Assembly (NCBI GenBank): GCA_019058365.1
Contig: JAHPZE010000020.1
Coordinates: 13,714-77,713, forward strand
DNA length: 64,000 nt
Source of the DNA: Promethearchaeota archaeon
Lineage (GTDB): Archaea; Asgardarchaeota; Lokiarchaeia; Sigyniarchaeales; SOKP01
Direction: 5' to 3'
The position numbers were made by a program, and so were the translations under genes. The stretch's first letter is position 1. Every line of letters starts with the position of its first letter. The notes beneath the pieces were generated by a model, which ran no database searches, had not been told where the DNA came from, and saw only the letters and a program-made list of their open reading frames with translations. Shown in pieces: positions 1 through 64,000 of this stretch.

Positions 1-2
1 TT

Positions 3-515
3 AGTGATAAAATAGCCCTAAAAGACCCAGTAAGGAGATTACCAATTATAGTTATTGCTAAAATAGGAGGTTTAATTACTTTCGCTCTTTTCTTTTTCTT
101 ACCTTGGGTTCCATTAAGCCCAGAACTGGGTAAGAATATTGCCTACATTATGACAATACCTACTATGTGGCTGATGGGTGCGTTATTCTTCACCTCGAGA
201 AGTATCTTTTCTCTTTATATTGTGAATCAAAGTCCGGTAATACAACAGATCAATCTACCTGAAGCACAAGGTCAAATAGTTTCTTGGAACCAATTCTTAG
301 AACAATTTGGGCGCGGTATTGGCCCCTTATTATGCGGAATTATGTTAGCTTTTACAAGTACAAATTATCAAATAACTGTCTTAATAGTTTGTTTATGTAT
401 TCTGCCTGGAGTAATACTCTGGATTTTAGCAATGAAATGGTTTCCTATGGATAGAGAAAATATAAAAATTATTTTAGCTGATCGCGTAGAGATTCTAAAC
501 TCTAGAAAAAAGTAA
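3..515 (+). CDS. MFS transporter, C-terminal part (5' truncated by window)
   Basis: Frame open from position 3 (SDKIALKDPVRRLPII...), multiple TM helices, MFS-like 'NLPEAQG...GRGIGPLLCG' segment. Confidence 0.8.
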   Translation, partial: SDKIALKDPVRRLPIIVIAKIGGLITFALFFFLPWVPLSPELGKNIAYIMTIPTMWLMGALFFTSRSIFSLYIVNQSPVIQQINLPEAQGQIVSWNQFLEQFGRGIGPLLCGIMLAFTSTNYQITVLIVCLCILPGVILWILAMKWFPMDRENIKIILADRVEILNSRKK

Positions 516-654
516 TATCTTAATTTTAGATAAAAGAAGAAAGTTTATCACGGCTTATACTAGAATTTGAGTTAAAAAAACTGGTTGATTTCCTTCCTTC
601 TAAGATCTCAAGGAAGTGTAGTTTTTAAGCTCAAATAATCCATCTATTATAAGT

Positions 655-1161
655 TTAATCACTCAGAAAGAAATAATGCGTTTGTTCATTTTTACAAGCT
701 ATCTGGATAGATTTATCGGAAACCATTTCAGTTAGGATTCTTTTTCCATTGTTCTTTACATATTTCTTGTAATATGAATTTTTAATACTATCATCTAATT
801 TATTTAACAAAGCTTCCGCTGTGTATGCTTTCCCTATATTTGTTTTTAAATATTTAGTTAACTTATTTTTAGTAGCTATGTATAATTCCTTAGTTTTCTC
901 ATTATATTTTTTACTGTTTCTTCTAGAATTATTATTTTTAACAAAAATGTAATAAATTAAAATGGTAATTAGTACTAATCCACCAAGAAATAGCCACCAT
1001 TGAAGGGGAGGAAAGTATACTAGACTTATAGAAAATAAAGTTAAATCCATTATAATCACAATAATGGATATTAATCCATACGGAACCGAAACATCCGATT
1101 TTAAATATTGATAACTAGATCGCAGATATGGATCAAATCTGGACTTACTATCATCAGACAT
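655..1161 (-). CDS. Hypothetical membrane protein (2 TM plus small soluble C-terminal domain)
   Basis: 168-aa ORF, two hydrophobic helices, GGTGA upstream of ATG. Confidence 0.7.
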   Translation of the reverse strand: MSDDSKSRFDPYLRSSYQYLKSDVSVPYGLISIIVIIMDLTLFSISLVYFPPLQWWLFLGGLVLITILIYYIFVKNNNSRRNSKKYNEKTKELYIATKNKLTKYLKTNIGKAYTAEALLNKLDDSIKNSYYKKYVKNNGKRILTEMVSDKSIQIACKNEQTHYFFLSD

Positions 1162-1804
1162 TATTTTTCACCTGAAAAAGATAATTAAATTTCAAAATTT
1201 GTATTTCTTTTACATACACAACTTCACATTGTTAATAGACTTCATATCTATAATATCCTATTGGGTTTATAAATATATTTACAATAGTATATGATTAATT
1301 AAAAATGAGCAAATCTTGTTTCTATAAAATATGTGTCCCATTGGTTGAATATCTATTAAAATATATTCATATTAATAAAATGCTTTATAAACACCTTCAA
1401 TTGGAAAGAATCGATCATTTTTTCCGATACATACCACTAATGGATGAGAGAAAGGTGATGCAAATATTTCATACAACTTAATATGATTTCTTAAATTCGA
1501 CACATAATCAGATCCACAGTGCTATATAGCGAGTAAAATTTCTTCTCTTGTCTCAAAATACCCCGAAACTCCAGACATTTTAATTTTTCAATCTTTTTAG
1601 CAGATGATAGCTTTAAATGCTTGAGATAATATCACTCTAATAGGATATTATTCAAATTATTTGAATTAGGATATATATATTTCTATAGAGCTTCTAATAA
1701 ATAATTACCAAAGTCTTAAAAATCTTAAAATTAAATAATTCATAAAATAAAACAAAATCTATTCAAAATCTATTTAAATAGAAAAAAAAGAGCGAAAAAA
1801 AATA

Positions 1805-2581
1805 ATGATATCATTTATTTTACTTGCAATTTTTGGAATTTGGGTTTTAATTAACAGATTTAGTGAAGGTGGTAAAGTTGAAGGACATCCACTTGGAATG
1901 CCACGAGGGACTGTACGAGGTCTTAGCACTATTCTACTGGTAGCGTTTCCTTTTTGGTATATTTTAAGAGGTGAGGTGATCCCCGGTTTGATAGTAAATG
2001 TGATATTTGTTGTAGTTGCCTTCTATTTTGAGGCAAGAAGAAGTGAGCACGAAAAAATAAAAACTATTGTCGAAGAAATGAAAAAACCTGATTTAATTAT
2101 CCAAGATTCAACAAGAAAAAAGATGCCTTTATATTTGCCTAAATATTCTGTTAGATTTATTTTATTATCTATGTTGATCATAACTTTAATTGTTCATTAT
2201 TCCATACGAAAGGTTACCTTTGAAGTTACAAACACTATATTTGATCTACTAATAATTATCATATTATTCATCATTGGTGCTTTTTTTAGATCTATTGCAA
2301 ATTCTCGAGAAAAGAAAAGAATGAAAAATCAAATTGTTAATATGGATGCTTCTCTATCAGAAGCTGAAATTATCGAAAAACTATTGTTAGAAGAAACAAG
2401 CTGGTGGAAACGAAAAGGAAGAAATATCCTCTCAGTTGTTATGTTTCTAATAGTAGTAATTTCATTAATTTGTTTTTCCTATGAATGGGATTTAACAATA
2501 TTTACCTTACCTGATTATACTTTGACTTTAGTAGGGTTTTTACTATTGCTTATCAACGCATATTACGGTTTCAGAGACTAA
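1805..2581 (+). CDS. Hypothetical multi-pass membrane protein with internal duplication
   Basis: 258 aa; motif PLGMPRGTVR recurs as PLYLPKYSVR, each followed by a TM pair. Confidence 0.75.
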   Translation: MISFILLAIFGIWVLINRFSEGGKVEGHPLGMPRGTVRGLSTILLVAFPFWYILRGEVIPGLIVNVIFVVVAFYFEARRSEHEKIKTIVEEMKKPDLIIQDSTRKKMPLYLPKYSVRFILLSMLIITLIVHYSIRKVTFEVTNTIFDLLIIIILFIIGAFFRSIANSREKKRMKNQIVNMDASLSEAEIIEKLLLEETSWWKRKGRNILSVVMFLIVVISLICFSYEWDLTIFTLPDYTLTLVGFLLLLINAYYGFRD

Positions 2582-2696
2582 AATGTATAAAAAATAATTA
2601 ATAAATTTCTTTGTTTTTTAATTCTTGATTCTACTATTTTACAATCCAATAAAAATATACAAGTTTTATTAATACTATAACACTAAAGTAATTCAA

Positions 2697-3206
2697 ATGA
2701 TAACTTTCAAAATAGATGGAAAAGTTTTTGTTTACAGGGTTGCTGGAGTAGCGATTTATGATAATAGATTACTTGTACATAGAAGTATCATTGATGATTT
2801 CTGGTCATTACCTGGAGGACGATGTGAAATTTTAGAACTTTCTAAAGATGCTCTTATAAGAGAGATGAAAGAAGAAATTGGTATAGATATAAAGGTAATT
2901 AGACCTCTTTATTTTGTAGAGAATTTCTTTTATTTTAAGGGTAATGATTTTCATGAGATATCTATTTTTTATCTCATGGAATTTCCCCCAGATTCAAAAC
3001 TAGTGTTTGAAAATGATACTTTTTATGGAAGAGAAACTGGGTTGGGGTTTGAAAAAGATAAGCTCTATGGAAAAGAACTTGAACTAACTTTTAAATGGGT
3101 TAACATAAATCAATTAGATGAACTGAGGTTATATCCTTTATTTCTACGTAAGTTTCTGAAAAATATTAAGCCATACCCAGAACATATAATAAATCGAGAT
3201 GATTAG
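2697..3206 (+). CDS. NUDIX hydrolase
   Basis: Nudix box GGRCEILELSKDALIREMKEEIG. Confidence 0.92.
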   Translation: MITFKIDGKVFVYRVAGVAIYDNRLLVHRSIIDDFWSLPGGRCEILELSKDALIREMKEEIGIDIKVIRPLYFVENFFYFKGNDFHEISIFYLMEFPPDSKLVFENDTFYGRETGLGFEKDKLYGKELELTFKWVNINQLDELRLYPLFLRKFLKNIKPYPEHIINRDD

Positions 3207-3443
3207 ATTAGAAAATATTTAACAATCAATTTTTATTTCAGCAAATGAAAAATTGCAGATATACACAGTGTTAAGTACTTGTGAAATGTGGATAAAATTA
3301 ACTTAAATAGCGTGCTTGAAATTATGAGTACTTAATATTTCTAAAGTTCTTATTCTTTTATTTTGATTAAAAAAGAATTAATAAAATGAAAATTAACTAT
3401 AATAAGTAACAAATAATTCAACTAATATTGAGATGAATAACTT

Positions 3444-4559
3444 ATGGTCGATGTAAGTATTGTTGAAGATTCTGATATTTATAGAAAATTACAAGAACAC
3501 CTTGATCAAATGCCAATTGGATTCCCTTGCGCTAAATCTGGTTCAGATATTCGAGTTCTCAAGCACCTTTTTACACCTGAAGAAGCGAAAATTGCTACAT
3601 TCTTAAGATTTGGGTGGAATAGAGATCTTGAACCATTAGAACATATTTTTGAACGAATAAAAAATACTGGAATTTCCCTAGAAGAATTAGAAACCAATTT
3701 AGATAATTTAGTCAATAAAGGTTCCATTTTGTCGAAAAGAGAAGGAGATAAGAAATACTATGCTAATGCAATGTTAATTATTGGAATGTATGAATTCCAA
3801 GTTAATAAACTTACAAAAGAATTTTTAAAAGACTTTAGTGAATACTTGGGTGAAATATGGGGTGCTGAAGCTAATAGAACTGATTACCATCAGCTTCGAA
3901 CAATACCCGTCGAAAAAAGTCTTGATCCAGAGCTTGTAATTGCCCCTTATGATAATATTAGAAAGATCATAGAAGAGTGCGAAGGACCCTTCGCAAAAAT
4001 TAATTGTGTCTGCCGTCAAGAAATGGATATGCACGGAAAAGCATGTAAAATGACTAAACATAGGGACAATTGTCTAGGATTTGGAGATTTGATTCAATTG
4101 TATATAGATCAGGGATGGGGTACTCAAATTAGTAAAGAAGAAACTCTTAGAATTTTGCGAACAAATCAAGAAGAAGGTCTAATTCTCCGACCAAGTAATT
4201 CTCAAAATGTCGAATTTATTTGCAGCTGTTGCTATTGTTGTGATAGAGGGATCTCAGGATTGTTAAAAGTTCCTAATCCAGCCGATTTTGTTGTATCTAA
4301 TTTTTATTCAGAAATAAATCCTGAACTATGTAATGGGTGTGGTTCCTGTGTTGAACGTTGTCAACTTAAAGCAATAACTCTTAATGATGATGTATCTTCA
4401 ATTGATAGAAAAAGATGTATAGGTTGTGGAAATTGTGTTGCTATATGTCCTTCTGATGCAATAATACTCCATAAAAAGGAAGAACAATACATTCCTCCTC
4501 AAACTATGGATGATCTTTATGATATGATTCTTGAAGAAAAAACTAAACTTAAAGGTTAA
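3444..4559 (+). CDS. 4Fe-4S binding protein with C-terminal 2x[4Fe-4S] ferredoxin domain
   Basis: CNGCGSCVERC and CIGCGNCVAIC, plus CVCR and ICSCCYCC motifs. Confidence 0.88.
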   Translation: MVDVSIVEDSDIYRKLQEHLDQMPIGFPCAKSGSDIRVLKHLFTPEEAKIATFLRFGWNRDLEPLEHIFERIKNTGISLEELETNLDNLVNKGSILSKREGDKKYYANAMLIIGMYEFQVNKLTKEFLKDFSEYLGEIWGAEANRTDYHQLRTIPVEKSLDPELVIAPYDNIRKIIEECEGPFAKINCVCRQEMDMHGKACKMTKHRDNCLGFGDLIQLYIDQGWGTQISKEETLRILRTNQEEGLILRPSNSQNVEFICSCCYCCDRGISGLLKVPNPADFVVSNFYSEINPELCNGCGSCVERCQLKAITLNDDVSSIDRKRCIGCGNCVAICPSDAIILHKKEEQYIPPQTMDDLYDMILEEKTKLKG

Positions 4560-4631
4560 AAAGAATTAATTCAGTTTATTTTTACTATAATATATTATAT
4601 ATTTTAGATTTCTGACTATATATAGTTATTT

Positions 4632-5456
4632 TTATTGATTTACAAGCATTTCTTTCCAAATAAAATGTCGTAAACTTTTACCTTTTATCCAATACCATTC
4701 AAATAACTCTTTAATCCAGTTTATAAATACTTCATGATTATCAATTAAACATTGACTATAATCAATTTCACCATCTTTATTTAAAAAGAGTATCGCTCCT
4801 TTATCAGAAACAATCAATGAGATTTTAATTTCATCCAAAATTCGAATATTCTCTAACATATCTCTAAAAAATATTTTTGGATCTTTAAATAATTTTGACC
4901 AGCCATCAGGTATATTATAGGATTTTAATAGATTCCTGTCTACTAAAGCTCTTATTTTAATTGATTGGTCTCTCATTTTTTTCTCAGCTTCCTTCAATAA
5001 AGATTTTTGATATTGATCTGTTATAGCATAAAGAAAATTTTCAGAATTTTTTACTAAATTTTCAAATATTTCCATGTTTTCCATAGTTTTATCCCCAAAT
5101 TCTATATCTTTTAATTTTCCTAATTGAAATATAAGATGTACAGGAATTGACGTTATGTCATGACTATTTAAGAAATCTCTGTGGTTTAATGAAACCTCAA
5201 AGATATCCATCATTCGTAGGAAAATTTTCCCAACATTAGTTATCCTATACTCATTATTTATATCCTTAATAACTAGATTTTTTTCATTTAATCTTTTTAT
5301 ATGGCGAGATACTTCAGATCCGGGAATATTTAAATCTCTTTGGATTTGTTTATGTCTTTTTCCTTCATAATATAAAAATTTGAGTACGTTATATCTTTCT
5401 TTATTAGAAAATTCAAATAACAAATCATTTATATTCAAGATTAATCCTATTTTCAA
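4632..5456 (-). CDS. Winged-helix transcriptional regulator (ArsR-like N-terminus, DUF1724-like C-terminus)
   Basis: N-terminal HTH (FSNKERYNVL...SEVSRHIKRL), C-terminal WIKELFEWYW; divergent from the acyl-CoA operon. Confidence 0.8.
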   Translation of the reverse strand: MKIGLILNINDLLFEFSNKERYNVLKFLYYEGKRHKQIQRDLNIPGSEVSRHIKRLNEKNLVIKDINNEYRITNVGKIFLRMMDIFEVSLNHRDFLNSHDITSIPVHLIFQLGKLKDIEFGDKTMENMEIFENLVKNSENFLYAITDQYQKSLLKEAEKKMRDQSIKIRALVDRNLLKSYNIPDGWSKLFKDPKIFFRDMLENIRILDEIKISLIVSDKGAILFLNKDGEIDYSQCLIDNHEVFINWIKELFEWYWIKGKSLRHFIWKEMLVNQ

Positions 5457-5699
5457 ATTTTTACTTTCTACAATATTATTATTATAATTAAAAAGATAAT
5501 TTAAATCAATTTAAATAATTTAGAAAAAATTAAACTCATTTTAAAAAGGTTTAAAATAGTTATAGGGTTAATTTTTTAACGAATTTATGATCAATGTATC
5601 AAAGAATTTATATATAATTTCAATAAAAAAATATATTGTCTTAAATCTAAATTTATTAAAAATTTATGGTCAAAAATAAAAAAAAGTAGGTGTTATGAT

Positions 5700-5999
5700 T
5701 TGTATGAAGAATTAGAATTACGAGCATTAAAATTATTAGCGAAAAGTTTCGAATATAATCAAGCTCTACATATGGAAGCCCCTCAAATGGCTAAATTACT
5801 TGGAGTGAAAAATAAAGACATACAACCAGTATTAAGGGCTTTAGGAGATGCGAACCTCGCAAATCTCTATGAAGAGGGTGATAATATCAAGCTAGCAAAA
5901 ATTTCATGGCAAGGATTAAATGAAATCGGTGATGTAAACCTAAAATATGGAATGGGTAAAGATGCATATAAAAATTACAATGCGGAGGGATATCGATAA
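5700..5999 (+). CDS. Small winged-helix-like protein abutting the acyl-CoA dehydrogenase
   Basis: TTG start after GGTG; TAA directly followed by the ACAD ATG; helix-helix-wing pattern. Confidence 0.7.
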   Translation: MYEELELRALKLLAKSFEYNQALHMEAPQMAKLLGVKNKDIQPVLRALGDANLANLYEEGDNIKLAKISWQGLNEIGDVNLKYGMGKDAYKNYNAEGYR

Positions 6000-7247
6000 A
6001 TGCCTTTTGACTACATGCCTTGGTGGGATAAAGAAACTAAAGAATTTGCTGATGAGGTTGAAAATTTTTGTGATACTGAACTGGTTCCTCGAACAACAAA
6101 GCTGTTAGAACAAAATAAAGATCCAATGGAAATCCAATGGAGTGCTTCAAAACTGTGTGTAGAAAAGGGGTTCCATCCTTTAATGGTTTTAGCGGAGAAA
6201 GAATATGGTGGGCGCGACAAAGGTTATGCTGGATATACCATTCTCAATGAAGAAATTGGCCGATCAAACTTAAATGTCAATCCATTACTAACGAGTGTTT
6301 TTGGTGCTGGTCCAGTACATTTATTTGGGACAAACGTTCAGAAGAAGAAATTTTTAGAACCAATTGTTAAGGGGGAGAAATGGGCTTCGATTACAGTAAC
6401 TGAACCTGATGTTGGCAATGACGCTGCTGGGATTCAACTCCACGCTGAGGAAGATGGTGATGAATGGGTTTTAAATGGCTGGAAGCGTTACATTACTCTC
6501 GGTGCGATTTCTGATTATCATATGCTTTATGCTAATAGTGATCCCGAAATGAAGAGAATACACAGGCATCTCACAGCATTTCTAGTACCAACAGATACTC
6601 CGGGTATTTCTGTAGAAAAAATTAATGATTTAATTGGAGATGTCGAAATGGCAAACTCTGTAATAAGATACCATAACGTGCGAGTACCAAAAGAAAATAT
6701 GATATTAGATCCCGGCGATGGATGGACAGTCATGACAAGTGCACTAAATATTGAAAGATTAGGAATTGCTGCTGTAGTGGGTTCATCTAAAAATTTATTA
6801 GAAACTGCTCGGGCTTATGGTCGTAGAAGAGTTCAGTTTGGGTCCCCTATTTCTCGCTATAATGGAGTTCAATTAAGAATGGCCAATATTAGTATGAAAA
6901 TGCATCTTATTAGAGTGTATATATATTATTTAGCACATTTATTAGATACTGGCGAAGCTGATATGTTCTCTTTTGCTCTGAAATCTTCAACTGCAAAAAT
7001 TTTTGGAACTCAATCATTAACAGAAATGGCTTTAGATGCTCTTTTTATTGTTGGTGGTGATGGATACCTTCAAGAAACGGGGATTGGTGGCATATTAAAA
7101 AATGGAGCATTAATGCAAATAGCAGGTGGGTCAAATGACATATTGAAATTATTTATTGGTAGACAAGAATTCAAACAAGATGTTGATGAACGTATGCTAA
7201 CTCCATCCGTTAGGGGTCCAACAAAAGAAGAAGCTGATAAATTATAA
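6000..7247 (+). CDS. Acyl-CoA dehydrogenase
   Basis: ITVTEPDVGNDA, LNGWKRYIT, RVQFGSPI, GGDGY; catalytic Glu probably at the LNIERL (IVD/LCAD-type) position. Confidence 0.95.
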   Translation: MPFDYMPWWDKETKEFADEVENFCDTELVPRTTKLLEQNKDPMEIQWSASKLCVEKGFHPLMVLAEKEYGGRDKGYAGYTILNEEIGRSNLNVNPLLTSVFGAGPVHLFGTNVQKKKFLEPIVKGEKWASITVTEPDVGNDAAGIQLHAEEDGDEWVLNGWKRYITLGAISDYHMLYANSDPEMKRIHRHLTAFLVPTDTPGISVEKINDLIGDVEMANSVIRYHNVRVPKENMILDPGDGWTVMTSALNIERLGIAAVVGSSKNLLETARAYGRRRVQFGSPISRYNGVQLRMANISMKMHLIRVYIYYLAHLLDTGEADMFSFALKSSTAKIFGTQSLTEMALDALFIVGGDGYLQETGIGGILKNGALMQIAGGSNDILKLFIGRQEFKQDVDERMLTPSVRGPTKEEADKL

Positions 7248-7270
7248 ATAAATTATAGAGGTAAATTTGA

Positions 7271-8071
7271 ATGGCAAAATATAAAGAAATTAAGTATGAA
7301 GTGAAAGATGAGGTTGGAATAATAACTATAGATCGACCAGAAAGAAGAAATGCTTTATGTAGAGATGTTTGGGCAAGTATTGGGCAAGTATTATCAGATA
7401 CTTGGGATGACATAAACGTAAGAGTTATTATATTGACAGGAAATGACGATGAATATAAGGGAGGTCGTGCTTTTTCAGCTGGCTTAGATATAAAAGAGAT
7501 GTCTTCTACAGGTTTTACGAATCTAGGAGATTTTCTTGGTATTTTACTCGATCCTTGTGAGTTAATGGCACGTTATCCAAAACCTATAATAGCTGCTATA
7601 AATGGTTATGCATATGCTGGAGGGCTTGAACTTACATTATGGTGTGATTGTGCCATTGCTGCTGATGACGCAGTAATGGGTTTTTGGGAAAATCGAAGAG
7701 GTTTAGCGAGTGGTGTTGCATTCCTATTACTTCCCGAATTGATTGGAATGCGTTATACTAAGGAACTACTATTAACTGGTAAAATTATTTCCTCAGATGA
7801 AGCCCATAGGATGGGTTTAGTTAATCAAGTAGTTCCCCATAATGAATTAATGAATACTGCGATGGAGATGGCAGAAGGAATGAAAAAAGTTGCCCCATTA
7901 AGCCACAAATGGACTAAAAAATGGTTTCAACAAGGATACCATTATACGAGAACTAGAGCGATTGGCAGTTTATGGGAACCATTCCAAGAATTATTCCATA
8001 GTGAAGATGTTATTGAAGGTTTTACGTCTTTCATGGAGGGGAATAGAGAACCAAAATGGAAGGGAAAATAA
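7271..8071 (+). CDS. Enoyl-CoA hydratase (crotonase family)
   Basis: AFSAGLDI, AAINGYAYAGGLE, second Glu in FWE. Confidence 0.93.
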   Translation: MAKYKEIKYEVKDEVGIITIDRPERRNALCRDVWASIGQVLSDTWDDINVRVIILTGNDDEYKGGRAFSAGLDIKEMSSTGFTNLGDFLGILLDPCELMARYPKPIIAAINGYAYAGGLELTLWCDCAIAADDAVMGFWENRRGLASGVAFLLLPELIGMRYTKELLLTGKIISSDEAHRMGLVNQVVPHNELMNTAMEMAEGMKKVAPLSHKWTKKWFQQGYHYTRTRAIGSLWEPFQELFHSEDVIEGFTSFMEGNREPKWKGK

Positions 8072-8116
8072 TTAGATTTTTTTTTAATAAAAGTAAAAAA
8101 GTAGGAGGTAAGAATA

Positions 8117-8446
8117 ATGGTAGATGAAGAATTAGTTGAAGGTATTAAAAAGATGGTTAGTAAGTTGGATGATCCTGCATATCAAGAAAGATTCGCAGAT
8201 TTTAATAAAACTTTACAATTCAATTTTACTGATACAAACAATTACTATCTTGTTTTTAAGGATGCTAAATGTGAAATTAAAGAGGGTGAAATTGAAGAAC
8301 CTGACATAACTATAACAACCCAAAGTGAAGTTATTATTGATATCATGGATGGCGAATTAAGTCCAACAAAAGCGTTTATGGGTGGTAAACTAAAGGCCAA
8401 GGGTCCTATGTCAGACATGCTTAAAATGCAAATGTTAATGAAATAG
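8117..8446 (+). CDS. SCP2 sterol/lipid-carrier domain protein
   Basis: PDITI...GELSPTKAFMGGKLKAKG. Confidence 0.9.
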   Translation: MVDEELVEGIKKMVSKLDDPAYQERFADFNKTLQFNFTDTNNYYLVFKDAKCEIKEGEIEEPDITITTQSEVIIDIMDGELSPTKAFMGGKLKAKGPMSDMLKMQMLMK

Positions 8447-8514
8447 AATCTTAAATATATTAAAATATTTTTTTTTCATTTTATATTAAAATAAAACTAA
8501 ATAAGGTTTAAGAA

Positions 8515-9333
8515 ATGGAATTCAAATATATTTTATTTGAACTTAAAAATAATGTAAGTATTATCACTTTCAATAGAGAATATAAATTAAATGCCATAAA
8601 TGGCAAAATGTTTGATGAAATATATGATGCTTTAGACGAAATCACTAATAATAGAGAAATTCGAGCAGCAATTATTACTGGAAAAGGTCGTGCTTTTTCA
8701 ACGGGAGGAGATTTTAATCAAGCAAGCCAAGGGATGGCAGGAGATGTAGATACTGTTGAAGATGGAGGAAAGATGCAATCAGGAGAACTAGAAATTGATG
8801 TTTCTCAAAAAAGAACAGTGTTAAAGTTACAAAGAACACCTAAACCCATAATAGCTGCTATAAATGGATTAGCTTTAGGAGGCGGGTTAAATATTGCGCT
8901 AAATTGTGATTTAATATATGCTGCAGATAATGCTGAACTTGGCACTTTTTTTATGAAGAGAGCGATCATTCCTGAGATGTCTTCCACCTACATTCTCCCC
9001 AGAATAGTAGGAATACATAAAGCGAAAGAATTGATCTTTTTCGGTGATAGATTTAGTGCTCAGGAAGCTTTAAACATAGGATTAATCAATGGAGTTTTTC
9101 CCGCTCAGGAATTTATGGATAGAGTAATAGAAGTTGCTGAAAGGTTAGCAAAGGGCCCTACTTATTCGATCGGATTAGCAAAGTTAACTGTTAATAAACT
9201 CCTTGAAGATAAAACAATACAAGCACTTGATAATGAAGCTGATGCCTTGTTTAAAGCATTTGATTCAGAAGATTTTACTGAAGGATTATTAGCATTTTTT
9301 GAAAAAAGAGATCCTAACTTTTTAGGTCGTTAA
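8515..9333 (+). CDS. Enoyl-CoA hydratase/isomerase (PaaG-like, lacks the hydratase Glu pair)
   Basis: AFSTGGDF, AAINGLALGGGLNIALNCD, FFEKRDPNF. Confidence 0.92.
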   Translation: MEFKYILFELKNNVSIITFNREYKLNAINGKMFDEIYDALDEITNNREIRAAIITGKGRAFSTGGDFNQASQGMAGDVDTVEDGGKMQSGELEIDVSQKRTVLKLQRTPKPIIAAINGLALGGGLNIALNCDLIYAADNAELGTFFMKRAIIPEMSSTYILPRIVGIHKAKELIFFGDRFSAQEALNIGLINGVFPAQEFMDRVIEVAERLAKGPTYSIGLAKLTVNKLLEDKTIQALDNEADALFKAFDSEDFTEGLLAFFEKRDPNFLGR

Positions 9334-9355
9334 TTAAATATCTTGTGATTTAAAA

Positions 9356-9778
9356 ATGGAAAAGGGAAAAGCAAAAAGATTATTGAAGATTTTCAGCTTG
9401 ATTGGAGGGATCTATGAGGTTTTATTTGGAATATTAATGATATTTTTTATCATACCTTTATTAAATTTATTAGGATCAAATATTCTTCAATTAGAATATC
9501 CAATTTTTTCTCAAACTGGAGGGTTATTAGCAATAATTGTGGGTTTAATCTTGATTTTCTCATCTCTAAATATTGAAAAATATTTGTTAAATATCATTTT
9601 AATAACATTCTTACGTTTTGCAATTCAGGTTATAATTATACCTAATATGATATTGAATCCTGAGATTGCAATCGGTTTATTATTATTTGGATTAATGGAT
9701 ATTATATTTGCCCTAATTACTATTTATTTAATGAGAATAGCAAATTTATCATTTAATATCTTTAAAGTTGTACAATAA
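9356..9778 (+). CDS. Hypothetical 4-TM membrane protein
   Basis: Four hydrophobic helices; overlaps the next gene in the operon. Confidence 0.75.
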   Translation: MEKGKAKRLLKIFSLIGGIYEVLFGILMIFFIIPLLNLLGSNILQLEYPIFSQTGGLLAIIVGLILIFSSLNIEKYLLNIILITFLRFAIQVIIIPNMILNPEIAIGLLLFGLMDIIFALITIYLMRIANLSFNIFKVVQ

Positions 9779-10505
9779 GGAGGGCATTAAAATTACACAA
9801 TCAAATAAAATTTTAAACGATATTTTGGCAGAGAATAGACATTTTTTAATGGAACATGAAAGTAAGAATCTTCTTTCTGTATACGGTATTCCGGTTGGAA
9901 AATATAAGAATACAAAAACATTAAGTGAAGCTATAGAATTTGCAAACGAAATTGGATATCCGGTTGTTGCTAAATTAATGAGTCCAGATATAGTACACAA
10001 AACAGATGCTAAAGTTATTAGATTAAATATTAAATCTGAAGATGAGTTAATTCAAGCGTATGAGGAAGTAATTGCAAATGGAAAAGATTACAAATCAGAT
10101 GCTGAAGTTATTGGAGTAAATATCCAAAAAATGGCTAAAAAAGGTATTGCTGAGATTATTATAGGGGGTATACGAGATAAAAATTTCGGACCAGTTCTTA
10201 TGTTCGGATTTGGAGGAATTTTTGTTGAGATTTTTAAAGATGTGTCATACAGAGTTTGTCCTATTACAAAGGAAGAAATAAATAGGATGATTCGAAGTAT
10301 TAAAGCTTTTCCCTTATTGAATGGATATCGTGGACAACCTAAGGGGGATATTAATGAACTTATTGATATTATGCTAAAATGCTGCGATCTTTTAATGAAA
10401 AATCCTGAAATAATTGAACTTGATTTAAATCCTGTAATTGTATTTGAAGTTGGTAAAGGAATAATGGTTGTAGATGCTAGAATTATTCTAAAGGAGGTCA
10501 ATTAG
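9768..10505 (+). CDS. acdB: ADP-forming acetate/acyl-CoA synthetase, beta (ATP-grasp) subunit
   Basis: IGYPVVAKLMSPDIVHKTD, FGPVLMFGFGGIFVE, ELDLNP, VVDARI. Confidence 0.9.
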   Translation: MYNKEGIKITQSNKILNDILAENRHFLMEHESKNLLSVYGIPVGKYKNTKTLSEAIEFANEIGYPVVAKLMSPDIVHKTDAKVIRLNIKSEDELIQAYEEVIANGKDYKSDAEVIGVNIQKMAKKGIAEIIIGGIRDKNFGPVLMFGFGGIFVEIFKDVSYRVCPITKEEINRMIRSIKAFPLLNGYRGQPKGDINELIDIMLKCCDLLMKNPEIIELDLNPVIVFEVGKGIMVVDARIILKEVN

Positions 10506-10506
10506 A

Positions 10507-11967
10507 ATGTCTAAACTAGCAGAATTTGAAGGATTTTTTAATCCGAAATCAGTCGCATTCTACGGTGCTTCTAATATAATGCAAAAATTTGGAAGTATTC
10601 ATCTTACGAATTTATTATCTGCGGGATTTCAAGGTAAGGTGATTCCTATTCATCCAAAAGAGGAAGAAATTTTGGGCTTTAAAGCATATAAAAATATAAA
10701 AGACATTCCCGAGCAAGTAGATTTAGCAGTATTGGCAATTAATCCACAATTAATTAATATTATTCTTGAGGATTGTGGTCAAAAAGGAGTGAAGCACGTT
10801 ATTATCTTATCTGGAGGGTTTCTCGAAGTAGGAAATAAAGAGGCTCAAGATAAAATGAAAAAGATTGCTGAAAAATATGATATTAAAATCATGGGACCTA
10901 ATTGTTCCGGTGAAGTAGTTACCCCTAATGTTAATATAACTCATGTACCATGGCCTCCAAGAAAAGGAGGTGTATCGATTGTCTCACAATCGGGAACGTA
11001 TGCTGTTCAACCATTAATCGCTATCAATTCAAAAATAGGATTAGGGATTTCAAAAATAATTTCTGTCGGTAATGAAGTTAATACCGATCTAGTCGATTAT
11101 TTAGAAGTTTTTGAAGAAGATGACGAAACTACAAGTATAGGAATTTACTTTGAGGCAGTTAGAAGAGGAAAAGAATTTATCGAATTATTAGATAGGATTA
11201 ACCAGAAAAAACCTATAGTAATAATACCAATTGGACAAACAGAAGCAGGAACACGATCAGCAAAATCTCATACAGCAGCAATTACATCTCCTGGTTATGT
11301 TATAGATTCTGTATGTGAACAGACAGGAGTAATAAAAGTTAAAAATAGCATAGATATGTTAAATTTACTTAATGCATTCGATTCACTCCCTCTTCCTAAA
11401 GGAAATCGGGTGGCGATTCTTACAATGGGAGGAGGTCCAGGTACTTTAATGTCAGACCTATTTGAAAATAATGGAATGCAAGTTCCAATGCTAAGTAAAG
11501 AATTACAAATGAAACTGAAACCATGGATGCCGGAAACCGCTTCAACAATAAACCCAATTGATCTAACATATTCAGATGATATGCAAAATTTCTTAAATGT
11601 ATTACCCGAAATTCTATTAAAAAGTGATGAAATTGATTCCCTTATTTTTTATGGCCTTATGGGAACAGAATATTTTAAGCGCTTAGTAAATGTACCAGAT
11701 TTTATGAGAGAACATGAGAGTGTTGTTACCATGAAAAATTTTGGAGATATGATGGAAGATTTTTTTGTAGCTCTTTTTGATGAGATAATTGAATATAAAG
11801 AAAAATATCAAAAACCTATTATATTAACTTGCTATAATACCAGAGAAGAAAAATTTGTAGCCTACTTACAAGATCATGGAATTCCTGTTTATTATCCTGA
11901 AGAAGGAGTATGGACTTTAATAAGAATGTGGCAATATGCTAAATTTTTAAAAACAAAAAATAAATAA
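10507..11967 (+). CDS. acdA: ADP-forming acetate/acyl-CoA synthetase, alpha subunit
   Basis: FFNPKSVAFYGAS, MGPNC, SQSG, SVGNE, phospho-His motif AKSHTAA, NPIDLT. Confidence 0.9.
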   Translation: MSKLAEFEGFFNPKSVAFYGASNIMQKFGSIHLTNLLSAGFQGKVIPIHPKEEEILGFKAYKNIKDIPEQVDLAVLAINPQLINIILEDCGQKGVKHVIILSGGFLEVGNKEAQDKMKKIAEKYDIKIMGPNCSGEVVTPNVNITHVPWPPRKGGVSIVSQSGTYAVQPLIAINSKIGLGISKIISVGNEVNTDLVDYLEVFEEDDETTSIGIYFEAVRRGKEFIELLDRINQKKPIVIIPIGQTEAGTRSAKSHTAAITSPGYVIDSVCEQTGVIKVKNSIDMLNLLNAFDSLPLPKGNRVAILTMGGGPGTLMSDLFENNGMQVPMLSKELQMKLKPWMPETASTINPIDLTYSDDMQNFLNVLPEILLKSDEIDSLIFYGLMGTEYFKRLVNVPDFMREHESVVTMKNFGDMMEDFFVALFDEIIEYKEKYQKPIILTCYNTREEKFVAYLQDHGIPVYYPEEGVWTLIRMWQYAKFLKTKNK

Positions 11968-11996
11968 TTTTTTTTTATGCTTTTTTCTGTATTGTA

Positions 11997-12803
11997 TCAG
12001 TTTAAACCTTTAACTTTCCTAAGCTTACGTGGAGCAGTACGATAAAACTTTACATCAGGATACCCGAGTGTAATTACACCAACTTTTTTACCACGTATCT
12101 TTGCTATTTTCATTATTTTTGGATTGAGTTCCATTGCAATCTGGGTCCAACCATTCCAACATGTTCCTAATCCAAGAGTTTGTGCCGCTAATCTTCCATA
12201 TGTAATAAGATTTGCTATGTTATTAGACTCAAATTCTAAATCCAACGAAGAGTACACTAAAATAACATGAGGTGCATCATAAAAGATTGGCGCATCAAAC
12301 TCCTTTGCGAGATCTGAAAACCTTTGTCCATATGTTTCTTTTAATGAAGAATTTTTAAAAAATTCTTCTTGGACTGCATCAGAAAGCATCTTGATTTCTT
12401 CTGGATTAGAGATAATTCTTATAGATTGGGTCTTCATATTACTAGCAGTAGGGGCATATGACATTGTTGCGACAACTTTTTCTAATAAATCTGTGGGAAC
12501 TTTATCTTTTTTATAATGGCGAATGGATCGATGAGCTTGGACAAACTTTAAAAGATTTTGATAACTTAAAATATTTTCAGGATTATTCACATCTTCAAAA
12601 GTATAGGATTCTCCAATATCTTCATATAAAATAGCATCTTCAGGACATCTAGCAATGCAATGACCGCATAATATACATTGATTCTTAGGATCCTGAAATT
12701 CAATTTTCTCTTTCTCAAATTCCAGAAATAAAGCTCCTCCGCATGCTTTTATACAATTGTGACAAATTATACATGTTTCATAATCAATTCCTAAAATAGG
12801 CAT
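11997..12803 (-). CDS. Nitroreductase family protein with N-terminal 2x[4Fe-4S] domain
   Basis: CIICHNCIKAC, CILCGHCIARCP, HRSIRHY, APTASN, LGLGTCW. Confidence 0.93.
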   Translation of the reverse strand: MPILGIDYETCIICHNCIKACGGALFLEFEKEKIEFQDPKNQCILCGHCIARCPEDAILYEDIGESYTFEDVNNPENILSYQNLLKFVQAHRSIRHYKKDKVPTDLLEKVVATMSYAPTASNMKTQSIRIISNPEEIKMLSDAVQEEFFKNSSLKETYGQRFSDLAKEFDAPIFYDAPHVILVYSSLDLEFESNNIANLITYGRLAAQTLGLGTCWNGWTQIAMELNPKIMKIAKIRGKKVGVITLGYPDVKFYRTAPRKLRKVKGLN

Positions 12804-12974
12804 TATTTTTCCTCATTTTAGCATTTTATATTATAATATATCAAAAATGCATTTTTTATCAAATTATTTGTTTTCATCACAAACTTTCTGTTTTTAAATC
12901 CTAATAATAAATTCTGTAAATAGAACAACTCTATTTTGATATTATATTAAAGAAAGTGAGAATTATAATCAATT

Positions 12975-13112
12975 ATGCTGAAAAAGTGTTCTAATTGTGG
13001 TATGATTCGATCAACAAAAGACTTAGTACTAATGGAAGATGGATTTTACATTTGTTTCTCTTGTTGGAATAATTATAGCCGAGAAAAAAGCAAAGATATC
13101 AAGGAGGAGTGA
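12975..13112 (+). CDS. 45-aa zinc-finger microprotein (not in ORF track)
   Basis: MLKKCSNCGMIRSTKDLVLMEDGFYICFSCWNNYSREKSKDIKEE: two CxxC pairs; GTGAG upstream. Confidence 0.7.
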   Translation: MLKKCSNCGMIRSTKDLVLMEDGFYICFSCWNNYSREKSKDIKEE

Positions 13113-13137
13113 ACAATCTAAAATTCTTAATTATTTC

Positions 13138-13359
13138 CTAATCATAGGAAATAAGAAATGTGTATTTTTCAAGATTAAATTTTTTTATTTTAATTTCATC
13201 TTTTAGTTCTTCTTTTGGAAGAAGAGGTATCTTGATTACTATTTTATAATTATCTAAGTAAAAATTATTATAAAAAACATTCTCAAATTTATCCCAATCA
13301 ATGAATTTTTGTAATGAAATCTGATTGTTTTTTATTGTTGGGAGTAAAGACATAGCCAT
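13138..13359 (-). CDS. Small hypothetical protein
   Basis: 73-aa ORF filling the gap, convergent with the zinc-finger ORF. Confidence 0.55.
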   Translation of the reverse strand: MAMSLLPTIKNNQISLQKFIDWDKFENVFYNNFYLDNYKIVIKIPLLPKEELKDEIKIKKFNLEKYTFLISYD

Positions 13360-13440
13360 TTTTCTAATTTTTACAGATTTTTATTCAATTTTAATTTAAT
13401 TACATAGATTTTATGTGGTTCCTTTTAGAATGCTGAAAAT

Positions 13441-13475
13441 ATTCTGAAATAACAAATGGAGGGTTATTTCTGAAT
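13441..13475. promoter_or_regulatory. 13-9-13 inverted repeat (operator or RNA hairpin) between divergent genes
   Basis: ATTCTGAAATAAC-aaatggagg-GTTATTTCTGAAT, one mismatch. Confidence 0.45.
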
Positions 13476-13738
13476 GATCGCGTAAATTGGCACCATTTAT
13501 TATATAATAAATTGTATATTTAAATGTTTCTTTAATACTAATTAAAATATAATTTATCCCTTAACACTATCTATGAACTTATTATTAATGAGACTTATAT
13601 CTCTATGTGTTCTTTTTAATAAAAATAACTTTTAAACTGCATTTTATAATATGAATGACAAAATAGTATAAATTTAAAAGCATTATCAGATAAGTTTTTT
13701 AAATCTGATTTTATTAAAATTTAAAAGATATCTGAAAG

Positions 13739-15709
13739 TTGAATATGGGAACTGGTTTTTTTGGAAAAGTTTTATGGGTTAATCTTACAGAAGAGAATTT
13801 TAAGGAAGAATTATTAACCGGAGATATTTATCGTCAATATCTTGGAGGATATGGATTAGGTGTAAAACTGATTTATGAAAATATGCCAGCTAATATTGAT
13901 CCATTAAGTGCTAATTCTGTTTTTGGTTTTTTTCCGGGATTATTAACGGGAACCGCAGCACCATTTTCAGGAAGGTATATGGTAGCAGGCAAATCTCCTT
14001 TAACAAGGACTTGGGGGGATTCTAATAGTGGAGGGACATTTGGCCCTGAGATAAAGAGATGTGGATATGATGCAATTATGATTAAAGGTGTTGCTAATAC
14101 ACCTAAATATATTTCGATAATTGAGGATCAAAAGAAAATTTTAGATGCTTCAGAGATTTGGGGTTTAGATATAATCGAAACAGAATCTAAGATGAAGGAA
14201 AAACATGGTAAATTTATTAAGGTTGCAGGAATTGGACAAGCTGGTGAAAAATTGTCCTATCTTTCTGGAATTGCTAATGATAAGGGAAGAATTGCCGCTC
14301 GAGCAGGTTTAGGGGCAATATTGGGCTCTAAAAAATTAAAAGCTCTTGTTTTAAAGGGAAATAAGAAAATTTCAATCCATAATCGAGAAAATTTTTTAGA
14401 ATTAGTGAAAATCTATAATGAAAGTGGAACAAATGGGGAGCCTAATAAATTAATAAGATCAATCCTTCAAAATGTCCCAAGATTAGCTAAAACAATTCGC
14501 AGATTTAGAATAAAGTTTGCCGGGCCTCCAAAAATGATAAGAGAAATTTATAAATCTTTTGGAACTAGTGTTGCAAATACTCTATCAGCAGAAACAAACG
14601 ATTCTCCAATAAAGAACTGGACTGGAATAGGGATGTATGATTTTCCATTTAAAAAATCAAAAAATTTATCTGCAATTGAGATTCAAAAATATAAAATTAG
14701 AGAATATGGATGTTTTAGTTGCCCAGTTCAATGTGGTGGAATTTTAAAAGTTCCAGAAATAAAGCTAGATGAAACATTACTTCCAGAATATGAAACATGT
14801 TGTTCTTTTGGAGCTCTTTTATTAAATCATGATTTATTTTCAATATTCGAGATAAATGATTTATGTAATAGAGCAGCAATAGATACAATATCTACTGGTG
14901 CAACTATTGCGTTTGCGATGGAGTGCTTCGAAAATGGAATTTTAACTGAAGAAGATACTGATGGTTTAAAATTAACTTGGGGTAACTCAAAAGCTATTGT
15001 TGAAATGGTAAAAAAAATAATTAATAGGGAAGGAATTGGAGATGTTTTAGCTGATGGAAGTAGAATAGCTTCAGAAAAAATTGGAAAACAGTCCGCAGAA
15101 TATAGTATCACATCTCTAGGTTCAGAAATCGCAATGCATAATCCAAGAGTGTTTCCTTCCTTAGCATTCACTTATAATTATGATCCCACACCAGGAAGAC
15201 ATACTGCAGCAAGTATTGATTTTGTTGATATAGGTCCTATTAATAAATTTCAGAAAGGTTTTAAACTACCAAAAGGATGGAGAAAGAGTGAGAAAAAAAA
15301 GCAAATAGGACAAATGTTAGATACTTCTATTCATCAGGTTATAAATAGTGCTGGGCTATGTATGTTTTCAACTTTATTTGGTCCCTATCCATTTATCGAT
15401 CTCATTAACAATTTTGCTGGTTGGAATGTATCTGTAGATGAATTGATAAAAATTGGAGTTAGGATTCAAACTCTTCGTCAAGCATTCAATTTACGTGAAG
15501 GTATAGACATTGTGGGCAATAAACTTCCTGGTAGAGTTACTGGCCACCCTCCAGATAAAAGAGGTCCAACAAAAGGTATATCCGTTGAGTATAAAGATTT
15601 CTATAAAGGATATTGCGGTGAAATGGGTTGGAATCCTGAGAATGGATATCCATTAAAAGAAACTCTTAAAGACCTTGATTTGGAATTTGTTATTAAGGAT
15701 TTATATTGA
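13739..15709 (+). CDS. aor: Aldehyde:ferredoxin oxidoreductase (tungsten AOR family)
   Basis: YLGGYGLG, KSPLT, ARAGLGAILGSKKLKA, CFSCPVQC, PEYET, DTISTG. Confidence 0.93.
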   Translation: MNMGTGFFGKVLWVNLTEENFKEELLTGDIYRQYLGGYGLGVKLIYENMPANIDPLSANSVFGFFPGLLTGTAAPFSGRYMVAGKSPLTRTWGDSNSGGTFGPEIKRCGYDAIMIKGVANTPKYISIIEDQKKILDASEIWGLDIIETESKMKEKHGKFIKVAGIGQAGEKLSYLSGIANDKGRIAARAGLGAILGSKKLKALVLKGNKKISIHNRENFLELVKIYNESGTNGEPNKLIRSILQNVPRLAKTIRRFRIKFAGPPKMIREIYKSFGTSVANTLSAETNDSPIKNWTGIGMYDFPFKKSKNLSAIEIQKYKIREYGCFSCPVQCGGILKVPEIKLDETLLPEYETCCSFGALLLNHDLFSIFEINDLCNRAAIDTISTGATIAFAMECFENGILTEEDTDGLKLTWGNSKAIVEMVKKIINREGIGDVLADGSRIASEKIGKQSAEYSITSLGSEIAMHNPRVFPSLAFTYNYDPTPGRHTAASIDFVDIGPINKFQKGFKLPKGWRKSEKKKQIGQMLDTSIHQVINSAGLCMFSTLFGPYPFIDLINNFAGWNVSVDELIKIGVRIQTLRQAFNLREGIDIVGNKLPGRVTGHPPDKRGPTKGISVEYKDFYKGYCGEMGWNPENGYPLKETLKDLDLEFVIKDLY

Positions 15710-15781
15710 AGCTATAATTTTTACAAAGTATAATTATTTAGAATTAATAATTTATAAGTAGAAAGAACAACAATTTTAAAA

Positions 15782-16252
15782 ATGCATAATTCAGCCCAAA
15801 CAGACTTGAAATCCTTCATCCAAAATGATATTATTAAAAATATTAAGAAAGTAAGAGGGAAACATGCCCCAATTTCTGAGATTGTTAATAATGCTCCTAA
15901 AACCTTAATAGTAGAGAAAATTTATGATTTAAGTGAAAATTATAAAAATTTTTTCTTTTTTATTATAAAAAATTATTCTAAAACACCAAAATTAAGGTAT
16001 TTTTTAGCTCTTTCACTGGCACACACTAGTTCTGATTTGTTAGTTCAACTTGCAAAGGAATTTACCGTCAAAAATGACTTGAAATTAATTCAATATTCAA
16101 TCTTTCCAAAGACCTTTAGGATTAAATTATTATTACTAAAAGAAATTGAAAAAGTTGAAGATTATACTAATTTTATTGAAAAATTGAAATCTTTTAGGAG
16201 AGAATTTCGATATAAATTAGAACAAGTAAAGAATTTAGTAGAAAATGAATAA
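15782..16252 (+). CDS. Hypothetical protein
   Basis: 156-aa ORF co-oriented with its neighbours. Confidence 0.65.
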   Translation: MHNSAQTDLKSFIQNDIIKNIKKVRGKHAPISEIVNNAPKTLIVEKIYDLSENYKNFFFFIIKNYSKTPKLRYFLALSLAHTSSDLLVQLAKEFTVKNDLKLIQYSIFPKTFRIKLLLLKEIEKVEDYTNFIEKLKSFRREFRYKLEQVKNLVENE

Positions 16253-16346
16253 TTTTTAAGCTTAAACACAATAATTATATTAATCAATATAACAGTTTTG
16301 ATTTTAGATTCCAAATTAGTTTTAATATAAAGTATGGGTTAAAATA

Positions 16347-17816
16347 ATGTCATTTCGAGAAAATACGGTTAAGATTGTAAGTACTCTTGGTCCAGCTTCA
16401 AGTTCAGAAGAGATGCTTAAAAAATTAATTAAAACTGGAGTTGATATTTTTAGATTAAATTTCTCACACGGAACTCATGAAGAAAAAAAAGAATTATTCG
16501 AAAAAATAAGAGAAATAAGTGAATATACTAAAGATGTAGGAATTTTAGCAGACATTCAAGGACCAAAAATTAGAGTAGGAAAATTCAAAGAAGATCAAGT
16601 TTATAACTTAGGAGTTGGTCAAGAAGTAAAAGTATTTGAAAAAGAAATCGAAGGAGATCAAGAAAAATTTTCAATTCCATTGAAAGGATTTCTTAACTCA
16701 ATGAGTGTGGGTGAAATTTTTTTTGTTAATGATGGAATTATTAAAATTAAAATCATACGGAAAGAAGCTGATCATGTTGTTGGAGAGGTTTTAGCTGGAG
16801 GTTTGATTAGTAATAACAAAGGGGTTAATATCCCAGCTGGAGAATTGTCTCAAAAAGTCCCTACTGAAAAAGATATTAAGGATCTTGAATTCATAGCGAA
16901 GCTTGATCCCGAATATGTTGCGATCTCATTTGTATCGGGAGGAGATGATGTTTTACATGTTAAAAGAATACTTGAAAATTATGGAAATTCCAAAATCAAA
17001 TTAATTTCAAAAATTGAACGACCTATAGCGTTAACCAATTTTGATCAAATCTTAGATTTGAGTGACGGAATCATGGTTGCCAGAGGAGATTTAGGTGTTG
17101 AAATAGATCCGGATAAAGTACCTTTATGGCAAAAGGAAATGATCTATAAATGTAATCGAGAAGGCAAACCTGTTATCGTAGCGACTCAAATGCTTGAATC
17201 AATGGTCTCAAATCCCATACCTACAAGAGCAGAGGCAAATGATGTATATAATGCTGTTATGGATGGAACTGATGCTGTAATGCTTTCAGCAGAAACAGCG
17301 GTAGGAAAATATCCTCTTAATGCTGTTCAATATATGAACCAAATTGCAAAAACAGCGACTGAGAACATGCCTAAAAGAATTCCAGATGAATACGATTCTG
17401 ATAGATTAACTCACACGCAAACTCTAGGACATGCAATATATTCATTAGCCTCAGAAATGGAAGCATTAAATTTTAGAGGTAAAATTTTAGTGATCACAAG
17501 GAGAGGTTATGGAGTAAGAATGATCGCAAAGTATCGACCACCCTTACCCATTATTGCGATAACACCACATAAAAGAACAGCTAGAGAATTAAATTTAGTA
17601 TGGGCTGTCCAAGCAATGCAAATCGATAGTAACGATTTCTTCAATATGGATGCTGAAGAAATCATAGAGCAATCTGTTAAACATGCTGTTGAAAAAAAAT
17701 TTTTAGATGAGAATGAACATGTTATAATTTTATTGGTTTCAAGAAAATTTGAACGAAGAGGAAATCTTGTAGGTCTTTATTATGTAGGGGAAATTCTCGA
17801 ATCTGAATCTAACTAA
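16347..17816 (+). CDS. pyk: Pyruvate kinase
   Basis: TLGPAS, RLNFSHG, DIQGPKIR, MVARGDLGVE, ATQMLESM, PTRAE, VMLSAETA. Confidence 0.98.
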   Translation: MSFRENTVKIVSTLGPASSSEEMLKKLIKTGVDIFRLNFSHGTHEEKKELFEKIREISEYTKDVGILADIQGPKIRVGKFKEDQVYNLGVGQEVKVFEKEIEGDQEKFSIPLKGFLNSMSVGEIFFVNDGIIKIKIIRKEADHVVGEVLAGGLISNNKGVNIPAGELSQKVPTEKDIKDLEFIAKLDPEYVAISFVSGGDDVLHVKRILENYGNSKIKLISKIERPIALTNFDQILDLSDGIMVARGDLGVEIDPDKVPLWQKEMIYKCNREGKPVIVATQMLESMVSNPIPTRAEANDVYNAVMDGTDAVMLSAETAVGKYPLNAVQYMNQIAKTATENMPKRIPDEYDSDRLTHTQTLGHAIYSLASEMEALNFRGKILVITRRGYGVRMIAKYRPPLPIIAITPHKRTARELNLVWAVQAMQIDSNDFFNMDAEEIIEQSVKHAVEKKFLDENEHVIILLVSRKFERRGNLVGLYYVGEILESESN

Positions 17817-17981
17817 AAGATTTTTGACAAATTTTTACAAATTTTCAAATATAAATAAACATATAAAATTTTTCCTAAATTCTATCAATAAAATTCTAAA
17901 TCTTAATAAGTTAAAGAATTTTTTTAACAATTAAAAAATTATAATTTTACTTCTTAAAAGTTAAGGATTGAGGAAAAAAAA

Positions 17982-18413
17982 ATGAGTGAAGAATGGAAAC
18001 ATGCATCTTGGGTATCAACTCTAGGGAAATGGGCTTGGTTAATAGGAATTGTAAGTGGAGTTATCGACATTTTAATAGTTCTTCCTAGTCTAATGCTCCT
18101 AGCATCTTTACCGTATGGTATTGGGATGGCTATAGGATATCCTATTTGGTGGATCATAGCTGGAATATTAGTAATATTAATCTCTTTTGTTATTATTAGG
18201 CCTAAATTCTCAAATAAATGTGCCAATAAAGATTGGGATGGTCTATGTAATTGGGTTATACCACTTGGAAGTATTAAATTCCCATGGATGCTTTTTTGGG
18301 GAATAGTTGTAGAAGTGTTGGGATATGGATGGGGTGGATTTGCAATTATAATACCTGCATTGGTCTTAATATTTGCTGGTCCAAAACCATATGAATGGAA
18401 AGCTGTAAAATAA
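17982..18413 (+). CDS. Hypothetical Trp/Gly-rich membrane protein
   Basis: 143 aa, 3-4 TM, GAGG upstream, T-tract downstream. Confidence 0.75.
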   Translation: MSEEWKHASWVSTLGKWAWLIGIVSGVIDILIVLPSLMLLASLPYGIGMAIGYPIWWIIAGILVILISFVIIRPKFSNKCANKDWDGLCNWVIPLGSIKFPWMLFWGIVVEVLGYGWGGFAIIIPALVLIFAGPKPYEWKAVK

Positions 18414-18535
18414 TCAATGATCTCTTTTTCTATTTTTTTTTATTATCAATAAATCTTGAGACTTTTTTTATATTTATATAAACCTATTTTTTTGATTCAT
18501 AATACTTCACTAAATATTTTAAATTTGAAATAAAG

Positions 18536-18937
18536 ATGTACAATTCATATAAAATATATGATAAGAAAATTTATACAGGTATGAGAGTAGGGGGTTCTCA
18601 CTCTTGGATTTATAATGATGGGAAATGGTTTGAAACTAAAAAAGCCCCTGATAAATGGAATTTTAAATTTGAGAGTCTAAAAACTAGATTAACTCCCGCT
18701 CCTTTGAACACAGGAGCAAGTATTAATACAAAATTTCATTGGTATATAATAGCAGATCAAATTGCAACTAAAATAGATAGTAATTCATACATGACTTCAA
18801 TGAAAGGAGTGAAATTTAAAATTGGACATAAACGACCTTATTGGAAAAGTTTTAGTTATAATTATCCAAATCAACTTTCATACAAAGAAAGAATAATACA
18901 AATTTTAGAAGCAATTCTGACGAATTTAAAAAGTTGA
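18536..18937 (+). CDS. Conserved hypothetical basic, aromatic-rich protein
   Basis: YTGMRVGGSHSW...FHWYIIADQ...KFKIGHKR motif pattern. Confidence 0.7.
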   Translation: MYNSYKIYDKKIYTGMRVGGSHSWIYNDGKWFETKKAPDKWNFKFESLKTRLTPAPLNTGASINTKFHWYIIADQIATKIDSNSYMTSMKGVKFKIGHKRPYWKSFSYNYPNQLSYKERIIQILEAILTNLKS

Positions 18938-19149
18938 AACAATTATTATGTAAAAAATTTATTAAATATTTCGTTTTGAAACAATAGTAATGACTACAAT
19001 AAAATTTAATATAATTGAAATTCCAAATTTTGGTTAAATATTCGATATTGTTAATTAATTACTTATTTTAAAAAAATATTCATATTCCAAATCTTTTGAA
19101 CGTTTAAAACACTTTCTTACTCTTATTTTTCAATAAAATAAAAATTGAT

Positions 19150-19665
19150 TTAAAATTGTTCATAATGAACAATTTCATCAATAGACTTTCTTTCTTTAAC
19201 TTCACCTTTAGGTTTAATTGGATAACCTAGTGGTGTTAATCCCATTACTTTATATTTTTTAGGGATTTTTAATACATTTTTAACCTCATTCTCATTAAAC
19301 CATCCTATCCAACAAGTCGCTAATCCTTCAGTTGCCGCAGCTAAAATTAAATGCTCAAAACAAATTCCAAAGTCTACACCATAATATTTTTCACCACTTT
19401 TATTTATCCCTGACCCATCTGTGGAAATTATACCAATAATAAATACAGGGGCTTCAATAAACTTTGTTTCTTGTCCAATTGCTTTCCAAATAGCTTTAAT
19501 ATTATCTGGTTTTTGTACTATAATATAATGGACGCCTTGTAAGTTTGCCCATGTTGGTGCTAGACGCGCAGCTTCTAAAATCCTTTCGAGTTTTTCTTTT
19601 TCAGGCATTTCTGGTTTATATGCTCTATAACTTCTTCTCTTTTTTACTACATCGTAAAAATCCAT
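19150..19665 (-). CDS. Nitroreductase family protein
   Basis: RRSYRAY, ARLAPTWANLQ, EGLATCWIG, LGYP. Confidence 0.93.
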   Translation of the reverse strand: MDFYDVVKKRRSYRAYKPEMPEKEKLERILEAARLAPTWANLQGVHYIIVQKPDNIKAIWKAIGQETKFIEAPVFIIGIISTDGSGINKSGEKYYGVDFGICFEHLILAAATEGLATCWIGWFNENEVKNVLKIPKKYKVMGLTPLGYPIKPKGEVKERKSIDEIVHYEQF

Positions 19666-19777
19666 ATTGTTACTCTCTAAATTATGTATTATTTCATAAT
19701 TTTAATGATAGTAAAATTTTTAATTTTTTCATTATAAAATAAAATTTAATTAAAAATTAGTGATTTCAAAGTTATAA

Positions 19778-20587
19778 TTAATCATCTATCATTCTTTTAT
19801 GTCCATTTGGGCATTCCCCATAAGTACAATCATAAAAACCATCATCAAATTCTTCTCTAGCATTATAATGTTCCCAACAATAGATTCTATCACATTCGGG
19901 ACAGTAAGCATCTAATCCTTCAAATGAATGATGCTTTTTCATAAAATTATGGACCTCTAGTAAGTCCTTTTTTTGTAAAATTCTAAATAAAGTATTTGCG
20001 AGATTAATATTCATTGATCTTTCATGTGTAATTCCTCTATAAACTAACGCTTCACTTTTATCAAATCTTCCATACCCAATTTTAAATTCAACTGCATTCT
20101 TACTGCACACTGAACATGGTAAATGATACTCTAAGTCAGAGACTTTAATAACTCTTTCGGTAGGTTTCAAAATTTTTTTTTCATTTAATAGATTCTGAAA
20201 GACAAACCAAAACGCATCCCAACACTCCTTAAAAGCTTCTTCAGCTTTTTTAATAAGTTTAGATGATTTAACATTTTGGAAAATTTTAAGTTCACTAACG
20301 ATTTTGGATAAAATATTTCTCGCAACATATAAGAAACCCTTTGAATTATCAATATTCTTAAATTCTATTTTTGTGGTTGGTCTTAACATTTCCCACGCAG
20401 AAATAGTATTATAATAAAATTCTTTGACATCTGAAATCCACAAATTTCTATTTAAATCATCTAATTCTTTAAGATTATTTAAATAATCAATGATTTCATC
20501 TTTGCCATCCTCGAGTTTTTGAATATAATTTCGAATATCCCAAATTTTTTCTTCTAATTTATCATTTTCACCATACATTTCATACAT
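19778..20587 (-). CDS. Hypothetical protein: helical N-terminus and Cys/His zinc-binding C-terminus
   Basis: CSVC, YCPECDRIYCWEH, CPNGH. Confidence 0.75.
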   Translation of the reverse strand: MYEMYGENDKLEEKIWDIRNYIQKLEDGKDEIIDYLNNLKELDDLNRNLWISDVKEFYYNTISAWEMLRPTTKIEFKNIDNSKGFLYVARNILSKIVSELKIFQNVKSSKLIKKAEEAFKECWDAFWFVFQNLLNEKKILKPTERVIKVSDLEYHLPCSVCSKNAVEFKIGYGRFDKSEALVYRGITHERSMNINLANTLFRILQKKDLLEVHNFMKKHHSFEGLDAYCPECDRIYCWEHYNAREEFDDGFYDCTYGECPNGHKRMIDD

Positions 20588-20854
20588 ATAATTATGATTG
20601 CTTATTAATTTTTCAATATCAAATTAAAAAAAAAGAAATTAAGATTTCATAATTATACCTTAAACTGAAAATCTTCAGGTTAATTTATAGTCTTTATTTT
20701 ATAAATTAAGAGTAAGAGAATCTTATCTAATCTTTTTATTATTACAAATTCTTTAATAATTTACAAATATAATAGATAAATATTTTGTAGGGATTAAAAT
20801 TATTAGATATTTCTTATTTATTTAAAAACTATTAAAAAAAGGTTTAATTATCAA

Positions 20855-21628
20855 ATGTTAAAAAAAGAATTACTACAGATTCTTAATCTTATTGGATTCA
20901 TTGCTACAGTGATTGTTAATTTTTTAGCAATTGCTTTACCAATTGGACTTGGTACTACTCAAGAGTTATCTGATGCGATACCAAACTTGTTCGTTCCAGC
21001 GGGAATTACTTTTTCAATTTGGAGTGTCATCTATATCTTTTTAGGACTATTCTCTATTTATCAAATGAGAGATATATTTAAAAATAACAAGATTGAAATG
21101 AAATACTTAGATAGTATCGGATATTTCTTTATTATTGGGAGTTTAGCTAACGTATTATGGATAATTGTATGGCATTATAAATTGGTTCCTTTATCTCTAG
21201 TTTTTATGATAATTCTATTGATCTCTTTATTATTTATCTATACTAAACTAAATATCGGTAAATCAAATGCCTCTAAAATGGAAAAAGTTGCTGTACATAT
21301 ACCATTCAGTATATATCTAGGTTGGATAACAGTTGCAACAATAGCAAATGTAACTGCAGTTTTAGTCGTTCTTGGAGTGAGTAGTTTTGGATTATTAGCA
21401 GAAATCTTAACAATTATAGTAATAATTGTGGCTGTGTTCATAACTATTTCTATGCTTTTATTACGGAACGATTTCAATTACAGTTTTGTAATTGTCTGGG
21501 CGTTATTAGGGATTTTCATTAAGCAAATAACTAGTAACTTAACAATAGCAATAACTGCGTTGATCTCAGGTGTTTTAATCCTTGTGGGAATTGTATATAT
21601 AATTATTCGAGAGAAAAAATTGCCTTAA
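20855..21628 (+). CDS. TspO/MBR-related tryptophan-rich membrane protein
   Basis: FVPAGITFSIWSVIY, PFSIYLGWITVATIAN; about 8 TM. Confidence 0.8.
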   Translation: MLKKELLQILNLIGFIATVIVNFLAIALPIGLGTTQELSDAIPNLFVPAGITFSIWSVIYIFLGLFSIYQMRDIFKNNKIEMKYLDSIGYFFIIGSLANVLWIIVWHYKLVPLSLVFMIILLISLLFIYTKLNIGKSNASKMEKVAVHIPFSIYLGWITVATIANVTAVLVVLGVSSFGLLAEILTIIVIIVAVFITISMLLLRNDFNYSFVIVWALLGIFIKQITSNLTIAITALISGVLILVGIVYIIIREKKLP

Positions 21629-21753
21629 AACATATTTTTTTTCTATATTTTTTTTAAAGATAATCAGAAATTCGGATTGTTATTATCTCTTTAAATTCAT
21701 AATTTTCATTAAATACTTTTTAGATCCCTTTTTAAAAAAACCACGATTCTTAG

Positions 21754-22341
21754 TTAATTATATGATAAATAGTGTAAATTATATCGTCCTATAAAATTAC
21801 TATTTTTCCTTTTTTTTTTCAATTCGCTGACCATATTTAAAATTTTTGAATCGTTCTGAAGAGGATTTGTACTTAAATTAATTTTTTTTAGAGATGAAAG
21901 ATTTTTCAAAAATTCTGGAAGAATTTTAATTTCATTTTCACTTAAATCTAAATCTTCGAGACGACGTAAATTTTCTAATCGTTCAATTATTTTAATTTTA
22001 TTTTTACTTAAATCTAATCTTATTAAATTAGAGAGTTTATCTAAACTTGTAATTTTTGAAATTTCATTACCTTTTAATTCTAATTCTTCTAATTTACTAA
22101 GAGAATCGAGACCTTAAATTTCAGAAATAAAATTTGCTTCTAAATGAAGTTTCCTTAAATTATTGAGATGATTTAATCTTTCAATTTTATGTATCTTATT
22201 TTTTTCTAAATAGAGACCTTGTAAGTCTGAATTTTTATTAAGCCTTTTTATATCACTTATCTTATTTAATTTGAAGCTTTCTAAATATAGAGTTTTTTGA
22301 TCAATGGCAACTTTTTTGCCATTAACCTTCACATAATTCAT
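21754..22341 (-). pseudogene. SDS22-like leucine-rich-repeat protein interrupted by an in-frame TAA
   Basis: 22-aa LRRs continue in frame after TAA at 22114-22116 (ISEI*GLDSLSKLEELELKGNEISKITSLDKLSNLIRLDLSKNKI...). Confidence 0.85.
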
Positions 22342-22581
22342 ATTATAATGATATCAAACCTTATTTTTTAATATCACCTCTAAAAATTATAAAAGAAAAA
22401 TTTCTTCGGGTTAAGTTATAAAATTTTTAAACAACGGATAGTGTTTAAGACCAGTTTTTTGATTATAAAAATATCTAAAGATTAATAACGGTCTATAATG
22501 TTGCTATACCTTTTTTATTCAAATATGATTAATGGAAATTAATTTAAAGGAATAAAGCGATAACTATTTAGAGGTTTTATC

Positions 22582-23751
22582 ATGTATGATGTAGTAATAT
22601 CAGGAGCAGGGCCTTCAGGATCGCAATGTGCAGAAGTATTAGCTAAAGCCGGATATAAAGTTGCATTAGTTGAAAAAGATGCAAATTGGCGTAAGCCATG
22701 TGGAGGAGCAATCCATTCCAGTGTATTGAATCTTTATCCACAGTTGAAAAAATTAGATTATCCAAAAATAGTAGGTGTTGTCATGCATTCAGCAGATTAT
22801 CATAAATTGGAATTTAAAGGCGTTGGTGAAGAATATTCAATAATTATGGATAGATTGGAGCTCGATAATATAATGAAGGACGCGGCAGTTGATGCAGGAG
22901 CAGATTTTTATGATAAAAATTTATCTTTTGATTTTATATCTAAAAATCAGAAAAAAATTGGTATAAAAACAAAAACCCCTATTGGTATTAAAGAATATCA
23001 TGGAAACTTGATTATAATTGCTGATGGAATGAGTTCTAAATTGGCTATAAAATCGGGAATCCGATCAAAATGGAAAATAAACGAATTAGCAATTGGAAAA
23101 TGTGCAATTATGAGAGGGGATAATCAATTAGATAACGAATTTGTATATGTATATTTTAAATCATATCAGGGATATGGATGGATTTTTCCATTAGGAAATA
23201 AAAAATTTAATATAGGGGTGTTCACATTTGGGATTGATAATACTAAATATAACATACATAACGTTTATCAAGAGTTTCTTGATAATCCAAACATTAAGAA
23301 ATATATTCCAGACTTAAATTACAAGATAATGTGGTCAAGTGCTTATTCCTTTCCTGCAGAGGGAGTATTAGAAAAAAGTTTATATAGTGATAATTTAATG
23401 CTCGTTGGAGATGCAGGGGGTTTTGTTTCTCCTATAAGTGGTGAAGGAATTCAGACTGCTATTATCTCTGGTAAAGTTGCTGCAGAAACAGCTATTAAAG
23501 CTTTACAAGAGGAAGATTATTCAATAACTTCTTTAAAAAAGTATAAAACTCATCTTGAAATCAAGAATATCATAAGGAATTTCAAATTAAAACGTTCAAT
23601 GATTAAATTCTTTTTCGAAAATAATGGTAAAAAATTTAATAAAATGCTTGAAGTATCAGAAAATGATTTAGACTTTAGGAAACAATTAGTTAACATGTTT
23701 AGTTTTGGAGAAATACCTTCAAGGGATTTTCTAACAAAAATCAGTGACTAA
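22582..23751 (+). CDS. Geranylgeranyl reductase family (DGGGPL reductase-like)
   Basis: GAGPSG, KPCGG, YGWIFP, LVGDAGGFVSPISGEGI. Confidence 0.9.
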   Translation: MYDVVISGAGPSGSQCAEVLAKAGYKVALVEKDANWRKPCGGAIHSSVLNLYPQLKKLDYPKIVGVVMHSADYHKLEFKGVGEEYSIIMDRLELDNIMKDAAVDAGADFYDKNLSFDFISKNQKKIGIKTKTPIGIKEYHGNLIIIADGMSSKLAIKSGIRSKWKINELAIGKCAIMRGDNQLDNEFVYVYFKSYQGYGWIFPLGNKKFNIGVFTFGIDNTKYNIHNVYQEFLDNPNIKKYIPDLNYKIMWSSAYSFPAEGVLEKSLYSDNLMLVGDAGGFVSPISGEGIQTAIISGKVAAETAIKALQEEDYSITSLKKYKTHLEIKNIIRNFKLKRSMIKFFFENNGKKFNKMLEVSENDLDFRKQLVNMFSFGEIPSRDFLTKISD

Positions 23752-23798
23752 ATAAAAGTATAAAGGAAAATTTAAAAAAATTTTTAAATAAGTCTAAA

Positions 23799-24236
23799 AT
23801 GAAATCTGAGAAGTTAATTGTAAGAATAATTCAGAAAAAAAAAGAAGTTTATTATCCATTATTTACACTTTCAATAAGTTATTTTTTAAGCTGGCTTATT
23901 ATCATATTTGTTAGTTTCATAAATAGTCAAGTAACTTTGCCTTTTTTCTTTTTGAGTATTTCGATTTTACTTTTTATATATTCTCTTGATATAAATCATT
24001 TTTCTAAAAAAAGTGAATATTCTGTTTCAAAAAAACTAATATTTTTCTTACCTTTTACTTCAATAATTATTAATTTCCTTGTTGGGTTAAGATTAGCATT
24101 GTTAATATTTATCAATCTTTATTATCTAATACCTATTTGTATCTATTTTCTTATTTCAGTTTTAATTTTTTTTATATTACGCAAAGAAGTAATAAAATAT
24201 TATTTGAAAAAAAATAAAAAGATTATAAATAACTAA
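23799..24236 (+). CDS. Hypothetical 4-TM membrane protein
   Basis: Very hydrophobic 145-aa ORF in an operon-like arrangement. Confidence 0.6.
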   Translation: MKSEKLIVRIIQKKKEVYYPLFTLSISYFLSWLIIIFVSFINSQVTLPFFFLSISILLFIYSLDINHFSKKSEYSVSKKLIFFLPFTSIIINFLVGLRLALLIFINLYYLIPICIYFLISVLIFFILRKEVIKYYLKKNKKIINN

Positions 24237-24275
24237 AAAACCACTATTTAAGAACAATAGATTTGAATATTAACC

Positions 24276-25226
24276 ATGAAATCAAATGAATTGCTTTTAA
24301 GTAAAGAAAAAAGAGAGTCATACATTTTAATCTATATCCTTATCATCATCTTCATCACTGCAGTCCTAGTTGCTCTTAGAATTATCTTTTCATTTTTGCA
24401 AGAAGAATCTCCTGGATTGTTTATTTTTGATTTGTTAATGAGAAATAGAGATCTAAATTTTAAAACCAATTACGATTTAATGTATAACGGGATCATTCAT
24501 TATTATGAAAATGCTCCTTTAATTAATGAAAGAGCAATATATCTCTATTTTTGGTATTTTATTTTTTACCCCTTTTACATTATCCCTCAAGAAATTTCGC
24601 TCTATCTTTGGGATCTGTTAAGAATCATTGCTACGATTTATATCGCTATTAATATCAGCAAGATAATCAAAAACAAAAGAGACCTACTCTTTTTCTTTCT
24701 CTTTTCTTGTATTGGATATTTTGCTGACATGTATTTAAATAATACGAATTGGATAATTCAACTATTCTTATATGAATCATATATTCAATTAGAGAAGAAT
24801 AATAAGCTTTTATCAGGAATTTTTTTTACTATTTGTACGTTTAAAATAACCCTGATTATAATTCCGTTTATTTTTATTCTTATAAAGAAAATTAAAGGAA
24901 GAGATTTGATTTTTTATTTTTTACCTTTTTTAGTAATCTGTATACCTTATATAATTTTTCCAGAGTATTTTGCAATGATGGTTTCTAATTGGTTTCAAAG
25001 TATAGAAACAACATCTGGATTCTCAATTGTAAATATATTTTTAATATTTTGGCGTGTAATTCAACCTGCGCAATTAATGTTTTTGAGTGTTATAATAGTA
25101 ATTATTCTTGTAAATATCAAAAAGGAAAATGAAAAAACAAGAATTGGTTCTGTGATCTACGTATTTGTATCTTTTTTATGGGTGTTAATTTGGTTAATTT
25201 TTTTAGGATTAGCTCTATTAATTTGA
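24276..25226 (+). CDS. GT-C fold glycosyltransferase, GT87/DUF2029-like
   Basis: YLYFWYFIFYPFYIIP..SLYLW, YLNNTN, SGIFFTICTFK pattern; about 9 TM. Confidence 0.65.
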   Translation: MKSNELLLSKEKRESYILIYILIIIFITAVLVALRIIFSFLQEESPGLFIFDLLMRNRDLNFKTNYDLMYNGIIHYYENAPLINERAIYLYFWYFIFYPFYIIPQEISLYLWDLLRIIATIYIAINISKIIKNKRDLLFFFLFSCIGYFADMYLNNTNWIIQLFLYESYIQLEKNNKLLSGIFFTICTFKITLIIIPFIFILIKKIKGRDLIFYFLPFLVICIPYIIFPEYFAMMVSNWFQSIETTSGFSIVNIFLIFWRVIQPAQLMFLSVIIVIILVNIKKENEKTRIGSVIYVFVSFLWVLIWLIFLGLALLI

Positions 25227-25228
25227 TT

Positions 25229-25642
25229 TTATAAGATTTTTTCATGATTTTGAATGATAATCAACGTAAACGAAATATAAATAAATATCATACATGAGAA
25301 ACTATATACTGGAGCAAAACAAGCAAAACCATAAAACCTAATTAAAAAAATTATATTAAAACCAATTCCAAAAAGCAAGGCTGTTATTATTGGGACTTTC
25401 AATTTTCTATCAATTATTTTACTCCTTAAAGTAATTATTCCAGATATGAACATTATAAACGTTCTTATAGGCTCAAACAACGCTAAAAATAAATATAAAA
25501 CCATTAAAACTATTTGATTTAGAGATAGTAATTGTTTTATCCATGAGATTAGAATAAGACTAATTATAAATGATATTATTGTTATTAAGACATTTAAAAT
25601 AACTAATCCTACTAATAATTTATATCTCTTTCTAGTATTCAT
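25229..25642 (-). CDS. Hypothetical 4-TM membrane protein
   Basis: 137-aa hydrophobic ORF. Confidence 0.6.
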   Translation of the reverse strand: MNTRKRYKLLVGLVILNVLITIISFIISLILISWIKQLLSLNQIVLMVLYLFLALFEPIRTFIMFISGIITLRSKIIDRKLKVPIITALLFGIGFNIIFLIRFYGFACFAPVYSFSCMIFIYISFTLIIIQNHEKIL

Positions 25643-25846
25643 TAACCTGTTTTGCTTTAATCTAATTATAATAGATATCCAGATATCTAAAACCTATATC
25701 TTTAAACTTAGAATAAATATTAATAAAATTTGGATTCAACATAAATATTTTTATATTTAATTAAATTAATAAAGATTGGTTTATCCTTAAATGAAAATAG
25801 AATTGAAATCCTTAATATTTGAAAAAAATAGTTGATGTGATTATTT

Positions 25847-26599
25847 ATGTCTGAAGATGAAGTAATTTGCAATAATTGCAGAAAGCTGACTAAAAAAAGT
25901 CATAAATACTGTATGCATTGTGGTAATTTACTAACACCATACTCACCATTCTCATCGCAAGAAACTCAAGAAAATTTGAGAGATCCTTTCGAGACCCAAT
26001 CTATACCCTCAGATAAAATAGGTAAATTTCGCTTAAGAGACCTTAGTCCTGCCTATAAAGTATTAGCATTTTTTATTATCGTTGCCTTAGTTGATTTTGT
26101 AGCATCATTTATATTCATGTTTGGCTACCATTTACCATTAAATACTTATTTTATGTTGTTTGTAGGATTTTATATTTTATTTATGATAATTGTTGGGTTA
26201 ATATGGGCTGTAGCTGCAGGGTCAGATTTTACGAATGCAGCTTTGAAGGGTTGTGCCGCTCTTTTTGGTATTATCCTCCTCCTAGCAATTATTATTATAC
26301 CGATCTACGTTATATATGCTTTACCAGGTATTGTTGGTTCATTTTCTTTTTCTTCACCTGCACTTGAAGAATTAGGGCAAAAAATAACAGATGCCATTAG
26401 CAATGCGTTAAATAATTTTATTGGATCAATATTTCGAGAAATTAGCAATAATATTAAAACTTCTTGGGAAAATGCATTTGCAGATGTCGAAGTTCCTGGT
26501 TTCGAGCCATTCTTATTTCTTGGTTTATTTATTTCACTTTCTATATTTATTATATATAAGTACCATTTAGCTATAAAAAAAAATAGGATTAATAAATAA
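25847..26599 (+). CDS. Zinc-ribbon membrane protein with a C-terminal PGF/Loki-CTERM-type sorting signal
   Basis: CNNC...CMHCG, 3 TM, then VPGF + TM helix + basic tail (KKNRINK). Confidence 0.75.
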   Translation: MSEDEVICNNCRKLTKKSHKYCMHCGNLLTPYSPFSSQETQENLRDPFETQSIPSDKIGKFRLRDLSPAYKVLAFFIIVALVDFVASFIFMFGYHLPLNTYFMLFVGFYILFMIIVGLIWAVAAGSDFTNAALKGCAALFGIILLLAIIIIPIYVIYALPGIVGSFSFSSPALEELGQKITDAISNALNNFIGSIFREISNNIKTSWENAFADVEVPGFEPFLFLGLFISLSIFIIYKYHLAIKKNRINK

Positions 26600-26670
26600 G
26601 ATTATTTTTATTTCCTTTTTTTTAAATGACAGTAATTTAAACTGAATTTCAATATGCTATATGACGAAAA

Positions 26671-27330
26671 ATGAAAGAAAACCAAAATAAACAGTTGTAC
26701 GATTCTAGACCAACACTCCAATTGAATGAAAACACATACAAATTTTCAAATCTTCAACTTATTTATTTAATTATTGGTAGTCCATTATTGTCTATTTTCA
26801 TTTATTATTTTCTAAGACTTAGTCTTAATTATTGGATATATGAACTTACATCTATACAGATATCATTTTTCCTAAATTTATTTTTTAATCTGAATTCAAA
26901 AGTAATTATATATGCAGATCACAATATATTTCCTACAATTTATATACCTAACCACCCTTTTGAGGGAAGCTATGCTATTACTACAAATTGTATCGCAGCT
27001 CATATTTTTAGCTTTATGATTGGAATCATTATGTTTATACCATCATCAAAAGAGTCTTATAGTAAAAAGAGTTTTATGTGGAGAAAAATAAAAACATTAA
27101 CAGTTTCAGTTGTGGGTATTTATCTATTAAACATCTTTCGAATTGTATTTCTGCTATTTTTTAATTTTAAAGGAATACCGTTTGAATTCATCCATGAATC
27201 CTTATTTTTCTTATCTGCTGTAATCGGAGCTTTATTTGTTGTTATCGTTCTTAAAAATTGGTTACCGGAATTGTTTATATCAATCTATTACATATTTTGC
27301 TTAATTTCTCAAAAAAGAACAAATGAATAA
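26671..27330 (+). CDS. Archaeosortase/exosortase family transpeptidase
   Basis: Multi-TM protein with Cys (ITTNCIA), Asn-x-x-Arg (LLNIFRI) and His (FIHES) in exosortase order. Confidence 0.82.
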   Translation: MKENQNKQLYDSRPTLQLNENTYKFSNLQLIYLIIGSPLLSIFIYYFLRLSLNYWIYELTSIQISFFLNLFFNLNSKVIIYADHNIFPTIYIPNHPFEGSYAITTNCIAAHIFSFMIGIIMFIPSSKESYSKKSFMWRKIKTLTVSVVGIYLLNIFRIVFLLFFNFKGIPFEFIHESLFFLSAVIGALFVVIVLKNWLPELFISIYYIFCLISQKRTNE

Positions 27331-27484
27331 TATGATTCCATATCAACAATTTTGAAGACTCTTATATACTTTCATAATGTATAAACTTCAAAAAATTAGT
27401 TATAATTTGTTTATTTTTAAAAAAATAGAATCCCCATTTTAACCCTTTTCACCGTACTTCCAGCCTGGTTTTATTTATTTTTCA

Positions 27485-27503
27485 AAAACGTAACCTTTAA
27501 ATA
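27485..27503 (+). promoter_or_regulatory. BRE/TATA promoter of the chaperone operon
   Basis: A-rich AAAACG then TTTAAATA at 27496-27503, about 100 bp upstream of grpE. Confidence 0.55.
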
Positions 27504-27528
27504 GGCAAATTAATATTGTTATATTAAA

Positions 27529-27566
27529 GTATGTAAAGTTTCCATTGACAACGAAACATTACATAC
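27529..27566 (+). promoter_or_regulatory. Inverted repeat at the predicted TSS of the chaperone operon
   Basis: GTATGTAA-A-GTTTC-[10 nt]-GAAAC-A-TTACATAC. Confidence 0.6.
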
Positions 27567-27603
27567 GGGGAAAAAAGGGGTTTAAACCTCAAAAAATAAA
27601 AAA

Positions 27604-28332
27604 ATGATGTATATGTTTGAAAATGAAATGGGAGATGTGAGATCTATGGCATTTGAAGAATATTTTGATAGATTTATGAAAAACCGTGATATTTCAGGTA
27701 GTGGATCGAATCAGATTTCGATTACACGAAGCAATTATAAGGCTCTTAAAGCGAAAGCAGAAAAATATGAAGCGTTAGTGGAAGAACATAAAAAGATTAA
27801 AACTCAAAACGACCGTTTACTAAAAGAACTTGATGATATGAAAGATGATGGTCGTAAATTTAAGGAATTAGTGGAAGAAAAGGAAAAGTATTTGAATTCA
27901 CTTTTACGAGTACGCGCTGATTTTGAAAACTATAAGAAGCGTTCAGAACAAGAGAACAATAGATATAAGTCATATGTTATGGATGCAATGTTAAAGAAGT
28001 TAATTGATCATTATGATGATTTAGTGCGAGCTTTGAACTTGCTTAACACGCTTGAAAACATGGATGGCATTAAGAATGGATTTGAACTGATAATTAAGAA
28101 TTTTGAAAAGCTATTAGCGGAGGAGGGAGTGAAACCGATGAATTCTGAAGGTGAGAAATTTGATCCATATAAGCATGAAGCTATAATAATTGAAGAAGGT
28201 AGAGATGATCTCCCAGAAAATACGATATTAGAAGAAATAACTAAAGGTTATTATATAAAAGAAAAGATTTTAAGACCTGCAAAGGTCAAAATCTCAAAAA
28301 AATCAAAATTAAAAAATTTAAATGAAAATTAA
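27604..28332 (+). CDS. grpE: Nucleotide exchange factor GrpE
   Basis: LRVRADFENYKKR, GEKFDPYKHEA, KGYYIKEKILRPAKVKI. Confidence 0.95.
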   Translation: MMYMFENEMGDVRSMAFEEYFDRFMKNRDISGSGSNQISITRSNYKALKAKAEKYEALVEEHKKIKTQNDRLLKELDDMKDDGRKFKELVEEKEKYLNSLLRVRADFENYKKRSEQENNRYKSYVMDAMLKKLIDHYDDLVRALNLLNTLENMDGIKNGFELIIKNFEKLLAEEGVKPMNSEGEKFDPYKHEAIIIEEGRDDLPENTILEEITKGYYIKEKILRPAKVKISKKSKLKNLNEN

Positions 28333-28374
28333 AAAAAAAAAATGCAAATAAATATAAAAATGGAGTGATGAAAA

Positions 28375-30288
28375 ATGGGAAAAATAATAGGAATTGATTT
28401 AGGAACGTCAAATTCAGCAGCAGCGGTATTAATTGGTGGTAAACCAACGATTATTCCAAGTGCTGAGGGTTTAACCTTGGGTGGAAAGGCATTTCCCTCT
28501 GTAGTTGCTTTTACGAAGGATGGCCAGAGATTAGTAGGAGAACCTGCTAGAAGACAAGCAATCTCAAATCCAGATCGTACAATTACAGCCATTAAAAGGA
28601 AGATGGGTACCTCTTACAAGGTAACAATTGATGGTAAAGATTATTCACCTCAAGAAATTTCCGCAATGATTCTGAGGAAAATTAAAGAAGATGCCAGTGC
28701 TTATTTAGGGGAAGAAGTAAATGATGTAATTATTACTGTACCAGCATATTTTAACGATAATCAAAGACAAGCTACCAAAGACGCGGGAAAGATTGCAGGA
28801 TTGAATGTGAAGCGTTTAATTAACGAACCGACTGCCGCAGCAGTAGCTTATGGATTAGATAAGAAAAATGCAAGGTTAAAAATCGCGGTACTGGATCTTG
28901 GTGGTGGTACTTTTGATGTCACAATAATGGAGATGGACAATCAAGTTTTTGAAGTGATTTCTACAGCAGGGGATACTCAGTTAGGAGGTACAGATATGGA
29001 TAAAATTCTTGTTGATTATATAGTTTCTGAGTTTCAGAAAGATCAAGGTGTAGATTTAAGAGGAGATTCTATGGCAATTCAACGAGTTAGAGAAGCAGCA
29101 GAAAAAGCTAAAATTGAATTATCTACATCGATTACAACTGATATTAATTTACCTTATATTACCGCAACTAAAGAAGGTCCAAAGCATCTTAATATGTCTC
29201 TGACAAGGGCCAAATTGGAGCAACTCATTGAACCCGTATTAAAGAGATTAGATATTTCAATCTTAAAAGCTTTACAAGACGCTGGAATGGCAAGAGGAGA
29301 AATTGATAAGATTATTTTAGTTGGTGGACCAACAAGAATGCCCGTTATACAGAAGAAATTCGAAGATTTACTAGGTAAAACTCCAGAGCGTAGTATCGAT
29401 CCGATGGAATGTGTTGCAATGGGTGCTTCAGTTCAAGGTGGAGTATTAACTGGTGAGGTTGAGGATTTATTATTACTCGATGTGACACCTTTATCATTAG
29501 GTGTTGAGACTTTAGGTGGAGTTTTTACGAAATTAATTGAAAGAAATACCACAATTCCTACAAAAAAGGCTGAAACATTCTCAACTGCATCTGATAATCA
29601 ACCTGCGGTAGAAATTCATGTGCTACAAGGTGAAAGACCAAGAGCAGTAGATAACATAACATTAGGAAGATTTCATTTGAATGGTATTCCACCAGCTCCA
29701 AGGGGTATGCCACAGATCGAAGTAACATTTGATATTGATCAGAATGGAATTCTTAATGTGTCCGCGAAAGATAAAGGCACTGGAAAAAGTCAGTCCATAA
29801 CAATTACTGCCTCTACTAAGATGTCTGATGATGATATTGAGCAAAAAATTCGAGAAGCAGAGCGAAATGCCGAAGAAGATAGAAAATTCCAAGAATTAAC
29901 TGAAGCAAAAAACCATGGAGAATCATTAATATACCAAACTGAAAAACTAATGAAAGAAAATGAAGCTGTTATTGGAGATTTAAAATCAACAATACTTAAC
30001 AAGATCTCTGATTTAAGAAGTGCAATGGAATCTGAGGACGTAAGTCGAATTAAAAATGCTACAGAAGCTTTACAGAATTCATTACATGAAGTTTCATCTC
30101 GAATATATGGACAACAGCAAGGTCCCAATCAAGGGGCTTATCAAGGTGCACCACCTGGAGGTATGGGAGGTGTCCCACCAGGTGCAACATATGGATCTCA
30201 AGGAAAGACTCAAGATGAAATCGAAGAAGAGCAATTCAGAAGAGCAACGGGCCAAGATGACAATGTAGTAGATGCTGAGTATGACTAA
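28375..30288 (+). CDS. dnaK: Hsp70 chaperone DnaK
   Basis: [33 protein letters not shown]; lacks the N-terminal insert of proteobacterial DnaK. Confidence 0.99.
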
Positions 30289-30318
30289 TTTAGTTTTTTT
30301 TTTTATTTTTTTATTTTT
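30289..30318 (+). terminator. T-rich archaeal terminator-like tract after dnaK
   Basis: TTTAGTTTTTTTTTTATTTTTTTATTTTT directly after the stop. Confidence 0.45.
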
Positions 30319-30373
30319 ACAAATTCATATTTATAAAATTATTATTCATGTATATAAGAAGAGGTTGTAGAAT

Positions 30374-31384
30374 ATGGCAAAAGATTATTATAAATTATTA
30401 GAATTAGATAAAGGTGCTTCAAAAGAAGAAATTAAAAGAGCATTTCGTAAAATGGCTCGTAAATATCATCCTGATGTTAATCCAGATGAACCAAAGTCAG
30501 GAGAGAAATTTAAGGAGATCAACGAGGCCTATACAATTTTAAGTGATGATAAAAAAAGGGATATGTATGATAAATTTGGTGTTGTAGAAGGTGATACTTC
30601 TACATATCAGAATTGGGGTGGACCTCCCGGAAGTGATAGAGTTCATCAAAGTCCAGACGGTACAACCTATTATTATTCTACATCGGGTTCACCTGGAGGA
30701 TTTGATTTTAGTGAAATTTTCGGAAATCACAATAATTCAGGGAGTAGGAGTGGTGGATTCGATTTTTTTAATGATCTAGGTGACATTTTTGATGTTTTTA
30801 ATAGAAGGGGTCAGGGGAGTACAAGAGCAAGATCTTCAAATTATAATAATACTCCAAGAGAAGGAGATGACTTGAGATACGATATGGAAATAGATTTTAT
30901 GGATGCTTTTAATGGAGGAAAGAAGAAGGTTCAATACAATGATCCTACTACTGGTCAAATGCAATCGTTAAATGTAAACATTCCAAGAGGTATTAAAGAT
31001 GATCAAAAATTACGTCTAAAAGGAAAAGGTATGCAGGGAGAAAATGGTGGTTCTCCAGGGGATCTCTATATTGCTATACATATTAGAAATCATCCAAAAT
31101 TCGAAAGAAAGGGGGATGATATTTATGTTGAACAAGAAGTTCCCTTTACTACAGCTGCACTTGGAGGAAAAATTCAAGTTTTAGGAGTAGAAAATACTTT
31201 AAATGTAACAGTACCTCCAGGTACTTCAGATAGATCGATTTTAAGATTAAAAAGTCAAGGATTTTATAAAACGGGTTCAGAAGAAAGAGGAAGTGAATTA
31301 GTTAAAATAAGTATAAAAGTCCCTACAAAATTAAATAAATCTCAAAAAGAATTATTGAAAAAATTAAAAGAAGCTGGATTATAG
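30374..31384 (+). CDS. dnaJ: DnaJ/Hsp40, class B (no zinc finger)
   Basis: J-domain with HPD, G/F-rich linker, C-terminal domain; no CxxCxGxG repeats. Confidence 0.93.
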   Translation: MAKDYYKLLELDKGASKEEIKRAFRKMARKYHPDVNPDEPKSGEKFKEINEAYTILSDDKKRDMYDKFGVVEGDTSTYQNWGGPPGSDRVHQSPDGTTYYYSTSGSPGGFDFSEIFGNHNNSGSRSGGFDFFNDLGDIFDVFNRRGQGSTRARSSNYNNTPREGDDLRYDMEIDFMDAFNGGKKKVQYNDPTTGQMQSLNVNIPRGIKDDQKLRLKGKGMQGENGGSPGDLYIAIHIRNHPKFERKGDDIYVEQEVPFTTAALGGKIQVLGVENTLNVTVPPGTSDRSILRLKSQGFYKTGSEERGSELVKISIKVPTKLNKSQKELLKKLKEAGL

Positions 31385-31399
31385 GAGTGATTACATAAA

Positions 31400-34012
31400 A
31401 TGATGAAATTTGATAAATTTACCATTAAAGTTCAAGAAGCCTTAATGGCTGCAAGATCTCTAGCTCAAGAACGAGATCATCAACAAATAGAGCCAGTTCA
31501 TTTATTAGTCGCTTTAATAGACCAACAGGAAGGAATTACGACACCATTATTACAGAAATTAGGAATAAATATAAAAAGTTTATTGAGTGATTTATATAAT
31601 GAGATGGGGAGGATTCCAAAGGTAACTGGTGCAGGAGTAATTGATGTAGTATTATCACGTGAATCAGGAACATTATTTGATGTCGCTTGGAAAGAAGCTG
31701 ATATTTTAAGAGATCAATACTTAAGTACTGAACATATATTATTAGCTATGAGTACTAAAGATTCATTATCTATATTTCCAATTTTGAATAAATCTGGAAT
31801 AACTAAAGATAGGATTCTACAAGCATTAAAAACAATTAGAGGTCATCAAACAGTTACAGATCAAGATCCGGAAGGGAAATATCAAGCAATTGAAAAATAT
31901 AGTCGAAATTTAACGGATTTAGCAAGAAGAGGTAAGTTAGATCCTGTCATAGGGAGAGATGATGAAATTAGAAGAGTAATGCACATTTTATCACGAAGAA
32001 CAAAAAATAATCCTGTTTTAATTGGAGAAGCTGGAGTAGGTAAAACAGCTATAGTAGAAGGTTTAGCGCAAAGGATAGCTACTGGAGATGTTCCAGAATC
32101 TTTGAAAGAAAAGGACATTTTAGCAATGGATCTGGCAGCAATGGTTGCAGGTGCTAAATATCGAGGTGAATTTGAGGACCGGCTTAAAGCTTTTATAAAG
32201 GAAATTGAAAAAGGTTCAGGAAAATTTATCCTATTTATTGATGAGCTACATACTTTAGTCGGTGCAGGTGCTGCACAAGGAGCAATTGATGCTTCTAATA
32301 TGTTAAAACCTGCATTAGCGCGGGGTGAATTAAGAGCTGTGGGAGCAACCACTCTAGATGAATATAGGAAATATATTGAGAAAGATGCTGCATTAACAAG
32401 AAGATTCCAAACAGTCTATGTTGATGAGCCTACATTAGAGGATTCAATAGCAATTCTTAGAGGGTTAAAAGAAAAATACGAGCTTCACCATGGAGTAAGA
32501 ATTACAGATTCTGCTATAATTGCAGCAGTTACGTTATCACATAGATACATTTCTGATCGGTTCTTACCTGATAAAGCTATTGATTTAATGGATGAAGCTG
32601 CTTCGAGATTAAGAATTGAAATCGATTCAATGCCAATTGAGATTGATGAGATTGAACGAAGAATTATTCAATTAGAGATTCAAAAGGAAGCCCTTAAAAA
32701 AGAGGATGATAAATCAAGTAGAGAGCATATGAAGAAACTTGAGGAGGAATTACAGAATCTCAGAGAAGAAAATAATAAATTAAAACTTCAATGGAACAAT
32801 GAAAAAAACCTAATTGTAAAAATTAATCAGATAAAGAGAAAAATGGAAGAAACTAAAATTGAAGCCGAGAAAGCTGAAAAACGTGGAGATCTTGGAAAAG
32901 CTGCTGAATTATCGTATGGGGTACTTAATGATTTGAAAAAAAAGTTAGAAAAATTTAATAACGAACTTGGAGAAGTTCAGAAAAATAAAATCATGCTAAA
33001 ACAAGAAGTAGATGATGAAGATATTGCTAAAATAATTTCACAATGGACTGGGATACCAGTGTCCAGAATGTTAGAAGGTGAAAGGGAGAAATTATTAAAG
33101 ATGGAGCAACGATTAAAAGAAAGAATTATCGGACAAGATGAGGCATTAAACAAAATATCTAATGCAATTAGAAGAGCAAGAGCAGGAATACAAGATCCGA
33201 ATAGACCCATTGGATCCTTTATCTTCATGGGTCCAACAGGTGTAGGAAAAACAGAAACTGCAAAAGCTTTAGCAGAGTTTCTTTTTGATGATGAAAATGC
33301 TATGGTAAGAATTGATATGTCAGAATTTATGGAAAAGCATAGCGTAGCAAGGTTAATAGGCGCTCCTCCAGGTTATGTTGGTTATGATGAAGGAGGATAT
33401 TTGACGGAAGCAGTTAGAAGAAAGCCTTATTCCGTTATTTTATTTGATGAGATCGAAAAAGCTCACCTTGAAGTTTTCAATATTCTCTTACAAATTTTGG
33501 ATGATGGAAGATTAACTGATGGTCATGGTCGCACCGTTGACTTTAAAAATACAATTATTATTATGACTAGTAATGTCGGAAGTCAATACATTCTTGATTC
33601 TCGAAATGAAGATTCTAATAAAAATAGAGAAATTATTTTGAAAACTCTTAAAAATTATTTCAAACCTGAATTTCTTAATCGGATTGATGAATTTATTATT
33701 TTTGATTTCTTAAATGAAAATCAATTAAAAGAAATTATTGATATTCAAATTAGAAATTTAAATAAAATTTTAACTTCTCATAAAATCCAAATAATACTTA
33801 CAGAAACTGCAAAAAAATTCTTAAGTAAGAAAGGTTTTGACCCAGATTATGGTGCAAGACCCTTGAAACGTACTATCCAAAATTATATACAAAATCCTTT
33901 ATCTTTAAAATTATTAGAAGGAGAATTTGTTGAAGGCGACATCATTAAAATTGATGCAAATAAGACTGAGTCATTAGTATTTGAAAAAATTGGAATAATG
34001 GAGGGAACTTAA
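31400..34012 (+). CDS. clpB: AAA+ disaggregase ClpB
   Basis: Two NBDs ([16 protein letters not shown]), coiled-coil M domain, [15 protein letters not shown]. Confidence 0.97.
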
Positions 34013-34071
34013 TAATTGGTCTACAATTGTTTTATAATTTTAATTAAAATTAGTATATTGAGGTTATTAAA

Positions 34072-34965
34072 ATGGGGTTAAATACTAAAAATAACGTTTT
34101 GTTAAATGTTTGTCCCGAATGTGGGGGATCAATAATTCCATTGATGAATACTGGAGATATTGTATGTAACCAGTGTGGATTAGTTATTAATGAAAAAAGT
34201 GTTGATTTTTCAAATAAAGGGAGGAGAGCATATACTAATCAAGAAAAAAATAATAGAGAACAAACTGGTGCTCCAATTTCAATACTATTACCAGATATGG
34301 GATTAAGTACTGTTATAGACAGAAGTAAAATAAATAATCCTGATTTAAAAAGAGCTGCTAAATGGAATACGCGCATAACCTGGCAAAAGAGAAATTTATT
34401 AATAGCATCTACAGAATTAAAAAGAATTAGCACTAATTTGAATTTACCCAATTATGTAAGAGAGGATGGAATGCGCTTATATAAGGAAGCTTTTAAAAAA
34501 AAATTGTTACGAGGAAGATCCATCAATGCAATGGTTGCTGCGTGCTTATATTTAGCATGTAGAAGAAAACAAATTCCAAGAACACTTCAAGAAATAACAA
34601 ATGAAGCATCAGCAAATGCTAAAGATGTAAGGAGAAGTTATACCACATTAATTAGGGAATTTAATTTAAAATCTCCATCAACCGATCCCGTATCTCTTAT
34701 ACCGAGATATATAAACGAGTTAGGATTAGATTCAGAAATTGAGCAATTAACCACTAAAATTTTAAACGCCTATAATTCTAAATTTTCAATTAGTGGAAAA
34801 GACCCAAAGGGATTATGTGCTGGTGCCTTATATTTAGCTTGCAGAATTAAAAATAAAGACATTACACAACAACAAATTGTAGAATCAGTCGCGGTAACAG
34901 AAGTAACTCTTCGTTCAAGATATAAAGAACTGAAAAATAAATTAAAAATTACCGTACCCACATAA
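34072..34965 (+). CDS. tfb: Transcription initiation factor IIB (TFB) paralog
   Basis: Zn ribbon CPECGG...CNQCG, cyclin repeats LLRGRSI and GKDPKGLCAGALY, VTEVTLRSRYKEL. Confidence 0.95.
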   Translation: MGLNTKNNVLLNVCPECGGSIIPLMNTGDIVCNQCGLVINEKSVDFSNKGRRAYTNQEKNNREQTGAPISILLPDMGLSTVIDRSKINNPDLKRAAKWNTRITWQKRNLLIASTELKRISTNLNLPNYVREDGMRLYKEAFKKKLLRGRSINAMVAACLYLACRRKQIPRTLQEITNEASANAKDVRRSYTTLIREFNLKSPSTDPVSLIPRYINELGLDSEIEQLTTKILNAYNSKFSISGKDPKGLCAGALYLACRIKNKDITQQQIVESVAVTEVTLRSRYKELKNKLKITVPT

Positions 34966-35001
34966 AATTAAAAAGATTTTTTTTCCTTTTATCTGTTAAT
35001 T

Positions 35002-35394
35002 TTAAAGTATTTTATAATTTAGTAAAAATTCAATAAATAAACACGCAAATAGAATATCTAATCCTCCCAATATAACTACCGGGAAGTTCTTTTCTCCTAA
35101 AATAAAGTAAATTAATGAAATTATAAAGAATCAAGTTTTTGCAATGATACCAATCTTTATGATACCATGATTCTTTGAAATATCTAGACTTACAAAGATA
35201 TACCCAATTCAAAAAGTAAAGATTAAAAACAGATAATTATGAAGCCATATTATACCATCTGATATTGTTGTCCTAAACAAAGAAAATATTATATTTTTCA
35301 TGAAAATCGAAGTTAAAAAAAGTACTAATGTATTAATGAAGGGATATATTGCTGCAACGATGAACATATATTTACAATAAGCTCTTTTTTTCAA
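35002..35394 (-). pseudogene. 4-TM membrane protein gene with two in-frame TGA stops
   Basis: Continuous frame ...LIFTF*IGYIFVSLDISKNHGIIKIGIIAKT*FFIISLIYFILG...GGLDILFACLFIEFLLNYKIL; TGA at 35209-35211 and 35131-35133. Confidence 0.75.
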
Positions 35395-35470
35395 TTTCTT
35401 CTCACAATATCTTTTTAATGCTAATTTCAATATAATTTTAAATTATATTTTAGTATCAATATTTATATGA

Positions 35471-35494
35471 GTACTGATATTTCAATATCAATAC
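35471..35494. promoter_or_regulatory. Candidate operator upstream of fba
   Basis: GTACTGATAT-ttca-ATATCAATAC (10-4-10, one mismatch) just after TTTATAT. Confidence 0.5.
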
Positions 35495-35532
35495 AAAATT
35501 TGATTTTTAATTAAACTCAATTTTATGTAAAA

Positions 35533-36513
35533 ATGGTGTCATATAAAGAATTGGGATTGTCAAATACAAAAAGAATGTTTGAAGTCGCCCTAGAGAGAAA
35601 ATTTGCAGTTCCTGGATATAATTTTAGCAATTTAGAACAATTGCAGGCTATTATTATAGGTTGTGGCGAAACAAACTCTCCAGTAATACTTCAAAACAGT
35701 CCAGACGCAGGAGAATATGCAAATCGGGTAATGGTTAGATATTTAGTGGAGGGGGCAGTAGCGATGGCAAAGGATTTGGGTTATAATATCCCAATTACAT
35801 TACATTTGGATCATGGAAATTCATTTGAGTTAGCAAAAATCTGCATTGATACTGGTTTTTCAAGTGTCATGTTTGATGGAAGCCACTTAGAATATGAAGA
35901 AAACATTAATATTACTAAAAAAGTCGTTTCCTATGCTCACGAAAGAGAAGTAAGTGTAGAATCAGAATTGGGAGTTATTGCGGGTATTGAAGGACATGTA
36001 AAAGCGACTGAACATTTCTATACTGACCCCGATCAAGTAGAAGATTTTGTAAATAGTACTGGTTGTGATTCATTAGCAATCGCTATTGGGACTTCTCATG
36101 GTGCCTATAAATTTAAAGTAGAAAGAGAGGAAGATATCCCAGAATTACGGTTTGACATACTTCAAGAAGTTAGAAAACGTTTAGGAAAGTTTCCAATCGT
36201 TTTGCATGGTTCATCATCTATTCCCCAAAAATATGCTAACATAATTAATGAATATGGAGGTACTCTATCAAAAACATTTGGAATACCTGAAGCTCAATTA
36301 AGGAAAGCAACTCAATATGGAGTCTGTAAAATCAATATTGCCACAGATAGTCGAATGGTTTTTACAGCAATGATAAGAAAATATTTAGCAGAATATCCAG
36401 ATCAAATTGGTCCAAGAAAATATTTAGGTTTAGCTCGTCAAGAGCTTGTTGAAATGATAAAACAAAGAAATAAAGATACACTAGGATCAGCAGATCAAGC
36501 AAAATATATATAA
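35533..36513 (+). CDS. fba: Fructose-1,6-bisphosphate aldolase class II
   Basis: LHLDHG, SSVMFDGS, VESELG, AIGTSHGAYKF, VLHGSS, KINIATD. Confidence 0.95.
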   Translation: MVSYKELGLSNTKRMFEVALERKFAVPGYNFSNLEQLQAIIIGCGETNSPVILQNSPDAGEYANRVMVRYLVEGAVAMAKDLGYNIPITLHLDHGNSFELAKICIDTGFSSVMFDGSHLEYEENINITKKVVSYAHEREVSVESELGVIAGIEGHVKATEHFYTDPDQVEDFVNSTGCDSLAIAIGTSHGAYKFKVEREEDIPELRFDILQEVRKRLGKFPIVLHGSSSIPQKYANIINEYGGTLSKTFGIPEAQLRKATQYGVCKINIATDSRMVFTAMIRKYLAEYPDQIGPRKYLGLARQELVEMIKQRNKDTLGSADQAKYI

Positions 36514-36524
36514 TAATAAGAAAT

Positions 36525-36794
36525 TTACCCTTTTTCAATGACTATTCCTGTACCACCTTTAGGATATTGAAATCTGATTGCACCAGCATCACATATTTGA
36601 TAACAAGCAGCACATTCTAAACATTTCGATTGATAGTCCTCTATAATATAGATTTTCCCTTCTCTTTTTCGCCATAAATTCATAACACATATAATTAAAC
36701 AACGTTCACAGTGATTACATTTATTATAATCTATCGAAATGAAGTTACCTGTGCCTGAAATTCGTTTAGTTAAGCCTTCTATTTCTATATTCAT
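36525..36794 (-). CDS. FixX-like ferredoxin
   Basis: CNHCERCLIIC, CLECAACYQIC, FQYPKGGTG. Confidence 0.85.
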   Translation of the reverse strand: MNIEIEGLTKRISGTGNFISIDYNKCNHCERCLIICVMNLWRKREGKIYIIEDYQSKCLECAACYQICDAGAIRFQYPKGGTGIVIEKG

Positions 36795-36799
36795 TTTTA

Positions 36800-38200
36800 C
36801 TAATCACCTCTTTTCTTCTTTTTCTGTGGTAACATATCCAAAAGTTTAGGTAAAACTTTTAAAATTTTCTTAGGATCCATTAGTTTATCTAAATCATCCT
36901 CAAAAACCTTGGATAATAGAGGAAGTACATATGCCATTATAAATGGCGTCGCTTTAGGTATATATGATCTTACATGACTTATTATTTGACGCACCCTTAA
37001 AGCATGAGGTTGAGACCAATCAAAGATTCCTCCAAGAATTTCCATTATCATAGGAACAAACCATGACATTGTTTCTTTTGGACTAAATGGTAAAGCTTTC
37101 CATATATTCCATAACTCATGTCCCGCCTTAAACTCTTTTCCAATACTAGTTTTTTGCCATTTCTCATCAAATTCTTTAAGTATTGCTTTAGACACATCTC
37201 CAGATGGTATTACTTCAGAAGCTACTTCTGCTGCTACTTTTCCTGTTACCATAGCAGGATATATCCCCTCAGCCTCCAGAGGACATGGAAACCCCCCAGC
37301 ATCCCCAATTAATATAACACCATCAGCATGAGTATTATTAGGAAAATCTAACCAAGGAAGCAGGTGAGCTTGAAGTTCGCGTGGCTTAGCATCGAGTATT
37401 TTTAACAATCTTTGATAATATTTTAAATTAATAACACGATTTAAATAATATAATGGATTGCTATCCCACCAATTCATCCAGTTTCCTAATCCTTGATGAA
37501 AACCATCATTAAAAAAAACTTGATATGAAGCTGGAAAGTTTGAACCCCACCATACACCTAATGTTTCATCACCCATAATATCATCAATTTTATCCGAAGG
37601 TGCTTGAAAATCGTATTGCGGTACTAATGTAACTTGATTTTGAGCCCACTTATTTCTCAATCCAGACTTTTGTGCCACAATTGATAAGACTCCATCTGCA
37701 CCAATAACAAGTGGAGCCCTGTATTTCTCTCCTTTTTCATCAATCACACCACATACTTTTCCATCTTTCCTCAATAAATCTACAATTAATGTTGAAATCT
37801 TTAATTCAGCACCAGCATCAATAGCAAATTTAGCAATCCATGGATCAAACTCACTACGATAAACATTCATAGTAATCCATGATTTTGCGGGTTCATATGA
37901 AACGGATTCTGTCGGTCGAGCCATAATATAACCTGCCACATTATCATCATTATTTACAAAATAATTACGCGAGGCAGCTCCTGCTCTCATTGAAGGACAC
38001 TTATCAGGTGTTAAATCCTTCATCATTTCAGGGAAATCTCTAAACATGCGTGGTCCTAACCCACAACCAGAAGAATTCTTTTCACCCGGTTTACGGCCAC
38101 GTTCAAAAAATATTACTTTTAACCCTTCTTCCGCAGCAACTTTCGCTGCCATAGAGCCTCCTGGTCCAGCACCGACTATAATTAAGTCAAAAACTTTCAT
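36800..38200 (-). CDS. FixC/GGR-family FAD-dependent oxidoreductase
   Basis: GAGPGG, ERGRKPGEKN, RSEFDPW, GADG, IGDAGGF..EGI. Confidence 0.87.
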   Translation of the reverse strand: MKVFDLIIVGAGPGGSMAAKVAAEEGLKVIFFERGRKPGEKNSSGCGLGPRMFRDFPEMMKDLTPDKCPSMRAGAASRNYFVNNDDNVAGYIMARPTESVSYEPAKSWITMNVYRSEFDPWIAKFAIDAGAELKISTLIVDLLRKDGKVCGVIDEKGEKYRAPLVIGADGVLSIVAQKSGLRNKWAQNQVTLVPQYDFQAPSDKIDDIMGDETLGVWWGSNFPASYQVFFNDGFHQGLGNWMNWWDSNPLYYLNRVINLKYYQRLLKILDAKPRELQAHLLPWLDFPNNTHADGVILIGDAGGFPCPLEAEGIYPAMVTGKVAAEVASEVIPSGDVSKAILKEFDEKWQKTSIGKEFKAGHELWNIWKALPFSPKETMSWFVPMIMEILGGIFDWSQPHALRVRQIISHVRSYIPKATPFIMAYVLPLLSKVFEDDLDKLMDPKKILKVLPKLLDMLPQKKKKRGD

Positions 38201-38347
38201 TTGAATTTCCTATTTAAATTTTATTTAAAAATAATATTTATTTAATAATGCTCATCTGATATTTAAAAATTTAGTTTTCTAGATGATAATATCTTAATAG
38301 AGAGAAATATTTTAAGTAGAAAGGATTTACTTTCTTGCTTTATAAAT

Positions 38348-39811
38348 ATGAGTGAAGAAGAGATTTATCGGAAATTAGTGAAAATCTCCGGATCGAAGTT
38401 TATTTCTAAAGATCCAAAGTTATTAGAAGACTTTTCTACTGATTTGAGTTTCGTTAAAGGGAAAAAACCAAAGTATGTAGTATGGCTAAATAAAGCAAAA
38501 CAAATTGAAGATATCATAAAATTAGCAAACTCTTCAGGATTTTCAATCATTCCAGTAAGCTCTAGTTCCCCTATACGTTATCATGGAGATACAATTCCAC
38601 AAAAAGACAATTGTATTATTGTTGATTTATCTAGAATGAATAAAATCCTCAATATTGACAGAAAAAATAGAGTAATAATGGTTGAACCTGGAGTAGTATT
38701 TGGTCAATTACTTCCAATCCTTCAAAAAAAAGGTTTAAGGTTAATTCAACCTCTCTTTCCAAGAGAAGGTAAATCTGTACTAACAACTGCTCTTGAAAGA
38801 GTACCAACCACAATTCCTCGTTATCAATGGGATAGTTCAGATCCTTTATTATGTACTGAGGTCATTTTCGGAACTGGTGACCTTTTTAGAACTGGTACTG
38901 CCGCAGGTCCTGGATCTATTAAGGAACAAAAAAAGTCGGGTCAAGCTCAAATAAATCCAATGGGTCCAACACAATTCAGTCCTTACAGATTAATACAAGG
39001 TGCCCAAGGAAGCTTTGGGATAGTCACATGGGCTACTCTAAAATTAGAATTAAGACCCACAATTCAAAAATTGTTTCATCTCCAATCGGATAATCTTCAA
39101 GATTTATTAAATCTTCAACATCAATTGTTAAAATACCGATTAGGTGATGAAATATTAATTATAAATAATATTAATTTAGCATGTTTAGTTAAACAGGAAT
39201 TGGAAGATATTAAAGAGTTAAGTACCTCATTAGCCGAATGGAATTTAATCTTTATTTTAGCAGGTCGTGGTAAATTAGCAAGTGATAAAATATCTTATCA
39301 AGAGGGAGATATACAAAAAATTATTGAAGATCTAAAACTTGATCATTTGAAAAGAGTAAGTTCTATTACCGATAGTGAAATGATTTATGCTTTAAATGAA
39401 TCAACTTCATACTCTTGGCGAAAGAGATTAAAGGGTAACTTTCAAGATATTTTCTTTATCACTAGTTATGAAAAAATTCATGAATTTATCAATATTGTTC
39501 AGAATGAAATTTCTGAAGATCTTGGTATATATATTCAGGCTATAAATCAAGGAACCTCTTATCATTGTGAATTTGATCTTTATTACAATCCAAATAATAA
39601 AGTAGAGTCAAGTTTGATAAAAGAAAAGTTTTTAAAAATTAGCTTAGAATTAATGGAATCAGGAGCATTTTTCAGTCGTCCCTATGGTGTTTGGGCAAAA
39701 GAAGTTTTTAAGAGACATGAAGTCTCTACTCGAATTGCCTTAAAAAAAGTAAAAAGAATTTTTGATCCTAATAATATTTTAAATCCTGGAGTTTTATGTT
39801 TTGATGAGTAA
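38348..39811 (+). CDS. FAD-binding oxidoreductase (VAO/GlcD family)
   Basis: IIVDLSRMNKIL, VEPGV, GAQGSFGIVT, FDPNNILNPG. Confidence 0.88.
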   Translation: MSEEEIYRKLVKISGSKFISKDPKLLEDFSTDLSFVKGKKPKYVVWLNKAKQIEDIIKLANSSGFSIIPVSSSSPIRYHGDTIPQKDNCIIVDLSRMNKILNIDRKNRVIMVEPGVVFGQLLPILQKKGLRLIQPLFPREGKSVLTTALERVPTTIPRYQWDSSDPLLCTEVIFGTGDLFRTGTAAGPGSIKEQKKSGQAQINPMGPTQFSPYRLIQGAQGSFGIVTWATLKLELRPTIQKLFHLQSDNLQDLLNLQHQLLKYRLGDEILIINNINLACLVKQELEDIKELSTSLAEWNLIFILAGRGKLASDKISYQEGDIQKIIEDLKLDHLKRVSSITDSEMIYALNESTSYSWRKRLKGNFQDIFFITSYEKIHEFINIVQNEISEDLGIYIQAINQGTSYHCEFDLYYNPNNKVESSLIKEKFLKISLELMESGAFFSRPYGVWAKEVFKRHEVSTRIALKKVKRIFDPNNILNPGVLCFDE

Positions 39812-39896
39812 TAGAACTAATATAAAAAAAAATTAAATTCAATTTAAGGAAGCTTTAAATAAGAAAAATGAAATAAAAAGAGGAGTTTAAAGATTT

Positions 39897-41201
39897 TTGA
39901 ATGAACAAGAATATAAACTGATGATAAAACGATGTCTTCGGTGCTCGATATGTAAATGGATACCACAGCTACAAATAAAAAGTCAAAAATATTCTACTAT
40001 TTGTCCTTCAATAGATATGTTTAATTTTCATGCATATAGCGCTGGAGGACGTATAATTATAGCTTTAGCATTGGAAATGGGAAGAATTAAACCCTCCAAA
40101 GAATTAATGGATATCGTTTATAAATGTACTGAATGTGGAGGTTGTGCTGTCGCTTGTAAGTTTTTAAATACTTTAGAACCCCTTGAAATCATAGTTAAAC
40201 TTAGAGAAAAATTGGTTTCTTTAGGATATGGACCAATGCCAAAACAGCAACAATATATCGAATCTATTAAAAATTGTAATAATCCTTATAATGAACCTCA
40301 TGAAAAGAGGTTAGATTGGTTACCAAATGATATCAAGATTGATCCTAATGCAAAAACCTTATATTTTGTAGGATGTACCTCATCGTACAGGAGAAAAGAA
40401 ATAGCGATTGCTACTGCTCGTGTAATGAATGCTGCGAACTATCCATTTAAAATTCTTGGTGAGAATGAATATTGCTGTGGAAGTCCAATCTTGAGAACTG
40501 GAGATAAAAAGTCGTTTAATGATCAAGTACACAAAAATATTGATATTATTAAAAAAGAAGGAATAGACACTATCGTTTTTAGCTGTGCTGGCTGTTATGA
40601 TACCTTTAAACTTGAATATACTTTAGAAAAGGAGTATAATTTTAAAGTATTACATACAACGGAATTATTTAATGAATTAATAGATACTGGAAAATTAAAT
40701 CTAACAAAAGAACTACCTTTAATAGTAACCTATCATGATCCATGTCATTTAGGACGAAACTCCGAACCCCTTGTAGAATGGGACGGTGATGCATTACAAA
40801 TGATGCCTCTTATATCTATCAATATGCCTGAAAAACCAAAGAGATGTGGGGCATTTGGAATTTATGACGCTCCAAGATATTTGCTAGAAAAAATGCCTGG
40901 GCTCAAATTAATAGAAATGGAAAGAATTAGAGAATATTCCTATTGTTGTGGTGCTGGAGGAGGTGTTAAATCGGCATTTCCAGAGTTTGCTCTTAAAACT
41001 GCTATAACTCGGATTGAAGAAGCTGAAGAAACCGGAGCAGAAATAATTGCTTCTGCATGCCCTTTTTGCTCTACAAATTTGAATGATGGAATTGTTGAAA
41101 AAGGCTCTAATCTAAAGTTTTATGATATAAGTGAGTTATTATTAATAGCAATAGGATCACCAAATAAATCTATTAAAGAATCTTCGATGGAGGTTGCTTA
41201 A
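39897..41201 (+). CDS. Fe-S oxidoreductase with CCG domains (GlpC/HdrD/GlcF-like)
   Basis: CLRCSIC, CTECGGCAVAC, CCGSP, YHDPCHLGR, CCGAGGG, ACPFC. Confidence 0.9.
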   Translation: MNEQEYKLMIKRCLRCSICKWIPQLQIKSQKYSTICPSIDMFNFHAYSAGGRIIIALALEMGRIKPSKELMDIVYKCTECGGCAVACKFLNTLEPLEIIVKLREKLVSLGYGPMPKQQQYIESIKNCNNPYNEPHEKRLDWLPNDIKIDPNAKTLYFVGCTSSYRRKEIAIATARVMNAANYPFKILGENEYCCGSPILRTGDKKSFNDQVHKNIDIIKKEGIDTIVFSCAGCYDTFKLEYTLEKEYNFKVLHTTELFNELIDTGKLNLTKELPLIVTYHDPCHLGRNSEPLVEWDGDALQMMPLISINMPEKPKRCGAFGIYDAPRYLLEKMPGLKLIEMERIREYSYCCGAGGGVKSAFPEFALKTAITRIEEAEETGAEIIASACPFCSTNLNDGIVEKGSNLKFYDISELLLIAIGSPNKSIKESSMEVA

Positions 41202-42761
41202 TTGGTTTTAGAGAAAGACGCATTTAAAGAATTTCAGGACGTAGTTGGTGTAGGAAATGTCGATGATGGTGATGTTATAACTAATGTATATGCTTATAAC
41301 TGGTGTATGGAAATTTTTAATTATATGGAAAGTAAAGATCCAATTCCCTTTTCTCCAATTCCTAAAGCGGTTGTTTTACCATCAACTACCGAAGAAGTTC
41401 AACAAATAGTAAAATTATGTAATAAATACGGAATTGTATTCAAAGCTCAAAGTACGGGACTTGGTCCTTGGAATCAACCCTCTGTGGATAATTCAATAAT
41501 TATAGATCTTCGTAGAATGAATAATATTGTGAAAATTGATGAGAAAAACCTATATGCTGTAATTGAACCATATGTGAGTGGATCACAGTTACAAGTTGAA
41601 ATAATGAAATACGGACTCAATTGTCACATGCCCGGTGCAGGCCCAATGGTCTCTCCATTAGCTAGTGCAACATCTATGAATGGTCCGGGTTTTACATCTC
41701 CTTCTACAGGGCATAGTGCTAGAAACGTTTTAGCAGTTGAATGGGTATTGCCCGATGGAGAAATTATGAGATTAGGGACTTATGGTCAAAAAAACAATCC
41801 TGATTTTTTTTATGGAGATGGCCCAGGACCGAGTTTACGTGGCATTATGAGAGGTTGGGCTGGCACAAAATCAGGACTTGGAGTTTTTACTAAGGTTGCA
41901 GTAAAGTTATTTCCCTATCCATGTAGTACAGATTTTATTATTAAAGGTAATTCTCCCAATTATGATTTTGATATCCCTGATTTTATGAAATTATATGTTA
42001 TGGATTGCGGTAATTTCAAGAAACTAGAAAAAGTTATATTGAGGGTAGAAGAGGAAGAAATATCATTTATGTGCAGTTATTTATCTGGTTTTGCGGTGAT
42101 GGCTATTTTTTCTAATTCAATTGAAAGTTTAATGGATAAAATACCAATAGGTCAGATGAAAGCTCCGTTGGTTGTAATAATAACTGCTCGTACAAAGCAA
42201 GAGTTTACGTATAAACAAAAAGTAATGGACTTCTTAATTAAAAAATTCAAAATAGAAAATATTATTGGAAAAATATATACTCCTAAACCTATCTTTTATG
42301 CTGAGGCTCTCCGTTCGAATTTAGGCTTACATGGTTTTATAGCTACTGGAGGTTTTCAATCTTCTAAAGGAGTAGCAGATACAGCAGCAGTTTGTCTTCG
42401 AAGCACTAAATCAAATATTCCTTTAAAGCAGGAGTTTATCAAGAAGAAGGCAATTGCTAACGATTTTGGAGAGGGTACATGGATGACTTCTTATGAATCA
42501 GGGCATTATTTTCATATGGAATCCCCAACGATGTTTGATCAAACTGAAGAGAGTAGTGTGAAAGGAATGGCTGAATATATGGATAAGAGCAATCAATTAG
42601 ATTTATTAAAACACCTTGGTGCTCCATTCTTTGTAGAAGGCACACGCATGCATGAATTATTTGGACCTTTTATGTCTAACTATCATCTATGGCTAAGAAA
42701 AATTAAAGAAACTTTTGACCCAAATAATATATCTGATTCTGGATTTTACATTTCACCGTAA
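41202..42761 (+). CDS. FAD-binding oxidoreductase (VAO/GlcD family)
   Basis: VVLPSTTEEVQQIVKLCN, IDLRRMN, EWVLPDGE, FDPNN. Confidence 0.88.
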   Translation: MVLEKDAFKEFQDVVGVGNVDDGDVITNVYAYNWCMEIFNYMESKDPIPFSPIPKAVVLPSTTEEVQQIVKLCNKYGIVFKAQSTGLGPWNQPSVDNSIIIDLRRMNNIVKIDEKNLYAVIEPYVSGSQLQVEIMKYGLNCHMPGAGPMVSPLASATSMNGPGFTSPSTGHSARNVLAVEWVLPDGEIMRLGTYGQKNNPDFFYGDGPGPSLRGIMRGWAGTKSGLGVFTKVAVKLFPYPCSTDFIIKGNSPNYDFDIPDFMKLYVMDCGNFKKLEKVILRVEEEEISFMCSYLSGFAVMAIFSNSIESLMDKIPIGQMKAPLVVIITARTKQEFTYKQKVMDFLIKKFKIENIIGKIYTPKPIFYAEALRSNLGLHGFIATGGFQSSKGVADTAAVCLRSTKSNIPLKQEFIKKKAIANDFGEGTWMTSYESGHYFHMESPTMFDQTEESSVKGMAEYMDKSNQLDLLKHLGAPFFVEGTRMHELFGPFMSNYHLWLRKIKETFDPNNISDSGFYISP

Positions 42762-42795
42762 AAGAAATAAAAAATATTAGTTTAAGTCACACATC

Positions 42796-43206
42796 ATGGC
42801 AGCAGAATCAAATGAAGAAAATAATGAAATAAGGGGTTTTGCACTTTTAATTAATAGTATTCTTTCACCTTTAAATGAAAACAAAAAATTTCAAGAAAAA
42901 TTTAGTAAAATTGATACGAGAGTTCTTTTAAATGCCACGAATTTAAATTATGCGGCTTTAATCATTATTGATCATGGATTTGTGAGAATTGAGAGCATTC
43001 CTAATAAACCAAAAGAAAATTTGAAAAAGAAAAAGGTAGGTTGGAATGGCTTTTTAGAGATGGATACACAAACTTTCCTTGCTATTGCCATGAGTCGAAT
43101 TTCAATTCCGGGAATGATAAAAAAATGGTTATCCGGTAAAATAAAAATGCGCGGAATTAGAAAATTACTTATTTTATTAAAAGTCTTTAAATTTTTAACA
43201 AGTTAA
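42796..43206 (+). CDS. SCP2-like domain protein
   Basis: LEMDTQTFLAIA...WLSGKIKMRG. Confidence 0.7.
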   Translation: MAAESNEENNEIRGFALLINSILSPLNENKKFQEKFSKIDTRVLLNATNLNYAALIIIDHGFVRIESIPNKPKENLKKKKVGWNGFLEMDTQTFLAIAMSRISIPGMIKKWLSGKIKMRGIRKLLILLKVFKFLTS

Positions 43207-43255
43207 AACAATTAGATTTTATATATATCAAGATGAAATATTAAGGAGAAGATTT

Positions 43256-44305
43256 ATGATGAGTACAAAAATTAAGGAAGCCTGGTTAGGACCTGGTAGA
43301 AAGGATGGTCAAATTAATCCAATCAAACCAAAAGATGATGCATTACACATCGATATGAAAAAGAAAGGAACAAGAGAATGGTGGTACTTTGATGCTCGTT
43401 TTGATAATGGATATACAGTAGTAGGATTCTTTCGAGCAAAACATGAACGAACTGGTAAAACTGGTGTAGAAATTACGATTTATAAACCAAATGGAGAAAA
43501 AATACAGAAAGTAATAGAGTATCTTCATTCAGATCTTATAGCTTCCCAAGAAGTACCAGATGTGCAAATTGGTAAAAATTATATTAATGTTGATTATTCT
43601 AACAAAGAATTACCAAAATACGAAATTTTCTTAGATGAAGCTGAATATGGGTTTCACTTAAAATATACTGCCCAAGTTCATGGTTGGAAGCCCGGAAAAG
43701 GATATATTGAGTTTGGAAAGTCAAATGAATTCGGTTGGGTTATAGCTCTACCTCGAGCAGACGTTGTAGGAACTATTAAGGTTAATAATGAAACAATTCA
43801 AGTAAATGGAATTGGATATCATGATCATAATTGGTTAAATTTCAATTTTGCGATGATAATTGACTATTGGTACTGGGGTAGGATTTATTCTGAGAATTTT
43901 ACTGTGGTTTTTGCTTATATCAAATGTAACAAGAAAATAGATAATTATCCAATTCAAGTTTTAATGCTCGCGAAAAATGAGAATGTATTTCTCAGTACAG
44001 GTGAATATAAATTAATTCAAGAAAATTTTGAACATAATAATAAAGCTGGAAATAAATTTCCGAAAATTCTAAAGTTTATTATTGGAAATCAGCATGAAAT
44101 TCTTCTCGAAGTTCAAGAGATCATTGATGCTGATAATTTACTTCAAGAATTAGGACCCATCACACGTTTCCTAGCGAAAAATCTTTTAAAATTAAAACCA
44201 GGTTATTTTCGATTAAATTCTCAATTTCAACTCAATATATCTTATGAAGGGAAATCATTTATAGAAAAAGGAAGTACGCTTCACGAGATGGTAATTACTA
44301 AGTAA
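43256..44305 (+). CDS. CrtC/AttH-like (lipocalin-like beta-barrel) lipid-modifying protein
   Basis: EWWYFDA, GIGYHDHNW, WYWGR motifs. Confidence 0.75.
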   Translation: MMSTKIKEAWLGPGRKDGQINPIKPKDDALHIDMKKKGTREWWYFDARFDNGYTVVGFFRAKHERTGKTGVEITIYKPNGEKIQKVIEYLHSDLIASQEVPDVQIGKNYINVDYSNKELPKYEIFLDEAEYGFHLKYTAQVHGWKPGKGYIEFGKSNEFGWVIALPRADVVGTIKVNNETIQVNGIGYHDHNWLNFNFAMIIDYWYWGRIYSENFTVVFAYIKCNKKIDNYPIQVLMLAKNENVFLSTGEYKLIQENFEHNNKAGNKFPKILKFIIGNQHEILLEVQEIIDADNLLQELGPITRFLAKNLLKLKPGYFRLNSQFQLNISYEGKSFIEKGSTLHEMVITK

Positions 44306-44329
44306 GAAGAAATCAATTTATCAGAACTT

Positions 44330-45025
44330 TTATTTTTTTTCATCCAATGCTCTTTTTGGAAATAGGCGTTTTTTTAATTTTACCTTGCTTGTGTCCATGT
44401 CATATTCAACTAAGCCAGCTTTTGCTAATTCTTGAACTGAATGTAATACAAAGGCTCCTTCAATACCAGTTGTAGTTTTTATTTGATCTCTCGTCATTTC
44501 TTCCTTTTCTCCATGTAAAGTCATTAAAATTCGATAATGTGGTTGACCTTGCCATATTTCTGACACTAAGACAGTATAAATTGACAATAATGCACGAACT
44601 CTCTCAAAGTTATATTCTGCTTCTTCTGCTTCTGATGCTACTTGCATAAATTTCTCTAACTCAACCTTAACTTTCTGATACTCATCTAGTAATTTCATTT
44701 GATCTTCTGTTAATGATCCTATTTTTTGGTCTTTTTCTCGTTTTTCAAGCTCTAGCTTTTTTGTTTCCTCTTCTAATTTCTTTTTATCTATCTCTAACTG
44801 TTGTTTCTCAGTTTCTAACTTAGACTTTGCTTCTTCTAATCGTATTTTTTCATTTTCGAGTTTTTCTTTTTCTTTACTAAGTTCCATTTTATCATTCTCA
44901 AGATTTAATAAAGCAGTTCTTGAAGTCTCTAATACATCAATAAATTCCTTAAAACTTGATTCAGCAGCTTGAATTGTTTCATCAATAACATTTAACGTTT
45001 TTTCTTTATCTGACATTGGAATCAC
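44330..45025 (-). CDS. Coiled-coil protein with a C-terminal winged-helix-like domain
   Basis: Seven LExEKxx-type heptads; C-terminal HYRILMTLHG...ELAKAGLVEYD. Confidence 0.75.
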   Translation of the reverse strand: MIPMSDKEKTLNVIDETIQAAESSFKEFIDVLETSRTALLNLENDKMELSKEKEKLENEKIRLEEAKSKLETEKQQLEIDKKKLEEETKKLELEKREKDQKIGSLTEDQMKLLDEYQKVKVELEKFMQVASEAEEAEYNFERVRALLSIYTVLVSEIWQGQPHYRILMTLHGEKEEMTRDQIKTTTGIEGAFVLHSVQELAKAGLVEYDMDTSKVKLKKRLFPKRALDEKK

Positions 45026-45245
45026 AGTAAAACTAATTATTTTATATTAATAAAGATTTATTAGAAATTTTTAAAGTTTTATAAAAATTCAAGGAAATAA
45101 ATCAAAATAATGAATTTTATTTTATTCATTATATTTTAGTGTAAGGTTATCAATTTTATTTAAAATTAGAGATATAACACTACATATAATCCCTTAAAAA
45201 GCATTGTATTTTGTTATTTGACTTTCTTTATAATTTTTTCCCATT

Positions 45246-45563
45246 TTATCTTCCATTAATTACTTCATCATATAATATTTTGAGATATTCTTTAATTTTT
45301 TCAAAATGATTTGTACCTCCTTCTGTAATGGAATAATATTTTCGAATTTTTCCCTTCACATTTTTTTTTTCTAAAGATAATAAACCAGAATAAGTTAACC
45401 TATTTAACCATGGATATAAAGTCCCATCCGAAATATCATATCCATGCTCAGCCAACTCATTCTTTAACCAGGAACCATAAAAAGGTTCTTTACTAGCATG
45501 ATATAATATATGTAGCAAAATCGAACCTTTTTGAAATCTTCTTAAAGGATTTATGGATTTCAT
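45246..45563 (-). CDS. PadR family transcriptional regulator
   Basis: PFYG, GTLYPWLNRL, RKYYSITEGG. Confidence 0.93.
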   Translation of the reverse strand: MKSINPLRRFQKGSILLHILYHASKEPFYGSWLKNELAEHGYDISDGTLYPWLNRLTYSGLLSLEKKNVKGKIRKYYSITEGGTNHFEKIKEYLKILYDEVINGR

Positions 45564-45656
45564 GTTAGATCCATATTATATTGGTTTCAAATAATTAAGA
45601 TCAAGAATTCAATAATATTAAAAAGGAATAATTTATATTTAATATTATCGCGAATC

Positions 45657-45675
45657 GATATCGATAATCGATATC
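45657..45675. promoter_or_regulatory. Perfect 9-1-9 palindrome, probable PadR operator
   Basis: GATATCGAT-A-ATCGATATC between divergent padR and MFS genes, downstream of TTTATAT. Confidence 0.7.
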
Positions 45676-45721
45676 AAAAAAAGTAAAATAATAACTTAAT
45701 AATAGCAATACTGATTGATTT

Positions 45722-46966
45722 ATGTCAGGAAATAATGATTCAAATCAAAAGTATACTCAAAAGATAAGACTAATTTTGGGAGTTTCAGTGCCTGTTTTTA
45801 TAATGGGACTTGTATCATTTTTCACTGATATCTCAAGTGAAATGATCCAAAGCATTTTACCTTTATTTATTATAGATCTAGTAGAAACGAATCCTATATT
45901 TATTTTAGGTTTAATCGCAGGAATTACGACGGCTCTAGCCAACATATTAAAAGGAGTATCAGGTTGGATAAGTGATAAAATCAACAAAAGAAGACCTTTT
46001 GTCGTAGCAGGGTATACTATTTCAAATCTTTCTAAACCATTTATAGGTTTTAGTCCATCATGGCAATTTGTTTTAGGATTAAAAGCAACAGATAGATTTG
46101 GCAAAGGTCTCAGAACATCTTCCAGAGATACACTTATATCTTATTATGCAGTTGAGCAAGGAAAATCTTTTGGAATTCATCGCGCAATGGATACTTTAGG
46201 TGCAGTAGTTGGGTCTCTTCTTGCTTTTCTATTTTTATTTTGGGCATGGAGTTATTCTGAAATTATATTTTTCTCTATTTTTCCAGGACTCTGTGCAATT
46301 GTATTAATCCTTTTCATCAAGGATGTTGATCCTACTAAATTAGATGAAACAAAACTGAAATATCATGATGTACCAAAAGTAGATAAAATTGATAGAAACT
46401 TTATTAAACTTATAATTATCCTTGGAGTAATTGAATTTGCTAGCTTAGATATAGCATTCCTCCAAGTTAGATCAAGAGATTATATTTTTTCTGGATTAAT
46501 CTTTTTAATACCTGTTTTTTATTTACTAACAAACATAGTTTATATGGTTTTATCACCTATAATGGGATCTTTATCAGACAAAGTCGGACGCAAACCTATT
46601 ATCGTAAGTGGGTTATCAATTCTTTTAGTTTCTACAATATTTTTAGCATTTCCAATTGAATCTTCAGTATTTTCATTAATATCAATAGTAATTATTTATG
46701 CATTTTATGGATTTTATTTGGCATCAGTTGATCCCATCTCAAGGGCGTATATTGCTGACTTAGCAGGTAAAAATAAAAGAGGTAGAGCATATGGTTATTA
46801 TTATCTTTCTGTAGGGATAATTACCTTAGGTGAATCACTGCTTTTTGGATATATTTATGATATATTCTCTTTTTTTTGGGCTTTTCTCTATGTATCAATT
46901 CTTTTATTTATTTGTATTATAGTATTTATTATCACTGATTTCTCCAAGATTCTACACAAGGAGTAA
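45722..46966 (+). CDS. MFS transporter
   Basis: SFFTDISSEM, GWISDKINKRRP, DRFGKGLRT, GSLSDKVGRKP; about 12 TM. Confidence 0.93.
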   Translation: MSGNNDSNQKYTQKIRLILGVSVPVFIMGLVSFFTDISSEMIQSILPLFIIDLVETNPIFILGLIAGITTALANILKGVSGWISDKINKRRPFVVAGYTISNLSKPFIGFSPSWQFVLGLKATDRFGKGLRTSSRDTLISYYAVEQGKSFGIHRAMDTLGAVVGSLLAFLFLFWAWSYSEIIFFSIFPGLCAIVLILFIKDVDPTKLDETKLKYHDVPKVDKIDRNFIKLIIILGVIEFASLDIAFLQVRSRDYIFSGLIFLIPVFYLLTNIVYMVLSPIMGSLSDKVGRKPIIVSGLSILLVSTIFLAFPIESSVFSLISIVIIYAFYGFYLASVDPISRAYIADLAGKNKRGRAYGYYYLSVGIITLGESLLFGYIYDIFSFFWAFLYVSILLFICIIVFIITDFSKILHKE

Positions 46967-47051
46967 TTATTCGTTAAATTATGAATCGATGTAGAGTATA
47001 CCTAAACAATTAAATAAATTAGATTATAGGTTATTTTCGGTGATATAACAC

Positions 47052-47834
47052 ATGAAAAAAGATTATTGTCTTACTTCAAAGGATGTGGTTCTAGCAGCTA
47101 TACAATCATCTAATAAAAATATGGAAGATTTTAAAGTCGATCCTAATGTTATGATTATTTTCTCTGGAGCTTTATTAAATTATTTAAAACAGAAAGCTAA
47201 TTTAGAACAATCAGATTGGTTATTACCGTTTCACCCATATGGCTCTGAAAGATTGCATCGAGGTAAATATGAACACCTTCCTTTAACAGTAATTGTTCCA
47301 CCTATGGGAGCATCAACAATGGCTTCAGTAGCAGAAGATTTAATCTTTTGTGGTGCAAAAGTAATTCTTCTTGTTTGTGGTTCATGGGGGATTGGTGAAA
47401 AAGTAGAATTATTTGATTATATTATACCTACTCATGGTTTAGGACCAGATGGAACAAGTATACATTATGGAAGAAAACTAAATGAAGAAATTGAATTAAA
47501 TAAAGAGATTGTAAACATTTTTATAGAAGAAACAAAAAATAGAACTAAAAATTACCATATAGGGAAAAACTATTGTAAAGAAGCATTCTATAAGATTAAT
47601 AAAACAGAAATTCTTGAAATGCAACAGAAAGGGTGTATTTCAATGGAAAATGGAGAGATTAATGTTCTCTCAACAATATGTAAACAAAATCAGATAAAAT
47701 TTGGTGTAATTTTTTATAGCTATTATAATCCTCTTGAGGGGTGGAATATTTCATGGAAACAAGACCATTATAAAGATTGTGTAGAACTTGAAGGAGATAT
47801 TGCATTAGCTACAATGTTAAGAATAAATAGATGA
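47052..47834 (+). CDS. Nucleoside phosphorylase-like protein (PNP/UDP family)
   Basis: PPMGAS...AEDLIFCGAK..L.CGS.G, DGTSIHY. Confidence 0.75.
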   Translation: MKKDYCLTSKDVVLAAIQSSNKNMEDFKVDPNVMIIFSGALLNYLKQKANLEQSDWLLPFHPYGSERLHRGKYEHLPLTVIVPPMGASTMASVAEDLIFCGAKVILLVCGSWGIGEKVELFDYIIPTHGLGPDGTSIHYGRKLNEEIELNKEIVNIFIEETKNRTKNYHIGKNYCKEAFYKINKTEILEMQQKGCISMENGEINVLSTICKQNQIKFGVIFYSYYNPLEGWNISWKQDHYKDCVELEGDIALATMLRINR

Positions 47835-47851
47835 TAATAGAGTTATTTTTT

Positions 47852-49114
47852 CTACTTAGATTGAATCCATAAGTTAGCTAAATATATCAAAACTTCAGTA
47901 GCTTTTTGAAGAGCCAAAGTTGGGATGTATTCTTTTCTAGAATGAAATAATAAACCTCCAGCAAAAATATTTGGCGTTGGAATTCCTTTCGCACTTAACC
48001 GAGCTCCATCTGTACCTCCCCTTATAGGATGAATTTTCAATTCTAAACCCGACTTTTCGATTGCTTGTTTAGCTAAATCGATAACTTTTGGCGTTTTTTC
48101 TAGGTAAATAAACATGTTTTGATATTGATGTTTAAAATTTATTTCAATTTTTAATCCCGGATAACGAATTTCATATGCTTTCTTTAGATTTTTTAAATAA
48201 TCCATCCGTCTATGGTTATTTTCTTCTGAAAAATCTCTGATAAACATTCTTGAGTTAGCTTCTTCTGCATTACCTTGTAATTTTGTTAAATGAAAAAATC
48301 CTTCACGTTCCTCAGTATGTTCAGGTGCCTCAGATTCAGGAAGCTCACTAAAAAACCTACTCGCAATCTCTATAGCATTAATCATTTTATTCTTAGCTTC
48401 TCCCGGATGAACATTTAAACCTATAAATTTAGTTTGAGCTAACCATGCATCAAAACATTCAAATTCTAATTCACCCATTTCACCACCATCTACTGTATAG
48501 CATACTTTAGGAAGCTTTTTCATATCAACTTTATCAATTCCTGAACCAATTTCTTCATCTGTACTAAAACAAACAAATATTGGCCCGTGCTTTAATTCAT
48601 CAAACTCTTTCCAAGCAGCACATGCAGCCATTATTTCGGCAATACCTGCTTTATCGTCTGCCCCCAACAGTGTATCTCCCTCAGATGTGATTATATCGAG
48701 ACCTATATATTCTTCTAAATTAGGAGAATCTTCAATGCTTAAAACTAAACCTTTATTTTGAGTGAATTTTATCTCTTTTCCATCATACTTTCTATGAATT
48801 ACAGGTTTTACATTCTTTCCACTAACTGCTGGTGAAGTATCCATATGAGCTAATAATCCAATAGGAGTTACTTTTTCAAGGCCTTTACTTGGTGGAAGAT
48901 ATGCATAAACAAAACCGTATTCATCATGAATGATATTTTCAAGATTTAATTTTTTTAATTCTTCTACTAGCAACTTTCCAAGATCTAATTGGATTTTTGT
49001 TGAGGGAACCGTTTCTACACTCTCATCTGAAACAGTCCAAACTTTCACATACCTCAAAAATCGTTCTAATGCTTCATTTAACAAAAATTCTTGTATGTCT
49101 TTTGTAAGATCCAT
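47852..49114 (-). CDS. pepT: Peptidase T (M20B tripeptidase)
   Basis: AHMDTSP, LGADDKAG, DEEIG, HPGEAKNKMINA, IRGGTDG. Confidence 0.95.
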   Translation of the reverse strand: MDLTKDIQEFLLNEALERFLRYVKVWTVSDESVETVPSTKIQLDLGKLLVEELKKLNLENIIHDEYGFVYAYLPPSKGLEKVTPIGLLAHMDTSPAVSGKNVKPVIHRKYDGKEIKFTQNKGLVLSIEDSPNLEEYIGLDIITSEGDTLLGADDKAGIAEIMAACAAWKEFDELKHGPIFVCFSTDEEIGSGIDKVDMKKLPKVCYTVDGGEMGELEFECFDAWLAQTKFIGLNVHPGEAKNKMINAIEIASRFFSELPESEAPEHTEEREGFFHLTKLQGNAEEANSRMFIRDFSEENNHRRMDYLKNLKKAYEIRYPGLKIEINFKHQYQNMFIYLEKTPKVIDLAKQAIEKSGLELKIHPIRGGTDGARLSAKGIPTPNIFAGGLLFHSRKEYIPTLALQKATEVLIYLANLWIQSK

Positions 49115-49174
49115 ATCAATGAAAATTAATCTTAAATTTTAAAGGTAGATATTCTATTAAAATAATCTAAAACT

Positions 49175-49975
49175 TTATCGTCCTTTGAATTTTGGTTCTC
49201 TTTTTTTTATAAAAGATTTCATTCCTTCTCCAAAATCATAAGTTCTTATATTTTTACAATATAATCGAAATTCATTTTGTAAAGATGGAAACAGTTCATT
49301 AAATTGAGAAAAATTCAACATAGCTTTATTATATCCAAGGCATTTTGTAGGCATCTGTGCGATTTTTCGAACAAATTCTAATGATTTTTCTTTAAATTCG
49401 TCTAACGGGTAAACTTTAGTAATTAAACCAATATCCAAAGCTTCTTTTGCTTCAAGATGACGCCCAGTCAAAATTATCTCTGTTGCTCTTCCAAAACCAA
49501 CAATTCTGGGCAGAAACCAACTTGCTCCGCTTAAAATACAATGGGCTCTTCTTGTACGATGATCACCAATTTTCAAATTATCTGCTGCTAATCTAAAATC
49601 ACATGCAAGAGCTATGTCAAATCCTGCTCCTAAACAATATCCTTTCAATAAAACTATCACAGGTTTTTGAATACCTCGTATCAAATTGACAACTTTATGA
49701 TGGGGCATTTTAGAACCATCTTCTAACGGTGTGAATTTAACCCCTTCTGGACTCATACTTTTCATATCATCACCAGAACAGAAATTCTTACCAGCTCCTT
49801 CAATAATAACAGCACGAACCAACTTATCTTTCATGATAGACTCGAATACTTCTACTATTTCCATTAATAATGGGTACTGTAAAGCATTCAACTTATATGG
49901 ACGATTTATAGTAATTTTACTAATACTATTTTTAAATTCATATATTATATATTCAAAGTTAGTACTTAAAATCAG
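49175..49975 (-). CDS. Enoyl-CoA hydratase/isomerase; true start upstream of the ORF-track start
   Basis: NFCSGDD, GAGFDIALACD; frame extends upstream as STNFEYIIYEFKNSISKITINRPYKLNA, matching the N-terminus of the paralog at 8515. Confidence 0.85.
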   Translation of the reverse strand: MILSTNFEYIIYEFKNSISKITINRPYKLNALQYPLLMEIVEVFESIMKDKLVRAVIIEGAGKNFCSGDDMKSMSPEGVKFTPLEDGSKMPHHKVVNLIRGIQKPVIVLLKGYCLGAGFDIALACDFRLAADNLKIGDHRTRRAHCILSGASWFLPRIVGFGRATEIILTGRHLEAKEALDIGLITKVYPLDEFKEKSLEFVRKIAQMPTKCLGYNKAMLNFSQFNELFPSLQNEFRLYCKNIRTYDFGEGMKSFIKKREPKFKGR

Positions 49976-50088
49976 AATCCTCTCTAATTTAAATAATTAA
50001 GATAAATAAAATATAGATCTTTAGAAAAATAATATTTACTTATAGATTAATCAATACTATTTTTTAAAATATTGAATAAGTATTTTTA

Positions 50089-50187
50089 ATGAATTTATCT
50101 GAGGAGGAGACATCAACAACAACCAAACCGATTTATGAAAGACGCTACGATATAGATTTGTTGAGAATAGTTATATTAACTAAATAG
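50089..50187 (+). pseudogene. N-terminal remnant of an acyltransferase-3 family gene
   Basis: MNLSEEETSTTTKPIYERRYDIDLLRIVILTK*; RRYDIDLLR is the characteristic N-terminal motif. Confidence 0.55.
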
Positions 50188-50206
50188 AAGAAAAAATATA
50201 ATTTAA

Positions 50207-50869
50207 TTACCAAATTTCAAATTTCTCATCTAATCTAGTTACAAACACTATAAAATAAGGAATGACTAGATCTAAAACGCCTGAATAAAGATTAATTATA
50301 GGAGTAAAAATTAATAATGCGGTAACTCCTGTAATATTGCCTAGACCAAGAACTCCAAGATTTACAAAAGCTAAAGTATCTATTCCCCAAACTATTGCAA
50401 AGAAGAGAAAATTTAATATTAACATTACTCCAATCCTTACAATTATACTTATTACTCCAGTAAAAGCAAATCTTCTTGGATCTTTTAGTTTCTGACTATT
50501 TATCACTCCTTTTTCCCTTAATCTTAAAATTAAGAAAGGTATGATTATCAATGGGATTGTAGCAAAAAATTTAAACGCTGGACCAATTCCAGTATAATCA
50601 ATTATCAATAAACCAAATGAGCCTACTACGCATGAAATTATACCTGCTATTGTACCAAAAAGTAAAAAACAAATAATCCATATCCAAGATGTTGGGTCAA
50701 ACATCGCAATTCCCCAACCTATAATCCTCGAAGCATTAATGATGGGAGATAGAACTACAGCGACTACAGTAGAGAGAGCAGCAAAAATAACCCCTCCCGC
50801 GATTTGCAACTTAATTTGTAATTGCTTTCCTCTTGTAACTTCAATTTCATCTGGTCTAATTTCAGACAT
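50207..50869 (-). CDS. ECF transporter S-component-like membrane protein
   Basis: IFAALS, FDPTS, LLFGTIAG, GPAFKFFAT; about 6 TM. Confidence 0.7.
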   Translation of the reverse strand: MSEIRPDEIEVTRGKQLQIKLQIAGGVIFAALSTVVAVVLSPIINASRIIGWGIAMFDPTSWIWIICFLLFGTIAGIISCVVGSFGLLIIDYTGIGPAFKFFATIPLIIIPFLILRLREKGVINSQKLKDPRRFAFTGVISIIVRIGVMLILNFLFFAIVWGIDTLAFVNLGVLGLGNITGVTALLIFTPIINLYSGVLDLVIPYFIVFVTRLDEKFEIW

Positions 50870-51126
50870 AATGTATCCTTAATAATTCATTTTATTTTTA
50901 TTGAGGAATGTAATATTCTTTGGTTATTTAAGACTTACGGGTAATTGAAATATTAATTAAACTACATAGAATTAACTTTTCTAATGAATCATGAAACTTT
51001 ATTCCAAGATTTGCTTTCAATTATTTTAGAACTAACTCAAAGATCAATTAAATTCTACATTTTTACATTTACTGTTCACATTTTACTAATTCTTATCTAC
51101 TCATTTTTGGAGATTAAAAAAGAGTG

Positions 51127-52311
51127 TTAAGAAAACCTTTTTCCTAGCCCTCTGTATGTAAAATATTTATCTATGAATTCGCCATCTGAATAAATATTTA
51201 CTTCATTAAAATGTTCTAGAGGTTCACCAGCTTTTCCAAATCTACAAAAAATTGGGTCACCCAAATTAAGACTTATTTTTTTGGGATTAAACTTAAAAGG
51301 AGTTTGAACTTCTCCAAATTCTTCATTTTTATATGTTTTTAGATTATTGGGTTTAACTACAATTGGAAATGCTCTTACAGAACCAGAGCTAACATAACCT
51401 CCTGAAAAACTGGTAATAATATTATGCCTAGGTTTTCTTACAACTTGAAGTACAAAAAAAAGAGATGGTGTAAAATCCTGTAATGAATTAATTGAATCAA
51501 ATATATGAGATTTAAATAGTAACGATCCAATACCAATTTCTGTAATTGAAGGTTCTTGAGCAGTTTCTTGGAAGCATCCAGATCCTCCTCCGTTCACTAC
51601 TTCTGGTTCTAATCCTTCTGACATTAAACTTTTAACAACATCTTGACGCAGTTGATTCACATGTTTACGAGAACGTTTTTTAATCCATCTCATAAAAGCA
51701 CTAGTATCTCCAATACTTGCATTTTGAGCTTCATAGCCCATTATTCCTCTATATTGAAGGTTTTTTCTTTTTTCAATCTCTCGTGCTAAATTTATTACAT
51801 CTTCGGAATTTCTTAAAGGACTTCTAAGTACTCCTACATTTACCCCAAAAAATCGATCTGCTATATCTACTTCTATTAATATATTAAATTCTACATTATG
51901 TTTAATCGCTGCTTTCTCTAAAAGATCAATGTGAAATTTGGAATCCACCATTACAGAAATCTCTACTCCTTCTATTGAAGCTGCTTTACATAATTCTTCT
52001 ATATCAACGGGCGATGTTGTAGGATACCCTAATAATATATCTTTAATCTTGTAATTTTCAGCAAAAAATAGTGCTTCAGCAGAATTATATGTAAAAATTC
52101 CATTCACAAAATCTTTTTGTTCCGCCATTTTTATCAATTCTGGCACACGTACTGATTTTGTACATAATCGCAGACTTTTTTTCGACTTTTTTAAATAATT
52201 CCCAACTCTTTCTAAATTTTGGTTAAAAGCTTCAATATCACAAATAACTAATGGAAGTTTTCTATTTCTAACTAAATCTTTTAATTCCTCATAAGATAAT
52301 GATATCATCAT
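51127..52311 (-). CDS. PLP-dependent alanine racemase-fold enzyme (DSD1-like)
   Basis: LRLCTKSVR, GIMGYEAQ, VNGGGSG, GEVQTP, KAGE. Confidence 0.85.
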   Translation of the reverse strand: MMISLSYEELKDLVRNRKLPLVICDIEAFNQNLERVGNYLKKSKKSLRLCTKSVRVPELIKMAEQKDFVNGIFTYNSAEALFFAENYKIKDILLGYPTTSPVDIEELCKAASIEGVEISVMVDSKFHIDLLEKAAIKHNVEFNILIEVDIADRFFGVNVGVLRSPLRNSEDVINLAREIEKRKNLQYRGIMGYEAQNASIGDTSAFMRWIKKRSRKHVNQLRQDVVKSLMSEGLEPEVVNGGGSGCFQETAQEPSITEIGIGSLLFKSHIFDSINSLQDFTPSLFFVLQVVRKPRHNIITSFSGGYVSSGSVRAFPIVVKPNNLKTYKNEEFGEVQTPFKFNPKKISLNLGDPIFCRFGKAGEPLEHFNEVNIYSDGEFIDKYFTYRGLGKRFS

Positions 52312-52392
52312 TTAAATTTCCCATTTTATTAATAAATGAAAAAAGCATTAATTTACAAACATTTCAAACAATTTCTTTTATAATAATATTAT

Positions 52393-53748
52393 TTATTTCA
52401 ATAAACTTTTCTCTTTAGCATCTAATTCTAACCAATCACTTACATTTTTTAATTGTTTTCTTGAAGCTCCACATAGTAACTTTAAAAATGGAAGGAATCC
52501 TTGAATGAAATCGATTTGAGAGATTTGATATTTTCTTTTAAGCTTTTCTACAAATTCTTTTTCAACAGTTGTTAAAGAAAAATACGTTCCTGAAGTGTAT
52601 CTTGGAAATACAACTCTCTGAAATCCTTTTGATAAAGGTGTATCTTTTCTAGATAAAGCAACACCTCCAGCAAAGAGATCAAAAAAATAGGGTAGAAGTC
52701 CCCAATATTGTGTAGTGCGAATTCTACCAAAAATTTCATCTGCTAACGAGAGATTCTCAAAAGCATTGGCAAGGTCTCTATTTGATTTCAGGAAAGTAAG
52801 GAGATTTTCGTTTATCCATTTATATAGAAAGTTGTAATCAACATCAGATTTGTCAGTTAAATCTCTAGCTTCTTTTAAAGATGAAATTTTAAATAAATCC
52901 CTAATTAGGGTAAAAATTTCTTCCAAATTATCACGATGTAAACTTAGAATTAAATCTTTAACATCTCCTTCTATCTTTCCTTGACCAATTCCTTGAATAT
53001 CATTAATTACTCCTCTCAAATCTCCGTTATTTTTATCTATAATTAACTCTAAATCTTCATTTTTGAGATTTGTAATATTCTCCTTCTTTAAGATATTATT
53101 TGCTATTTTAATTACTTCATTCTTGGGTAAAGGATGAACCTCATACCTATTAATCTTATTATATAATGGTTGTAGATTTGTTTTATATTCATTAGAACAC
53201 ATTATAATAGGGAACTGCGTATTCTGAATTAAATCCAAAACTGTAGGAATTGCCCCTCTATCTTGAACGCCATAAATTCCATCAATCTCATCAATAAGTA
53301 TTAATTTCTCTTTTGATTCAGTAATAAAATCCATGATTCCTCGAGATTTAGTAGTTTCTTTCAATCTCCTTTCTAATGTATTTCTTGTTCGTGTATCAGA
53401 TGCGTTAGTTTCTATTACTTCCATATTAAAATCATTTGCAAGTGCATAAACAATAGATGTTTTACCAATTCCAGGAGGACCCTCTAATAAAACAGCGGCG
53501 ATATCAGAAGATATTTTTTTTTCTTCTTTTTGCTCCTTTTCAATTACAGTTCTATTAAATTCCCGAATTTCTTTATTCTCAATATTGATCTTTTTTCTTT
53601 CTTCGAAGAAATGTTTTATAAAATTCTCTAATTCTTCACTCAAGTTAATTCGTTGCCTGCCCAGTCTAGCAGAGGGTAAAGCCATTTCCTTGATGCTCTT
53701 TGGGCGATATTTCTCCACCCACGGAATATCTGAATCCTTTTTTGACAT
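52393..53748 (-). CDS. rfcL: Replication factor C large subunit
   Basis: PWVEKYRP, GPPGIGKT, ETNASD, LIDEIDG, GDLRGVIND. Confidence 0.93.
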   Translation of the reverse strand: MSKKDSDIPWVEKYRPKSIKEMALPSARLGRQRINLSEELENFIKHFFEERKKINIENKEIREFNRTVIEKEQKEEKKISSDIAAVLLEGPPGIGKTSIVYALANDFNMEVIETNASDTRTRNTLERRLKETTKSRGIMDFITESKEKLILIDEIDGIYGVQDRGAIPTVLDLIQNTQFPIIMCSNEYKTNLQPLYNKINRYEVHPLPKNEVIKIANNILKKENITNLKNEDLELIIDKNNGDLRGVINDIQGIGQGKIEGDVKDLILSLHRDNLEEIFTLIRDLFKISSLKEARDLTDKSDVDYNFLYKWINENLLTFLKSNRDLANAFENLSLADEIFGRIRTTQYWGLLPYFFDLFAGGVALSRKDTPLSKGFQRVVFPRYTSGTYFSLTTVEKEFVEKLKRKYQISQIDFIQGFLPFLKLLCGASRKQLKNVSDWLELDAKEKSLLK

Positions 53749-53761
53749 TTGCTTTACTCAC

Positions 53762-54808
53762 CTACATATATTCTGAAAATAAACAGATTTTTGATAGAAG
53801 AGCAGATATTTGAATATCTATATCTCTCCCATCAAGTGTTCTGAAGTCAGAATCGGCAATTAAGTTAATTAATTTAATCCTAGTAAATTTACTTAGTGGT
53901 AGTTTATTAATTTCAATAAGTATAAGCCGATAAAATTCATGAGCACTAAATTTATAACTCGAAAGAATTTTTCGTGATAATTCCCGAGCTTTTGGGAAAT
54001 TTCCTTTAAAAGCTACTAATAAAAGGCTTTTAATAAGATCATTATGAAATTTCTGAGCGTTTTCATATAAAATTTCAACAGTAATGTTATTTCCATTAAT
54101 ACTACTTAACTGTAAGAGATCAATTGCTCGAGAGATTTTACTATCTGAAATTCGATACAAAATTTCAATACATTCGTCAGAAATTTCTAATGACTCTTTT
54201 TTAGCGATATAAAGAATCAATTCTTTAAATTCAACAAATTTAACACGAGAAATCAGTATTATTTGACATCTACTAACAATAGGATTAATTATACTTGAAA
54301 CATTAGTCGTAATTAAAATCATCCTACAATTAGTTCCATAAATCTCCATTAATCTTCTAAAACCTTGTTGGTTTGATCCTAAAGCTTCGAAATTTTTCAC
54401 AACAAGAATCTTAAATGGAGCATTCCCTAATACTTTTAATTGAACAAAAGGCTTTACTCTGGCTTGAATAAATGCTGGAGTTGTAATGCTTCTTCCAGCA
54501 CTACTACCAATTTTATTAGTAGAAACATAAGCCTCAGCTTTAGCTTCTTTTCTCTCTTCATCAGTTAGAGGAACATCTGCGTAAATTAACTTAAAATTGG
54601 CGTCATAATCTTTACCCAGAAATTCCTTTGAAAATAATTGTGCAATTACCGTTTTTCCGATATCATTCGAGCCTACCAATAATAAATGTGGAAAATTATT
54701 TTGTTGAATTATATGCTTTAAGGTCTCTTTAACCGTTTCTCTTCCACTGATCTCATCCAAGTTCTTTGGATGGTACTTTATTCGCCATATTGGAATTTCT
54801 TCAGTCAT
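53762..54808 (-). CDS. Second RFC small subunit with degenerate ATPase motifs
   Basis: WRIKYHP, Walker A GSNDIGKT, Walker B replaced by VKNFE, retains QQGFRR and PIVSRC. Confidence 0.82.
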   Translation of the reverse strand: MTEEIPIWRIKYHPKNLDEISGRETVKETLKHIIQQNNFPHLLLVGSNDIGKTVIAQLFSKEFLGKDYDANFKLIYADVPLTDEERKEAKAEAYVSTNKIGSSAGRSITTPAFIQARVKPFVQLKVLGNAPFKILVVKNFEALGSNQQGFRRLMEIYGTNCRMILITTNVSSIINPIVSRCQIILISRVKFVEFKELILYIAKKESLEISDECIEILYRISDSKISRAIDLLQLSSINGNNITVEILYENAQKFHNDLIKSLLLVAFKGNFPKARELSRKILSSYKFSAHEFYRLILIEINKLPLSKFTRIKLINLIADSDFRTLDGRDIDIQISALLSKICLFSEYM

Positions 54809-54845
54809 ATTTGCTTTCCTTAAGATCCTTTTTTTTTATAAATCC

Positions 54846-55817
54846 TTAAATTTGAATATATTCTATGATCGTTGCTAAAAGTGCTGAAATCTGCATTTTT
54901 TCATCTGCCCCTTGACTTATTCGATAATCGATTTCTCCAATATATGTCTTTAAATTGACTAGATTTATAGGCTCTATTTTTAATGAAGGTAAAACCTCCG
55001 ATATTTGCCTTATGAAATTACGACTGTCAAGAATTTCAATAGAATCAAAAATTTCTTTCGAACTCATAAAATCCTTTTTCTTTAGGACTGAAATTAAACT
55101 ATTTAAAGTTTTTTCGTCTAAAAATCCTGAAATTCTTAAAATTTCATTTATGTCTAAATTTTCCAAAAGTTCAAGAGCCACCGCCATCTGTAGAGTATTT
55201 ATAGCTTTCCTTAAATCTCCTCCCGAAATAAAAAATAAATGATTGAAAAATTGCTCCGATTTATCAGAAGGGATTTTCAATTTCTCTTTTGTAACAATAT
55301 ATTTTAATCTATCGATTATCTTTTCTTTTGGTAAACTTACAAATCTAAATACTGCGCATCGAGAAATAATTGGATCTATTATTCTATTTATATAATTACA
55401 TAAGAGGATGAACTTTATATTATTAGATGTTTTTTCAATAATCCTCCTAAGAGCCTGTTGGACTGTTCCAGGAATATTATCAGCTTCATCTAAAATTACG
55501 AATTTTAATGACCCGTTTTTAATTAAGCTCTGATTAACAAAATTTTTTAGAACATTTCTTACAAAATCTATTCTTACAGTATCAGAGGCGTTCAATTCTA
55601 AAAGATTTGTATCCAACTCCTCCTCTTTAAGAAAATGTTTTGCTATTATCAAGGCAGTACTGGTTTTTCCTGTTCCTGCTGGACCAGTAAAAATCATGTG
55701 GGGCATATTTCTATTTCTGACAAACTCCTTAAGGTTGTTAATAGCAATGTTTTGACTCACAATATCATTAAATGTCTTTGGGCGATATGTCTCCACCCAC
55801 GGAATCTCCATGCTCAT
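54846..55817 (-). CDS. rfcS: Replication factor C small subunit
   Basis: WVETYRP, GPAGTGKT, LELNASD, LDEAD, QQALRR, SRC, GDLRKAIN. Confidence 0.96.
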   Translation of the reverse strand: MSMEIPWVETYRPKTFNDIVSQNIAINNLKEFVRNRNMPHMIFTGPAGTGKTSTALIIAKHFLKEEELDTNLLELNASDTVRIDFVRNVLKNFVNQSLIKNGSLKFVILDEADNIPGTVQQALRRIIEKTSNNIKFILLCNYINRIIDPIISRCAVFRFVSLPKEKIIDRLKYIVTKEKLKIPSDKSEQFFNHLFFISGGDLRKAINTLQMAVALELLENLDINEILRISGFLDEKTLNSLISVLKKKDFMSSKEIFDSIEILDSRNFIRQISEVLPSLKIEPINLVNLKTYIGEIDYRISQGADEKMQISALLATIIEYIQI

Positions 55818-56201
55818 CCTCTCAATTTAAATAAATCTTAATATTATTTTAAGACTATTATAATTAAAAAGAATGGAATATATTTAATTATTTCAAAGAA
55901 TAAGAAAAGATTTAGTAAACGCTCTTTAAATATAAAAATCTATTAATGACTTCTGGTTGGTTTGGGTAGCTCCTAAAAATTTATTATGAAGGATTCTAGA
56001 GGTATATTTAAGAATATTTTTAAGATTATATCTATCTTTAAAAATCCCCAACTCTTTTAACTGTCTATAAAATTGTCTGAAAAGTAAATTTTTATATTCG
56101 ACACATCATCATAATACCAAAATTCAATTAAGATAATATCTTAATCACCACACATATCCAGCAAATATTCATCTCTCTCTTTTTGATTTTTATAATCTTT
56201 T

Positions 56202-56384
56202 GGTATTGAGAAAAGCGAGCTCCGTCAAATCGACTTAAATTTAGCAAGTTGGTATTTAATAGGAGTTTTTAAAGTGTTTGATTTAAAAATCGTTTATCAT
56301 GGAACCTTACCCCTAAAAGAGGAAATTAAATGTGTATTTGAACTTGTGCTTAAGGGTATTAAAATAAAATTTAAAGCTCATTAA
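56202..56384 (+). pseudogene. TetR-family C-terminal domain remnant, copy 1
   Basis: GIEKSELRQIDLNLASWYLIGVF...EEIKCVFELVLKGI; upstream frame broken by stops. Confidence 0.55.
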
Positions 56385-56466
56385 TTAAGATTTGAGGTAA
56401 TTTTCTCTTTATTCTTTAAATTCTTTAAATATTTCAGGAATAATTTTTTTTCCTTAATAATAGATT
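56274..56466. repeat. ~190-bp diverged direct repeat, copy 1 (copy 2 at 58253-58447)
   Basis: Collinear blocks GTGTTTGATTTAAAA, CCTAAAAGAGGAAATTAAAT, GGTAATTTTCTCTTTATT, CTTTAAATATTTCA in both copies. Confidence 0.85.
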
Positions 56467-57262
56467 CATTGTAATGAATAGGTTTTGAAAATTTTTTAAA
56501 ATAATTAAATATGTGATTTAACCACTCTATTCCTTTTGAATTATTAAAAAAAAGACATTCTTGATAATCAATTACATTATCAATTTTAGGTAAGCATAAT
56601 ATTCCTTGTTCGTCAAATATTGCTATATATAAATTGATATTCTCTATAAGAGAAACTTTAAGATTTGCTAACATTTTATTGGTAAACAATTCTCCTATAT
56701 TTTTATAGCAAATTAAATTCTTGAAGTTTTGATAATCAGTAATGATTTCTATGCTTTCTATATCATATTCTTTATTAGTCATTTGTATCATTTTTTCTTC
56801 TAACTCAAGGTTTAATTTTCCTGCAAGTTTTAAATTTAATATTTGACGTGGAACAGAGTTTTGTAAACTTAAAAATAAAGAAATTAAATCAGGTATAAGA
56901 GTTGGAGTTGTTCTATTAAATTCTCTTATTAAGTCTATATTCAATATAGGTAATAAATGGGATTTTAAATATATCAAAATGTCATGCGAGATTGGAATTT
57001 CTATTACTCTACTCCAAATAACATTGGAATAAGCATTTGTAAAATATTGATCCTCTGTGTGACAGAGTAATCCTGATTCAGTCATTTTTTTTAGATGGTA
57101 CTCTAGGGTTGATGAAGAAATTTTTAATTTTTTTACAAGTTCATTAAATTTCAATGGTTGAGAGTTATTTATTAAAAGTTCTAGAATATTTATTCTAATT
57201 TTTGATTTGAGTATTTTAAAAATTTCGGAATTAATAACATTAAATTTCATACATAGGACCAT
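56381..57262 (-). CDS. ArsR-like winged-helix regulator (DUF1724-like) whose C-terminus lies in the repeat
   Basis: RINILELL...SSTLEYHLKKM; ends LFLKYLKNLKNKEKIT like the rfcS fragment. Confidence 0.78.
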   Translation of the reverse strand: MVLCMKFNVINSEIFKILKSKIRINILELLINNSQPLKFNELVKKLKISSSTLEYHLKKMTESGLLCHTEDQYFTNAYSNVIWSRVIEIPISHDILIYLKSHLLPILNIDLIREFNRTTPTLIPDLISLFLSLQNSVPRQILNLKLAGKLNLELEEKMIQMTNKEYDIESIEIITDYQNFKNLICYKNIGELFTNKMLANLKVSLIENINLYIAIFDEQGILCLPKIDNVIDYQECLFFNNSKGIEWLNHIFNYFKKFSKPIHYNESIIKEKKLFLKYLKNLKNKEKITSNLN

Positions 57263-57536
57263 ATCTCTTTAAATTTAAGATATATAAATTTTTATCAAGA
57301 TTTATAAGGTTAATAATTAAATTAATCTATTCAATATAATCTGGAAAAAGAGATTATATAGTAGCGCTTATAATTTAAACAAAATTTTTAATATCATACG
57401 AATATATTTAAATCATTCAAATCTTTTATCAAAAAGCTTTATAAATGGATATTTGGTATGATCTCTTAACAAACTTAAAAATTTTTCATAAAATATTATA
57501 ATTCACTAATTAAATCTTTGAAAAGAAAATTCTACT

Positions 57537-58157
57537 ATGTTGATAATCGCAATTCTTAATTTTATTCTTTTAATTTTCTCTCTTTTCTCGGTAGGATATT
57601 TTTACACTTTGAGTAGTCAACCTTTGAAGAAGATTAAAAAATATGGTGATAATACGTGGAAAAAAAGTACTCAATTTCGATCTACTGCAGGAATATTTGA
57701 ATTTATCTCAGTAATCAATTTAATTCTATGGATTTGGTTTCCTCTCCCTATAGTAAGTAATTGGAGAATGAGTCAAGATTATTGGATTGCAATTATTATT
57801 GGAATATGCATATTTATCCCATCACTCATTCTTTTAGGTAAAGGAGTGAAAAATGCGGGTTCTGAAACGATGAGTCCTTCCCCCGAGACCCAACTCTATG
57901 GAGGAATATATAATTATATTCGTCATCCTCAAACTATTGGAGAATTTCTAATTTATATCGCACTCGGATTTGCGCTAAATTCTTGGTTCCTTATTCTTAT
58001 TTTGTCAACTTTCATTATAATCTATACACCCATTATGTTTTATTTTGAAGAGAAAGATCTTGCTAGAAAATATGGGGAAAAATATTTAAAATATAAAAAA
58101 AGAACAGGGGCTATAATTCCAAAATTAAGAAAGAAAAAGAAATCTATTAATAACTAA
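57537..58157 (+). CDS. Isoprenylcysteine carboxyl methyltransferase / PEMT family membrane methyltransferase
   Basis: GGIYNYIRHPQ, EEKDL...YGEKYLKYKKRT. Confidence 0.85.
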   Translation: MLIIAILNFILLIFSLFSVGYFYTLSSQPLKKIKKYGDNTWKKSTQFRSTAGIFEFISVINLILWIWFPLPIVSNWRMSQDYWIAIIIGICIFIPSLILLGKGVKNAGSETMSPSPETQLYGGIYNYIRHPQTIGEFLIYIALGFALNSWFLILILSTFIIIYTPIMFYFEEKDLARKYGEKYLKYKKRTGAIIPKLRKKKKSINN

Positions 58158-58159
58158 AA

Positions 58160-58197
58160 TTCTCAAAATGATACGTTCTCAAAATGATACGTACTCA
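58160..58197. repeat. 16-bp tandem repeat (2 copies plus a partial third)
   Basis: TTCTCAAAATGATACG x2, then TACTCA. Confidence 0.85.
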
Positions 58198-58252
58198 TTC
58201 TTTTAAATGACTAATAGTTGCACCTTGGTTACGAATTCTTGGAATCTGGAAC

Positions 58253-58447
58253 GTGTTTGATTTAAAATTCGTTAACCATAGAACCTAACACCTAAAAGAG
58301 GAAATTAAATCTGTAATTGAATTTGCACTCGAAGATATTAAAATTAAATAAATTAAACTCATTGATTATGATATGGGGTAATTTTCTCTTTATTTTTTAA
58401 ACCCTTTAAATATTTCAAGAATAATTCTTCCTCTTTAAGAAAATATT
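58253..58447. repeat. ~190-bp diverged direct repeat, copy 2 (includes a TetR 3' remnant on + strand)
   Basis: + frame VFDLKFVNHRT*HLKEEIKSVIEFALEDIKIK matches copy 1. Confidence 0.85.
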
Positions 58448-58619
58448 TTGCTATAATTAATGCTGTACTTGTTTTTCCTGTTCCTACTGGACCTGTAAAA
58501 ATTAGATAAGGTATACTTATTGTTTTCACAAATTCACTTAGATTATTTATTGCTATTTTCTGGCTAACAATCTCATCAAATGTTCTTGGGCGATATTTCT
58601 CTGTCCAAACGTCCAACAT
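58359..58619 (-). pseudogene. Orphan 5' fragment of RFC small subunit fused to repeat-derived tail
   Basis: WTEKYRP...GPVGTGKT...FLKEEEL; 46/62 aa identical to the rfcS N-terminus by manual alignment. Confidence 0.85.
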
Positions 58620-58649
58620 GTCAGTAATCCTATTGGTATTATCAAAAAA

Positions 58650-59126
58650 CTAAACTTTAGAGTTCTTTTCTGTTAGATCCAACTCTAAAACTTCATAAAC
58701 CTTCTTGAATTTCATTTGTTCATAAAGTTTAGAAGCTTCCACTGCTCTTTCTTTAATATTTACTCGAATTTTCTCAACTTTTATCTTTTTTAAATGCTCT
58801 AAGGCTTTTTCTAACAAAAGACTTCCTACTCCTTTTTTACGGTAAGATTCCTTTAGAAAAAATTGCTTAATATAGCCCTCAGATAAACCAAATGGATCAA
58901 TTCGTAGCTCAGCAATAATCATTCCTATAACGTCATTAGAATCTTCATCAATCGCTACTAATATCCCATGACGTTGAAGTGGATCATATAGACGACGTCG
59001 TATTCCCCAATCAAATCGCTTAGGATCAAATTTTTGCCCCAATCCCTCTACTAATTCTTTAGTTAACTCTTTTAAGTCTTCAATATGATCAGGAGAGGCT
59101 ACTTCAACTTTAATATTTGAACTCAT
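58650..59126 (-). CDS. GNAT family N-acetyltransferase
   Basis: YRKKGVGSLLL acetyl-CoA motif, ASKLYEQMKF. Confidence 0.9.
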   Translation of the reverse strand: MSSNIKVEVASPDHIEDLKELTKELVEGLGQKFDPKRFDWGIRRRLYDPLQRHGILVAIDEDSNDVIGMIIAELRIDPFGLSEGYIKQFFLKESYRKKGVGSLLLEKALEHLKKIKVEKIRVNIKERAVEASKLYEQMKFKKVYEVLELDLTEKNSKV

Positions 59127-59308
59127 GTTTTACCATCGTTAATGACATTTACTTTCTTATTAAAATAATAATTGCTATTTTAAAATTTAAATTTTCTTGA
59201 CTAAAAATTAATAAAATAACAAGTGAGGTGTTAATTAATATATCTTTTAATTAAAACAATAGCATTTTAAAAAAATTAAAATGGAATTGGCATTTGTGAA
59301 TAAAAATA

Positions 59309-59593
59309 TTAAAAATGGCGAGCAGATGTACCATCCCAAGCCCTAACACTTTCATTTACCCATCCACACTTTGGACATTTATCTGGAAGCTCCCAATTTT
59401 CAAGTGCTGGATGGATACGACAATATAGTCCACCACAACTAGCACATACTAGATATTTTGCTCCACAGCCGGAACACATTTTCAGTTGACCTTGTTCCAC
59501 AAACGGAAAAGCTCTCCGCATCCATTCATCATGGGCCAGAGAGAAGGATTCTTTTCCACACACAATACAATGAACTCCATCCTCTTCAGACAT
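59309..59593 (-). CDS. Small multi-CxxC zinc-finger protein
   Basis: CIVC, CSGC, CASC, CPKC. Confidence 0.8.
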   Translation of the reverse strand: MSEEDGVHCIVCGKESFSLAHDEWMRRAFPFVEQGQLKMCSGCGAKYLVCASCGGLYCRIHPALENWELPDKCPKCGWVNESVRAWDGTSARHF

Positions 59594-59795
59594 TTCTCTA
59601 ATTCAACTCACATTTTATTATTTTTAATTAATAAATTTTATTATAATTTAGGTTTAATCGAGTTAGATATAATACATTTACTAGTTAGTAATATTAATTA
59701 AATAATAAAATTACAAATTAAATATTTTCTTATAAGTAAGAATTAGTTAAAAAATAAATTATAAATTGAAGAAATATGAAAAAGAGTTATTATCT

Positions 59796-60119
59796 TTACA
59801 TTTCTAATTTCTTAGCTGCTCCAGCTCCTGTTACTTCAGGATTGACCGCTTCAAGGTTTTGAATTAATGTATATATTGCATCTTCTTCTAAAGCTTCTTT
59901 AAAAGCAATATACATCTCTTTACTTCCAATAAATAATCCTTTTCGCTTCATTGGTTTACCATCGCTTTTTAAAGGATTTACTTCTAGAAATAATAAAGCT
60001 GGTCTCGTTTTTGTTGCAGGAACTTTAACTACAAATACACCGGGGACGGGAGTCTCCATTTTTTCCCAATCTTTTCCACTTTTCAAATGATCTTTCAATT
60101 GTGTTTGAATGTCTACCAT
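59796..60119 (-). CDS. Conserved hypothetical protein
   Basis: 107 aa; PGVFVVKVP...LEVNP...PMKRKGLF. Confidence 0.75.
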   Translation of the reverse strand: MVDIQTQLKDHLKSGKDWEKMETPVPGVFVVKVPATKTRPALLFLEVNPLKSDGKPMKRKGLFIGSKEMYIAFKEALEEDAIYTLIQNLEAVNPEVTGAGAAKKLEM

Positions 60120-60384
60120 TTTAATTCACAGAATAAATTTGTAATATATGTTACGTGTTACATATAATATTTATTTAAAAATTTTTGGATCGAATTAAAA
60201 TCTTAAACCTTCCTAAAAAATTAATAAATTGATTGATTATAAAATTACTATGAATATATTATTTAAAACTAATATTTAGAATTACAATAGCATTCTGTCG
60301 GATTTCTTGGGGTCAATTTCCACTAAACCTTTAAATATATCACTCTCGTATATATTTTTATCAGTCAAAATAAAAAAGAAATAG

Positions 60385-60615
60385 ATGTTTGAGATGAAAT
60401 TAATTTCAGTAAACCTACCCGAATCCTATCTTAAGGTTTTAGAGATACTCGTAGTTGATGGAAAATTCCCTAATAGAAGTGAAGCGATTCGTGTGGCTAT
60501 AAGGGATTTAATAAAAACAGAATATTTGATAGAAGAATCAGTAAATAGAAATCTTGCACCAAGTTTAATAAAATCTGAAGTGGAAAATGAGATCCAAGAA
60601 AATCTATTAATCTAA
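60385..60615 (+). CDS. Ribbon-helix-helix regulator, CdrS-like
   Basis: MKLISVNLP...GKFPNRSEAIRVAIRDLI. Confidence 0.85.
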   Translation: MFEMKLISVNLPESYLKVLEILVVDGKFPNRSEAIRVAIRDLIKTEYLIEESVNRNLAPSLIKSEVENEIQENLLI

Positions 60616-60665
60616 ACAATTTTTTTTTCTTTTTTTTAAAACAGTTTGTTAAAAGGTTGATTTCT

Positions 60666-63600
60666 TTATTCCTCACTCTTTCCTAACAAATCTAAAACCT
60701 TTTTCCTTCTCTCTTCTCTTCGCGTTTTGATTCTTTTTCTAAGTTTCTCCATTTCGTCTTCAGTTGGTTCTTCTTTACCTTTAACTAATTCTTTAATTGG
60801 TTTCTTACTGACTTTAGCTTTTAGGTCATTAATTTTTTTATCAATTTCTTTAATGAATTTTTTTCCTATTTTTAGTTCTTTGAGTTGATATTTAGCTTCA
60901 TTTAGTTCAGAAATAACTTTCTTGAATTGACCATTAGCTAATGATACATGAGCTTCATCTAATGCTTTGTATGCAGATTCAAAATTTATATTCTCCAAAT
61001 CATCAAAGGATACATCTACTGTTATTAAAGGAATTTGTGTTTCAGTTTTAATTATATTAATTTGCTCAGTAATTCTCTCAATTTCATTTAATTTTTCTAA
61101 TTTGGTCAATCTTTGGACTTCTTTTCTTAGTATCATAATTCCCTCATTATATCTGAAACTATCGATTAATCTATCTGCCTTATCCAATTTAATAGAGATC
61201 TTTCTATCAAGTTCTTCTTTAGCAAGTTTACGCTTCTCTTCTTTTTTTCTCTTTTCAAGTTCTTTATGTTCTCTCTTTGCTTCTTCCTTTAAAATTGCCA
61301 TTTCTTTTTCTTCTTCTATTTTTTTAATTTTAATATCTTCATAAATCTCAGCTTGTTTTTGTTCCCTTTTAAGTTTGAAAAGAAGTTCATTATTTATTCG
61401 TGAAACTTCTCGTTGCCAAGATACTTTTTCGAATAATTCTCGAGCAGCGATATACTTCTCATACGCCTCAGTGAATTTACCACGATCCATTAATGCTGTG
61501 CCTTCTTCTAAAAGTTCATATGCTTCTTCAGATATTTGTCGTTCCTGTTCTTTTTCGCTCTGAATTTTTAGGAACTCTTTTCTTTTCTCTTCTTGTTGCT
61601 GCTTTTTTATAATTTGCGCCTCAGCTAATTTTTCTTCTAATTTTTCTTCAATAAGTACTTTTTCGGCTTTCCTTTTTTCGATAGCTTCTTGTTCAAGCTC
61701 AAATGCTTTTTTCTTATTAATAATCATTGTAATTGAATCTCGAACCATCTTGATTCCTTCTTGCCATTCTATGTCTGAAAATATTTTTTCACTTTCTTTG
61801 TAAACTTCAATGGCATTTTCAAAATGATTTTGTCTTAATTCACGTTTAGCTTGATCCATTAAACGAAAAGCTTTATCTTTTTGGGTTTCGAATTGGGCGA
61901 CTCGTTCTTTTTTTAAATGTAGAGATTCTTTTCGCTGTTGTAGTAATTTTTCTTGCTCAATTCTCGCTTGTTCTAATAATTTTTGTTGAAGCATTAATTC
62001 TTCTTCTCGTTTTTTAACTTTTTCGGCTTCTAAAGCACGAATATTGTTATCTTTTACTAATTTTTCCTTGTAAAATTTAATAGTCTCGACTAGTTTAGCT
62101 GATTCTTCTTTCCAATCAATTTTTTCAAATTGCTTCCGTGCGTCGCGATAAATTTCAATAATTTTTTCATATGGTGCTTCAAAATCAAAAACACCACCTT
62201 TAATTTTTAGTTCATACTCCTGAGCCATTCTCTCAGCTTTTTGAATCATATTAAAAATTCCCGCTGTAATATCATCAGATTCTTTTTCTTTCTGTTGAAT
62301 TTCTAATAATCTTTTTTGTCTTTCAAGAAAATCTTTATCAATATCAAAATCAGGAGCTACTAATTCAATTTCTGGCTTTTCTAATTTCTTTTGTTCGAGG
62401 ATTCTTAAATTGTCATCCTTTTCTTTTTTATCCTCATAAAATTTAATTGTTTTAGTTAAACGATTAGCTTCATCATTCCACCCAATTTTTTGGAATATTT
62501 CTCGTGCTTGTTCATAATTAGATATTGCTTTTTCATAAGGACTTTCATACACTAAAATTTCTTTTCTAATGTTTAATTCATAACGTTTAACTTCTTTTTC
62601 GGTTTCATCGATAAGATTCATTGCATTGTCTAATAAAACGTCTTCTTCTTTTTCAGTTTCAAGTTCTTCTATTTTTTCTGGTTTAAATGGTTTAACTTCT
62701 TTTTTCCCCGCTTTTTGCAATTCGTCTAGTTCTTTTTCTCTTTGGGCTTTCTGAGCCTCAACCTCGAGTAGATTTTGATGCTTCTCTAATTTCTCTTGAT
62801 AAATTTTAATCTGATTGGCATATACTTCTGCCTGGTCTTTCCATCCCCTCGCATAGATTTTTTCTCGTATTTCTTTATATATTTCTATTATCTTTAGATA
62901 GGGGGTTTGTTCTATTATTTCCCCTTTTTTAATAGCTTTTTTCATAACTGTATCAAATTCTCTTTCAAGTTTCCCTGCTTTGTTAACCTCTTCCGTAATA
63001 TATTTTTGAAATTCTTTTTCTTCTTTTTTTCTATCAATAACTTCTAGTTTTTTATGGTCAACTTCAACATCCTTTTCTACTTTATGCATCTCTTCGATAT
63101 CCTTTTCCCTTTGGATTTTCTGAGCCTCAACCTCGAGTAGATTTTGATGCTTCTCTAATTTCTCTTGATAAATTTTAATCTGATTAGCATATACTTCTGC
63201 CTGGTCTTTCCATCCCCTCGCATAGACTTTTTCTCGTATTTCTTTATATATTTCTATTATATCTAAATAGGGGGTTTGTTCTATTATTTCCCCTTTTTTA
63301 ATAGCTTTTTTCATATCCATTTCATAGTCACGTACTACTTTTTCAGCTTTATTTATCCTATCATTAATATATTCTTCAAAAGCTTCTTCTTCCTTTTGGT
63401 CCTCAATAACTTCTAGTTTTTTATGGTCAACTTCAACTTTCTTTTCTAGTTTATGCATCTCTTCGATATCTTTTTCCCTTTGGACTTTCTGAGCCTCAAC
63501 TTCAAGTAGATTTTGATGCTTCTCTAATTTCTCTTGATAAATTTTAATCTGATTAGCATATACTTCTGCCTGGTCTTTCCATCCCCTCGCATAGACTTTT

Positions 63601-63998
63601 TCTCGTATTTCTTTATATATTTCAATAACGTCTGAATATGGTGTATTCTTTATTATTTCCCCTTTTTTAATAGCCTTTCTCATATCCATTTCATAGTCAC
63701 GTACTACTTTTTCAGCTTTATTTATCCTGTCATTAATATATTTTTCAAAAGCTTCTTCTTCCTTTTGGTCCTCAATAACTTCTAGTTTTTTATGGTCAAC
63801 TTCAACTTTCTTTTCTAGTTTATGCATCTCTTCGATATCTTTTTCCCTTTGGACTTTCTGAGCCTCAACTTCAAGTAGATTTTGATGCTTCTCTAATTTC
63901 TCTTGATAAATTTTAATCTGATTGGCATATACTTCTGCCTGGTCTTTCCATCCCCTCGCATAGACTTTTTCTCGTATTTCTTTATATATTTCAATAAC
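60666..63998 (-). CDS. Giant helical/coiled-coil repeat protein (5' end beyond window)
   Basis: Frame open to the window edge; 123-aa repeats with PY...Y...GW..QA motif. Confidence 0.85.
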   Translation of the reverse strand, partial: VIEIYKEIREKVYARGWKDQAEVYANQIKIYQEKLEKHQNLLEVEAQKVQREKDIEEMHKLEKKVEVDHKKLEVIEDQKEEEAFEKYINDRINKAEKVVRDYEMDMRKAIKKGEIIKNTPYSDVIEIYKEIREKVYARGWKDQAEVYANQIKIYQEKLEKHQNLLEVEAQKVQREKDIEEMHKLEKKVEVDHKKLEVIEDQKEEEAFEEYINDRINKAEKVVRDYEMDMKKAIKKGEIIEQTPYLDIIEIYKEIREKVYARGWKDQAEVYANQIKIYQEKLEKHQNLLEVEAQKIQREKDIEEMHKVEKDVEVDHKKLEVIDRKKEEKEFQKYITEEVNKAGKLEREFDTVMKKAIKKGEIIEQTPYLKIIEIYKEIREKIYARGWKDQAEVYANQIKIYQEKLEKHQNLLEVEAQKAQREKELDELQKAGKKEVKPFKPEKIEELETEKEEDVLLDNAMNLIDETEKEVKRYELNIRKEILVYESPYEKAISNYEQAREIFQKIGWNDEANRLTKTIKFYEDKKEKDDNLRILEQKKLEKPEIELVAPDFDIDKDFLERQKRLLEIQQKEKESDDITAGIFNMIQKAERMAQEYELKIKGGVFDFEAPYEKIIEIYRDARKQFEKIDWKEESAKLVETIKFYKEKLVKDNNIRALEAEKVKKREEELMLQQKLLEQARIEQEKLLQQRKESLHLKKERVAQFETQKDKAFRLMDQAKRELRQNHFENAIEVYKESEKIFSDIEWQEGIKMVRDSITMIINKKKAFELEQEAIEKRKAEKVLIEEKLEEKLAEAQIIKKQQQEEKRKEFLKIQSEKEQERQISEEAYELLEEGTALMDRGKFTEAYEKYIAARELFEKVSWQREVSRINNELLFKLKREQKQAEIYEDIKIKKIEEEKEMAILKEEAKREHKELEKRKKEEKRKLAKEELDRKISIKLDKADRLIDSFRYNEGIMILRKEVQRLTKLEKLNEIERITEQINIIKTETQIPLITVDVSFDDLENINFESAYKALDEAHVSLANGQFKKVISELNEAKYQLKELKIGKKFIKEIDKKINDLKAKVSKKPIKELVKGKEEPTEDEMEKLRKRIKTRREERRKKVLDLLGKSEE

Positions 63999-64000
63999 GT
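62751..64000. repeat. 369-bp near-identical intragenic tandem repeats (more than 3 copies)
   Basis: CTGAGCCTCAAC recurs at 62751, 63120, 63489 and 63858. Confidence 0.95.

Follow-up and report, generated by a model that had tools for sequence, protein, structure and literature searches.

Why does the clamp-loader gene rfcS of a Promethearchaeota archaeon of the class Lokiarchaeia begin twice, once as a broken fragment next to a GNAT acetyltransferase gene and again, about 2.6 kb further along, as a complete gene with a diverged 5′ end? The locus lies on the minus strand of a 64,000 nt stretch of contig JAHPZE010000020.1 (assembly GCA_019058365.1), here called the window. A sequence-only reading had proposed an integrative element that, as SXT/R391 ICEs do in prfC, inserted into the 5′ end of rfcS and restored it with an element-borne segment, was decayed or mobilised in trans, as no recombinase remains, and had exchanged host and element DNA at a 16-mer repeated at both junctions.

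We first asked whether this arrangement is real, and it is. The fragment (58422..58619, −; 66 codons, matching rfcS up to codon 68) starts at 58619, 30 nt after the GNAT stop at 58650, and matches the full rfcS, which starts at 55817, at 46/62 aa (74.2%) and at 78% of nucleotides over 179 nt. The 16-mer lies at 55621-55636 and 58429-58444 and nowhere else in the 4.74 Mb assembly. One unitig of the probable source run spans 53500-59271 at even depth with no difference, and contigs from two other samples of the same study bridge the left junction (58276-58741 and 58283-58663), also with no difference. No joint that skips the island cleanly and no excision joint was found among the contigs, although assembled contigs can show presence but not absence. 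The alignment of GNAT-rfcS loci across related genomes, which had been named beforehand as a test, showed that the GNAT gene (58650..59126, −; PF00583) is directly adjacent to an intact rfcS in 45 of 45 other genomes of the genus, hence an empty site.

The two 5′ ends of rfcS differ in origin. Over codons 7-43 the stub is 84% identical in nucleotides to the nearest relatives, genomes G005 and G027, whereas the replacement is only 72% identical. The stub is decaying, as it carries H40Y and A47V at positions invariant in 179 intact rfcS, and N23K, which is seen in none of them. In the full gene, codons 1-44 (55686..55817, −) are foreign (71-72% to G005/G027, 71% over codons 8-44 to G005), whereas the gene body is 94-98% identical. 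From codon 45 onward (54846..55685, −), starting with Walker A, the gene looks native: only 2 of 66 nt differ from G005 over codons 45-66, the lowest value of 161 alleles with equally diverged starts (mode 17-18), and the body groups with G005/G027 at support values of 100/99. The change from foreign to host-like sequence falls at codons 44-56 and not at the 16-mer, which corresponds to codons 61-66, is ordinary coding sequence and is found exactly in 7 empty alleles; a 15-nt identical run lies 40 nt earlier in the same duplicate. The Walker A motif, which the sequence-only reading had placed in the replaced segment, lies within codons 45-66, which look native.

What lies between the two starts? 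The stub runs, in frame and through about 20 nt of imperfect microhomology, into a copy (58241..58447, −) of the 3′ end of an HTH gene plus about 120 nt that include the 3′ end of a convergent gene relic; in the second copy (56262..56466, −; 82% identical) the relic runs up to the broken left edge of the decayed endonuclease described next. The relic could not be identified. The cargo consists of a PEMT/ICMT-type membrane methyltransferase (57537..58157, +; PF04191), which has a 55% paralog beside an HTH paralog on contig C48 of this genome, and an ArsR-type winged-HTH regulator of 293 aa (56381..57262, −; PF01022), whose nearest homologs are only 37-43% identical. Two features had been missed. 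One is the decayed 3′ end of a predicted endonuclease (55926..56203, −; the last ~92 codons), with an in-frame stop near 56140, a 1-nt frameshift near 56100 and a PIP-like tail. The other is a conserved, element-borne promoter-like block directly before the replacement start (55818..55899, −), consisting of a purine run plus a TATA-like box at 55894-55879, followed by a ribosome-binding site; its function is inferred. In a profile search, every distinct full-length hit to this block was followed by an rfcS start, whole or stub, and the block was not found in empty alleles and occurs once in this genome. A sigma-70 promoter scan, which is unsuited to archaea, found nothing. The genes rfcS2 and rfcL follow downstream (52393..54808, −; Pfam assignments) and are presumably driven from the imported promoter, as inferred from spacing only.

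We further explored the remnant through its intact homologs, which are 521-692 aa long and carry zinc ribbons, a predicted Vsr/I-Bth0305I-type fold and a PIP-like tail. The remnant is 90% identical over 332 nt to the gene of the intact protein P0024 at locus L337 and 54-81% identical in amino acids to the homologs P0023-P0028. A model of the catalytic domain (pLDDT 96) matched Vsr (Z 9.2, rmsd 2.9, 112 aligned residues) and the homing endonuclease I-Bth0305I (Z 9.1, rmsd 3.2, 96 aligned), tied with the FASTKD4 RAP domain (9.5) and DUF559 (8.6), while the next unrelated entries scored 7.5 or less apart from another RAP-type chain. A fold from a single sequence reached a pLDDT of only 33, and Foldseek gave no match under an E-value of 0.001. 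Residues D446, E463, H469 and D490 of P0025 are invariant in 80 sequences, as read from sequence and not from a superposition on the E-D-x-H-D catalytic residues. PHROG hits are homing and intron-encoded nucleases, and neither PHROG nor Pfam gave a LAGLIDADG hit. Pfam gave no NUMOD hit either; the proteins have a weak HTH and Cys/His ribbons instead, and distant homologs hit DUF4379 zinc fingers.

Where do these homologs reside? The closest ones were found by protein search, blind to position, and lie 80-100 bp before an rfcS start: P0023 and P0176 (loci L331 and L349), P0025 (L338), and P0027 and P0178 (L341 and L346). P0024 lies between an rfcS stub and the promoter block at a contig end, and L337 represents a minimal element of GNAT, 24-codon stub, nuclease and promoter and nothing else. 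Loci L106, L123 and L127 show the same nuclease end before rfcS. The nuclease and promoter of L337 are 90% identical to those of the window while its GNAT is only 73% identical, so the element moved between host lineages, and the rfcS bodies with the nuclease upstream do not form one clade (AU p = 1e-6). Tandem relics were also observed, namely three promoter or stub units in L332, an older nuclease tail in L341, and a promoter plus 18-codon stub in genome G104. Distant homologs (23-24% aa identity) repeat the same anatomy at other genes: they sit between a 20-24-codon stub and an intact, re-spelled start at ribD (genomes G103 and G024; the site is empty in this genome, L331 and L128) and at a CoxE-type vWA gene (G012, G018, G020 and G076). 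A GTDB-wide pattern scan for the nuclease found nothing, and a search of 400 genomes of the phylum, in which incomplete genomes do not show absence, found the rfcS-type subfamily only in this genome and distant homologs only in the same family. Four scans of viral contigs for a carrier returned one unrelated AAA ATPase and phage clamp loaders only.

The best explanation, to which we assign a probability of about 0.76, is that the island is the decayed remains of an intron-less homing element, whose active unit is an endonuclease gene, a promoter and a re-spelled rfcS 5′ end. In this view, the nuclease would cut an empty rfcS allele in its 5′ part, and the downstream broken end would be repaired by homologous recombination on a donor rfcS, copying in the re-spelled start, the promoter and the nuclease gene, while the upstream end would be joined by flank homology or microhomology, leaving the old start as a stub. 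The new hybrid gene would lack the cut site and be expressed from the imported promoter, so that no splicing is needed. Repeated invasions and illegitimate joins would then pile up cargo and relics upstream, newest next to rfcS; in this genome most of the nuclease would later have been lost and a deletion would have fused the stub to the HTH gene tail. The anatomy, the hybrid gene, the predicted nuclease fold, the linkage to rfcS and the scattered distribution are shown by our analysis, whereas cleavage, the cut site, immunity of the occupied allele and promoter activity are inferred. Some observations fit this model less well. The rfcS stubs vary in length (8, 18, 24, 39, ~42, 62, ~66 and 83 codons), so that no single cut site can be read, whereas those at ribD and vWA cluster at 20-24 codons; here, the stub runs about 20 codons past the apparent crossover. 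One homolog (P0028, L342) is followed by an unrelated gene, and L081 has stub, cargo and replacement but neither nuclease nor promoter block. Homing also needs two alleles in one cell, which has to be assumed for Lokiarchaeia, and multi-gene cargo is unusual for homing elements. Inserts in L128, L228, L229/L233/L234 and L237/L240 have neither stub nor nuclease and were not counted as this element. The mosaic region upstream was not claimed as a co-conversion tract of the element either, since much of the foreign tract appears to be in G005/G027.

Among the alternatives, the strongest, although unlikely, is homology-facilitated illegitimate recombination, in which foreign DNA is anchored by ordinary recombination in the conserved rfcS and joined by microhomology on the other side, with the nuclease as a passenger that happens to travel with the promoter. 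The variable stub ends, the microhomology at the stub-HTH junction, the heterogeneous cargo, the lack of a nuclease in L081 and the mosaic upstream region even among empty alleles are in line with it, and it probably does explain how cargo entered. It does not explain why the nuclease is the gene next to the promoter and start in several lineages, why L337 holds nothing else, or why distant homologs reproduce the order of stub, nuclease and new start at ribD and vWA.

The interpretation offered by the sequence-only reading is only partly supported. It was right that a mobile element targets the 5′ end of rfcS, strands the native start and supplies a foreign start and probably a promoter, and that other genomes carry other cargo at this site. 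An SXT-like integrase with an att core at the 16-mer, decayed or mobilised in trans, is very unlikely and already largely refuted: besides the position of the crossover and the presence of the 16-mer in empty alleles, stub ends differ between loci, and no recombinase was found among the called genes of six complete islands (those of the window, L337, L338, L332, L081 and L128). In its favour remain the unique repeat at both ends, the variable cargo at one gene and two tyrosine recombinases elsewhere in the genome, on contigs C7 and C46; no resolvase-family match was found in this genome. The mobilising enzyme thought to be absent appears to be present as a remnant, and it is a predicted endonuclease, not a recombinase. 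A local duplication of the rfcS start followed by divergence and gene insertion could draw on the second, 82% duplicate inside the island, but it is refuted by L337, where promoter and nuclease have 90% homologs in another lineage, and replacement codons 8-44, which are 71% identical to G005 against 95% for the body with no loss of function motifs, also speak against it. A chimeric assembly of two strains, conceivable for a metagenome with a contamination estimate of 6.6%, is all but excluded by the spanning unitig and the bridging contigs.

If the homing reading is right, the third route of homing, which swaps a gene end instead of splicing and has been described in yeast and fungal mitochondria, also operates on Asgard archaeal chromosomes, using a different nuclease fold and the opposite gene end and having to import a promoter for an essential replication operon. 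It would name a site-specific nuclease family with at least three predicted targets, provide indirect evidence that Lokiarchaeia exchange chromosomal DNA between lineages by recombination, show an island type that integrase-based island finders miss, and warn that rfcS 5′ ends in these genomes can be chimeric. More tentatively, and somewhat less likely than not, one family of zinc-ribbon, Vsr-fold endonucleases in Lokiarchaeia (Promethearchaeia) may have specialised in replacing promoter and start at several genes (rfcS, ribD, vWA), docking on PCNA to cut at replication forks, and at rfcS may work as an integrase-free gene-capture site that accretes metabolic and defence cargo (pAgo, TIR) in tandem and rewires transcription of the clamp-loader operon.

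Literature searches, in a collection that is incomplete, found no element described at rfcS, but the proposed organization resembles, as a 5′ mirror, the WHO elements at FBA1 in Torulaspora and Lachancea yeasts (PMC7282813; bioRxiv 10.64898/2026.08.13.744650). These are likewise intron-less, intein-less endonuclease genes with zinc fingers beside an essential host gene, carry a diverged piece of that gene, and leave a hybrid gene with discordant halves, stranded fragments and clusters of relics with the newest next to the intact gene; some relatives reside at other host genes. In the archaeal case, a nuclease next to a foreign gene end that restores the host gene, with the native end stranded, was found in the window, L337 and L338 and at the ribD and vWA loci. 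However, WHO is a LAGLIDADG enzyme related to HO and VDE, replaces the 3′ half, is eukaryotic and nuclear and is shown to cut, whereas the archaeal element has a predicted Vsr-fold nuclease with a PIP-like tail and only inferred cutting, replaces promoter and 5′ end of a replication operon on an archaeal chromosome, carries metabolic and defence cargo and leaves rfcS stub ends that do not cluster. In the mobile ORFs (mORFs) of fungal mitochondria that make hybrid genes (Allomyces atp6; Glomus atp6, atp9, cox2 and nad3; PMC3630166; related Tremella cases, PMC7315562), an endonuclease ORF also inserts in coding DNA with a foreign gene end and displaces the native end, but the replacement is C-terminal, the enzymes are LAGLIDADG or GIY-YIG, the setting is organellar, no promoter is needed and there is no multi-gene cargo. 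With I-Bth0305I of the EDxHD homing endonuclease family (PMC3239194; PDB 3r3p) and Vsr (1cw0) the predicted nuclease shares the catalytic fold and, as read from sequence, conserved Asp, His and Asp in the same order, at 12% identity in the structural match; I-Bth0305I is 266 aa long and intron-encoded with NUMOD repeats, whereas the archaeal proteins are free-standing, with an HTH-like segment, Cys/His zinc ribbons and the PIP-like tail. SXT/R391 ICEs at prfC share the insertion in the 5′ end of an essential gene that is restored by an element-borne 5′ segment and promoter, as well as variable cargo, but differ in that the archaeal islands have no integrase among the called genes of the six complete ones, no fixed att core and no conjugation genes, and measure 1.5-8 kb rather than about 100 kb.

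The stub of rfcS begins at 58619, 30 nt after the stop codon of the GNAT gene, and matches the expressed rfcS (start at 55817) at 46 of 62 residues. A 16-mer shared by the two copies occurs at 55621-55636 and 58429-58444 and nowhere else in the assembly. One unitig spans the island with no difference, and two further samples bridge the left junction. All 45 other genomes of the genus with this locus have GNAT directly before an intact rfcS, as do 69 of 80 metagenome loci and most loci of the other genera of the family. The observation made in the sequence-only reading, an rfcS split by an island that supplies a new 5' end, is real, and the insertion is recent relative to the genomes G005 and G027, two close relatives whose rfcS bodies are 94-98% identical.

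Over codons 7-43 the stub is 84% identical to G005/G027 and the replacement 72%, identifying the stub as the native start. The stub keeps the native spacer and is decaying, with the changes H40Y and A47V hitting positions that are invariant in 179 intact genes, whereas the replacement has no close match (best 81%). The surroundings are variable even without an insertion: compared with the corresponding loci of G005 and G027 (L031/L032), about 2.4 kb upstream of rfcS (~58430-60800) is mosaic, with 70-88% identity where the flanks reach 95-99%, and the GNAT gene of G005 is 92-99% identical to that of locus L078, pointing to frequent recombination even in empty alleles. Further along, at 60666-64000 on the minus strand, lies a gene for a large Lys/Glu-rich protein with 123-aa (369-nt) tandem repeats that are 81-90% alike.

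The sequence-only reading had taken the 16-mer for the integration site of an SXT/R391-like integrative element that replaces the Walker-A-containing N-terminus and the promoter, and this interpretation is only partly supported. The 16-mer is not an att core: it constitutes codons 61-66 of rfcS, is exact in 7 empty alleles, and a 15-nt identical run lies just before it. Mismatches between the expressed gene and that of G005 are dense to codon 44 and sparse after it, and codons 45-66 differ at 2 of 66 nt, the lowest value of 161 alleles with equally diverged starts. Walker A thus looks native and the exchange lies at codons 44-56, although later recombination could have moved it. The end of the stub is better explained by a microhomology join to a second copy of the tail of the HTH gene (58241-58447 versus 56262-56466, 82% identity). 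At other filled loci the stubs end at about 8 (L332), 18 (genome G104), 24 (L337), 39 (L338), 42 (L081), 62 (L345) and 83 (L344) codons; L345 and L344 are short contigs and may have other causes, and the stub in L344 is followed by IS630 relics.

The right end of the island, which had been overlooked, is homologous to the DNA before rfcS in other filled loci. It holds the last ~92 codons of a nuclease gene (56203-55926, with one stop and one frameshift) and an 80-nt promoter-like block (55899-55818). In a profile search every distinct full-length hit of that block is followed by an rfcS start, whole or truncated, and empty alleles lack it. Its function as a promoter is inferred from sequence and from need, since in empty alleles rfcS follows GNAT by about 30 nt. 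Downstream, between rfcS and rfcL, a second RFC small subunit with a degenerate Walker B and an insert after Walker A is encoded at 53762-54808 on the minus strand.

Protein searches blind to position returned the intact homologs P0023-P0028. P0023/P0176, P0025 and P0027/P0178 lie 80-100 bp before an rfcS start, while P0024 in locus L337 lies between the 24-codon stub and the promoter-like block with no other gene and thus forms a minimal element. P0028 is followed by an unrelated gene and P0026 is cut by its contig end. The proteins have an HTH-like segment, Cys/His ribbons, a predicted catalytic domain and a PIP-like tail. A structure model with a pLDDT of 96 matches Vsr (Z 9.2) and I-Bth0305I (Z 9.1), tied with the Vsr-like RAP and DUF559 domains, but a shared fold does not show function. 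In docking predictions the P0024 tail was placed in the PIP pocket of the PCNA of this genome with a score of 0.79 against a best control of 0.03, a mark reached by 51 of 78 solved and 2 of 108 mismatched pairs, with the runs agreeing in at least 80% of contacts and a partner pLDDT of 53-54. As PIP-PCNA is a textbook complex, this shows likeness and not binding. RfcL (52393-53748, minus strand), in contrast to the invading nuclease, ends without an obvious C-terminal PIP motif.

As to mobility, the nuclease and promoter-like block of L337 are 90% identical to the remnant described here while its GNAT is 73% identical, and its nearest hosts are the loci L088, L095 and L107, which belong to another branch of the genus. 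Holding the seven nuclease-bearing rfcS bodies together in one clade is rejected (AU p = 1e-6), with 4 changes on the best tree, of which 2 are forced by strong branches. No recombinase appears among the genes of the complete islands. Relics accumulate upstream of rfcS: L332 has three promoter-like or stub units between cargo blocks, L341 an older nuclease tail and G104 a promoter-like block with a dead stub.

The cargo varies and includes an enoyl-CoA hydratase, a histidine kinase and a TPR protein. In L116 (103-3051) a short prokaryotic Argonaute and its partner gene (PADLOC pAgo class I) are located directly upstream of the element-type promoter and rfcS, and in L341 (615-1706) a CAP12/Pycsar-type TIR protein is encoded between two copies of the nuclease. 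The HTH and methyltransferase genes carried by the island studied here have a paralogous divergent pair (41% and 55% aa identity to the cargo) in a cluster of membrane and redox genes of this genome (contig C48, locus L039, 9192-10874). In L128 (1237-8112) a 7 kb methylamine-methyltransferase, corrinoid and MFS block lies between GNAT and rfcS, in which no stub or nuclease was found and which is not counted as this element.

The same design appears to recur independently at other genes. Distant homologs of the nuclease (23-24% aa identity to P0025) lie between a 20-24-codon stub and an intact re-spelled start of two further host genes. In the genomes G103 (L359, 1313-3162) and G024 (L361) the insertion is in the 5' end of ribD, with a stub of 20-23 codons, and this site is empty in this genome, L331 and L128. 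In the genomes G018, G012, G020 and G076 (L356, L357, L358 and L371, respectively) the nuclease gene is located in antisense orientation between a 20-24-codon stub and an intact CoxE-type vWA gene, following a MoxR-type ATPase gene; the ATPase and vWA genes lie 52 kb apart on contig C16 of this genome. The four vWA cases may share one origin. A related nuclease domain was also found within a very long open frame (2044 aa reported) near secY in contig C28 of genome G003 (L365, 1-2061), possibly an in-frame insertion or fusion, and this genome contains a relic of a distant nuclease homolog (124 codons) next to a pelota-like gene (contig C35, ~17900-18300).

The island most likely (with a probability of roughly three in four) derives from an intron-less homing element. 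In this view, the empty allele was cut and repaired on a donor from the rfcS side, whereby the re-spelled start, the promoter and the nuclease gene were imported and the old start was left behind as a stub, followed by decay and by the gain of cargo through illegitimate joins. Cleavage, the cut site, immunity of the occupied allele and promoter activity are inferred. The main alternative, illegitimate recombination anchored in rfcS with the nuclease as a passenger, appears unlikely as the overall explanation but probably contributes the cargo, and the integrase model is very doubtful.

As inferred, this arrangement would work like the WHO elements of yeast (PMC7282813; 10.64898/2026.08.13.744650) and the mobile ORFs of fungal mitochondria (PMC3630166), mirrored to the 5' end of the host gene. 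It is not a member of the WHO elements, as the enzyme is no LAGLIDADG nuclease and the target is a different one, nor does it belong to the SXT/R391 elements, as it has no integrase and no fixed att site. By its predicted fold, the nuclease resembles the EDxHD family (PMC3239194), of which it may or may not be a member.
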